Of a stretch of DNA of 64,000 nucleotides, positions 1-64,000 are shown one piece after another. The notes below the pieces were generated by a model. The model saw only the letters and a list, made by a program, of their open reading frames with translations. It searched no databases and was not told the origin of the DNA. Source of the stretch: Eledone cirrhosa (taxonomy: Eukaryota). Numbering within the stretch: position 1 is the first letter of the stretch; each line of letters opens with the position of its first letter. The stretch is taken from contig OZ024753.1 of NCBI GenBank assembly GCA_964016885.1, positions 41,850,001 to 41,914,000 of the forward strand. The letters are read 5' to 3'. The translations under genes were made by a program, and so were the position numbers.

Positions 1-880
1 TAGTAATATATACTTCTATATTTACACAGAGATAGCTAAAGAACTATAGTAATATACACTTCTATATTTACAGAGCTGGCTAAAGAACTATAGTAATATA
101 CACTTCTATATTTAAATAGAGATGGCTAGAGAACTATAGTAATATATACTTCTATATTTACACAGATAGCTAGAGAACTATAGTAATATAGACTTCTATA
201 TTTAAATAGAGATGGCTAGAGAACTATAGCAATATACACTTCTATATTTACACAGAGATGGCTAGAGAACTATAGTAATATACACTTCTATATTTACACA
301 GAGATGGCTAGAGAACTATAGTAATATACACTTCTATATTTACACAGACATAGCTAGAGAACTATAGTAATATACACTTCTATATTTACACAGAGATGGC
401 TAGAGAACTATAGTAATATACACTTCTATATTTACACAGACATAGCTAGAGAACTATAGTAATATACACTTCTATATTTACACAGAGATGGCTAGAGAAC
501 TATAGTAATATACACCTCTATATTTACATAGAGGTGGCTAGACAACTATAGCAATATACACTTCTATATTTACACAGAGATAGCTACAGAACTATAGTAA
601 TATACACTTCTATATTTACATAGAGGTGGCTAGAGAACTATAGTAATATACACTTCTATATTTACACAGAGATGGCTAGAGAACTATAGTTATAAATACT
701 ATAATAATACTTACACAGAACTGGCCAGAAAACTATAGTAATATACACTTCTATACTTACACAGAGATGGCTAGAGAACTATAGTAATATGAAATATAGT
801 AATATTTACACAGAGGTGGTTAGAGAACTATAGTGATATATAATATAATAATACTTACACAGAGCTGGCTAGAAAATTAT
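1..880. repeat. 46-bp minisatellite derived from the ATP6V1E exon-7 donor junction, about 19 copies (runs off the left edge)
   Basis: Unit TAGTAATATACACTTCTATATTTACACAGAGATGGCTAGAGAACTA; the last copy is the exon end itself (ACTTAC|ACAGAGCTGGCTAGAAAATTAT). Confidence 0.9.
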
Positions 881-953
881 CTGTATTGACAGTGACTTTA
901 ACATCTTTCTTTGTTGCAGCTTTGAAGTTTTCCTGACATTGAGGCAAAATTTC
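859..953 (-). CDS. ATP6V1E1: ATP6V1E exon 7 ([31 protein letters not shown])
   Basis: AAG acceptor, GTAAGT donor, 95 nt, open frame continuing exon 6. Confidence 0.88.
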
Positions 954-998
954 CTTAAGATTAAAATAAGAAATAAAGTCGTAGGCAGTTAGAACTTG

Positions 999-1036
<38 letters not shown>

Positions 1037-4000
1037 TTTATAATTTACATTATGACAATAAATAATCAATCATAACTCACCTTCACAAAACTGACATCTT
1101 GTTCACGGCATTTAATAACTACATTGGTTTCAAGAAGTTGGAACAAAGCCTAAAAAAAAAAAAACAGTTTTCAAAACTCAAAATTAGAAATACAACACTC
1201 GTAAAAAATAAGTTTAGAATTTACTTTTTTATTTTGGCAAATAAGGAATTTTACCCTCTTAACCCTTTAGCATTTACATTACTCTATATATACTATTATA
1301 TTTTCACGGTAATGGCTTTACCTCACATAATATCGAATATATGAGATTTTAATATTATTTATTTTGAGAACAATACCTTAACATCAGTGTGAGTGGCCGG
1401 TTTCATTTGGGATCGGATTGGGGATCCGGGATCAGGTCAGATCAGATGAAAACACTCTGTCTAGCTCAGCTTGGTTTGGTTTAGCTCTCTCCACACCACC
1501 AATGTTGTCCAAGGTAAAGGCAAAAGCTGATACAACCTGGCACCAGCTAAGTGGATTATGAGCATTGTGAAAGTAAAGTGTCTTGCCCAAGGATACAACA
1601 CATTGCTTTTGTTGCAGGAATCAAACTCACAACCTCAGTCACAAGCCTACCACCCTAACACCCGAGATTTAGCATTTAAACTGGCCAGAATTCTCTCACC
1701 TCCTTTTGTTCAAACTGGCCATAACCAGCCACTCATACTGAAGTTAAGGTATTGTTCTCAAAATAAATAATGTCAAAATCTCATAGATTTGATATTATAT
1801 GAGATAAATATGCGAGGTAAAGCTTTTACTGTGAAAACACAATAGTAAATATAGAGTAATGTAAATGTTATGTGAGATAAATATGCGAGGTAAAGCTTTT
1901 ACTGTGAAAACACAATAGTAAATATAGAGTAATGTAAATGTTATGTGAGATAAATATGCGAGGTAAAGCTTTTACTGTGAAAACACAATAGTAAATATAG
2001 AGTAATGTAAATGTTATGTGAGATAAATATGCGAGGTAAAGCTTTTACTGTGAAAACACAATAGTAAATATAGAGTAATGTAAATGTTATGTGAGATAAA
2101 TATGCGAGGTAAAGCTTTTACTGTGAAAACACAATAGTAAATATAGAGTAATGTAAATGATATATGAGATAAATATGCGAGGTAAAGCTTTTACTGTGAA
2201 AACACAATAGTATATATAGAGTAATGTAAATGATATATGAGATAAATATGCGAGGTAAAGCTTTTACTGTGAAAACACAATAGTAAATATAGAGTAATGT
2301 AAATGTTATGTGAGATAAATATGCGAGGTAAAGCTTTTACTGTGAAAACACAATAGTAAATATAGAGTAATGTAAATGTTATATGAGATAAATATGCGAG
2401 GTAAAGCTTTTACTGTGAAAACACAATAGTAAATATAGAGTAATGTAAATGTTATGTGAGATAAATATGCGAGGTAAAGCTTTTACTGTGAAAACACAAT
2501 AGTAAATATAGAGTAATGTAAATGTTATATGAGATAAATATGCGAGGTAAAGCCTTTACTGTGAAAACAATAGTAAATATAGAGTAATGTAAATGATATA
2601 TGAGATAAATATGCGAGGTAAAGCTTTTACTGTGAAAACAATAGTAAATATAGAGTAATGTAAATGATATATGAGATAAATATGCGAGGTAAAGCCTTTA
2701 CTGTGAAAACAATAGTAAATATAGAGTAATGTAAATGATATATGAGATAAATATGCGAGGTAAAGCCTTTACTGTGAAAACAATAGTAAATATAGAGTAA
2801 TGTAAATGATATATGAGATAAATATGCGAGGTAAAGCCTTTACTGTGAAAACAATAGTAAATATAGAGTAATGTAAATGATATATGAGATAAATATGCGA
2901 GGTAAAGCCTTTACTGTGAAAACAATAGTAAATATAGAGTAATGTAAATGATATATGAGATAAATATGCGAGGTAAAGCTTTTACTGTGAAAACAATAGT
3001 AAATATAGAGTAATGTAAATGATATATGAGATAAATATGTGAGGTAAAGCCTTTACTGTGAAAACAATAGTAAATATAGAGTAATGTAAATGATATATGA
3101 GATAAATATGCGAGGTAAAGCTTTTACTGTGAAAACAATAGTAAATATAGAGTAATGTAAATGATATATGAGATAAATATGCGAGGTAAAGCTTTTACTG
3201 TGAAAACAATAGTAAATATAGAGTAATGTAAATGATATATGAGATAAATATGCGAGGTAAAGCTTTTACTGTGAAAACAATAGTAAATATAGAGTAATGT
3301 AAATGATATAAGAGATAAATATGCGAGGTAAAGCTTTTACTGTGAAAACAATAGTAAATATAGAGTAATGTAAATGATATATGAGATAAATATGCGAGGT
3401 AAAGCTTTTACTGTGAAAACAATAGTAAATATAGAGTAATGTAAATGATATATGAGATAAATATGCGAGGTAAAGCTTTTACTGTGAAAACAATAGTAAA
3501 TATAGAGTAATGTAAATGATATATGAGATAAATATGCGAGGTAAAGCTTTTACTGTGAAAACAATAGTAAATATAGAGTAATGTAAATGATATATGAGAT
3601 AAATATGCGAGGTAAAGCTTTTACTGTGAAAACAATAGTAAATATAGAGTAATGTAAATGATATATGAGATAAATATGCGAGGTAAAGCCTTTACTGTGA
3701 AAACAATAGTAAATATAGAGTAATGTAAATGATATATGAGATAAATATGCGAGGTAAAGCTTTTACTGTGAAAACAATAGTAAATATAGAGTAATGTAAA
3801 TGATATATGAGATAAATATGTGAGGTAAAGCTTTTACTGTGAAAACACAATAGTAAATATAGAGTAATGTAAATGATATATGAGATAAATATGCGAGGTA
3901 AAGCTTTTACTGTGAAAACACAATAGTATATATAGAGTAATGTAAATGATATATGAGATAAATATGTGAGGTAAAGCTTTTACTGTGAAAACACAATAGT

Positions 4001-7000
4001 AAATATAGAGTAATGTAAATGTTATGTGAGATAAATATGCGAGGTAAAGCCTTTACTGTGAAAACACAATAGTAAATATAGAGTAATGTAAATGATATGT
4101 GAGATATTATGTGAGGTAAAGCTTTTACTGTGAAAACACAATAGTAAATATAGAGTAATGTAAATGTTATGTGAGATAAATATGCGAGGTAAAGCCTTTA
4201 CTGTGAAAACACAATAGTAAATATAGAGTAATGTAAATGTTATGTGAGATAAATATGCGAGGTAAAGCTTTTACTGTGAAAACACAATAGTAAATATAGA
4301 GTAATGTAAATGATATGTGAGATATTATGTGAGGTAAAGCTTTTACTGTGAAAACACAATAGTAAATATAGAGTAATGTAAATGTTATATGAGATAAATA
4401 TGCGAGGTAAAGCTTTTACTGTGAAAACACAATAGTAAATATAGAGTAATGTAAATGTTATGTGAGATAAATATGCGAGGTAAAGCTTTTACTGTGAAAA
4501 CACAATAGTAAATATAGAGTAATGTAAATGATATGTGAGATATTATGTGAGGTAAAGCTTTTACTGTGAAAACACAATAGTAAATATAGAGTAATGTAAA
4601 TGTTATATGAGATAAATATGCGAGGTAAAGCTTTTACTGTGAAAACACAATAGTAAATATAGAGTAATGTAAATGTTATGTGAGATAAATATGCGAGGTA
4701 AAGCTTTTACTGTGAAAACACAATAGTAAATATAGAGTAATGTAAATGATATGTGAGATATTATGTGAGGTAAAGCTTTTACTGTGAAAACACAATAGTA
4801 AATATAGAGTAATGTAAATGTTATATGAGATAAATATGCGAGGTAAAGCTTTTACTGTGAAAACACAATAGTAAATATAGAGTAATGTAAATGTTATGTG
4901 AGATAAATATGCGAGGTAAAGCTTTTACTGTGAAAACACAATAGTAAATATAGAGTAATGTAAATGATATGTGAGATATTATGTGAGGTAAAGCTTTTAC
5001 TGTGAAAACACAATAGTAAATATAGAGTAATGTAAATGTTATATGAGATAAATATGCGAGGTAAAGCTTTTACTGTGAAAACACAATAGTAAATATAGAG
5101 TAATGTAAATGTTATGTGAGATAAATATGCGAGGTAAAGCCTTTACTGTGAAAACACAATAGTAAATATAGAGTAATGTAAATGTTATATGAGATAAATA
5201 TGCGAGGTAAAGCCTTTACTGTGAAAACACAATAGTAAATATAGAGTAATGTAAATGTTATATGAGATAAATATGCGAGGTAAAGCCTTTACTGTGAAAA
5301 CACAATAGTAAATATAGAGTAATGTAAATGATATGTGAGATATTATGTGAGGTAAAGCTTTTACTGTGAAAACACAATAGTAAATATAGAGTAATGTAAA
5401 TGATAAAGGGTTAAGGGATTTGTCATCACAATTTCTCAGGAGTGTGAACCCTGATTAAACCCCCACATACACACATTAAAAGAATTTACCTGGCTAATAA
5501 GTCCTTCAAGAATACTCCTGTAGCGGAATTTATCGTTAGTCACCTGTCCAAGACGACGACGAGCCTCTTCCAATACATCCTAAAAATTATTGAATAAAGT
5601 CTTAATTATAAGAAACAATTATAAAATTAACGAGCAGCAAATGACGACTTCTGCGTATACTCTGTAAAGTGGCTGGTATGAGGATGTCAGAGTAATCCTT
5701 CCTAAATATGGAACATATGAGCAAGGTTTCTCCAGCCAGGTGCCCTACCAAACACTACTACCTCTTTACAGGGTGTACTGGGAACATTCTATCATAGCAC
5801 CAGTACAACCTCTTTACAGGGTGTACTGGGAACATTTAATCATAGCACCAGTACAACCTCTTTACAGGGTGTACTGGGAACATTTAATCATAGCACCAGT
5901 ACAACCTCTTTACAGGGTGTACTGGGAACATTCTATCATAGCACCAGTACAACCTCTTTACAGGGTGTACTGGGAACATTTAATCATAGCACCAGCACAA
6001 CCTCTTTACAGGGTGTACTGGGAACATTTAATCATAGCACCAGCACAACCTCTTTACAGGGTGTACTGGGAACATTCTATCATAGCACCAGCATAACCTC
6101 TTTACAGGGTGTACTGGGAACATTCTATCATAGCACCAGTACAACCTCTTTACAGAGTGTACTGGGAACATTCTATCATAGCACCAGTACAACCTCTTTA
6201 CAGGGTGTACTGGGAACATTCTATCATAGCACCAGCATAACCTCTTTACAGAGTGTACTGGGAACATTCTATCATAACACCAGTACAACCTCTTTACAGG
6301 GTGTACTGGGAACATTCTATCATAGCACCAGTACAACCTCTTTACAGGGTGTACTGGGAACATTCTATCATAGCACCAGTACAACCTCTTTACAGGGTGT
6401 ACTGGGAACATTCTATCATAGCATAGGTACAACCTCTTTACAGGGTGTACTGGGAACATTTAATCATAGCATAGGTACTACCTCTTTACAGGGTGTACTG
6501 GGAACATTTAATCATAGCATAGGTACTACCTCTTTATAGAGTGTACTGGGAGCATTTTATCATGGCACAGGTACTACCATTTTAGAGAGTGTACAGGGTG
6601 CATTTTATCATGGCACAGGTACTGTCATTTTACAGAGTGTAGTGGGAGCATTTGATCATGACACAAGCACTACCTCCTTACAGAGTATACTGGATGAATT
6701 TTATCATGGCACCAATATTCTCAACCACTTTACAGGATATACATGGTGCATTTTATCATAGCACCAACACTACCTCTTTACAGAGTATACTGAATGCATT
6801 TATCACAGCACCAACACTACCTCTTTACAGAGTATACTGAATGCATTTATCACAGCACCAACACTACCTCTTTACAGAGTATACTGAATGCATTTATCAC
6901 AGCACCAACACTAGAGAGGTTGTCAAGTCTAAAAGAAGAGACCTCTCTACCCTAAATTGTTTTGGTTTACATAATAATTGTCATCTGATGATGAAACAAA

Positions 7001-10000
7001 CAAACAAAAAATAGTAACATGATATTTATTTACTTTTATGTGTTCCTCTCGATCTCTGAGGACTTTCAAACGGGCTTGGTTTAACAGATTTGAGTTTTGG
7101 CTGTAGAAATAGAAAACACAATAGTTTCTCATTTAGGCACAAGGCCAGTAATTTGAGTAGAGAGGGGTAGAAAGTCAATTAGATCAACCCTAATGTTTGC
7201 ATGGTATTTTATATATATAGAATGTCTTAGGAAAGAATTGCTGGACAGATTTTACGGTCAAAACCAACCGGTAGAAGACCCAGAGGTAGACCCCCCCGAG
7301 TAAGATGGTTGGATAACATCCATGAGCTTGGCTGGTCTCGCTTGGGAATCCAGCCAGATTAATTGGAGATGGTTGCTTCTTACAGGACCCGCTGGAAGGA
7401 GTGTTTCAGGACTCTGCCCCCACGACCCTCCCAGGATTAAGTGGGTGAAGAAGAAGATCCTAACATTCATCATTTTCATTTCATTTCATTTTACGTCCGC
7501 TTTTCCCTGCTTGCAAGGGTGGGACGGGAATTGATTCTGGCATGATTTCTACAGCTGGATGCCCTTCCTAACACCAACCTCATTTACAGTGAGTGCTGGG
7601 TGCTTTTTTGCCGTGGCACCTCCACGACCACTTTACAGTGGAATGATAGGGACCCCAGTCCCTATCATCTCATTTCTACAGCTGAGTAAACTGGAGCAAT
7701 GTGAAATAAAGTCTCTTGCTCAAGGAAACAACACATCACCCAGTCTGAGAATTGAACTCACAACCTTTCGATTGCAAGGCCAATGCTCTAACCACTAAGC
7801 CATGTGCCTCCATTATACTATTATATATAAGTGGTAAGAAACTCTCAGAAGTAAGTTAAGGGCAGAATTTCTAATACTGCTTTCTTTTTCTGTATATTTG
7901 ACCAATTTATAATAATAATAATAATGAAATTATTGTGTACAGTGCTCAGGTGCACTACAACTCATCAAAGGTGCATGTATAGTACATAGAATAATGTACA
8001 AATGTCAAGGAAGTGAATAGTGTATGAGTCATGATATACATGTGTGCGTGTGTATGGAGGGGGAATATTAGGTGTAGTGTTGGCAAATCTCAGGATATCT
8101 TATATATAGTTATAGCAACAATATATTTCTCCCTTATTTGTAAATTAAAAACAAAACACCACCCTAGCCAGGAATTAAATACTGTCATGTGATCATTAAC
8201 CCAACACTAACAACTAGACCATTCACCTTCACATCAATTAAACTGATAAGAAAAGAAATTTAACCTACATTTTCTTTTGAAGTTCAACTTGTTTTTCTTT
8301 GCGTTCATAATATTCAAGAATCTTTACTCTTTGTTGTTGGACCAGACGACCTTTTTCAATATTAAATTCTTCTTCTGCCTGAAATAACAAATTCAAAATA
8401 CAGAATACATCATCATCATCGTCATCATTATTCTCACCATCACCATCATCATCATCACCATCCCCATCATAATCATCACCACCACCATCAACATCATCAT
8501 CATCACCATCCCCATCATAATCATCACCACCACCATCAACATCATCACCACCACTATCCCCATCATCATCCCCGTCATAATCATCATCATCACCACCATC
8601 ATCATCTTATGTCTGCTTTCCATGCTGCCACAGATTGGAGGGATTGTCGAGATTTATAACATGACATGGTTGGATAACTCCCTAACACCAACCACTTTAC
8701 AGAGTGTACTGGGTACATGTTATCATAGAACCAACACTACCACTTTACAGAGTGTACTGGGTGTATTTTATCATGGCATCAACACTACAACTTTACAGAG
8801 TGTACTGGGTACATGTTATCATAGAACCAACACTACCACTTTGCAGAGTGTACTGGGTACATTTTATGAGAGGAGTGATGGAGATGAATGTGGAAGGCTG
8901 TAGAGGAAGAGGAAGACTAAGAAAGACATGGCTAAAGATGATGGGGAAGGAAATGAAAACCAAGGGGTTGGTGAGTGGAGGGAGGCAGGCTATGGGGAAG
9001 CTTTTTAAGCAGTCTGAAACTGTTGTTGTTGTATTCTGTGACAAGAATATATACTTCTTTCAATAACCCACTACTATAATTACAAGAAATGAATCAAAAT
9101 CATTCCACCTGCGACCATCTGCTCAATATATATGTGAGGTAATTGTGTAAGATTTACCGTGAAAATACAATAGTAAATATAGATTAATGTAAATGCTAAA
9201 GGGTTAATGATCCAGCCACCATATGCTCAGTATATAAGAATTAAATATTTCTTAAGTCAAGCGAAGGTGCATGGCTAAGTGGTAAGAGAATTGGATTTGT
9301 AATCATGAGGTTACAAGTCTAATTCCCGGACCAGGCATTGCGCCCTTCTACCAGGAGTTGCAACTGGTAGATAGTATCTAGAAAGACCAATGGAAACATT
9401 GTTTTCATGGTCCAATTTGACAAGTTCCACCCCACTTGATAAGGAAATGAGGTCTGGGATCCAGTCTATCACCTTCCTTTTCCTCTACCTTTAATCAATA
9501 AAAAGATTTCAAGTTGTTGTTGTTGTTGTAATGTTTATGTTAGTGTTGTTGTTGTATCATTGCAATGTTTAAGTTGTTGTTGCAATCTTTACTAACCTTT
9601 ACATCAATTTCTTCAGCCTTTTCATTTGCCTCTTGTTCTATAAAGGCCATCATATGTTTAATCTAAAGGACAAATACAATTAAAATACAATTAAAAAAAT
9701 ATAATTTTGTTTGAAATTTAATTTATATAATTCCAGTGAAATAGAAATATCAAAAATTGATCAGGGTAAAATTAATTCCTTTATTTACAAAACAATAAAC
9801 CACATGGTTAAAAAGAAATACCGTATTTGCTGGCCTATTGGAAGCCCCTTCGTATAAGACCCCCCCACACACACACACACACACTGGATTTACAAGGACA
9901 TTTCGAGAATAAGAGAATTTTAGTACATTTCTTAATAAATTTATTAAAAATTATTTCATCGTTTTTTTGGCTGGGTTGGTAACAAAAAGAGATACATCCC

Positions 10001-10447
10001 ACCCTCACCCATCTCTCCTTTTTACCTATCTCCCACCTTGATGGCAGTGCCATGAGGGAAGGAATCTGTTGTTCCAATAATGCCATTTCTATTTCTATTC
10101 TCTCTAGATATAATACAAACAGTTGATATAAAGAAGTCTTAAACACAAAACAATGGCTTTGATGATGTAATTACAACAGGTGTTGTTCAGCCAGGGTAAA
10201 TAGGTGATTCAGCCAGGATGAATTGTTGGTTCAGCCAGGGTAAATAGGTGATTCAGCCAGGATGAATTGTTGGTTTAGCCAGGGTAAATAGCAGCTGGTC
10301 ATTTATATAAGAAGTTACATAAGAATGCCAAAGAACTGTCTGAACAGTAACTACTAATGTTTGAAAACTAATAATACAAATAATAGAAAAGATTGCAAGC
10401 AAATTGTACAGCATTAACTAATGACGGCATACTATTGTTATAAAATT

Positions 10448-10503
<56 letters not shown>

Positions 10504-10689
10504 AGGGCGGTGCCCCAGCATGGCCTCAGTCGGATGGCTGGAACAGATAAAAGAGTAAAAGAGTATATATATATATATATATATATAGAAGCCATTTCTA
10601 TATTAAGTATTTATACTCTGCTATGTATTGAGTACCTTACTTACTGTGGTTACCCCCCATTTGAACCCGGAATAAACACACATACATAC

Positions 10690-10727
<38 letters not shown>

Positions 10728-13700
10728 GGGGGGGGGGCGTCAACTTTGTATTTCGTCCTTTCAAGGTCGATAAAAAGAAGTACCAGTCTAATACTAGGGG
10801 TCAGTTCTTCCACACTTCCATTGTCTCATTCTTTATCCTTCTCTAGAAGAAATCTGCTGTACTCAGGCCTGGAGAAGGATGGGCTCTGCTAGGCTTAGAA
10901 TGGCCAAGAAATGCTGTATATCAATAAGGCGTTCCTATGAGTCCCTAACGAGTTACAGGGACCATACCATATATAATTGAAGACACGTGGTTTACTGGTT
11001 AGAGAGTTTGAGTCACAATTGGGAGGTTGTGAGTTCAATTCCTGGACCAGGTGATGTGTTATTTCCTTGAGCAAGACACTTTATTTCACGTTGCTCCTTC
11101 TGCCAGTTGCAACAGGTAGAGAGTATCAGCAATGGAAACATCAGACCAGGTGATGTGTTATTTCCTTGAGCAAGACACTTTATTTCACGTTGCTCCTTCT
11201 GCCAGTTGCAACAGGTAGAGAGTATCAATAATGGAAACATCAATGAGAACATTGTTTCTTTGATTCGATTTGATGACTTCTACCCCACTCAGTAAGCAAA
11301 TGAGGTCTAGCACTTTACAGGGTGTATTTTATCATGGCACCAGCACTACCACTTTACACAGTGTATTAGGTACATTTTATCATGGCACCAACACTACCAC
11401 TTTACACAGTGTATTAGGTACATTTTATCATGGCACCAACACTACCACTTTACACAGTGTATTAGGTACATTTTATCATGGCACCAACACTACCACTTTA
11501 CACAGTGTATTAGGTACATTTTATCATGGCACCAACACTACCACTTTACACAGTGTATTAGGTACATTTTATCATGGCACCAACACTACCACTTTACACA
11601 GTGTATTAGGTACATTTTATCATGGCACCAACACTACCACTTTACACAGTGTATTAGGTACATTTTATGTATGCTTGATATATGCTTGACCAGACAGGAG
11701 AATCCTCTCTACCCAATATAGTATTTACAAAATAAAAAAACACCCACCCACCCCACACACACACCGTTTCTCGCTAACGATTATTAAATCTAAACTGAAT
11801 ATTTTGTAATATCCTCAGCACCTCTTATCATTTAAAAGTTCGACTTTGTCCTGTGGCAACTATTGTATTTCATCTCAGACTATCCTCATTCCATTCTCTA
11901 CATCATACATCAATAAATAAATGATTGCTGCATCTTATTCCTTTACTGGTGTCAGTCATTAAACTGCAGCCATGCTGGAGCACCAGTTTCATTTTGTCGA
12001 TGATATTGACACCAGTAGTTACACTTTCAAGTTTGGTACTTATTTTATCAATCTCTTTTTGTCAAACTGCTAAGTTATGGGACACATACACAAACATAAA
12101 TATAGACACATAGACATACATACACACAAACATATATATCTTCTTTATCATCATCATCATCGTTTTAGCGTCCGTTTTCTCTGCTAGCAAGGGTTGGACG
12201 GGTCTACATAGACCAAGTCAGTACTGATGTGGAGCCACTGATTTCCCAGACAGGCCAGGGATCTGTGTCTCACTTATGTACGGTCTCACATTCTACCAAG
12301 TGTACAGAAGAGTTTCGCATGTCTTTGACACATCTGAGACAAACCACCAACAACTACAATATCTTCGTTGTCAGCGGCCCAGCTCCACTAAACATCTCTC
12401 GTATGCCACAGGTTGAAAAAAAATAGTTAAGAAAAACAAAGAATTTTTCTAATCAACGTCACACATTCAATGGAGTATGTGGTCCACACACCATACTTGG
12501 CTGACCTAACACCTGAGATGGTTGAAAGGAGTTGGATTTCTTGTGTTAAATTTATTCCATGATTAAGCAATTTATACTAATGGTTTCTGATTTAGGCACA
12601 AGACCAATTTTGGAGGAAAGACAAAGTCGATTAAATCAACCCCAGTGCATTACTGGTACTTTATTTTATCGAACCCCGTAAGGATGAAAGGCAAAGCTAA
12701 CCTCGATGGGATTTTGGACTCAGAACATAAAGAGACATAACTCTATGCCGCAAAGCATAGTGTCCGACGCTCTACTGAATAATAATTATTAATATTTGGA
12801 GTTCTCTCCCTTTTTCCCTTTTGAGACGTCATTAAGACTAATGCTTTTTTTTCCATCATGTTTACTTTCAATTAAAAGTTTTTTAGCTTACATTAAATAG
12901 TCCCGCACTTAATTATACATTAATATAGAAGGTTGTGGGTATTAGATTACGAAAAAGTCATTTTAGTCGTTCAAAAACTGTTGGTTTTACATTTATAATT
13001 TAATTCTTGATGTAACATTTTCATCGCATCGTTTGCAACCTGGTTATTGTCGCTGTCCTGTGAATTTTATTAACTGAGTTGCAGTGGGATTGGGTAACAG
13101 CCAAGTCGCAAACAGTGCTACGAAAATGTTAACACCAAGAAATAAATTATAAATGAAGAGTGAAGTTATGTTTTTGTGTCTTTTAATGTCTATAAATGCC
13201 TCTTCCACTCTAGTTTCAACACAGTCACAGATCAAGTCACCTGCCAGACATGTACAACTGTGGCTAAAATGATTCTTACATGATGTAATTGTTTTAGTTT
13301 CAACACAGTCTCAGATCAAGTCATCTACCAGACATATACAACAGTGACTAAGGAGGAAAAGGTCCAAATACTTAAAATAACATCCGACTACATCAAATGA
13401 AAAATTATATATCGACATTTAATAATATCTGATTAAACTATGAGATTTCAATACAATTTTAAATAAACGTGATTAATGAATCAGTCAAATTTATCGAGGC
13501 CAAACAAACAAGTGTTAGAATTCGGGTCAAATCCGGTCGCACCTAGGTCTACTATAGTTTAGAGTTGACCATTGCCTTGAAAGTGGAATTTGGCAGACGA
13601 AAACTACAGGACCTCGTCATATATAGGTGTGTGTGTTTGCGCTTATATTTACTGGTTTCGTCCCGTGATCTAGCGGTTCGACAAATAGAAATCAATAAAA

Positions 13701-13878
13701 TATGTACCAGTCTTGAAAAAAGAAAATTCTAGTATTAATATGATCGATTAAATAATCCCTTGAAAGCAGTGTCCCAGTTTGGTGACAGTCTTATGACCGA
13801 CTGGAGCCAGTAAAAGAATATATAATTCTTCTGTAGCACTGGTTTATTTTATTATCAAACCGACTTCAAATATCACGC

Positions 13879-13909
<31 letters not shown>

Positions 13910-14226
13910 ATATAAATGATTCGAGAATAAACAAGACAAACACATAGGTGCTAAAACACGAAGTCTTATTAAATAAATTAGGGAGCGGTTTCTGGTCTGT
14001 GTATGAACATAAATAAATCATATATATATATATATATATAAAGAAACACAACTGAGAGGAATGTTTGGCAATTTAATTTCGGATTAAACCTAACAAAATT
14101 ATAAAACATGTCAGCACCATCGTAATTCCGTTAAAATGATATTACCAATGATGGAAGTTTTCTCCGAAATATCATTATATATTTTGAACTTACTTGTTTT
14201 TGAACGTCAGCATCGCTTAATGCCAT
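859..14226 (-). CDS. ATP6V1E1: V-type proton ATPase subunit E, gene span of coding exons 1-7 (3' exons lie left of the window)
   Basis: Seven GT-AG exons (33, 66, 110, 67, 90, 69, 95 nt) join in frame: [84 protein letters not shown]..., the recognisable V1-E N-terminus. Confidence 0.96.
1081..1149 (-). CDS. ATP6V1E1: ATP6V1E exon 6 ([23 protein letters not shown])
   Basis: Poly-T tract plus TAG acceptor, GTGAGT donor, 69 nt. Confidence 0.93.
1259..1400 (-). mobile_element. piggyBac-like MITE family 1, partial, reverse orientation
   Basis: TTAA-CCCTTTAGCATTTACATTACTCTATAT, the reverse complement of the family-1 right end. Confidence 0.65.
1668..5414 (+). mobile_element. piggyBac-like MITE family 1 carrying an internal 3.6-kb satellite
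   Basis: Begins TTTAGCATTTAAACTGGCCAGAATTCTCTC and ends TAAATGATAAAGGG-TTAA; colinear with the intact copy at 23430-23643. Confidence 0.75.
1797..5403. repeat. 71/73-bp tandem satellite, about 50 copies
   Basis: Unit GAGATAAATATGCGAGGTAAAGCTTTTACTGTGAAAA(CA)CAATAGTAAATATAGAGTAATGTAAATGTTATGT. Confidence 0.97.
5490..5579 (-). CDS. ATP6V1E1: ATP6V1E exon 5 ([30 protein letters not shown])
   Basis: TAG acceptor, GTAAAT donor, 90 nt. Confidence 0.93.
5750..6912. repeat. 48-bp minisatellite from an internal SINE module
   Basis: Unit CCTCTTTACAGGGTGTACTGGGAACATTCTATCATAGCACCAGTACAA; degenerates rightwards. Confidence 0.9.
7034..7100 (-). CDS. ATP6V1E1: ATP6V1E exon 4 ([22 protein letters not shown])
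   Basis: CAG acceptor, GTAAAT donor, 67 nt; completes the split Ile codon. Confidence 0.95.
7218..7458 (+). mobile_element. RTE-clade (Expander/Rex3-like) LINE 3' fragment
   Basis: Degenerate translation [40 protein letters not shown]...LPPRP with GAA tail; same family at 59090-59585. Confidence 0.75.
7482..7812 (-). mobile_element. Young tRNA-derived SINE with CORE-like central domain
   Basis: A/B-box-like head (GTGGTTAGAGC...GAGTTCAATTC), CCTTGAGCAAGA-ACTT domain, GGAAGGGCATCC module and (GAT)n tail; near-identical to 29435 and 56443 copies. Confidence 0.85.
8269..8378 (-). CDS. ATP6V1E1: ATP6V1E exon 3 ([36 protein letters not shown])
   Basis: CAG acceptor, GTAGGT donor, 110 nt. Confidence 0.95.
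8405..8606. repeat. (CAT/CAC)n trinucleotide tract
   Basis: Direct reading. Confidence 0.85.
8868..8995 (+). mobile_element. RTE-like LINE ORF-end fragment
   Basis: Translates [21 protein letters not shown], resembling the RTE C-terminal GxRxRGRPxxxW motif. Confidence 0.55.
9597..9662 (-). CDS. ATP6V1E1: ATP6V1E exon 2 ([22 protein letters not shown])
   Basis: TAG acceptor, GTTAGT donor, 66 nt, phase 0/0. Confidence 0.95.
11311..11668. repeat. 48-bp minisatellite, about 7.5 near-identical copies, same SINE module
   Basis: Unit ACCACTTTACACAGTGTATTAGGTACATTTTATCATGGCACCAACACT. Confidence 0.92.
12583..12780 (-). mobile_element. Second tRNA-derived SINE family
   Basis: ACTGGTACTTTATTTTATCGA-CCCCGTAAGGATGAAAGGCAAAG...GGATTT-G-ACTCAG; further copies near 18790-19160, 32150-32415, 36565-36860, 51810-51950. 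Confidence 0.7.
14194..14226 (-). CDS. ATP6V1E1: ATP6V1E coding exon 1 ([11 protein letters not shown])
   Basis: ATG at 14226; GTAAGT donor follows 14194. Confidence 0.95.
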
Positions 14227-14864
14227 TTTGTCAGATTTTAAGATAACTGGAAGCAAAATATAATGGAAGCAGATAAAAGAGACGAACGGATCTCTCAAAG
14301 AATTTTTCTCGTGACTGTCTTTGACCTTCACTGTCAGATAATAGTGGGCGGTGCAGTCGTATATTGTTTCGTATACATGTTTGTTTTGCAATTTTTCTGT
14401 TATTTTAAAAATATTTAGAATATATTTTCTGGTGTCAAAATAGTTAAAGTTATTTTTAAAATTATATTATGAAAAAATAATATTAAATTTTATTGATTAC
14501 GATTTATTATATATGTTCAGTGTATGTAAACAAAAATTGCTTCTTTGTCACACGGTGTATTATAAAAATGTGTATCTTCTAAATTGATTACCATCAGCTG
14601 ATTGCGATAATGAAACAACTTTAACCGTGATGATAGCTTATTTTCTAATCTATTGTATACGACATACAAAATACACGTTATAAGACTCCCAGACAATATT
14701 AAATAAACAGATTAAATGTTTTGTTCGGTTGCAATTCAAGTCAAAGTATCTATGCCTGAGGATTAGGTCGCAAATTCGATCCCTCTTAAAATCTGGAGAT
14801 ATGATCAATATTGGACCTTGAAATCTTAAGTAGAGCTTTTGTTCCGTGTATGAACATAAACTAT

Positions 14865-14969
14865 AAGTCGCTGGCTGGACTAAAAGGTCACACTTGTTCA
14901 GCGCATCGGTAGGGGTTCTCCTACATGGATATAAAGTAGTGGCCGTACTCGAAAACGAGTTGGCAGCCA

Positions 14970-14972
<3 letters not shown>
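14865..14972 (+). mobile_element. 5'-truncated RTE-type LINE 3' end abutting (TA)n
   Basis: Same sequence as 33738-33890 in the opposite orientation. Confidence 0.6.
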
Positions 14973-15033
<61 letters not shown>

Positions 15034-15969
15034 TATAAACATACACACACACGAGTACACATTTAATATATAGATATACTACAAAAGAATGGATACAAAT
15101 AAACACACTTTATATAAATAAAACAGTCTGCCAAGACCCACACATCACAATAAGGGGTGCTGGGGTTTCCCTTTAATAAGTTTGAGGCTAGAAAATACAC
15201 TGACAATATTGCAAGAGTTTGATAGCGAGATTGCAGGGGAGATTAATCTGTAGCACCTCTCTAGACATTAGACAGCGGTCATGCTGGAACACTGCCTTGA
15301 TTCTGCCGAATCATATCGCGGCCCCAATACTTATTTTTGAAACATAGCACTTGTTTTATCGATCTCTATCTTAGGGAACCGCCAGATTACGTGGAATTAA
15401 TATTGACATAAATACTCTCATATATATATATACATACTGTATGTGTGTGTAGAATTTGGTAGACGAAAACTAGAGAAGCTCATCGTGTGTATATGTATAT
15501 GTATATATATACAGATAGATAGAGGAGAGAGAGAGTGGGGTGTATATAATATAGGACGGGCTTCAGTCGTTTCCGTCTACTAAATCCCACTAACAATGCT
15601 TGTCAATGTTCATTCAAAAATCGCGACCCATTAAGCCATGCGACTTTACAGGCAAGCCTTTACTAATTTAAAATTCATACGAAAACGATATTTATTCGTT
15701 TCAGCCACTCAATAAAGCCATTGCTGTTGTTATGTTGTTACATTCTTCTTTATCGTTAGTTTTGTTTTTTTAACTACGCACGTAATCGGCGAAAGGCTGT
15801 CTTAACTCATGGACAGTCCAATATAGACTTTTAGGTGCCCCTCTGGCACTTCAATCTTTCACCGCACTGCAGCAATATATATATATATATAAATGAAAAG
15901 TATAGAAATTATTGTAGCAAGAAGCCAACAGTATTCCATAATATATATATATGTATATATATATCCAGC

Positions 15970-16780
15970 CCACACGGTAAAGTGGTCGTGTAGGTGTCAC
16001 AACAAAAACACCCACTTCACACTGTAAAATGGTCGTGTAGGTGACAAGACAAAAACACCCAGTTCACACTGTAAAGTGGTTGTGTAGGTGTCACGACAAA
16101 CACACCCAGTTCACACTGTAAAGTGGTCGTGTAGGTGACACGACAAACACACCCAGTTCACACTGTAAAGTGGTCGTGTAGGTGTCACGACAAACACACC
16201 CAGTTCACACTGTAAAGTGGTCGTGTAGGTGTCACGACAAACACACCCAGTTCACACTGTAAAGTGGTCGTGTAGGTGACACGACAAAAACACCCAGTTC
16301 ACACTGTAAAGTGGTCGTGTAGGTGACAAGACAAAAACACCCAGTTCACACTGTAAAGTAGTTGTGTAGGTGTCAAGACAAAAACACCCAGTTCACACTG
16401 TAAAGTGGTCGTGTAGGTGACACGACAAAAACACCCAGTTCACACGACAAACATCACTCAGTTCACACTGTAAAGTGGTCGTGTTGGTGTGACGACAAAA
16501 AGCACCCAGCACACGCTATAAAGTGGTCGTGTAGGTGCCACGACAAACAGCACTCGGCCCACACTATAAAGTGGTCGTGTAGGTGCCACGACAAAAATCG
16601 CCCAGCACACTGTAAATGTGGTTGGTGTTAGGAAGGGCATCCAGCCGTAGAAATCAAGTCAAAAACAGTCCTATATGGGCCAGGCATGGTCACCTGAACC
16701 AACTTGCCGCTAATGGGACAACCCGTCTAACCCATGCTAGCGTGGAAAATGGACGTTTTAATAAACGATGATGATGATTA
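15970..16780 (+). repeat. SINE 3' half with internal 47-bp minisatellite (about 13 copies)
   Basis: Unit CCCAGTTCACACTGTAAAGTGGTCGTGTAGGTGACACGACAAAAACA runs directly into GGTGTTAGGAAGGGCATCC...(GAT)n. Confidence 0.88.
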
Positions 16781-17507
16781 TATATATATATCAAAGACTA
16801 AAAAAAAACGTCCACTAACTAGCTCAGATATTTCTTTAAGTGACACAGGATCGTATTATATACCATGGCCTGTCCCCTAGGCTTTTAGGTACTTCTATCA
16901 CTTCAATGTTACCCCCACTACAGTAAATATATGTGTGTGTGTGTGTGTGTTTTGAAGGGTCCCTTAGTTCTTACAGAGCCCCTAGGGCTCCAGGCTAGTC
17001 AGCCCTATGAATAAATAAATAAATAATAGGACGCGTCTGAAAAGATTACCCAACATATGTAAGTGTAATCTGTATAAGGTTATTGTTGTTGAATGAACTA
17101 CTAACCAACTGCAGATAACTCAACACAATTGTGTCTGCTTGGATATCGTCAGTTGGGAACAGTGTGGCTCATGTTTAATGAAGCGAAAATCCTTTGTTGT
17201 TAAACCACCTGGTCGAATTTAAGCTCAGCAAAAATTTTGCAAATCTTTTGTTACAAATTACGCGCTTTTTCTCCTTTTTTTTCAATTCTTTCCAGCAGCT
17301 GATAGCATAATTTTAACAAATGTTCCTTTCTTTTCTCTCATTTCAATTACATTCTATCTCCTCCTCACGATTTTTGTTATTTTTATCAAATTATAAATAA
17401 ATCACTTTGAAATAGTAATATCGATTTAATTCTTTTGATACCAAACCGCCCGAAAACGTCTCTGGTTGGCTCTATGATACAAATGTATGGTTTAAAGTGT
17501 TTATATG

Positions 17508-17590
17508 TACAGGATGTCCCCCAAAAATGTATACACACGTCGATAGCATTCTAATCAAAGTGTGTATACATTTTTGGGGGACACCCTGTA
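17508..17590. mobile_element. Tiny Tc1/mariner-type MITE nested in a family-2 MITE
   Basis: TA-CAGGATGTCCCCCAAAAATGTATACACAC ... GTGTGTATACATTTTTGGGGGACACCCTG-TA terminal inverted repeats; related copies near 29300-29432 and 42343. Confidence 0.75.
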
Positions 17591-19438
17591 TGTGAATATA
17601 TATATATAACACTTTTTAGTATCATTTCATGTAAGAACCTTTGTTAAGTTGTGTTCCAAACACCAACTTATATTTTTACTAAATCCCTCCCATCACACTT
17701 CTTTATTATTTTTAAAAAGATTTGAAAATTATTAGACAGTGTTTCATAAGAATTTATGAAATGAGAATATATATTGTGTTAATATGTGTGTATATAGAAA
17801 TATAGATTGTGTAATATAGTGATATAGGCTGTTAGTGTTATATATAGTAATGTAGGTTATGGTGTGGTTTATTACATGTAGATATTGTTATATATAGTAA
17901 TATATATTGTTACATACAGACATATGGATTGTTATATATAGATATATAGGTTGTTATATATAGTAATGTAGGTTATGGTGTTGTTATATGTAGATATAGT
18001 AAGATATTGTTATATATATATATATAGGTTATTATATATATTGAGTATAGTAATGTAGGCTGTGGTGTTGTTATGTGTAGGTAAACAAATATTGAATGTG
18101 TGTCGTGTTGTGTATTATGTGAACATATAGAAATAATAATTTTTACATCTTATATTTAAATATTTTTAGATTCTATTACATCAGTGTGTTTGTTCTTTAG
18201 GGGGCTGGGAGATTCATGAGGGGTGAGTGTTGTTAGAAAGCAAGAATATTGTTAGAAGGGAGGGTGGTGTTAGAAGCAAGGGGGGGTTGTTAGATAGCAA
18301 GGAGTGTTGTCAGAAGGCAAGGGCTTGAGGGGGTGGTGTCGTTAGATGGCATAGAGTGGTGGTGGGAGGAGGAAAAACAGCAAAGAATACAAATTAGTTG
18401 CCAGTAAAACTGTCACCTTTAGTTATTCAATAAATACTTAAATACAACAAACGTTTTAAGGCCATTGTCCCCAGCTAAACGAAAGGGTTTAGCAATGTGG
18501 GTCCCATGACAAGCTTCATACTCATGTTTTGGGGTTTTTTTCATTCTTCCAGAGTCAATAAAATAAAATACCAGTAAAATACTGGGGTTGATGGTAATCA
18601 ACTTTGCCCCCACCACCCCACAGACAAAAAAAAAACTTTGCTGGCCTTGTGTTTCAAATAGAAATCAATCTTAGCAGCTTGCATATAAATTGCTTTAGGT
18701 ATTCAGTGAATGTGAAATTCATGTAACACATTAAAGGCGCAAAAATATACCACAGCACATAATATAGGTTACGATAACTATTTTCTGAGGTGGTGAATTG
18801 ACAGTCGTTAGATTGATTGTGGTATAGCTCTGGCTCTCCGAGTTCAAATCCTGCAGATGTCAACTTTGCCTTTCATCCTTTCAAGGTTTATACAAAATAA
18901 AAAAATAAAAAAATACTAGTCCAGTCAATTCTATTGTGTGCTCTATCCTTCTCTGGAAGAAATCTGTTATATTCAGACCTGGAGAGATGGGTATCAATCT
19001 AGTACTGGGGTCAATTCTTCCTTCTTCCTCACTTTCTCTGAAAGAAATCTGCTGTATTCTGACCTGGAGAAAAAGGTGGACTCCCCCAGGCTTTAAAAAA
19101 TTACCCAAGAAATGCTTTATGTTACTACGGTTCCGTCATGAGTTACAGGACCATTCCATACCAACTATTTTCTATCTCAACACTGTTTCAGTAATAAATA
19201 TTGAATATCAAATTACTTAAAACGAATTCTGCTACTTACGAAAATACTGTATTTTCTAGTTCCAACAATCCTTAGGTTCTAAACTTCTGTTAGAGTTGTA
19301 GGGGCATTGTTGGGTATTTTAAACATGGTGGAGCCCATCCTAAGTCAGGGCTGAACACAGCCGGTTACTTACAGGGAGGAAGAATTGACCACAGTACTGG
19401 ACTGGTACTTTATTTATTTACCATGGAAAGATGAAATG

Positions 19439-19620
19439 TACGAGGGTCAGCTGAAAAGTCCATAGCCTGATCAAGATACTCTCATGGAATGACCAAATAA
19501 GGTTTATTTTTCAACATAGTCCCTGGAAAGAAACAATGCTGCTATTAATAAGTAAAGTTGAAATTAACGCATGCAAGATTTCACAGCTCTAGCATCATTC
19601 CTCAGTCAGCTTATTAAACT
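19439..19620 (+). mobile_element. mariner-type MITE
   Basis: TA-CGAGGGTCAGCTGAAAAGT terminus; copy at 41281-41470 ends ACTTTTCAGCTGACCCTCG-TA; another remnant at 52410-52500. Confidence 0.7.
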
Positions 19621-20159
19621 AATATTATTATGATTCACACACAAATACATTTAGGTATCGAACATGTTAGAGCAAAAACAAATTTTATTTTTGAATAAAA
19701 GAGCATAAATTCACAAAATATAAAATAAAAAAATAACAAAACTCAAAAAATAGAGGTAAGCCTTTATTAGATTAAAAAAAAAAATTAATAAATGGAATTA
19801 AAAATTAATTCATAAAAATAATCACTCACTGTCATAGTCATCATCTTGAAGAAGATATTCTTCAAAACAACAACCGAACACATTTGAAAGCAGCCATCAA
19901 ATTCAAAAAAAGCAAATTACATTTTTCTAGTAAAATTTCAAATTTTTGGTTCTTTCATTGTTAGCTTGAAACATTCAATTTTTTTTTATTTTTTTTTATT
20001 TTTATCACATGGGGGTAAATATTTTCTGAAACCCGTACACCAGAATATATTAAGTTTCAAACACATTTTGGATTGATATGGCCTTATTATAAGTTTTTTT
20101 ATTTATTTATTTTTTTTTTTAAACAACTATTTGGTTGTTGTTTATTAAGCATGCATTAT

Positions 20160-20421
20160 TTAACCTTTTTGGGTACCAAACCACTTGAAACCACCCCTGC
20201 TTCTATGACACAAAACTGTTTTGTTTTGAAGTGTTTATATTTATCGTAAATCCTTCCATCATAATTTTATGTAAGATCGCATATTATATTCCAAACACCA
20301 GCTTAATAACGAGAAAGTTAGTTATATTACTAAATTCCTCAAAAGTCTTAATTATTTTCAAAATAATTTCAAAAATCATAGGCAGTGTCTTCCATTAGAA
20401 ATATAATAACGAAAGGGTTAA
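20160..20421 (+). mobile_element. piggyBac-like MITE family 2, full length
   Basis: TTAA-CCTTTT...GAAAGGG-TTAA; homologous copies near 17435, 21490, 23135, 24210, 25060, 61900. Confidence 0.7.
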
Positions 20422-23400
20422 ATATCTTCTTCTTCACATTTCTCCTAAAGTTGGTTAGTTTAGTTCTTGCAGTGAACTTGGAAGCAGGATAAGTCTCTCT
20501 TATAGTGCTACCATTTAATAAATATATTGGCAGAAGAATTATTCTTTATTAAATTGAAATATTTTAGACAGTACTTATTAAAACCTCTGCTTTGGATAAA
20601 ATTGGAATGGAATAGTGTTTATAAAAGAAACACTTCTTGTGTTTAATAATAACAGTCTGAAGATAAAAAATATTTTTTTTTTTACAAAGCAAGTTTTGTT
20701 TATAGAAAAAATTCTCAGAACTTTCACTTTTCTTCCAAACACAAATCAAGAAAAAACAAAAAGCAAATGGTATCCTTGAAAATCAAAATAAATAAAAATA
20801 AATACAAGGAAATCTTTGAAAATATTTCAAAGACAGACCCAATATTATTCCTGTTTGTAATTACGAATACAAAAGAAAAAAAAAAAAAAAAAAAAAAAAG
20901 AGTCGATCAATTGATCGGACCAAGGAAGCAATGTTTCCATTGCTAAAATATTATTATCTGCCAGTTGTAACTCATGGTAGAAGTTTTTTACACTCAATAA
21001 ACACAATGTACCATCTGGTCCAGGAATCAAAACCACAACCTTATGAGTGTGAATCCAGCATCCTAACCATGAGGCCATGTGCCTTTAAAAAAAATGAAAA
21101 TGAAAATGAAAATAAAAAAAGCAAGACACACTTATAATAAGCAAAGAACCCTGCACACTTTCTTAATTTAAAATATCAGAGGAAGCAAAAGGTAGTTATG
21201 AAGAGAGAAAAGAACCCTGCACACTTTCTTAATTTAAAATATCAGAGAAATAAAAGGTAGTTATGAAGAGAGAAAAAGAGGGAAGTAGAAAATGGTGATA
21301 GTAATTCTGAAAATAGAAATATAAAACTTGGTTTATCCTTGGTTACCCTGCCAGCAAGGGTTATTTAATATATCACAGCTCCGCTGAAAGACATTTTCAA
21401 GGAATTTAGACAAGTCAGCCACAGGATCTGTTTTATTCCTAATTCTTTTATTTTTTTATATAAAATGGTTCTGAAAAGAAGGAACCGTTTTAATCATTTT
21501 CATACCAACCTGGCCAAAACCAGGTCTGGTTCTATGAAAGAAAATGACCTTTTAAAGGGTTCCTGTTTAAATTAAAATCTTGTAGTGCACCTGAGCATTG
21601 TACACAATTTCATTATTATAATTTTATGTTAAGTTACTATCTTAGTAATGAAATAATCAATAATTTTAGTAAATCCCTCAAAATTCTTCATTAATTAATT
21701 AAAATAGTGTGTATTTCATTAGAAATACAGTCACAAAAGGGTTAGAGCCCCTAATTAAATTGAATCTCTCAAAATACGGTCACATAAAGGTTTAAATATT
21801 GGAATAGAAAGAACTACAGAGTGAAAAGGCTTAAAAGAACTCTCTGAAGATAGTGAGTTACTCCTAAAATATTTTTTTTCTGGGAGAAAATTTGTTAAAA
21901 ATGTAAAAAAAATAATAAAACTGACATTGGGGTATTTTAAACGATTCAAACAAGATTAGTATGTGACAGTGCTGTTAACGATATACTAATTACAATAACG
22001 TTCACAGTAATAACATATATATACAAAGATAATGACATTGAATATAAAATTAGAGAAATTGTCTTGAAATTCCTCTATGGTGAACAAGCACCAAATCAGA
22101 GCCAATATTTATATATTTATATATAAATGGCTGCATGTTTCCCCCAAGCACTGCCATAAAACTATGTCTTGTAAAAGACAAATGACAAACAAAATACATG
22201 TCTTCATATTTAGACATAATGAACACTATTTGACCCCAAAACATACTAAAAAAAAAAAAAAAAAAAAGAGAAAATATCGAAAACCAAACATAATTTAACT
22301 TCAAACATTGAAAATATCTTAATAGCATGCAGGACATTAAAACATTAAATATTTATCTAGCTTTTTTAGTTAACCAAATTTTCTCCATTAGACAAAAATA
22401 ATCACGTTATGCCACAAACACCAATTTAACCCTTTAACATATAAACCGGCTTAAACTGGTTGTATCCAGTCAGAATTCTCTTACCCCTTTCCAAACTGCC
22501 CGTAACTGGTTGCTCATACTTAAGGTATTGTTCTCAAAATAAATAACATCAAAATCTAGGATTCGATATTATGTGAGATAAAGTTTTTACTGTGAAAATA
22601 TAATAGTAAATATAGAGTAATGTAAATGCTAAAGCGTGAATAATGAGAAAATTAATTGTATTTCTAAATCCCTCTGGATTCTGGTTTCTTGTCAAAATTA
22701 TTTGAAAATAACTGAAAGTGTCTTAAGAAATATGTTTACGAAAGGGATAGAAATTGAACAGGAAAGGAAAAGAGCTGATCGATAAATCAATAAATCAAAC
22801 CAAAGAAACTATTGCTGATATTATCTATTGATCGCAACTCTCCACAGAAATCCTTTCAAATATATTATTATTGCTACATAAATCAAGCAATAATACTTCT
22901 TTCTTAATTCTTCTGAAATTAGTTTCTTTAAACAAATTAAAATTAAGAAACTCAGAATTTAAGGAACCCTTGCTAGCAAGGAAAACAGACATTATATGAT
23001 GATGTTTTCTAATTAAAAGCGAGAATATTAGGAGTGTAAGAGGACTCTGCCACCAAGACCCTTTTAGGAATAAGTGGGCGAAGAAGAGAAAAAGAAGATT
23101 TCTAATTAATTAGTAAACCTATAGTTGATAGTATCAACCCTTTTATCAGTAACCACCCCTGATACTAAGACACAAAACTGTTTGTTTTTAAAGTGTTTAT
23201 ATTTAACTAAAACACCTTCCCTCGTAAGTTTATGCAAGAGCCTTTGTTAAGCTATGTTCCAAACACCAGCTTAATAACGAGAAAGTTAGTTATATTACTA
23301 AATACTTTCAAACTCTGGGTGATTTTTAAAGTTACTTGAAAATTAAACAGTGTTTTTCATTAAAAATATGGTTATGAAAGGGTTAATTTTATAATACATC

Positions 23401-23429
23401 CAATACAAATTATGAAAAGAAAATGAACA

Positions 23430-23643
23430 TTAACTCTTTAGCATTTAAAACGGCTGTAGCTGGCCAGAATTCTCTCTCCTCTTTCTGTTCAAACCAGCTG
23501 TAATCAGCTGCTCATACCAATGTTAAGGTATTGTTCTCAAAATAAATAACATCAAAATCTCAGATTCGATATTATGTGAGATAAAACCTTTACCACAAAA
23601 ATGCAATAGTAAATATAGAGTAATGTAAATGCTAAAGGGTTAA
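23430..23643 (+). mobile_element. piggyBac-like MITE family 1, full length
   Basis: TTAA-CTCTTTAGCATTTA ... TAAATGCTAAAGGG-TTAA: 14-bp TIR with TTAA target duplication. Confidence 0.8.
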
Positions 23644-23774
23644 AGTAAATGAAGAACCCATTAAATATAAAAGGACTTTACAATATCCAATAATATATAG
23701 AGATGTATATATTCAATGTTGTTAAATTATTGAAATAAATTATAACTAGCCATTATTGTTGTCATTTTACATAG

Positions 23775-24017
23775 AATATAAGAATGGTAGATTGTATGGA
23801 ATATAAGAATGGTAGATTGTATGGAATATAAGAATGGTAGATTGTATGGAATATAAGAATGGTAGATTGTATGGAACATAAGAATGGTAGATTGTATGGA
23901 ATATAAGAATGGTAGATTGTATGGAACATAAGAATGGTAGATTGTATGGAATATAAGAATGGTACATTGCATGGAATATAAGAATGGTAGATTGTATGGA
24001 ATATAAGAATGGTAGAT
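23775..24017. repeat. 25-bp minisatellite, about 10 copies
   Basis: Unit GAATATAAGAATGGTAGATTGTATG. Confidence 0.93.
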
Positions 24018-25523
24018 CGAATGAAGCACCAAAAAAAGAAAAAAGTTTCATTTTCTTTTAGCTAGCTTACAGACAGAATAAGTCGTAGAATATAATAATT
24101 GGTACAGAAATAACGAAATATAAATATTAGAATATCTAAAATATATGAAGTTAGAAAATACAAAACTTTACAATTTGTATATTTTATGTTTATAAGGGTG
24201 TACAGGGAGTTTAACCCTTTCATTACCAACTTGGTTGAAACTACTGACTTTAAAGGATTTCTATTTAAATTAAAATCTTTCAATATAATTTGTATATAAG
24301 AATCATGTTAAGTTGCTATCTTAGCAATTATATAAGTGATAATTTTGGTAAATTCCTAAACATTCGTTAAATTGAAATACAGTGTTCCTAATAATTTTTC
24401 AACATAATTTGTATATAAGAACCACGCATTGAGTTACTATATTAGCAATGAAATAATAAAATAATTTTGGTAAATCCCTAAAAATTTGTAATTAATTAAA
24501 TACCTACTAGGGTATTAATCTTTATTTTTGTACAAACTTTCTCAAATTTATTTTCCTATCATAAAATTTAAAGCATAATGAATATTACTGAGAAAGAATT
24601 TAGTACAAAACACCATTAGAAAAACACTAACATAAACATTAAGAAAAATCTGAAAGTTACAGCTCAGACCTACGTAGGTTTAGTTGGCTTCTTACAATGC
24701 TGCATGTCATAGGAGGTTTCTCAAGCATTTTGAATGATAGGGGCCCCAGTCCTATCATGAAAAGTAATATGAAATGAAGTGACTTATTCAAGAACATATG
24801 CACTACTTGGTCCAAGAATCAAACCCATGACCTTATTCTCATGAGTCCAACACCTTAACTACTTGACCATATGTCTTCACTTCAGTAAAAAAATTAAGCT
24901 GCTCATAAATTATGTTGCGTATTTGTTGGATTTACTGATCTCGTCAGTATATTTATTTAACCCTGCCATCATGTCCAACTATTTTCAAGCCTCCATAGAA
25001 AGAGGATTTATGACAGCATAAACAATGATAAATTTAAAGAGTAGAACATTTAAAATACTTTCTGATACCGAACCATTTGAAACCACCCCTGCTATTATCA
25101 TACAGAACTGTTGGTTTTAAAGTGTTTATATTTAGCTAAAAAATCTTCCATCATTTTATGTAAGAACTTTTTGTTTAAATTATGCTCCAAACACCAGTTT
25201 AATAATGTAAAAGTTATATTACTAAAACTCTCAAAATTCATGATTATTTTCAGAATCAAAGACAATGTCTTTCGTTAAAAGTATTGTAACACATGGATTA
25301 AACAGGGTCTTTCATTAGAAATTTTGACTAAAAATCCATCTAAAAACAAAAATAATTGCAGGAATAACATTATTTGGCTGGTTATTATTGTTGTTTTGTT
25401 TTATAAAATGGTGCATCATTGCTCGTTCTCATATTGAAAATTCATGACAAAGACTTCCTACATGTTATCAGTAGAAATAATTAATTATACACAGATGGTT
25501 TAGAAACAATAGTACTCAATATA

Positions 25524-25816
25524 TACTCTCAGGTCCCAAATAATTACCCCCTTCCTTCAGCTTATTCATTTTTCAGATTTTTTCCAATCTCCTGCTCTTA
25601 TTCGAACTCCCCGCTTATTAAATTTTGCTAATCTATCTCCAGCAAAATTTTATTTTAAGTGGTAGCGTTCCTGCGACAATTAATTTTCTTTATATATTAA
25701 AAAAAAAAGAAACATTATACATGTCTAAAAAAAAAAGTACATTACTAGAAATCCCATATGTTATAAAATAAATAGGATGGGTTGGGGTCTCAATATGTAA
25801 ACTAAACGACTAATTC

Positions 25817-25852
<36 letters not shown>

Positions 25853-25940
25853 ATGGAAGAGGCAACCTAGAAAAATTACTGATTTTTCAAGCCACTGTTT
25901 ATTCCATCCATCCACCCCTATTATTTGCGACCCAAGAGTA
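25524..25940. mobile_element. TA-flanked TIR element (Tc1/mariner-superfamily MITE)
   Basis: TA-CTCTCAGGTCCCAAATAAT ... ATTATTTGCGACCCAAGAG-TA. Confidence 0.6.
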
Positions 25941-26067
25941 CAGAATTCTGAAGACAGATGGCAGCAGTAGTTAAATGATTTACAACCATTTAACAGTTTC
26001 AAGTTCATTTGAAGATTAAAAATTAAATATAAAAATGTGTTTAACATCTGGTGACTGGAGTTTTTCA

Positions 26068-26115
<48 letters not shown>

Positions 26116-26323
26116 TAAAATATATATATATATATATATATAAAATATATATATATATATATATTCAAACAATGTATATATAACCATATAAGTATAATAT
26201 ATATACATACAATGTATATATAATGTACAATATATATACATACAAACAATATATGTATATATAAACATACATGTATATAGACAAACAATGTATAATATAT
26301 AAACATACAAGTATAATACATAT

Positions 26324-26364
<41 letters not shown>

Positions 26365-28008
26365 AACAATTAAATATAAAAATGTGTTTTATCATCTGGT
26401 GATTTGAGTGTTTCGAACAACAATGCAAAAATCATAAAAAAAAAAAAAAAACAATCTGTAAAATGTAGAAAATGTCTTGAAGTAGTTTAAAAAATAAATA
26501 AGTCATGATAATAAATATTATTAAAAAAACGCTTTAAGTCCCAAAATAATTCTATCTACAAACATACATTAACATAGACTGACATCGACATACATTAACA
26601 TAGACTTTTACACCAACATACATTGACACTTTTGTTGACAACCAATCTATCTACATTAATATAGATTGGCATTTAGACATTTAGATCCTTTTCTTGACAT
26701 CCAATTAGTATTTCATTACACAAACACTTCTCAAACAATTAATTAGAGAGGAAAAAAAAAAGCAAATAAAAGTGGGTCTTGTTTTGTTATATACAAAAAA
26801 ATCTATATTACTTATTTACTTGTTTTGTGTTGACACATGCAGTGAAGGAGGAGGTATGTATGTGTGGTGATTTAGTGGTCAGGGTGTTTAGCTCACAATC
26901 ATAGTCGTGAGTTCGATTCCCAGACTGGATGGTGTGGTGTGTTGTATTGTGTTCTTGAGCGAAACATTTTTCTTTTTCTTTATGTTGCTCTACCGATCCC
27001 ACTCAGCTGGCAAGAAAAAAAAAAAAAAAAATTCAAAAAAGCCAGCTTTGCTGTCACATTACTGTGTATCGCTGAATCTCCCTGAGAATTACATCTCTGT
27101 GCAATGTACAAGCACGAGCAGGCTTATTCCATTGTTCTTGAACAACTGGAACACTCATTGTTGTAGAAACCAATGGAGGCCCAGCAAACACACACACTCT
27201 ACATTACACACTCTACACACAATATATGTATGTTTCTAATTTCTGCTCCTAAAGCAAATTGTGGGAGGAAGGTATTTTCTTGTATTTGTTTTTTTTTTGT
27301 TTTTGTTTATTGTTTGTGTTTTTGTTTTGTTTTGTTTATTTTTTTTTTTACATTTTCACCAACATTATTTACATATTGAGAGGAATATTTTAATTAGAAA
27401 GTAGAGACTGGAACCAGAGTAAAATACATATAATTTACCAAGTTTATATAATCAAAAACAACAATTGCTAGAGTATTTTTAATATAAACTTAAGTTCCAT
27501 TATAAATAGAATTCTTCTAGCAATGAAATCAAACTAATAAGTTCCAATATTTCATTTAAAAGCAGTTTTTTGTAATGGGAAATTTACAAAAAGAAAAAAA
27601 AAAAAAAAAAGAATTTCTTTTAAATGCATAATTTTTTTTTGTAAGATTTCTCAATGTGGTGCTCATCACTATGATGAATTGAATGATATATATTAAAATA
27701 TAGACATTTTAATTAATTAATTGCAGCAATTTGTTTTTAGGACAGTTGGAAAAAAAAACCCTTATAAATAATTGCTTTACAGGTACCTAAAATATGGAAT
27801 TTGTCACAGCCAGTATATTTTATGTAATATGAATTCCCAGATGAAATTTATCCAGTGCCAAAAAAAAGAAAAAAATTTTTTTAATTTCTCTAAGTCAGAA
27901 ATTTAGTTCTTATTTTTTCTTTTTTTTTTTTTTTCATTTTACAGTTGAAATTTTAAAAGATCAAATCACAAAAGTATTGCTATAATAATAATAATGATAG
28001 AAACTTCT

Positions 28009-28161
28009 TCAGAAATTGATGTCATTAACACCTGTTGGAGTGGTCGGTTGTTCTTTAACAGAAGGATTCTTTAAAGCCACATCAACTTCTTGAATATTCA
28101 AATTAGACAAGTTAAAAGCAACTTTCTGTTCTATCTGATCTTGACAAGCTCGCAAATAATC
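28009..28161 (-). CDS. CCND: Cyclin D exon 5 ([12 protein letters not shown]...[12 protein letters not shown])
   Basis: CAG acceptor; TGA stop at 28011-28009. Confidence 0.94.
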   Translation of the reverse strand, partial: DYLRACQDQIEQKVAFNLSNLNIQEVDVALKNPSVKEQPTTPTGVNDINF

Positions 28162-31100
28162 CTGAAACAAAAATAAAGAAAGTTTTTTTTTCTTTAAAAG
28201 ACATAAATATAAAAATATCTCAACACCATTCAAGTAGTTTTTATTATTTTTGTTTTTTCTTTTACAATATTTTTTTGTAATAATAATATTCTAAATCGTG
28301 GGCCACCCTCGCTACATTCACCTGGGGGTGGCAGCACTTCCATCTCCACCCACACATCCCTTTCCAAGTGGAACTTGGAAAAAGTTGATGAGGGCTTGGC
28401 CAAAGAGAGAAGTGTCTGTCTTGAGTCCAGGAAATAATAATGGAATACAATACAATTATACCAATATTACTTTCTTTTAAACCTCATTATGTTTCAAAAA
28501 ATATAGCAATCACCAAAATCTGAACTAGATATACATAATCTAGTTTAACTTTTAACTGTACCACATAAAACCACATTAGCAAAGCATTCATGCAAAGTAG
28601 AAAACAGTACTATGACTACATCACACTAAATATTAAAGTCTTTACTGCAAATTTTCACAACAATCAACCCATTAAGATACTATCAATATCTGAATTAAGA
28701 AACTTGTTTTTCGATATTTTCTGCTAAATCATTTCAGGATGTTAAGAGTTACAACCAAGCATTACATTTTTTTTATATTATCTTTCCAAATTTAGAAAAG
28801 GATCAACTTCAATAAAAAATTTTTTTAACATTTCATATATTAAGTGGTAGTGCTGGTGCCATGACAAAATGCACCCAATACGATCTGTTAACTAATAGTG
28901 CTGGTGCCATGACAAAATGCACTCAGTACACTCTGTAAAATGGTTGGGATTAGGAAAGGACGCAAGCTCACAGAAAGCATGAAAAATATGGAACATAGGA
29001 ACAAGATGAAGCCTCTCCAACTTGTCCAACCCATGCCAGCATGGAAAGCAGATGTAAAATGATGACAACGACAACAACAGTGATGATGATGAAATTTCAA
29101 AATGTTTCTTACTAATTCAATGTGTGTGATTTCATGTAACCTCTGAAGTAAATTAGAATTCATCATCGGGGTATTTGTTAGGCCTTGCATTGCTGCTCCA
29201 ATACAGCCAACAGCAATTGTTGACGGTGTATATGTCATGAATTTGCAATCTGAAATTAAAATAAACAGTTGAAAATTCTACTACACATATAATAGTAATA
29301 CATGGTGTCCCCCCAAAAAATACATACAGACACCGTCTAACCCATGCTAGCGTGGCAGATAGACGTTAAATGATGATGAGGATGATGATATTGCATGTAC
29401 AGATAATGAAAGTGTGTATACATTTTGGGGGAACATCATCATCATCATCATTTTACGTCCGCTTTACCCTGCTTGCAAGGGTTGGACGGGAACTGATTCT
29501 GGCTTGATTTCTACAGCTGGATGCCCTTCCTAACACCAACCTCATTTAGAGTGAGTACTGGGTGCTTTTTTGCCGTGGCACCTCCATGACCACTTTGCAG
29601 TGGAATGATAGAGACCCCAGTCCCTATCATCTCATTTCTACAGCTGAGTAAACTGGAGCAATGTGAAATAAAGTGTCTTGCTCAAGGAAACAACACATCA
29701 CCCGGTCTGAGAATTGAACTCACAACCTTTCGATTGCAAGGCCAATGCTCTAACCACTAAGCCATGTCCCTCCATCCTGCATATATATATGGGGTAGATG
29801 TGGGCTCCATAAGCTGTAGTGAAAGCAACCCGACTAGGAGAGTAGACACTAAAAAAAAAACAACAGGTTGGAGCAGACTCTTGAATCCAGTAAGACCTCT
29901 CTAGTGCTGGTGGCATGAATAATGTACCCAGTCCACGCTGTAAAGTGGTTGGTGATAGGAAGGGCATCCAACCAGAAAAACCCTGCCAAAATACGACATA
30001 TTGTGAAAACACATGGTTCAGTGGTTAGAGAATTCGAGTCACAATCGTGAGGTTATGAGTTCAATTCCTGGACTAGATGATATGTTGTGTCCTTGAACAA
30101 CACAGTTTATTTCACATTGCTCCTTCTACCAGGAGTTGTAACCAGTAGACAGTATCAGCAATGGAAAGACCAATGGGAACATTGTTTCCTTGGTCCGATT
30201 TAATGAATTCCACCCCTACTCAGTAAACAAGGGCTGGGATCTGGTCAATTTTTTTTGTAAAGGTAAAAATGAAAAAAATTGCCAAAGACTAAAACATAGT
30301 ATTGTACTTACCTGTATAACACATTGCTATAAATGTGTGTGCATGTTTTTTAATGATATTTGCCCTCAGTGAATCTATCGGGAGACGTCTTAAAATAAGT
30401 TCCACGAAATCATTTGGTGTAATAGCCATAAGATCCCATTTCAAAACACACAACAAATGAACCTCCATTGCCTGAATTAAATAAAAGATTAAACCTTATA
30501 AATATCGAAGAAGAGTTAGGGTAAGTGTTAAGAGTCCCATAGGCAGAAAATAACACTAAAACAGTTGACCACTATAGATGAAGATTGACAAAACTGAGTA
30601 ATTCACTCAATTTTCTTAACTATTATTTATAGTGGTTGATTGTTATTACAGTTGTTTTCTAAGTTTGGGAGTCGCACATTTTCAAATTTTAAAAGATGAG
30701 GGGAAATACATTTTTTTTCTTTCTCAGCCCTTCCTAATAATGCCAACCATGCCAAAATGGAACGTATAAGCAAGACACTGACATCTGACCTGTTTGTCTG
30801 TCAGTCGGTCAAGCAAGTCTCAGAACACAACAGACAACCTATCTAAACCTTGTCAGCATGGAAAATAGATGTGAATGAAGATGATGATGATGGTAGTGGT
30901 GGTGATGATGATGGTGGTGGTGGTGATGATGGTGGTGGTGGTGGTGGTGATGAGGATGATGGTGATAGTAGTGGTGATGATAATGACAGTGATGGTGGTG
31001 ATGATGACAATGATGATGGTGGTATTGATGATGATGATGATGATGATGACAATGACAATGAGGCAGTGTTGGTGGTGTTCATGGTAATGATGATGATGGT

Positions 31101-31520
31101 AGTGGTGTTGATGATGACGGTGGTGGTGGTGACAGCAGTAATGATGAGAATGATGATGATGATGTCAGTGGAAGGAATTTTCGAAGGTCAAGAAAGAAAA
31201 GCACTTGTAGATTAAGATTGTGGAGAAGAGAATTAAATAGTTAATCAGATTAGAATAGTTTAGATAAGCCAGTAAATACTTGAGAGATAAACTGAGTGAG
31301 TGAGATAGTGAGATAGGATAGCTGAGAGGTGTGTGTGTGTGTGTGTGTATATATGTATGTATATATATATATATACACACACATATATATATATATATTT
31401 ACATACACATACATGTATACACACACATACATACACCCATATACATGTATACACACACATACATACATACACACATATATACACACACACACACATATAT
31501 ATATACACACACACACACGC

Positions 31521-31553
<33 letters not shown>

Positions 31554-34505
31554 CATATATATATACACACACACACATATATACACACACACACACACAT
31601 ATATATATATATCATTTCATTCATCATCATATATATATCATCATCATCATCATCATCATTTAACGTGCATATTCCACGCTTGCATGGGTTTGGACGGGAG
31701 TTTTCCCACTTGAGGCAAGAGTGGTTGTCTTGCTCGTATAGGACTGTCTGGCGGGTTTTCTACGGCTGGATGCCCTTCCTAACACCAACCACGTTTACAG
31801 TGTGGATATATATATGTATATATGTATATACACACACACACACACACATGTATATATATATAGCAAGGTATTGTTGTAAAGGATCTTAAGAAATACCCAA
31901 ATAAAGTATTTTAGTTGTTTTTTTTACTGGCTTCATACATGAAACTGTGGCCATGCTGGGGCACCTCCCTAAAGAGATTTTGTCGATCACCACCACCCCA
32001 GTACTTTTTCCTTTCAAGTCTGGCATTTATTTTATCAATGTAATTTCTTTTGTTGAACTGTTGGGTTACAGGACATAAACACACACACACACACATGGTA
32101 TGATGTGGTCCCGTAACTCCTGATAGAGGAGTTGTTGGGATACCAAATTGGCATACAGCATTTCTTGGCCATTTTAAGCCTGGTGGAGCCCATCCTTCTC
32201 CAGGCCTGATTACAGCAGATTTCTTCCAGAGAGAGGAAGAAAGATTGACCCCAGTACTAGACTGGTGCCTTTTTATTTAAAAAAAATTTTTTTTTTTATC
32301 GACCTCGAAAGGTTGAAAGGCAAAGTTGACCTCGGTGGGATTTGAACTCAGAGAGCAGAGAACCAGAAATAATACCACAAACATTCTATCCGACGTTCTA
32401 ACACCTCTGCCAATTATATACATATATATATATATATATATATCTCTATACATATATATATATAATATGGATGAAGGAAGCCTTTATTAAAGCCAGGTGG
32501 TTGGTGGGGGATGTCACCGATAGGGTGAAGAGAAGATTGTCACAATATCCTAAATAGCTAACCCTTGCTAAAGCAGGAAAAATGACCTTAAATCTCTTAT
32601 TGTATTTGGTATGGGATTGAACCTGGAGCTACATGGTTGCAAAGCAAAACTCCTTAACCACGCAACCAAGACACATATATATATATGCAGAAGTTATATT
32701 TAATTTGTTGGGATTCCAACAAGCTTAAAAGTTTATAACTGATTACTGGAGTAAATATTCAATATATTAATAAATGGAAACTATCGGTGACCCCCCCCAC
32801 ACACACACACACCTGGCTTTCATTAAGTCTTCCTTCATCCCTGGCAAACTTTCTTGGGTCTTCACCTTCTATCTCTCTTCATAACATTCACCACTGGCTT
32901 TATTCCTCTCACCCAGTCACTTTCATCCTTCCTCAACACAAGACCCAACCATCTCATTCTATTTCACAACATTCACCTCCGGTTCTATTCCTATCATCCT
33001 CTACAATTCATTGTCGCTCTCTCTTTCTTTCTCTTTTTCAGCAATACTCCACTCATCCAATGGACCATTTATTTTCCCTTATTTACCAATAAAACAGAAT
33101 ATAATATGCTCACCAGTAGACTTTCTAACGTAATAGAATGATCTGTGTACATGACCAGTTTCTCTGCAGCTAATGGGGTTGTCTGTGTCATTTTTGATGA
33201 CAGGAACATACAAGCTGATCCAAGCAGCTGTAACTGGTTCCTTTTAATTCGGTGTACACATAGAAATCGATCCAGGTAATTCATGGAGAGTGGAAATACT
33301 TCTTCTTCACAGCTCAATTCTCCACAAACCTGAAATTGTATGAAAGAACACATATATTTAGAGTGGGTTAGTGATTGGTTTTAGGGAGTTTAACCATTTA
33401 GCAGTGTCTGGCTAGAATTCTCTCACCTCTTTCTGTTCAAGTTCAAACCAATATATATATATATATATATATATATGCTTGCTCTCTTGCCCTATAGTCT
33501 TTATTTACAAATGCACCCCATTAGGTTTAACATGTCTTTCCATGACAATTTTCCTGAATTTTCCTTAATATCCATTCAGTATTGTTCTAAATTTTGGCTT
33601 GTTCTAGCCAATGATATTTCTAGTTTTTTTCCTTGCTCTGATGAGTCCTAAGTAATGGGACGAAACATTGTCAGCAATTAAAGATTTTTGATATATTAAG
33701 GCTTCTTTGTTAATTTTTTATATAAATATATATATATATGGTGGCTGCCAACTCGTTTTCGAGTATGGCCACTACTTTATATCCATGTAGGAGAACTCCT
33801 ACCGATGCGCTGAACGAATGTGACTTTAGTCCAGCCAGCGACTTGAAAACTCTGGTACAAACACTACACTTGTGACAATTATTGACACATAGTGCTGGGC
33901 CCATGGTACCATGTGACGAGTAGTGCAGAGAGATCTCCAGATATAAAGCAATGCCTGTGCCGTGAAGCTTTTATAGTGAGCAAAGGGACTGCACAAAGCC
34001 AGTCCCACTCTCTTAACCAAGATGATATTTACCAAAAAGAAGAACAAGTCAACATCATTGGATACATACATACACACATGCATATATATACATACATATA
34101 TATATACATGCCACCTTTTTACAGAGGAGGGCCACGTGAATATTTGTGACTATGTACTTCTAACCAGTTGAGTTTACACATGTTGCCACTCCTACAAGCC
34201 TGTAAGACTTATGAAGAAATATCTGCATATGAAGATAGCAATGCTACATACTTGTGCTACACACATAGCACATAGCACACACTCCTTCCATTGCAACTAC
34301 GTGTCCAGTGACAAGCGAAGGCAAGATAACAGGACAGTCATGATGATCGCATGTGTTATTGCCGTGGAGTTTAATATCTGCTGGAGGTGTAGCTATATTC
34401 ACCTTGCTTGTCCAATTGTAAGTTGGTGAATGGCAGATGACTCTGAGGACTTTATCAGCACTTTGACACCTCATGGTTTTTGTGGTGTTGGGCTTCTACT
34501 TAACC

Positions 34506-34538
<33 letters not shown>

Positions 34539-35907
34539 CCGTCTAACCTATGCTAGCGTGGGAAATGGACGTTAAACGAAGATGATGATGATGATGATGA
34601 TGATATATAAAAATAATTATATTTATATATAAGAATATATATATACCAGTAAGAAAGTAGCTCAATGTAAAATATCAAGTATAATACAGAGCAGAAATAC
34701 AACATAAATTTATGTTGTATATATATATATATATACTAGCTGAGGTACCCGGTAATACCTGGGAGCAGGGATATTTATTCCCAGTTCCCATTAAAATGCC
34801 CAATGCCTCTCAGACCAAAAATGAAATAAAAAATATAGGACAGATAATGAAAAGCGAAGACAAATTCATTTCGAAACAATAATACAAACAAATATTGTTG
34901 ATTACATTGGTCAGGTGAAAAATGTTTGTCAGAGAAGTTGAGTGTTGCTATAAGGAAAAGAATAGAACCTCCATTAGTGTGTCTTAATATTATTGAAATT
35001 TGCTGAAAGTTTGTGAATAGGCATCATATCTTGTCATTTACCTATGGTTTAAATTTCATATAAATCGAAGGGAAAAATTTTTCAGCGGGGGTTTGAGCCC
35101 CCAGGGAACCCTTTGATTAAAATGAAAGATACGTAAGAAATCAAATGGGCATGAGCCCCACACATGTGTCAAGTTTCATCAAGATTGGTTTGGTAGTTTT
35201 TGAGCTTTAGGTTCACAAACAAACAGACAGAAATTGCCATTTATGCATATATATATATATCATCATCATCATCATTTCATTTTACGTCCGCCTTTTCCCT
35301 GCTTGCAAGGGTGGGACGGGAACTGATTTTGGCTTGATTTCTACAGCTGGATGCCCTTCCTAACACCAACCTCATTTACAGTGAGTGCTGGGTGCTTTTT
35401 TGCTGTGGCACCTCCACGACCACTTTGCAGTGGAATGATATGGACCCCAGTCCCTATCACCCCATTTCTACAGCTGAGTAAACTGGAGCAATATGAAATA
35501 AAGTGTCTTGCTCAAGGAAACAACTTTATTTCACATTGCTCCAGTTCACTCAGCTGTAGAAATGAGATGATATATATATATATATATAATACATACACAG
35601 ATATATATTTCATCACTATCGTTTAACATCCATTTTCCACGCTTGCATGGGGTGGGCATGTTGTCACATTATAAAACACGTCAGGTGAAGTGACTATGTC
35701 ATGCTCATACGGATTTGCATTGTGGCTTCCTTTCTACGGCCGGATGCCCTTCAGAATGTCATGTCACCAACACAACCACTTTACAGGGTGAACTGAGTAT
35801 TTTGTTTTCTAGTGTCACCATCATGAATACTTTACAGAGTGGACTGAAGGCTTTTTTTTCTCATGTCACCAGCAAGACTACCTCATATATATATATATAT
35901 ACACATA

Positions 35908-35943
<36 letters not shown>

Positions 35944-37407
35944 TACACATTCCTGTGGTGTCAATTACAATGTGACCACAGAAATGCGTATTATAACTAT
36001 GATATTATGTTATATAAGAACTTATGGAAATCTAGCCATCATATTTTATTATTGCAGATTAGTAGTATCAGTAGAGCATCAGACAATATTCTTTATGTTC
36101 TGAGCTTAAATATCGATTTCTCTTTCATCCTTACAGCACCAGTAATTCACTGGGGTCAATTTGATTGAATTTCTCCTTTCGTTTGTATTTAGAAACTACA
36201 TTCTGACACAAATATATATGCACACATACATATGTATATACACATATAAATATACAGATAACCCATGCTAGCGTGGAAGGTGGACATTAAACGGAAATGA
36301 TAATATATATATATATATCTAGGAATACTTTTGATCAATACACTATAATATCGATCATATCTAGTAATCAATAAATGACACACCAATGGTGAAAAGAACA
36401 AGTCGGATCCTACACCTCAGATAAACATATCCAAGACCATGTGTAGATATATTGATACATAGGCGCCAGAAAAGGCAGGATGGCAAGTAATGAACTTATA
36501 TAAGGATGATAAATAGTGAGTCTTAAGGCCTATACAGATCTGTTTCAAGCCAACAAGAAATACTGGTTTCTTATGTAGGTACAAGGCCATCAGTTTTGGG
36601 GGGAGGGGAAAGTCGATTAAATCGACTCCAGTGCGTGAAAAGTACTTTATTTTATCGACCCCGTAAGGATGAAAGGCAAAGTTAACCTCGGCGGGATTTG
36701 AACTCAGATCATAAAGGCCGTAATAATTGTTTCTACTTTTGGCACAAGGCCAGCAATTACCCAGTGCATTACTGGTACTTTATTTTATCGACCCCGTAAG
36801 GATGAAATGCAAAGTTAACCTCGGCAGGATTTGAACTCAGATCATAAAGGCTGTAATAATGTAGATTACCATTATTAGATAAAAGGCATCATTAAGATAT
36901 TTGGCTCTCCTCAGTAGGAAATAACTTAAATTGTTTTCAATATTACAAACATCAATTTACTAATGTAAATAAATTTGTAGGATTTGAACTCATTATTCAC
37001 ACAAAGCTCCAGCTGTCAGCCATGCAGTCAAATCACAAACTGTGAAAGCACATGTATAATAGCTAAGCAGATGGCTATAGGCAGGTCAATAGAAATGCTA
37101 AAAATAGTTCCTCTGTAGGCCCAATAGTCAGCTCAACTGAAATTATAAACATCGGGAGGAGAAGTAGAGAAAAAGTTTTGATAACTACACAATAATATTA
37201 ATATATGTGTGTGTATATATATATATAGACACATCATCATCATCATCATTTTCATATACATATTAATATACACATACATATTAATATTGTTGTGTAGTTA
37301 TCAAAACTATTCCTCCACCTCTCCTATATATATATATATATATGCATATATATATATATATACATTTGCATATATATATATATATATATATACACATACA
37401 TTTGCAT

Positions 37408-37441
<34 letters not shown>

Positions 37442-37622
37442 ACATTTGCATATATATATATATATATATATACATATATATTTGCATATATGTATATATA
37501 TTTGCATATATGTATATGTATACATATATATTTGCATATATGTATATATATACATATATATTTGCATATATGTATATATATTTGCATATATGTATATATA
37601 TACATATATATTTGCATATATG

Positions 37623-37672
<50 letters not shown>

Positions 37673-37954
37673 TATAGACATATATATATATATATACACA
37701 TATAAATATAAATACATATACATACACACATATATATATACATATAAATATATATGTATACACTGTATAGATACACACATATCTCTCTTTATATCAACGT
37801 TTCCATTGTAGCATGGGTCAGACAGCTGGTTGCCCTTCCTGGTATTAAGACTTTTAATGGCATCTTACAGCATGCAGGAATACGTTGTGCTTATTCTAAA
37901 CCGGATACATACATATATATATATACAAATATACACACACATATATATACAAAT

Positions 37955-37985
<31 letters not shown>

Positions 37986-38702
37986 CAAATATACACACAC
38001 ACACACATATATATATATACAAATATACACACACACACACATATATATACAAATATACACACACATATATATATATGCAAATATACATATACAAATATAT
38101 ACACACACACACACACATATACACATAAATATATATATGTATACACACATTTATTTATACACGCACACACACACATCCATAGTCATACATACATATATAC
38201 ACATCATCAATTAACATCCGTTTTCCATGCTGGCATATATATACGTATACACACACACACATACATTTTATATATATATATATATATACAGCTTTATTTA
38301 TATCAACACAAATATATATATATATATATTTACACACACACACACACATATATATAATACATACACTCGAGAGAATATATATATATATATTTAACGAGGT
38401 ATCGTTTAAGACACACCAAACTAATGAAACATTTGTTAATACTTTAAATAAACCCTATTGTACAACCGATCCAGGTTATTTACTATATATTTATATATAT
38501 ATATATAACTTTATATATATATATATATAACTAAACTTTTGTAAACATCCAAAGTTGGTAGAGCACTCAATCCGAGAGACGACATATATATATACACAAC
38601 TTTATATATAACTAAACTTTTGTAAATATCCAAAGTTGGTAGAGCACTCAATCCGAGAGACGACATATATATATACACATATATATATATATAAGTATGT
38701 GT

Positions 38703-38741
<39 letters not shown>

Positions 38742-39131
38742 ATATGTATAGAACAAACAATGGAAAAAATAAGTATTTCTTTTCTGTACTTCTTTTAATA
38801 ATATACGATCTAAACGGGAGAAGTGGATCATTATTATTATATCTCTATATATATCCATATATATTATATACACACATATATATTTATATTTATATATATA
38901 TATATAGAGAAAAGAAAAGTTTATAAAAAGTTATACCTCCAACATCCATTGCGCTACCATTACTCTCATGTGAGGTTTTAAATCATCTTGAACACAGGAA
39001 AAGTAATTTGCAGATGGCTGATATCTCTCTTCAGTACTTAAAAGATTTTGTAAAACACGATCGTCATCTATTAAATTAGGATCTTCATAAGCTCTTCTTA
39101 ATGTATCAGTCTCGCAACATATTAGTTCCAT
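28009..39131 (-). CDS. CCND: G1/S-specific cyclin D, complete 5-exon CDS, 286 aa
   Basis: N-terminal LxCxE (LICCE), cyclin box ([13 protein letters not shown]...MNYLDRFL...[14 protein letters not shown]), LKWDL and C-terminal TPT phosphodegron; exons 195, 216, 160, 137, 153 nt join in frame. Confidence 0.96.
29113..29249 (-). CDS. CCND: Cyclin D exon 4 ([24 protein letters not shown]...THIEL)
   Basis: CAG acceptor, GTAAGA donor, 137 nt. Confidence 0.94.
29435..29773 (-). mobile_element. Young CORE-like SINE copy
   Basis: Near-identical to 7482-7812. Confidence 0.85.
30312..30471 (-). CDS. CCND: Cyclin D exon 3 ([22 protein letters not shown]...[11 protein letters not shown])
   Basis: CAG acceptor, GTAAGT donor, 160 nt; not in the ORF track. 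Confidence 0.95.
30872..31164. repeat. (GAT/GGT)n trinucleotide tract (expanded SINE tail)
   Basis: Follows the GCATGGAAAATAGATGTGAA SINE terminus. Confidence 0.8.
33114..33329 (-). CDS. CCND: Cyclin D exon 2 ([14 protein letters not shown]...ITLESLL)
   Basis: CAG acceptor, GTGAGC donor, 216 nt. Confidence 0.95.
33633..33677 (+). ncRNA. Minimal type-I hammerhead ribozyme motif, probably in a Penelope-like element terminal repeat
   Basis: TTGCT-CTGATGA-GTCC(taagtaatg)GGAC-GAA-AC(att)GT-C-AGCAA: intact core, perfect stems I and II. Confidence 0.75.
33738..33890 (-). mobile_element. RTE-type LINE 3' end with C-terminal zinc-finger remnant
   Basis: Translates [18 protein letters not shown], then short 3' UTR and (TA)n. 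Confidence 0.65.
34735..35250 (-). mobile_element. Non-autonomous Helitron-like element
   Basis: 3' hairpin CCCAGGTATTACCGGG followed by CTAG-T; shares about 150 bp with 50928-51226. Confidence 0.6.
35261..35572 (-). mobile_element. Young SINE copy with 5' inversion
   Basis: Matches the 7482 copy up to CTCAAGGAAACAAC, then continues as an inverted copy of the preceding 50 bp. Confidence 0.8.
37325..38390. repeat. Compound (TA)n/(CA)n microsatellite with recurring TTTGCA and CAAATA interruptions
   Basis: Direct reading. Confidence 0.85.
38937..39131 (-). CDS. CCND: Cyclin D exon 1 (MELICCE...AQWMLE)
   Basis: AACATGG start context; GTATAA donor; 195 nt. Confidence 0.94.
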
Positions 39132-39368
39132 GTTGAAAATTCCTTTCTTATTCTTCTTAATAATCCGACTTGGCTTCGTCGTCTCGGCATACACACAACA
39201 CCACACGAAACCAAATATAAAGTTATGTATCATCAACAAAACCACATCTCCCGTTCGAATTAATAAATTAAAAGTTATATTTCATATATTTATGTGTGTA
39301 TATGTATATATATATATTTGTGTGTGCGTGCATATATTTATATATATATATACGGTTGTATGTATGTG

Positions 39369-39400
<32 letters not shown>

Positions 39401-40559
39401 AGGATTTTTGAGTGTACTGACAGAGACAATGAGAAAGTAAGGAATGATTGAGATAGAGAGGGAGAAAGACTGACAGTGAGTGAGTAAGGAGAGTGAGACA
39501 GATTGACAAAGTGAGTAAGGAGAGAGATAGACAGAGTGAGTGAGAGCAACAAAGAGAGAGAGAGAGAGAGAAAGACAGACGGTGTGTGAAAGCAAGAGGA
39601 AGAGGAGAGAGTGAGAAAGAAAGACTGACAGAATCAGAGCAACAAAGACTGATAGTGTGGGTGAGAGCAGCAGAGAGAGAGAGAGAGAAAAGTGATAAAG
39701 TGAAAACAACTGAGAGAGAGGGAGAGAAAGAAAGAGTGACAACAGAGAGAGGGGGAGAGAGAGAGGAAAGTTTTGAGTTCACAAAATGCTGTATAGTAAT
39801 TTGTATGAATATATAAATATATAATTATTAAAATACGAAATGCGTTTGTTATTGTTTTGTGTGTATAAAATATATATTTCTATATTTGTATATACAATCA
39901 ATAGATCAAAGTGATTTCAGAAAGTTTTGCAGCACAGCTGTTTTCTTCGTTTGTGTGACTGTTCACAGCTTCTTAATAAAGTTCTCGTCTTCATATTTCC
40001 GAAAATAAATATTTGCAAGTTTCAAACGGTTTTTTTTTTTAAATAAAATAAATTTAAGTAAAATAAAGGTTTCGTGTATGAAGTAATTTTAATACATTTT
40101 TTCTTTCTTTGTAATTTTTTGTGTTGTTTTTTGTTGTTTTTTTTAGCAATTAATTGAAACTAATGATTAATTAATTAATAAATAAATACTTTCTTTTTGT
40201 GATAATTTTAATGTATGTACGTGTGTATGCGTAAGCTGGCGAGCATATATCAGTCGGATGTGTTAGAAGGACCAGCGGAAATGGTAGTATTATTGGCAGC
40301 CAGATGCGTTAGATAACAACGGAGAGTTGCAATGACTGCTTCGAATGAATTAAACAACAACAACGAGCACTGTGACCAATCAGTAATATAATATTAACGG
40401 AACGGACCACTGCCGTTTACGGTGCGATTGCGCCTACGGTAAATCACGAAAACTGCCGAACGTTGTCGAATATTAACTTCTTAAACAAAAAATAGTTTTA
40501 AGCACACGAAAATTTATATTTATTTTATATATATATATGTGTCTATTCCCTCTTCTGTG

Positions 40560-41800
40560 TCTGTTGTGTTTTTATCCAGTACAGGATTTAGATATCAGCT
40601 GCACAAGACAGAATTTTAGGGTCTTAAAAATAATTAAATGGTAATTCACGAAGACCACCGAACACAGTCGAATTTGATCGTAAAAACAAATTTTAAGTAC
40701 ATAAACATTTGTCTTTATATAATCTACGCGTGTATAACTTTTTTTATTTAATGTGTGGTCTATACAGTGAAAGATTTAGGCATATGCTAAACAAACTATA
40801 GTTTAGACCTTTAAAATAATTAAATGACAAGTCACGAAAACAACCGAACAGAGTCGAAGTTGAGAGTTATAAAAAGTTTTTAAGTACTTGTATGTTTGTT
40901 TTTCTGTCTGTGTATCTATTATCTGTTGTCAATGCAGTGTAGGAATTAGGCTTAATCTATAAAAACTAAAGCTTGGGGCCTCAAAATAATTTTAAAATGT
41001 ATAGTAAATGACAAAGACGGTTTAATATGGACGTTAAAAAGTTTTTAGGTACATCTAGATTTGTTTTCATGTGTGTGTGTGCCTTGTTGGATTTAAGCAT
41101 AAGCTAAACAAGGCACAGCCTAAGGGCTACCAAATAATTTAAAGGCACATATATATGTCTTTTCAGTTTTTCTGAGATCTAGTGTATTTTTTTTTTAAAC
41201 AAGAAACAATTTATATAGTTAGGGGCCTCGCACAAAGTCGAACGGAGTCGAAAATAAGCCTAACAAAAAGTTTTTAAATACTGAAAAGTTGATAAGCTGA
41301 CCAAGATACTCTCATGGAATAACCAAATGAGGTTTATTTTTCAACATAGTCCCTGGAAAGAAACAATGCAGTTATTAATAAGAAGGGTTTAAATTAATGC
41401 ATGCAAGATTTCACAGCTCTAACATCACTTCTTCATAGTCAGGCGATGAACTTTTCAGCTGACCCTCGTATATTTGTTTATATATATATATGAGTGTCTA
41501 TTTCTTCTCGCTTTTAACATCTATTGTCTATTCAATGTAGGATTTAGACATAATCCACACAAGCTACAGGGTAGAATTTGGGGTCTTAAAATAATTAAAC
41601 CGTAAATCACCGTAAAAATGGAGTCGAATATGAATGTATATAAAAAGTTTTTAAGTACATATACATTTGTTTATATATTAATTTATTTATGTATGTGTGT
41701 ATAGCTCCTCTCTTCAACATCTGTTGTCGATCCAGGAATGGTTCAGGCACAAGCTACTTACTTGGGACCTCACAACAATTAAGGCATGTTTTCAATTTTT
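40560..41800. repeat. Old diverged tandem repeat of about 150-190 bp upstream of cyclin D, interrupted by a mariner MITE
   Basis: Recurrent GGATTTAG-CAT...AAAATAATTAAA...GTCGAA...AAAAAGTTTTTAAGTAC blocks. Confidence 0.6.
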
Positions 41801-41922
41801 ATGTGACATGCTGTAATTTCTTTTAACAAGAAGCCTCCCTTCTTTATTATATACATATAATAAATACTGTGGTTACCCCCGATTGAACCCGACACACACA
41901 CACACATATATATATAGAGAGA

Positions 41923-41975
41923 GAGATTCCTGATGATTTCTAAAGAATGAAACAGTTCTAGTCCTGTAGAATCTC
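41923..41975 (+). ncRNA. Type-I hammerhead-like motif, family B
   Basis: GAGATTC-CTGATGA-tTTC(taaa)GAAt-GAA-ACAG(ttctagtc)CTGT-A-GAATCTC. Confidence 0.6.
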
Positions 41976-41986
41976 ATCTATATTAA

Positions 41987-42022
<36 letters not shown>

Positions 42023-42101
42023 CGAAGGAGTTGTGGTAAGGAACCAGATGGACCATAACGCACCAGAGTACTCAATACTTAGGGTAGTAGAGTGGGTAAT
42101 A

Positions 42102-42206
42102 GGAAAATGTTTAACACCGACGGCAGAGCTCAAGCTGTTTCGACAGCTATTTCTGGAATAGCCGTCGAAACGGCTTGAGCTCTGCCATCGGGGTTAAACA
42201 TTTTCC
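42102..42206. repeat. Near-perfect 105-bp palindrome (about 50-bp stem)
   Basis: GGAAAATGTTTAACACCGACGGCAGAGCTCAAGCTGTTTCGACAGCTATT / AATAGCCGTCGAAACGGCTTGAGCTCTGCCATCGGGGTTAAACATTTTCC. Confidence 0.9.
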
Positions 42207-44831
42207 CATATATATATATCATCAATTTGTTATATGATCGGTCACAATGGAACAATGGAAAACGAAACCAGCAACAAGGAAGGTGTATTAATATATGGTG
42301 CAAGCAATCTTTCAATGTAACATCTGTATATTTCTTTTATATATACAGGGCGTCCCCAACAATGTCTACACACTTCAACAGCATTCTAATAAACGTGTAT
42401 ACATGTGTGTGTGTGTGTGGCAATAAGGGGAGATAATATGAAGAAATTAAGAGCTAATCATCATAAAAAATACAGAGACCATAACAAAAACAAAGATATA
42501 TGCTTAGAAGAAAATTTTATTTTTATTACCAGGTAAAGTGAAGCGTAACCAAAATCGAATTGGCTTGACCAATCGACAAGCGAAATATGGAGGCAGTGTT
42601 CCATACAAATCGAAGATTATAAGTGAAATGTAAAAATGGAAAAGCATAACCAGTTGAAAAAAAAAAAAAATACTAGTGTCCATAGTATCAAAACATGTCT
42701 CCCTTTCTCTGTTCATAGGGCCTTTCATCTCAGCGGAATAGCCATGCTGTAGTAGAGGTTTCGTTCTCTGACTCAGTACCAAGACCATCTTAAATTAACT
42801 CTCAACATCTTGTAATGATTTGATAGAAAATATATAAAAATAAGTTTGTTAATTCAAATGTTTATAGTCTCTTTACTAATGGACAGATTGTTGTGAAAAG
42901 TTGTAATATCAAAGTAAAAACTTTAATTTGTAATATGATGTAATCACAGTACAGTTTTATACTTTTTGGAAATGCCTTGCTAATGCGACTTCATGCTGTA
43001 CAGGACGTTAAGAGTTAAAGCCTGCACTGGGAGTGTCTGTTGCGATAGTAATCGTACCTTATCGCATTTTTCTCTAACACATGCTGACAAAGGTAGTGTA
43101 GTGTTTAGTGAATGGGAGCTCTATATCAAAAGTATAATATATTCTGATATAATTTATACTAGCTGTCCAGTGAATATTCTATTTTGTTGCATAAATTTAT
43201 AAAGAAATCTTCATAACTTTGATACATTATGTTCAACACTTCAGTTAAGTATTGGATCTCGTTCCCATCATTAAACGTAACACTCCACCAAATGCTGTCG
43301 TTAATAAGCATAATAGTTTAGTTTTATATTACTACATCATAATAGTTAGAGTATTAGTTAAATATATATATTTTTACTATTAGAATATTAGTTAACACAC
43401 ACATATATATATATTATATATATATATACATACATAAAATAGTCACTGCTTTAAAACTGATAGCGTATGGTCTTCTAAATGTTTTTAATTAAACATACGG
43501 TATATTGCCAAATATACTAAACATACATTCATGTATACATCGCTATTTCAGAGCATCAATCCTAATACCATATAATAATTAGAATATATATATATATAAA
43601 TATTTTTTCACTAATATATTTTTACTCTTAAAATACAATATCGTTTATATAGATATAATATGCAGTTAAGCAGAAATTGTTTCCTCTCAGATGGATATCT
43701 ATACAAACGATAATGTATCTATCTACATTATAACTGGGATACGCACTCCACCCCCACCGGAGTCCCCATTGACGAAATCCTTCATTCATTTCGGACCCCA
43801 CCATAGTAAAACAGTATAAGAAGATATAAAACAAGATCTATTCATAGTTTTTATAAGCTAACATTATGAAATGTAATTTACCTAATTAAGAATAAACTAT
43901 AACTATATAAGCATGTTGTAATATTTTTTTTTTACTATGTAGGCGAAATGGGGAGGGGGTTATGCTCGGTAGTGTAGTGGTTTTGTCTCGAGGTTTTTGT
44001 CAAGGACCCCAGTCTAACTTGATATATAGATGGATCAATAAATGTTTAGATAAATAAATATATACAGTCCTATTTCTATTTCAAAATATTAAATGTTGTG
44101 ATTTAGTTTTAGGTCAACTTTGATCGAGTCCTATGACAATTTAACACCAACACCACCACCACCTGGTTTTGTCTTCTCATAACTTTCTTAATAATATATA
44201 TATATATTCTTAGTAGTGTATATATATATATATATATTTAACTAACTCTGTAACAGAGTTAGTTAAGATTTGGTGAAATTCCAAATAAATTATTTTTCAC
44301 TTAAAAAAGAACTTTCATTATTGTAGTTCCTTTTGTTAATGCTTTCATTTTACTAAATATTTTAACGCACTGGGGTTGATTTAATATAGCCCCCCCCCCC
44401 CTAAAATTGTTGGCCTTACAGGAGTTGATAAAATAAAGTACCAGTAAGGCACTGAGGTCCTTTAATAGACTTTCCTCTCCCCTTAAATTGTTGGTCTTGT
44501 GCCTAATTCTGAAACAGTTATTAAGAAAATTGTTGTGTGTGTGTGGGGACACTAGAGTGTAAGTATGCCATGATCAGGACAAAGCCGTTCCAGTCGTGAT
44601 CATCCCGTCTTTTTGTATACTATCAACGACTACATCGTTCAAAATGTCCATACTTTTAAGAGTGATGAATATGATTGGAAATAGAGTTGGTTGCTATGTC
44701 TAGCAGGTCGCACAACCACGTAGTATTGGAGTCTCATTCAAATATACATATTTCTTTTTATTTGGGACTGGTTTGAATGAAGTGAATACACTGAGTGACA
44801 GGCGCTGACACACAGACACATAGTAATTTAG

Positions 44832-47800
44832 CACACACACACACACACACATGGTACATTATCACACACACACACATGGTACATTATCACACACACACAC
44901 ACACACATGGTACATTATCACACACACACACATGGTACATTATCACACACATGGTACATTATCACACACACATGGTACATTATCACACACACACACACAT
45001 GGTACATTATCACACACACACACATGGTACATTATCACACACATGGTACATTATCACACACACACACACATGGTACATTATCACACACACACACATGGTA
45101 CATTATCACACACACACACACATGGTACATTATCACACACACACACATGGTACATTATCACACACACACATGGTACATTATCACACACACACACACACAT
45201 AGTACATTATCACACACACACACATGGTACATTATCACACACACACATGGTACATTATCACACACACACGCATGGTACATTATCACACACACACACACAC
45301 ATGGTACATTATCACACATACACACAGACATGGTACATTATCACATACACACACATGGTACATTATCACACACACACACACATGGTACATTATCACACAC
45401 ACACACACACACACACATGGTACATTATCACATACACACACATGGTACATTATCACACACACACACATGGTACATTATCACACACACACACACACACATG
45501 GTCCATTATCACACACACACATGGTACATTATCACACACACACATGGTACATTATCACACATACACACAGACATGGTACATTATCACACACACACACATG
45601 GTACATTATCACACACACACACACATGGTACATTATCACACACACACACACACACACATGGTACATTATCACATACACACACATGGTACATTATCACACA
45701 CACACACATGGTACATTATCACACACACACACACACACATGGTCCATTATCACACACACACACACACACACACATAGTACATTATCACACACACACACAC
45801 ACACACACGGTACATTATCACACACACACACACATGGTACATTATCACACACACGCATGGTACATTATCACACACACACATGGTACATTATCACACACAC
45901 ACACACACATGGTACATTATCACACACACACGCATGGTACATTATCACACACACACACACACATGGTACATTATCACACACACACATGGTACATTATCAC
46001 ACATACACACAGACATGGTACATTATCACATACACACACATGGTACATTATCACACACACACACATGGTACATTATCACACACACACACACACACATGGT
46101 ACATTATCACACACACACACATGGTACATTATCACACACACACACATGGTACATTATCACACACATGGTACATTATCACACACACATGGTACATTATCAC
46201 ACACACACACACATGGTACATTATCACACACACACACATGGTACATTATCACACACATGGTACATTATCACACACACACACACATGGTACATTATCACAC
46301 ACACACACATGGTACATTATCACACACACACACACATGGTACATTATCACACACACACACATGGTACATTATCACACACACACATGGTACATTATCACAC
46401 ACACACACACACATAGTACATTATCACACACACACACATGGTACATTATCACACACACACATGGTACATTATCACACACACACGCATGGTACATTATCAC
46501 ACACACACACACACATGGTACATTATCACACATACACACAGACATGGTACATTATCACATACACACACATGGTACATTATCACACACACACACACATGGT
46601 ACATTATCACACACACACACACACACACACATGGTACATTATCACATACACACACATGGTACATTATCACACACACACACATGGTACATTATCACACACA
46701 CACACACACACATGGTCCATTATCACACACACACATGGTACATTATCACACACACACATGGTACATTATCACACATACACACAGACATGGTACATTATCA
46801 CACACACACACATGGTACATTATCACACACACACACACATGGTACATTATCACACACACACACACACACACATGGTACATTATCACATACACACACATGG
46901 TACATTATCACACACATGGTACATTATCACACACACACACACACACATGGTCCATTATCACACACACACACACACACACACATAGTACATTATCACACAC
47001 ACACACACACACACACGGTACATTATCACACACACACACACATGGTACATTATCACACACACGCATGGTACATTATCACACACACACATGGTACATTATC
47101 ACACACACACACACACATGGTACATTATCACACACACACGCATGGTACATTATCACACACACACACACACATGGTACATTATCACACACACACATGGTAC
47201 ATTATCACACATACACACAGACATGGTACATTATCACATACACACACATGGTACATTATCACACACACACACACATGGTACATTATCACACACACACACA
47301 CACACATGGTACATTATCACATACACACACATGGTACATTATCACACACACACACATGGTACATTATCACACACACACGCATGGTACATTATCACACACA
47401 CACATGGTACATTATCACACACACACACAGACATGGTACATTATCACACACACACACATGGTACATAATCACACACACACACATGGTACATTATCACATA
47501 CACACACATGGTACATTATCACACACACACACATGGTACATTATCACACACACACACATGGTACATTATCACACACACACACATGGTACATTATCACATA
47601 CACACACATGGTACATTATCACATACACACACATGGTACATTATCACACACACACATGGTACATTATCACACACACACGCATGGTACATTATCACATACA
47701 CACGCATGGTACATTATCACACACACACGCATGGTACATTATCACACACACACGCATGGTACATTATCACACAGACATGGTACATTATCACACACACACG

Positions 47801-48922
47801 CAGACATGGTACATTATCACACACACACACATGGTACATTATCACACACATGGTACATTATCACACACACACGCATGGTACATTATCACACACACAGACA
47901 TGGTACATTATCACATACACACACATGGTACATTATCACACACACACATGGTACATTATCACACACACACACACACACATGGTACATTATCACACACACA
48001 CGCATGGTACATTATCACACACACAAACAGACATGGTACATTATCACACACACACACACATGGTACATTATCACACACACACGCATGGTACATTATCACA
48101 CACAGACATGGTATATTATCACACACACAGACATGGTACATTATCACACACACAGACATGGTACATTATCACATACACACACATGGTACATTATCACATA
48201 CACACAGACATGGTACATTATCACATACACACACATGGTACATTATCACACACACACACACACATGGTACATTATCACACACACACACACACAGACATGG
48301 TACATTATCACACACAGACATGGTACATTATCACATACACACACATGGTACATTATCACACACACACACACATGGTACATTATCACACATACACAGACAT
48401 GGTACATTATCACACACACACACATGGTACATTATCACACACACACACATGGTACATTATCTCACACACACACATGGTACATTATCACACACACACACAC
48501 ATAGTACATTATCTCACACACACACACACATGGTACATTATCACATACACACACATGGTACATTATCACACACATACTTGGTACATTATCACACACACAC
48601 ACAGTACATTATCACACACACATGGTACATTATCACACACACATGGTTCATTATCACACACACACATGGTACATTATCACACACACACATGGTACATTAT
48701 CACACACACATAGTACACTATCACACACACACATGGTACATTATCACACACACATGGTACATTATCACACACACATAGTACATTATCACACACACATAGT
48801 ACACTATCACACACATACATGGTACATTATCACACACACATGGTACATTATCACACACACACACACACACATGGTGCATTATCACACACACACACACACA
48901 CGGTACATTATCACGTACACAC
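44832..48922. repeat. 4.1-kb compound minisatellite ATGGTACATTATC(AC)n
   Basis: Fixed 13-nt core separated by variable-length CA runs; a block of about 1.21 kb is duplicated. Confidence 0.97.
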
Positions 48923-49565
48923 TGTGAAATGATACATACATAATTTACACAGACACACACTACATTGGCCCATACACAGTACCATGATACACACACACAC
49001 ACAATACAATGATACATACATATTTACACAGACACAACAGATTTACATAGGCACACACATACACAGCTCTTTTATACAATATACCCACACATACATAGAT
49101 CGTACATAGTCACACACACACACACCCATAGTCTCGTACACATTCACACACACAGTACACATACACTCTCATACTGTACAATGACATACACACATATATA
49201 TGTACATTGACAGTCACACACACACACGTACATTGACACATACATTCAGTCACACACACACACATATGTGTACTTAGACACAGACACGCATACGTGTACA
49301 TTAACACAATGTACATTCACACAGTCACGCACACACACGTGTGTACATTAACACAGTCACGCACACACACACACACACACGTGTGTACATTAACACAATG
49401 TACATTCACACAGTCACGCACGCACGGACACACACACGTGTACATTAACACAATGTACATTCACACAGTCACGCGCACGCACACACACACATACACATAT
49501 ATACACATATATATATACACAGTCTCATATACACTATACATTGACACAATACCCAAGCACGTACG

Positions 49566-49690
49566 ACCCCTACCCCCTCGTTCCCCGCCCTCCCTCCTCC
49601 AATCCCGAGTGTAAAGCTAGTTGCCATGGGCCATTGCTAATTTTAGTGAAAAGTGGGCCAACTTTCCAGCTCTTAAAAGAACCAATAAGA
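49566..49690. promoter_or_regulatory. Candidate cis-regulatory island (GC box, CCAAT, partial RFX X-box)
   Basis: CCCCGCCC at 49583, CCAAT at 49599 and 49682, GTTGCCATGG at 49620, in non-repetitive GC-richer sequence. Confidence 0.3.
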
Positions 49691-50040
49691 AAGCAGTAGA
49701 GACACAACTGCTCGGCCTCAATGACAAGCAGCTTTTTATTGAATGAACATTTCTATTTTGTTGTAAGAAAAGTAGAACGTAGTGTAAGAATTAAACACAC
49801 ACACACACAGATACATACACATATACACACATCTATCTATCTAAAAGGGAAGCTACAAAATTTGTAGTCCCATTAATATTTCTCTTATCTCTATTTATCT
49901 GTGTATACACGTATATATATATATGTGTGTGTGTGTGATTAATTAATCTAATGTGAAAACAAATAAATATGTAGAAAGTTTTAGTGAATGAAACATTTTT
50001 ACTCTGTTGTAGGAAAACTAGAATGTAGTGTAAGAATTAA

Positions 50041-50074
<34 letters not shown>

Positions 50075-50191
50075 TTACTGTCATTTCTATAATACGAAGA
50101 GGGTGTTTAACTCTAACACACTCCAGTATTTTAACCCTTATATATATATATACATATGTATGCATGCATATATATATATATATATATATAT

Positions 50192-50392
50192 AAGTTTATC
50201 CCGGGTTCAATCGGGGGTAACTACAGTAAGTAAGGTACTCAATACATAGCAGAGTATAAATATTTAATATAGAAAGGCTTCTACAGGACTAGAACTGTTT
50301 CATTCGGGAGAAATCATCAGGAAGCCGACTCCTGGTGATTTTTCCCGAATGAAACAGTTCTAGTCCTGTAGAAAGCATTTCTATATTAAATA
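50192..50392 (-). mobile_element. Penelope-like terminal-repeat remnant with inverted partial copy, set in (TA)n
   Basis: Inverted duplication 50262-50326 / 50330-50392; same family fragments at 10586-10676 and 41866-41990. Confidence 0.55.
50276..50326 (-). ncRNA. Type-I hammerhead-like motif, family B
   Basis: Minus strand: GGCTTC-CTGATGA-tTTC(tccc)GAAt-GAA-ACAG(ttctagtc)CTGT-A-GAAGCC. Confidence 0.62.
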
Positions 50393-50927
50393 TATATATA
50401 TATACACACACACAAAGGGAAGCTACACACTTTAATACTTTTGTAGCTTGATTTATCTGTCTGTGTAAGTAAGTATTAGAATGTTTAAATCTGAATGGGC
50501 ATATATTACTACTAGTGTAGAAATATATTTTCTAAGGCATACACACATTGCATGTGTACATATGTATGTATATATGCATGTGTGTATGTATGTGTCTGTG
50601 TGAATGTGTAGGTTGATTAATCTAATGTGTAAAAAAAATATATATAATTATATTAGAACATTATTCAGATAAGACGACTAAGAATGTAAAAAATATAAAA
50701 TATATATAAAATAAAATATAGTTTAATGGGAGAAACATGAAGTAGAAACAAAAGAAGTGAGTCATTCATAAAGGAGACAGACTTTTTAAGTATTACACTG
50801 AAACAGAATTATGAAAGTTAAACGACTGTTGCATAACGTGCTTTTAAATTATTTAAAAATATATAATTAGAATAGAAAGTATTTAGAAGTTAGCGACGAA
50901 AAAATTAAGTGAAATGAATTATTTAAA

Positions 50928-51226
50928 ATCTCTATATATAAAGTTGTATTCCTTTCTGTCTGTTTATTTGTTCACGAATTCCTCCTATGGTTTTGGAGAT
51001 AGACCCCCATAACCATATATATTCTGAAACTACATTGCCCAGGGTACTGGGATAAGTATATTTCATTTTAATCAAAAGGTTCCCCGGGGGCACAAACCCC
51101 CCGCTGAAAATGTTTTCCCTTCGATTTATATGAAATTTAAACCATAGGTAAATGATAAGATATGATGCCTATTCACAAAATTTCAATAATATTAAGACAC
51201 CCTAATGGAGGTTAAACCTCTTCTAG
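50928..51226 (+). mobile_element. Helitron-like element, internally deleted
   Basis: A-TCTCTATATATAAA start, TCTGTCTGTTT motif, CTAG-T end; homologous to 34735-35250. Confidence 0.5.
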
Positions 51227-52715
51227 TATATTATAAAATTGCAGGAAAATCCTATTAAAATGTCAAGAAAATGTTTATAATTTTGGTCAAGAAATAAATA
51301 AGTCACAGGAAAAATGTCACGTTTGATTAAATTAACTATAAATCTCAAGTTATTTCTGTAATGAATGAAACAACTTGCTTCAGGGGTTAATGTGCTTAGC
51401 TTGCGATCTTACGAACGTGAGTTCGATTCTCGGCGGTCTGTTGTGTCATCCTTGAGCCCTTGAGCAAGTCACTTTATTTCACGTTGCTACAGTCAGTTGG
51501 TAAACAGAAAAGAAAAATTAGTTGTACTCGTGAATTTAAAAGACCAGCCTTGTCACGCAATGTGTCAGCTGAATGTCCCTGAGAAGTACGTAAAGGGTAC
51601 TCGTGTGTTCTGTTGATAGTATCAACTGGAACACTCGTCGTCTGAACCGACGGAGATCCAACACATCAAATAAACTAATATATGAAGCAGTTTATTCATC
51701 ATCATCATCACCGTTTTACGTTCGTTCTTCCACGCTAGCATGGGTTAGACGGATATTGATGTACTCAATACACGAGTTATATGTAGAGGAAGACAACACC
51801 GTTTATATAAGGTTTCTGATTTAGGCACAATGCCAACGATTTTAGGGGAAAGTCGAAAGCCAGCAATTACCCCAGTGCATTACTGGTACTTTATTTTATT
51901 GACCCTGTAAGGATGAAAGGCAAAGTTAATCTCGACGGGATTCGAACTCAATTTATGTAATTGTTACTAATTTAGGCAGAAGGCTGGTAATATATGAGAG
52001 GAAAATCCATTATATCGACCCCAGAACTTAACTGGTACTTTATCTAAACCCCCACACCACTACAGCATACACACTAGTGATGTAAGGCAAAGTTGAGCTT
52101 GATGGGATTTGAACTTGGGGCCTAAAGATCCCAAAGAAATACTGTGAGGCATTTGATCTGAAATGTGACCTAGTGGTTAGAGTGTTGGACTCATGATCGT
52201 AAGGTTGTGGGTTCGTAACGTGGACTGAATGGCATGTGTTTTTGTGCAAGATATTTTCTTTCGGGTTGCTCTTGTGAATTGGCAGAGTCATTAGAATGTC
52301 AGATAGAATGCTTTATGGTATTCGTTCCAACTTTCTGCTCTCTGAGTTCAAATCCCTCCAAAATCAACTTTGCCTTTCATCTATTTAAGGTCAATAAAAA
52401 AACTACATTGTTTCCTTCCAGGGTTTATGTTGAAAAATAAACCACATTTGAACATTCCATGAGAGTATCTTGATCAGCTTATGAACCTTTCAGACGATCC
52501 TTATAGTTTACAGTGAGTACACTGTATGGAATTTCTATCTTCTCCTTTTCTGCCTAGCAAGCACAAACATTTCTCAGATGGTAACAGGGTCTTATCTTCT
52601 ATCATACTTAATTAATTCATCTTGATTCTAGATATTGTTCCTACATTTAGAATTTGCTCGTTAGATCTTCAACAGATTCAGCAATTAGAACCAGGTTACC
52701 AGCATATAGAAGTTC

Positions 52716-52980
52716 ATAATGGCTTGCTGAACTATAATAAACTGGAGGGGGCTTTGATAGAAGTTCCTATGGACAACTGGGTCTTAAATCCCTCCATAAT
52801 GGCCTGCTGAACTATAATAAACTGGAGGGGGCTTTGATAGAAGTTCCTATGGACAACTGGGTCTTAAATCCCTCCATAATGGCCTGCTGAACTATAATAA
52901 ACTGGAGGGGGCTTTGATAGAAGTTCCTATGGACAACTGGGTCTTAAATCCCTCCATAATGGCCTGCTGGACTATAACAA
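52716..52980. repeat. 80-bp tandem triplication
   Basis: Unit CTGAACTATAATAAACTGGAGGGGGCTTTGATAGAAGTTCCTATGGACAACTGGGTCTTAAATCCCTCCATAATGGCCTG. Confidence 0.93.
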
Positions 52981-53490
52981 ACATGAGTGGGGTGGGGGTT
53001 AAGGATTGTGCTTTCATAAACATCTGCCTATTCACACTTTAAAGACCTCTTTATAGACATGGCTGGCATTACACTCACAAGCCATTCATCTACACCAGGG
53101 GTTCATAACCCCCTTTTTTTTTGACATTTGGATACCACTGCCCCCTTCCCCCCACTACTGGGGTACATACTATTGCTATCTCCATCTCCCCCTATAACGG
53201 GATACTTATGACTGATGCCCCCCCCCCCCCCCACCAAACACTAGGGTACAAACCACTGCTGCCTCCAAAACCAGGATACTGACTACTACTGCTCCCTCCC
53301 CACAACACAGGGATACTGACGCCCCCTCCCCCCAACACTGGGACACTTACTACAGCTCCCTCTTCTGCCCTCCCCCCAAACAGGGATACTGACTACCCCC
53401 CCCCCCAAAAAAAAAACCCACTTAATACAAATTTATATATATAAATATATAAAAAAAAAAGCAAAAACAAATTTTCCAATAAAAAATATA

Positions 53491-53496
53491 TTTATT
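53491..53496 (-). terminator. Candidate CSTF2 polyadenylation signal AATAAA
   Basis: TTTATT on + strand about 270 nt past the stop, followed on the minus strand by U-rich and then G-rich tracts. Confidence 0.55.
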
Positions 53497-53767
53497 CTTA
53501 GAAATGAATAAAAAAAGTTTGTTTCCATGTTGCTGTTTCCTAGCTCCAGGTTAAACCTTACTGAGCAGCCCTATATCTAGCCATGACCATCCCTCCTCTC
53601 TTTTATCTTTACAGGCTGTATATCTAGGACTAGATCACCCAATGTTAGCCTTTTAGAATGGTAAGGTGTTATTTGAGAGAGAGATATTTAGCTGCTATCT
53701 CTAGCAACTCCAGTGACCACGTATAGGCTGTTCCCTTGTCAGCTCCAGATCATCATCTTCCTGTTGT

Positions 53768-53887
53768 TTAAGTTTGTGCACTTTTGGCAATTTGGTCCTT
53801 TAAGATAAGAATACTCTGTCTTTGTTCAGGAGGTAACATAGCAATCTGTTGTTCGGTGAGTTGCAATACCTGCATTATGAGGGCAGC
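53768..53887 (-). CDS. CSTF2: CSTF2 terminal exon ([39 protein letters not shown])
   Basis: CAG acceptor at 53889-53888; TAA stop at 53770-53768; conserved CstF-64 C-terminal domain. Confidence 0.95.
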   Translation of the reverse strand, partial: AALIMQVLQLTEQQIAMLPPEQRQSILILKDQIAKSAQT

Positions 53888-55865
53888 CTGTAAATAACAA
53901 CAACAATAACAACACTAGGGTTATGAGGGCAGCCTGTAAATAACAACAACAATAACAATACTAGGGTTATGAGGGCAGCCTGTAAATAACAACAACAATA
54001 ACAACACTAGGGTTATGAGGGCAGCCTGTAAATAATAACAACAATAACAATACTAGGGTTATGAGGGCAGCCTGTAAATAACAACAACAATAACAATACT
54101 AGGGTTATGAGGGCAGCCTGTAAATAACAACAACAATAACAACACTAGGGTTATGAGGGCAGCCTGTAAATAACAACAACAATAACAATACTAGGGTTAT
54201 GAGGGCAGCCTGTAAATAACAACAACAATAACAATACTAGGGTTATGAGGGCAGCCTGTAAATAACAACAACAATAACAACACTAGGGTTATGAGGGCAG
54301 CCTGTAAATAATAACAACAATAACAATACTAGGGTTATGAGGGCAGTCTGTAAATAACAACAACAATAACAACACTAGGGTTATGAGGGCCGCCTGTAAA
54401 TAACAACAACAATAACAACACTAGGGTTATGAGGGCAGTCTGTAAATAATAACAACAATAACAACACTAGGGTTATGAGGGCAGCCTGTAAATAATAACA
54501 ACAATAACAACACTAGGGTTATGAGGGCAGCCTGTAAATAACAACAACAATAACAACACTAGGGTTATGAGGGCAGCCTGTAAATAACAACAACAATAAC
54601 AATACTAGGGTTATGAGGGCAGCCTGTAAATAATAACAACAATAACAATACTAGGGTTATGAGGGCAGCCTGTAAATAATAACAACAATAACAACACTAG
54701 GGTTATGAGGGCAGCCTGTAAATAACAACAACAATAACAACACTAGGGTTATGAGGGCAGCCTGTAAATAACAACAACAATAACAATACTAGGGTTATGA
54801 GGGCAGCCTGTAAATAACAACAACAATAACAATACTAGGGTTATGAGGGCAGCCTGTAAATAACAACAACAATAACAACACTAGGGTTATGAGGGCAGCC
54901 TGTAAATAATAACAACAATAACAATACTAGGGTTATGAGGGCAGCCTGTAAATAATAACAACAATAACAACACTAGGGTTATGAGGGCAGCCTGTAAATA
55001 ACAACAACAATAACAACACTAGGGTTATGAGGGCAGCCTGTAAATAACAACAACAATAACAATACTAGGGTTATGAGGGCAGCCTGTAAATAACAACAAC
55101 AATAACAATACTAGGGTTATGAGGGCAGCCTGTAAATAACAACAACAATAACAATACTAGGGTTATGAGGGCAGCCTGTAAATAACAACAACAATAACAA
55201 TACTAGGGTTATGAGGGCAGCCTGCAAATAACAACAACAATAACAACACTAGGGTTATGAGGGCAGCCTGTAAATAACAACAACAATAACAACACTAGGG
55301 TTATGAGGGCAGTCTGTAAATAATAACAACAATAACAACACTAGGGTTATGAGGGCAGCCTGTAAATAATAACAACAATAACAACACTAGGGTTATGAGG
55401 GCAGCCTGTAAATAACAACAACAATAACAACACTAGGGTTATGAGGGCAGCCTGTAAATAACAACAACAATAACAACACTAGGGTTATGAGGGCAGACTG
55501 TAAATAACAACAACAATAACAACACTAGGGTTATGAGGGCAGCCTGTAAATAACAACAACAATAACAACACTAGGGTTATGAGGGCAGTCTGTAAATAAC
55601 AACAACACTTGCATTATAGGGTCCTCCAAACCCTGTTTGGCAAGCTTTTTATGGCATCGATGCCCTTCCTAGTATCAACCACGTTACAGCATGTACTGGG
55701 TGTGTTTACTGTGTAGGTCACCAACACTAGGGAGATTGTTGTGCCATTGACACAACAAAGGGGTCCTCTCAATCATATGATGAAACATTTTTTTTACCTT
55801 TTCTATAAAGTCTGAACCTGATAAGACTGTAATTATTCATATTTTCTTCTTTTAACTTTGAACTA

Positions 55866-55925
<60 letters not shown>

Positions 55926-56204
55926 CAAACCTACAGTCAGTAGGCACCCCTTAACCCAATATACACACCAATCCACATACCCTACCCCATCTTCCCATTT
56001 CCATCCACTGTGTAGGTGACACAACAAAAAGCACCCAGTCCACACTGTAAAGGTGGTTGGTGTTAGGAAGGGCATCCAGCCATAGAAAACCTGCCAGAGA
56101 CACATCTGTACAAGTGAGACACGGTCTCCCGACCAATCCCACATCAAATGGAACAAAACTGTCTAACCCATGCTAGCGTGGAAGATGGACGTTAAACAAT
56201 GATG

Positions 56205-56241
<37 letters not shown>

Positions 56242-59200
56242 TATACATACAAACACAACCGCATATATATATATATATAACCTATGCTAGCCTGGAAAAT
56301 GAACATTAGATGATGATGATGATATATATATATATATGCACGCATGGATATGGATTGTATGAGCAAGATGTGTTTCTCGGACCATAACAACCCAAACAAC
56401 ACACACCAGCATGGAAAGCAGACAAAAAATGATGATTGTCTATCATCATCATTTTACGTCCGCTTTTCCCTGCTTGCAAGGGTGGGACGGGAACTGATTC
56501 TGGCTTGATTTCTACAGCTGGATGCCCTTCCTAACACCAACCTCATTTACAGTGAGTGCTGGGTGCTTTTTTGCCGTGGCACCTCCACGACCACTTTGCA
56601 GTGGAATGATAGGGATCCCAGTCCCTATCATCTCATTTCTACAGCTGAGTAAACTGGAGCAATGTGAAATAAAGTGTCTTGCTCAAGGAAACAACACATC
56701 ACCCGGTCTGAGAATTGAACTCACAACCTTTCGATTGCAAACCCATTGCTCTAACCACTAAGCCATGTGCATCCATCTATATATAAATATATATATAACC
56801 TTTTCTCAACTTCATTGTCGGCCATATATCACATGACTGGTCATGTGATAAAGAAATGGCTGGCTGAACAGAAATGCTACAAATGGTACTTAATATAAAA
56901 TATATGACTACGGTAAAAGTATTAGTCAGTTGAGGAAGGATAGTTGGTCATGGTTGGTAGACTAAAGGAACTGATGCAAACAACACAGGAGTGACTAACT
57001 CCTTTGAAGGAAGTTTTCTGGAATATTGAATGTCCATTAAGAAATGGTTGCTCTCATTCCTACAAGAGCTTTGATGTATCACAATTAATCATATTATCAT
57101 TTGTTTGTATGAGCGGCCGGTTACAGCCGGTTTGAAGAGAAAGAGGTGAGAGAATTCTGGCCAGATACGGCCAGTTTAAACCTCTACCATTCACATTACT
57201 CTATATTTACTATTGTATTTTCACAGTAAAAGCTTTACCTTATATAATATTGAATCTATGAGATTTTGATATCTATTTTTAGAACAATACCTTAACATTG
57301 GTATGAGCAGCTGATTACAGCTGGTTTGAACAGGAAGAGGTGAGAGAATTTGGGCTGGATATGGCTGGTTTAAATGCTAAAGGCGCTAAATAAAGTACCA
57401 GTGCACCACTTGGGTTGATTCTTTCTCTATATCTCTTTCTTTCTCCTTCTATGGAAGAAATCATCAGTTTTCAGACCATAAGAAAGGAAGGGCTCTGCCA
57501 GGTTTAAATGCCAAAGACACACCCTTTGTCATGACAGGACCCCCTATGGCTCCATCAAGGGCATCAGGCGTTTAAGGGTCCATTTATATAAAAACAAGAA
57601 CAAAACCATAGTTTCGATAAAACATACATAACATAATAAAAATTAGAAATATGCCCCAAATTGCAACACTTACCCAATATGAATGTCAAAGGTCCTTTGA
57701 AAGAAAAAAACAAAATCTGTTTACTTACCTTCTCTTCATCTTGTGGTGAGATACCAGGGGCCATATGATTGACAGCAGCAGCAGCAGCTCCGCCACCACC
57801 ACCTGCGGCAGCGGCAGCCGCTGCTGCTAGCCCAGGGATCTGTAATATTGGGAAATTAAAAGGAAACTAAAAATATTGTGCCATTCCAAATTCCTTCTGA
57901 AAGGTGGCTCGAATATAAATTAGATTGTAATTCTGATGTAAACCCTTCACTCCCTTTTCCCTCATCTTTACAATTATGAATATAATAATTTAATTATGAA
58001 TATAATCATATATGCCAGGTTAATATGACTGGGACCCTATTATTAAAACAGTGAGGAGCTCTTCTGAGACACAACCTCATAAGAGACCTCAAGACTGGGA
58101 CCCTATCATTAAAACAGTGAGGAGCTCTTCTGAGACACAACCTCATAAGAGACCTCAAGACTGGGACCCTATCATTAAAACACTAAGGAGCTCTTCTGAG
58201 ACACAACCTCATAAGAGACCTCAAGACTGGGACCCTATTATTAAAACACTAAGGAGCTCTTCTGAGACACAACCTCATAAGAGACCTCAAGACTGGGACC
58301 CTATCATTAAAACACTAAGGAGCTCTTCCGAGACACAACCTCATAAGAGACCTCAAGACTGGGAGCCTATTATTAAAACACTAAGGAGCTCTTCTGAGAC
58401 ACAACCTCATAAGAGACCTCAAGACTGGGACCCTATCATTAAAACACTAAGGAGCTCTTCTGAGACACAACCTCATAAGAGACCTCAAGACTGGGAGCCT
58501 ATTATTAAAACACTAAGGAGCTCTTCTGAGACACAACCTCGTAAGAGACCTCAAGACTGGGATCTTATTATTAAAACACTAAGAGACCAGTTAAATCTAC
58601 ATGGATGGGAGCTGTTAATTAAGTTTTCTTATTTCTGTAATAAACCTAATTATCTCTTCTGAAAGATGGATGTTATGTATTATACCTGGTGTGCTCGGAC
58701 ACTTTGAGTTAATCCTTGGAAGTCTCTAAGTGGAGGAATTCTTGGCTCCATGACACGGGGGTCTCTCAACTCCATTCTTGGTACAGGAACAGGTGGTGGA
58801 CATATCTCAGCAAAATGAGGCGGTGGAGGAGGTGCATGTCCTCCCATCTCAGCAGGACGGACTCGTAAATCAACATCTACATCACAAATGGAACATAATT
58901 AATTGATTTCTAATTTAAAGTTAGTAAATCAACATCTAGATCATAAATAGAACATAATTAATTGATTTCTAATTTAAAGTTAGTAAATCAACATCTAGAT
59001 CATAAATAGAACATAATTGATCTCCTAACTAATGTCAGTAAAATGACAACAGTTAAAACTGAATATTAAATACACAATTTAGCATTAAGCAGTAATGTGC
59101 CTGCTTCAGTATTCTGTCATCAGAGGAAGGGAGTTAGGTATAAACGCCAAACTCACTATCTTCAATTCAGTATTTGTGCCAACCCTTACCTTTCGTCATG

Positions 59201-62200
59201 AATCTTGGGTAATAACCAAAAGAATACGATTGTAAATATGTTACTCAATAGAATGTGTATCTCGGAGATCAGAGAATTGCTCCAGATAGAGCCGCTACTT
59301 CTTTGAATTGAGAGATCACTGCTGCGATACATTGAGCATGTGGTTAGAATGTCTTAGGAAAGAATTGCTGGACAGATTTTACAGACAAAACCAATCGGCA
59401 AGAGACACGGGGGTAGACCTACCCCCAGTAAGATGGTTGGATAACATCCATGAGCTTGGCTGGTCTCATTTGGGATCCAGCTAGATCAATTAGAAATGGT
59501 TGCTACTGACAGGATCTTCTGGAAGGATTGTTTGAGGACTCTTTCTCCCACAACCCTCTCAGGAATAAGTGGGCAAAAAAGAAGTGCTAATCATATTAGT
59601 ATTAGCTTTATCTATGGCCAGATGTCCTTCCTGATGCCAACTCTTACTTTTCAGTAAGGTAGAGATTTGTTTACTCAATGATGTTTTAGAAGCAAAGATG
59701 TACAGAAACCTACATATAAATGGTATTGAACCTGAGGTTGTAGCAGAAGATATGTCCAAGATGCCACACAGTGGGACAGAACTTAGAACCACATGCTTTA
59801 GAAGTGACCCTCTAAACCACACAGCTATGACTGTGCCTATTTAAAAACAGATATACAATATCACATAACAGTATGATAAAGGATATTTATTCATCCCAAC
59901 TGCTTGACCTTGATCTTGCTGTCTACCCAATTTCATTCACAAGGGTTGGGTTAACTTGAGCCCATGATAAAAGACATTTGCCTAAGGTACCTCAAAGCAG
60001 GGTTTAATAGAACCCTATGCTTTAGAAGCTAACTACTAAACCACACAGCCATGAAGTAATGGCGATATTTGTAATTCTATAAAATATTTTTTTTTAAATC
60101 ATACCCAATGGAGCTCGAGGTACAATATTATCTAAAGAAGGGGCCGATTGCCTTTCTGTAGCCAACATATTAGGGTTCATCATTCTCTGGGGTATTCCAG
60201 TATTGGCGACAGGGTTGGGACCAGGCAGAGCTGAAAGAAACCAAACACAGTAAACAATATTAACATATGACAGATACACAACATCAAGCATTTCAAGACC
60301 ACTGCTGGCCGAATAATAAGTTTGATAACAGACACACAAGGATCGATCGACCTTCGTCAAATCGGACCGAGGAAACAATGTTTCCGTTGGTCTTTCCAGT
60401 TGCTAGTACTATCTATCGGTTGCAACTCCAGGTAGAAGGAGCAATGTGAAATAAAGTGTCTTGCTCAAGGACATAACGCATCGCCCAGTTCAGGAATCGA
60501 ACTCACAACCTCACGATTGCGAATCCAATTCTCTAACCAATCAGCCACACACCTTCACATACATACACACAAAGGGTTAATAACAGACACACACAGACAG
60601 ACAGATATACACACAAAAGAACAGAAGAAAATGTTTGTACCAGATTGAGGATTTGGTATTAAATTATTCAAGGTAGCGACTGGTACTGTGGTTCCTTGAA
60701 GAGGCCCTCCAGGTATATTGATGGCACCTGAAGTTCCAGCTAATGACATAGTCTACAAATTAAAGAAAATAGAACAGATTTTTAAAAATTGTGACCAAAA
60801 AAAGTAAAAACCCCACAAGAGACCAGGTTTAATGTGTTTTAACGATGGCTGATAATAGAGTCAGACTAACTAATTAAAAATCGCCCAGAAAACAAAAAAA
60901 CTGAAACTCACTGTAGCTGTGTTGCTCAGATTACTGTCTTTCTGACCAGTTAGTGAAGGTAATAATGGTGGAATCTGATTGGAATCTCTGTGAAGCATTG
61001 CCTGTAAAGTAGATAATATTAACATATTTGTGTATAGTTACCCCTCTAAGGTAGATAATATTAACATATTTGAGTATAGTTACCCCTCTAGATACCAAGG
61101 TAGATAATATTAACATATTTGAGTATAGTTACCCCTCTATACACTGTCAGGTGAATGTTAACAACAGTTTCACACAACTCAAGACAAATAAAACAGTTTA
61201 TAATGTTTGTGTATGCAGCAACAGCAGCAGTATAACAACATAATTATTATAACTGACGTTAGTTAAGAATTATTATAACACTAACCGTGGCTACTTGTGG
61301 CTCAACAATCTGCATAACAATCTGAGCCTGAAGCAGAGCATAAGCTAGCTGTGGATTTTGTAACAACATATTTCTGGCCTCATTCGGATTATTCTGGATA
61401 CAGAGCTGAAGAAAAATAAAATAAAACCATTTATATATTGTGAAGATAGAAAACAGTTTATTTCTTAGATAGCTCTCTAAAAATAGAAAACACTTTTTTC
61501 TACACTTTCCCCAATGCTTCAAGCAAACTACTGTTCTAAGCTGAAGGCTTCTGAGGCCGGTGCTTATCCCCAGTTTCCTTGGTGTTAAGCGACAGAGAGT
61601 ACATGATTTTCCCCCTGGACAGGATGCAATGTGAAATAAAGTGCCTTGCTCAAGAACACAACATACAACCCTGTCCAGGAATCAAACCAACAACATTACA
61701 ATTGTAAGTTAAGCATCTTAACAATCCCTCCATGCAGCACTTTCAGTGTCTTCTACTATTACTTGTGAGAGGAATTTGGTAAACAGAAAATGCAGAAGCC
61801 CATTAAATTATGTGTGTGTCTGTTAAGATTTTGTAATTTAGCAATCCAATATGGTTAACTAAATACCTCAAAGGTAAGGATCAACATGGGCAACAAATTC
61901 TGGATTATTATCAAAATCCTTTGAAAATCATTGGCAGTGTTCATTAGAAATATGGTAATGAAAGGGTTAACAACATAGACAGTGTCTTTCATTAGAAATA
62001 TGGTAATGAAAGGGTTAACAACATAGACAGTGTCTTTCATTGGAAATATGGAAATGAAAGGATTAATGACATAGACAGTGTCTTTCATTAGAAATATGGT
62101 ACTGAAAGGGTTAATGACAAAGACAGTGTCTTTCATTAGAAATATGGTACTGAAAGGGTTAATGACATAGACAGTGTCTTTCATTGGAAATATGGTACTG

Positions 62201-62991
62201 AAACGGTTAATGACATAGACAGTGTCTTTCATTAGAAATATGGTAATGAAAGGGTTAACAAAACAAAATAATGAATAAAGATGTTTACCTTCATCTGTTT
62301 CATTAACTCAAACATCTGCTCTGGAGGTAGACTGGCAACTGCTTTGGAGATGGCTTCTGGGGCCTTTTCTGGCTCTACTTGGTCTCCATAGGGACTCTGA
62401 AAGGGGTTTAATTATTACCAATATATTAAATATATTAATGAAAAGATGTATGTTTTAGGGTTTTTTAAAAAACAAATCTAAACAAGTTCCCAGACCTCTC
62501 TCGCTTACTGAGTGGAGTGGAGCTCATGAAATCAGACGAAGGAATTAATGTTTCCATTGTTTTTTTTCCATTGCTGACACTATCTACCAGTTGCAACGTG
62601 AAATAAAGTGTCTTGCTCAAGGACACAATCCATCGCCCGGTCCAGGAATTGAACTTGCAATCGTGAGATTGTGAATCCAATTCCCTAACCACTAAGGCCC
62701 CCAACCCCGCCTTAAGATAGACAAAGTAACAAAGAAAGAAAGAACTTACTTCAACAGGGGGCCCACCTATAGCCTGTTGCATACTCTTTAGTTCCTCTTT
62801 GTTTTGTTCCCCAGCAGCAACACCTACACGTAATGGTCGCCCGTTAAAGTCATAATTGTTGAGATTCCGCATGGCACTTTGTGCTGTTTCAATGTCTTGA
62901 TATTCACAGAAGCCATAACCTTTCGGTTTACCAGTTTCTCTGTCATAAACTAATCTGAAAATTAAAGCATTAAAAAATATTTTTGAATCTG

Positions 62992-63042
<51 letters not shown>

Positions 63043-63653
63043 CAACATTTGTTCTCTGAAAGAGAATTAGGAGAGGAGTAAAGATAAAAAAAACTAATTT
63101 AACAATGGTTTCTAGAATTGATACAATAAAGCCATCAAATTTGAGTGGGTGGTGAAAAGTCAATTAAATTGATCCTGTTGGTAGGGGTTGAAACTGCCCA
63201 AATCCATCTCAACACCCAATAATCATGGAGTTCTGTGTCCGTTGTTTGTAATTTTATTTTTTTAAAATAATTTTTTACGGTTTTTCCTTAAAAAATTACT
63301 TTTCATTTTGCCCTTTTTTGTTAATTTAATTTTCTTATATATATATATATATATATATCATCATCATCGTTACATCCACTTTCCCTGCTAGCAAGGGTTG
63401 GACAGGTCTATATAAATCAAATCAGTACTGAAGCAGTGGCTACTGATCTCCCAGACAACTCACTTATGTATAGTCTCACGTTCTCCCTAGTACACAGGTG
63501 AGGTTGTCATGACTGACACAACTGTTTGGCAAGCTTTCTACGGCTGGATATATAAATATAATAAAGGTTTTTACCTGAAACTAACCACAGGACCAGCCTG
63601 AGCAAAGATCTCCTTCAACTGTTCTTCTGTAGCTTCATAAGGAATGTTTCCGA
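53768..63653 (-). CDS. CSTF2: Cleavage stimulation factor 64 kDa subunit, span of 10 coding exons (first exon right of window)
   Basis: RRM ([16 protein letters not shown]...[10 protein letters not shown]), hinge ([53 protein letters not shown]), Pro/Gly-rich linker and C-terminal domain ([35 protein letters not shown]). Confidence 0.96.
53875..55608. repeat. 46-bp minisatellite made of the CSTF2 terminal-exon acceptor, 38 copies
   Basis: Minus-strand unit CCCTAGTGTTGTTATTGTTGTTGTTATTTACAG|GCTGCCCTCATAA; first and last TTATGA are 1702 bp = 37 x 46 apart. Confidence 0.97.
56443..56772 (-). mobile_element. Young CORE-like SINE copy
   Basis: Near-identical to 7482-7812 and 29435-29773. Confidence 0.85.
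57105..57385 (-). mobile_element. piggyBac-like MITE family 1, reverse orientation, with adjacent partial duplicate
   Basis: CATTACTCTATATTTACTATTG...GAGAGAATT...TTTAAATGCTAAAGG. Confidence 0.65.
57729..57839 (-). CDS. CSTF2: CSTF2 exon (IPGLA8G5A5[15 protein letters not shown])
   Basis: CAG acceptor, GTAAGT donor, 111 nt; ends in PQDxEK preceding the C-terminal domain. Confidence 0.9.
58028..58587. repeat. 66-bp intronic minisatellite, about 8.5 copies
   Basis: Unit GACTGGGACCCTATCATTAAAACACTAAGGAGCTCTTCTGAGACACAACCTCATAAGAGACCTCAA. Confidence 0.95.
58686..58876 (-). CDS. CSTF2: CSTF2 exon ([21 protein letters not shown]...[12 protein letters not shown]...AHQ)
   Basis: TAG acceptor, GTATAA donor, 191 nt, phase 1/0; Pro-rich with DPR motif. 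Confidence 0.82.
58865..59020. repeat. 59-bp triplication spanning a CSTF2 acceptor
   Basis: GTAAATCAACATCTA at 58865, 58924, 58983. Confidence 0.9.
59090..59585 (+). mobile_element. RTE-clade (Expander/Rex3-like) LINE 3' fragment, decayed
   Basis: [41 protein letters not shown]...[20 protein letters not shown]...RGRP...RWLDNI with stops and frameshifts. Confidence 0.8.
60105..60230 (-). CDS. CSTF2: CSTF2 exon ([20 protein letters not shown]...PRAPL)
   Basis: CAG acceptor, GTATGA donor, 126 nt, phase 1/1. Confidence 0.82.
60641..60752 (-). CDS. CSTF2: CSTF2 exon ([20 protein letters not shown]...PNPQS)
   Basis: TAG acceptor, GTACAA donor, 112 nt, phase 0/1. Confidence 0.8.
60912..61001 (-). 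CDS. CSTF2: CSTF2 exon ([30 protein letters not shown])
   Basis: CAG acceptor, GTGAGT donor, 90 nt in frame. Confidence 0.85.
61009..61139. repeat. About 41-49-bp triplication abutting a CSTF2 acceptor
   Basis: GTAGATAATATTAACATATTTG-GTATAGTTACCCCTCTA three times. Confidence 0.88.
61286..61405 (-). CDS. CSTF2: CSTF2 exon ([40 protein letters not shown])
   Basis: CAG acceptor, GTTAGT donor, 120 nt. Confidence 0.95.
61933..62258. repeat. 48-bp tandem array of the family-2 MITE right terminus, about 7 copies
   Basis: Unit GACAGTGTCTTTCATTAGAAATATGGTAATGAAAGGGTTAATGACATA contains TIR plus TTAA. Confidence 0.9.
62289..62396 (-). CDS. CSTF2: CSTF2 exon ([36 protein letters not shown])
   Basis: CAG acceptor, GTAAAC donor, 108 nt. 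Confidence 0.95.
62750..62954 (-). CDS. CSTF2: CSTF2 exon ([18 protein letters not shown]...GGPPVE)
   Basis: CAG acceptor, GTAAGT donor, 205 nt, contains RNP1. Confidence 0.95.
63575..63653 (-). CDS. CSTF2: CSTF2 exon ([25 protein letters not shown])
   Basis: Pyrimidine tract plus CAG, GTAAAA donor, 79 nt. Confidence 0.95.
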
Positions 63654-63680
63654 CTGAAGAAGAAAGGGAAAGAGTTCATC

Positions 63681-63890
63681 AGTTATAGATATCATTTGGC
63701 ATTGATTTAAATAAAGGTAAGAGTTATAGATATCATTTGGCATTGATTTAAATAAAGGTAAGAGTTATAGATATCATTTGGCATTGATTTAAATAAAGGT
63801 AAGAGTTATAGATATCATTTGGCATTGATTTAAATAAAGGTAAGAGTTATAGATATCATTTGGCATTGATTTAAATAAAGGTAAGGGTTA
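63681..63890. repeat. 41-bp minisatellite, 5 copies, about 26 nt upstream of a CSTF2 acceptor
   Basis: Unit AGTTATAGATATCATTTGGCATTGATTTAAATAAAGGTAAG. Confidence 0.93.
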
Positions 63891-64000
63891 TGTTACAGTA
63901 ATATTAATATTTACTTAGGAGAAGTTTAATTAAATCTATTTATCATCATGATAAGGCAAGAAACTGGCAGAGTCGTTAGAACGTTGTATAGAATGCTTTG

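Follow-up and report, generated by a model that had tools for sequence, protein, structure and literature searches.

Analysis of a 64,000-nt stretch of the Eledone cirrhosa genome (contig OZ024753.1, positions 41,850,001 to 41,914,000; hereafter the window) uncovered a 46-bp minisatellite that runs across the last intron/exon junction of CSTF2, the gene for CstF-64, and repeats its 3′ splice site 37 times in front of the terminal exon. Although the initial annotation had framed this array as unprecedented, it belongs to the known class of "mirage" minisatellites; it is a real, single-locus mirage of unusual length and extends mirages to cephalopods. Its units are present in contigs from DNA runs, and in one further run the dominant junction is to its last copy.

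The host exons match the RRM, hinge, and CSTF_C domains in order (Pfam PF00076, PF14327 over two exons, and PF14304), and align one by one with CSTF2 of Octopus sinensis, O. vulgaris, O. bimaculoides, and Argonauta hians while differing from all four, which bears out the earlier assignment to CstF-64. Exon-by-exon matches were also obtained to cuttlefish CSTF2. Exon 1 lies just beyond the window edge, so the array precedes exon 11. This terminal exon (53475..53887, minus strand) opens at the real acceptor 53887, contributes 39 codons that encode CSTF_C up to a stop at 53770-53768, and continues as 3′ UTR to about 53475; it is single-copy, with one genomic match. The frame that starts at 53887 is that of CSTF_C (PF14304, E 7e-17), and 53887 is the sole acceptor in the array that opens it, as had been proposed for the most downstream copy. 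An AATAAA poly(A) signal at 53491..53496 (minus strand), with a U-rich element downstream, is the sole canonical hexamer between the last donor and position 53300. The penultimate exon 10 (57729..57839, minus strand) ends at donor 57728, whose score of 13.1 is above the 90th percentile of surveyed donors. An in-frame alternative acceptor lies 27 nt upstream of exon 10 (57840-57866), and the nine extra residues from this segment are present in all four named octopod CSTF2 models and absent from the cuttlefish-like ones.

TRF run on the window places the array at 53875..55607 (minus strand) with a period of 46, 37.7 copies, 97% matches, and no indels, in agreement with the 38 acceptors first described at 53875..55608; the array takes up 45% of the 3841-nt intron 10. 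On the minus strand, 38 acceptor-like sites follow one another from 55589 down to 53887 at a spacing of exactly 46 nt, and the 37 decoys among them lie at 53933, 53979 ... 55589. The unit joins the intron-10 tail, including its CAG, to the first 13 nt of exon 11. As initially read, the CAG is kept in every copy (38/38; 37 TACAG and 1 TGCAG), while the +1 base is changed in 5/38 acceptors and the +3 base in 1/38. The most upstream (37th) decoy is a partial unit. Of 36 full-length decoy units compared with the real junction, 11 are identical to it over −33 to +13 and 22 over −18 to +3. Mean pairwise identity among the 37 full units of the array is 97.4%, and nine unit variants occur in a non-periodic order. 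When scored with a splice-site matrix trained on this genome, the decoys score like the real acceptor (12.9).

The proposed division of the unit into 33 intronic and 13 exonic nucleotides is one of two parses: an alignment of the unit to exon +19..+24 exists as well, and the sequence of exon +5..+24 recurs in degenerate form at the 5′ edge of the array (55603..55621, minus strand), 36 nt before the first unit's copy. The local alignment score of this edge copy is 26, a value reached by 0/402 intron-10 windows, the best of which scores 24. A 27-nt word from the unit has 23 exact matches in the 3.0-Gb genome, and 23/23 fall inside the CSTF2 array, which is thus a single locus. The same confinement rules out a dispersed repeat family as the nature of the unit.

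In order to examine the array in sequencing runs, contigs from four of seven listed runs (X1, X2, X3, and X5) were compared with positions 53300-53990, which take in about 2.5 units. X1 and X3 are DNA runs, and in both of them exon contigs extend into the 46-bp unit as far as 53904, while unit contigs of 45-76 nt have depths of 12-52 compared with 5-6 for single-copy DNA. With unit contigs in two DNA runs so much deeper than single-copy DNA, the array is no assembly artefact. A spurious or grossly inflated array would be in keeping with three points: no run contig spans the array, X1 and X3 come from one sample that is possibly the source of the assembly, and the rough depth ratio in X3, judged by eye, is below 37. 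Against these stand, besides the exon and unit contigs, a summed depth ratio in X1 that converts roughly to about 30 copies (such depths are no copy number), the non-periodic order of the nine unit variants, and the presence of unit variants in a second sample (X2). We therefore give an artefact or gross inflation next to no credence, and because no contig spans the array, its exact copy count rests on the assembly. The RAD run X5 contributed 1 read on 53300-53990, which is unrelated. X3 also contains a second haplotype in the CSTF2 3′ UTR, with a 5-nt deletion and one substitution (positions 53656 and 53743).

X2, one run of one study, is treated here as RNA by inference from a spliced contig and from the end of that contig at the poly(A) site. 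The contig, 1660 nt long and 39.8 deep, maps to 53476-53889 and carries exon-10 letters at its loose end, so exon 10 is joined to the last acceptor, 53887. It carries 1241 nt upstream of the junction, room for all coding exons (about 1213 nt), and runs 7 letters beyond 53476 before it ends, some 20 nt downstream of the only AATAAA (53496-53491); X2 has depth 0 at 53300-53395, where the DNA runs have 4-6. The single genomic match of the exon rules out a retrocopy as the source of this contig. No decoy junction was found among the 18 X2 contigs on 53300-53990, of which 3 fit partly and had all three loose ends checked. Likewise, no X2 contig bridges a unit and the exon: the depth over 53852-53875 equals exactly the 39.8 of that single contig, and since every decoy-spliced mRNA would contain that bridge, its absence counts against decoy use. 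The earlier suggestion that the spliceosome skips the decoys agrees with these contigs. Unit contigs are present in X2 at depths of 3.4-22.5, and together they reach about 52, which per copy is roughly 3.5% of exon depth and in line with ordinary unspliced intron signal. Taken instead entirely as decoy use spread evenly over 37 sites, this signal would correspond to about 6% of mRNAs. The last of the 38 acceptors is thus dominant in X2; as contigs drop rare forms, some records are filtered, and a gap in contig coverage proves nothing, this is dominance and not exclusivity, in one sample, and rare decoy use is compatible with the contig data.

Splicing to the acceptor one unit upstream of the real one (n-1) leads to a 35-residue frameshift, and n-2 and all acceptors further upstream run, after 34 residues, into the TAA carried by the third copy of the exon head. 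The frames predicted earlier therefore hold for n-1 and for n-3 and beyond, but not for n-2, which had been expected to read through the exon in a shifted frame and stops at the same TAA. Decoy use would stretch the distance from stop to poly(A) from 293 nt to 351-2010 nt, which leaves incomplete the earlier argument that stops in a last exon escape nonsense-mediated decay. Decay triggered by a long 3′ UTR without an EJC is known in invertebrates. Conceivably, then, decoys are used appreciably and their products destroyed by long-3′UTR nonsense-mediated decay or nuclear surveillance, so that steady-state RNA shows the last acceptor only and the array is a mild burden. The decoy sites do score as well as the real one, far decoys would add up to 1.7 kb of 3′ UTR, and unit contigs are present in X2. 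The nearest decoys, however, would give stop-to-poly(A) distances of just 351-492 nt against 293, a poor trigger of decay, yet none of them is seen in X2, where the depth of the units fits unspliced intron. Decay could hide the use of far decoys (up to 2010 nt against 293) but hardly that of the nearest (351-492 nt), and we judge this reading unlikely.

Because many decoys have intron sides identical to that of the real site, the choice of the last acceptor presumably must come from the exon side. The likeliest cue would be terminal-exon definition: the acceptor closest to the poly(A) signal, at a distance of 391 nt, would be committed first. Enhancers in the real exon past +13, which the decoys do not carry, would help, and downstream of the decoys comes U-rich intron sequence that offers no usable donor. 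GT sites within the units score at most 2.4, compared with a 10th-percentile donor score of 4.9, and a weak CAG/GT at exon +19 (4.8) is missing from the units. With no usable donor in the units, recursive, micro-exon, and Rogers-type intron-gain routes are ruled out for the present array. No RNA structure singling out the last copy was found (z +2.4), and the folding of the array, weaker than in all 200 shuffles, also rules out structure that masks the decoys. Under exon definition, splice sites closest across the exon are preferred (PMC9225289), whereas the classical intron-proximity rule cited in the same paper favours the upstream 3′ site, the opposite of the CSTF2 choice. The passages available from that paper concern internal human exons, in which 3′ sites show just a reduced upstream preference, and none of these passages deals with terminal exons; carrying the exon-definition result over to the terminal exon of CSTF2 is an extension that we infer ourselves.

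In amphioxus, mirage minisatellites are described at Adh3, the globin gene BflGb6, TnC, and PGBD5 in the available parts of PMC3087553 and PMC3902484 (Adh, TnC, and PGBD5 in PMC3902484), and the same parts describe mirages as not disturbing splicing. As far as those parts go, the amphioxus arrays and the CSTF2 array have in common a tandem repeat across an intron/exon boundary, units that keep their splice signals, and normal splicing that persists; BflGb6 is also repeated on the acceptor side (intron 3′ end plus 5′ part of the exon). Each of these features was found at CSTF2: the unit spans the boundary, which the spliced contig confirms; the splice signals are retained, with CAG in 38/38 and scores equal to the real site; and splicing to the real site is preserved, as seen in the dominant X2 contig, with rare decoy use compatible with the contigs. 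Concerted evolution is likewise evident, in the 97.4% mean identity of the 37 full units and the degenerate partial unit at the 5′ edge, and homogenised inner units with a divergent boundary unit are also reported for amphioxus in the same available text. A further trait of the class is length instability between alleles, individuals, or cells; on this point the runs offered one DNA sample, as contigs, and the unrelated X5 read. The differences lie in the host, a cephalopod rather than a cephalochordate; in copy number, 38 compared with the 3-6 given for BflGb6; and in position, as the CSTF2 array precedes a terminal exon whose downstream partner is a poly(A) site, where the partner in the amphioxus cases covered is a donor.

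Junction VNTRs are also known in humans. The accessible portion of PMC1557585 lists F7 IVS7 (37 bp, 5-9 sites), the interferon-inducible 6-16 gene (25 pseudo-sites), CBS IVS13 (15-20), LMNB2 (100 bp × 10-15), and PDGF intron 4 (81 bp × 16-18). Like the CSTF2 array, these reiterate identical splice sites into the intron, the copy beside the intact exon is used, and the pseudo-sites are mostly silent. All of those listed there are donor-side, and the CSTF2 array is their acceptor-side mirror. For 6-16 and CBS, the same portion reports use of the two nearest pseudo-sites as well; in CSTF2, no such use was seen at contig resolution. No report of a mirage in a cephalopod or in CSTF2 was found in the open literature, to which the search was confined, subscription papers being outside its scope.

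The 46-bp array is accompanied by similar ones nearby. A second acceptor mirage of CSTF2 (58865..59018, minus strand; 59 bp × 2.6) precedes the real exon-9 acceptor 58876 with decoys at 58935 and 58994, both of which score 4.0, slightly above the 2.4 of the real site. CSTF2 introns contain further minisatellites at 61001-61139, 63681-63891, 61940-62258, and 58027-58583; the 42-bp one reaches exactly to the exon-6 acceptor, whose pyrimidine tract it repeats, and two more come within about 30 nt of a splice site. In the neighbouring V-ATPase subunit E gene, a donor-side mirage of about 76 or more 46-bp units (window positions 1-880 plus L038 3761-8000) repeats the end of a likely exon at 953-859 (minus strand) together with its donor. 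Its 51 decoy donors are weakened to GTAAAT, and one extra site is GTAAGT like the real donor. The exon at 953-859 alone has no Pfam or PDB match, and its assignment to V-ATPase E rests on frame continuity. The 3′ part of V-ATPase E, along with rearranged blocks of that gene's 46-bp array, is present a second time as a partial copy 15 Mb away and inverted (L157/L158, G000:C13:26.79-26.81 Mb); its upstream exon was not found within the 20 kb examined there. The window also holds the first coding exon of a cyclin-D-like gene (38934-39134, minus strand; Cyclin_N, E 5e-6), which we take to be of the D type.

To place these arrays in the context of the genome, 137 acceptors and 130 donors were surveyed, predicted with a self-trained matrix, and not from RNA, from 152 HMM matches to kinases, kinesins, and myosins. 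Single-exon-like long matches, matches beyond the surveyed loci, and two near-identical kinesin copies on C1636 were left out. By TRF, 2/267 junctions lie in the terminal unit of a complex array, compared with 343/15881 intronic AG/GT controls (2.2%, p 0.14; controls within one locus are not independent), and a looser 20-mer test gave 7/267 junctions, some of them chance matches, compared with 128/3229 controls. Neither test found a genome-wide enrichment of arrays at the 267 junctions. The survey mirages are a kinesin acceptor in a 120-bp × 2.3 repeat (L120, G000:C18:5898170 region) and a myosin donor in a 24-bp × 2.4 repeat (L143, G000:C3:145259478 region). At L089 (G000:C1:322458984 region), an intron contains, about 250-650 nt in, a degenerate array that holds copies of the end and donor of a MAP-kinase-like exon and does not adjoin the junction. 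The window itself, with three junction arrays in three genes, is above the survey rate, and the chance of two more arrays is 0.04-0.23, assuming about 40 junctions; complex arrays make up 17.8% of its bases compared with 6.5% in the survey loci (2.7 times richer), and a local hot spot may account for the three arrays. Judged from the survey, junction arrays are about as frequent as random tandem duplication would make them, and the CSTF2 array is extreme in copy number only. Given the second acceptor mirage in CSTF2, the donor array of V-ATPase E, and the lack of enrichment in the survey, such an array is not special to CstF-64.

These comparisons bear on the earlier proposal that copy number tunes the ratio of full-length CstF-64 to a form without the C-terminal domain (CTD). 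As a rheostat, the array would let copy number or the CstF-64 level shift output to the CTD-less protein. The shift would come from splicing to decoys, or else from cleavage inside the intron at a weak hexamer shortly before the array, whose U/G-rich sequence would then serve as the downstream element to which CstF-64 itself binds. In favour of this, CstF-64 belongs to the core 3′-processing factors, CATAAA (55653) and AGTAAA (55710) are found 45-100 nt away on the upstream side of the array, U+G makes up 62% of the array, and feedback through intronic poly(A) sites is known for CstF-77 (CSTF3; PMC3708835), where the site is of medium strength and the donor weak. CSTF2 resembles CSTF3 in encoding a CstF subunit and in having one intron from which a truncated product might be made, but it differs from that circuit in its strong intron-10 donor (13.1), in having no canonical intronic hexamer (neither AATAAA nor ATTAAA, variants only), and in that no truncated product was seen. 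Judged by its sequence, intron 10 does not show the CstF-77 arrangement, in which a working poly(A) signal inside the intron is paired with a weak donor. In addition, the U+G content of the array (0.62) is nearer that of the rest of intron 10 (0.53) than that of the real downstream element (0.84), and no decoy or truncated contig was seen in X2 within 53300-53990, a stretch beyond which the intronic hexamers lie. Arrays of this sort are not enriched at junctions and turn up at genes unrelated to CSTF2; mirages as a class, in the available parts of PMC3087553 and PMC3902484, are described as leaving splicing undisturbed.

The copy-number feedback idea thus finds no support, and we regard a rheostat of either kind as very improbable. 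The same holds for a length-polymorphic, self-sensing version, in which CstF-64 would bind the 38 U/G-rich copies, some tissues or alleles would divert to decoys or to a weak intronic poly(A) site, and CTD-less CstF-64 would be proportional to copy number; we doubt it strongly. Were it true, a chance mirage would have been co-opted as feedback on 3′-end processing.

The reading we favour, and hold with good though not full confidence, sees in the array a mirage minisatellite that copies the last CSTF2 junction in tandem, has its likely origin in chance slippage or unequal crossing-over, and is likely neutral. Neutrality is argued from the assembled transcript, which uses the last of 38 acceptors and so keeps the C-terminal domain. 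A duplication that crosses the junction leaves the last exon copy intact, and would on that account escape purifying selection and expand like any intronic minisatellite. As judged from its sequence, the degenerate copy at the 5′ edge is likely a relic of an older duplication of about 36 nt from which the array grew; the array probably developed from such an older, shorter duplication of the junction and was later homogenised to its present 97.4% mean identity and nine variants.

As biology, the array is probably ordinary junk tolerated by splicing. The survey suggests that about 1% of the junctions in this genome carry such duplications, usually in 2-3 copies, and these matter for annotating genes and for intron-gain models. 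The CSTF2 array, which puts 37 near-identical acceptors before a terminal exon, is also a natural test of terminal-exon definition: a 5′-to-3′ scan for the first AG, or intron proximity, predicts the first copy, whereas terminal-exon definition predicts the last, and one transcript assembly points to the last copy.
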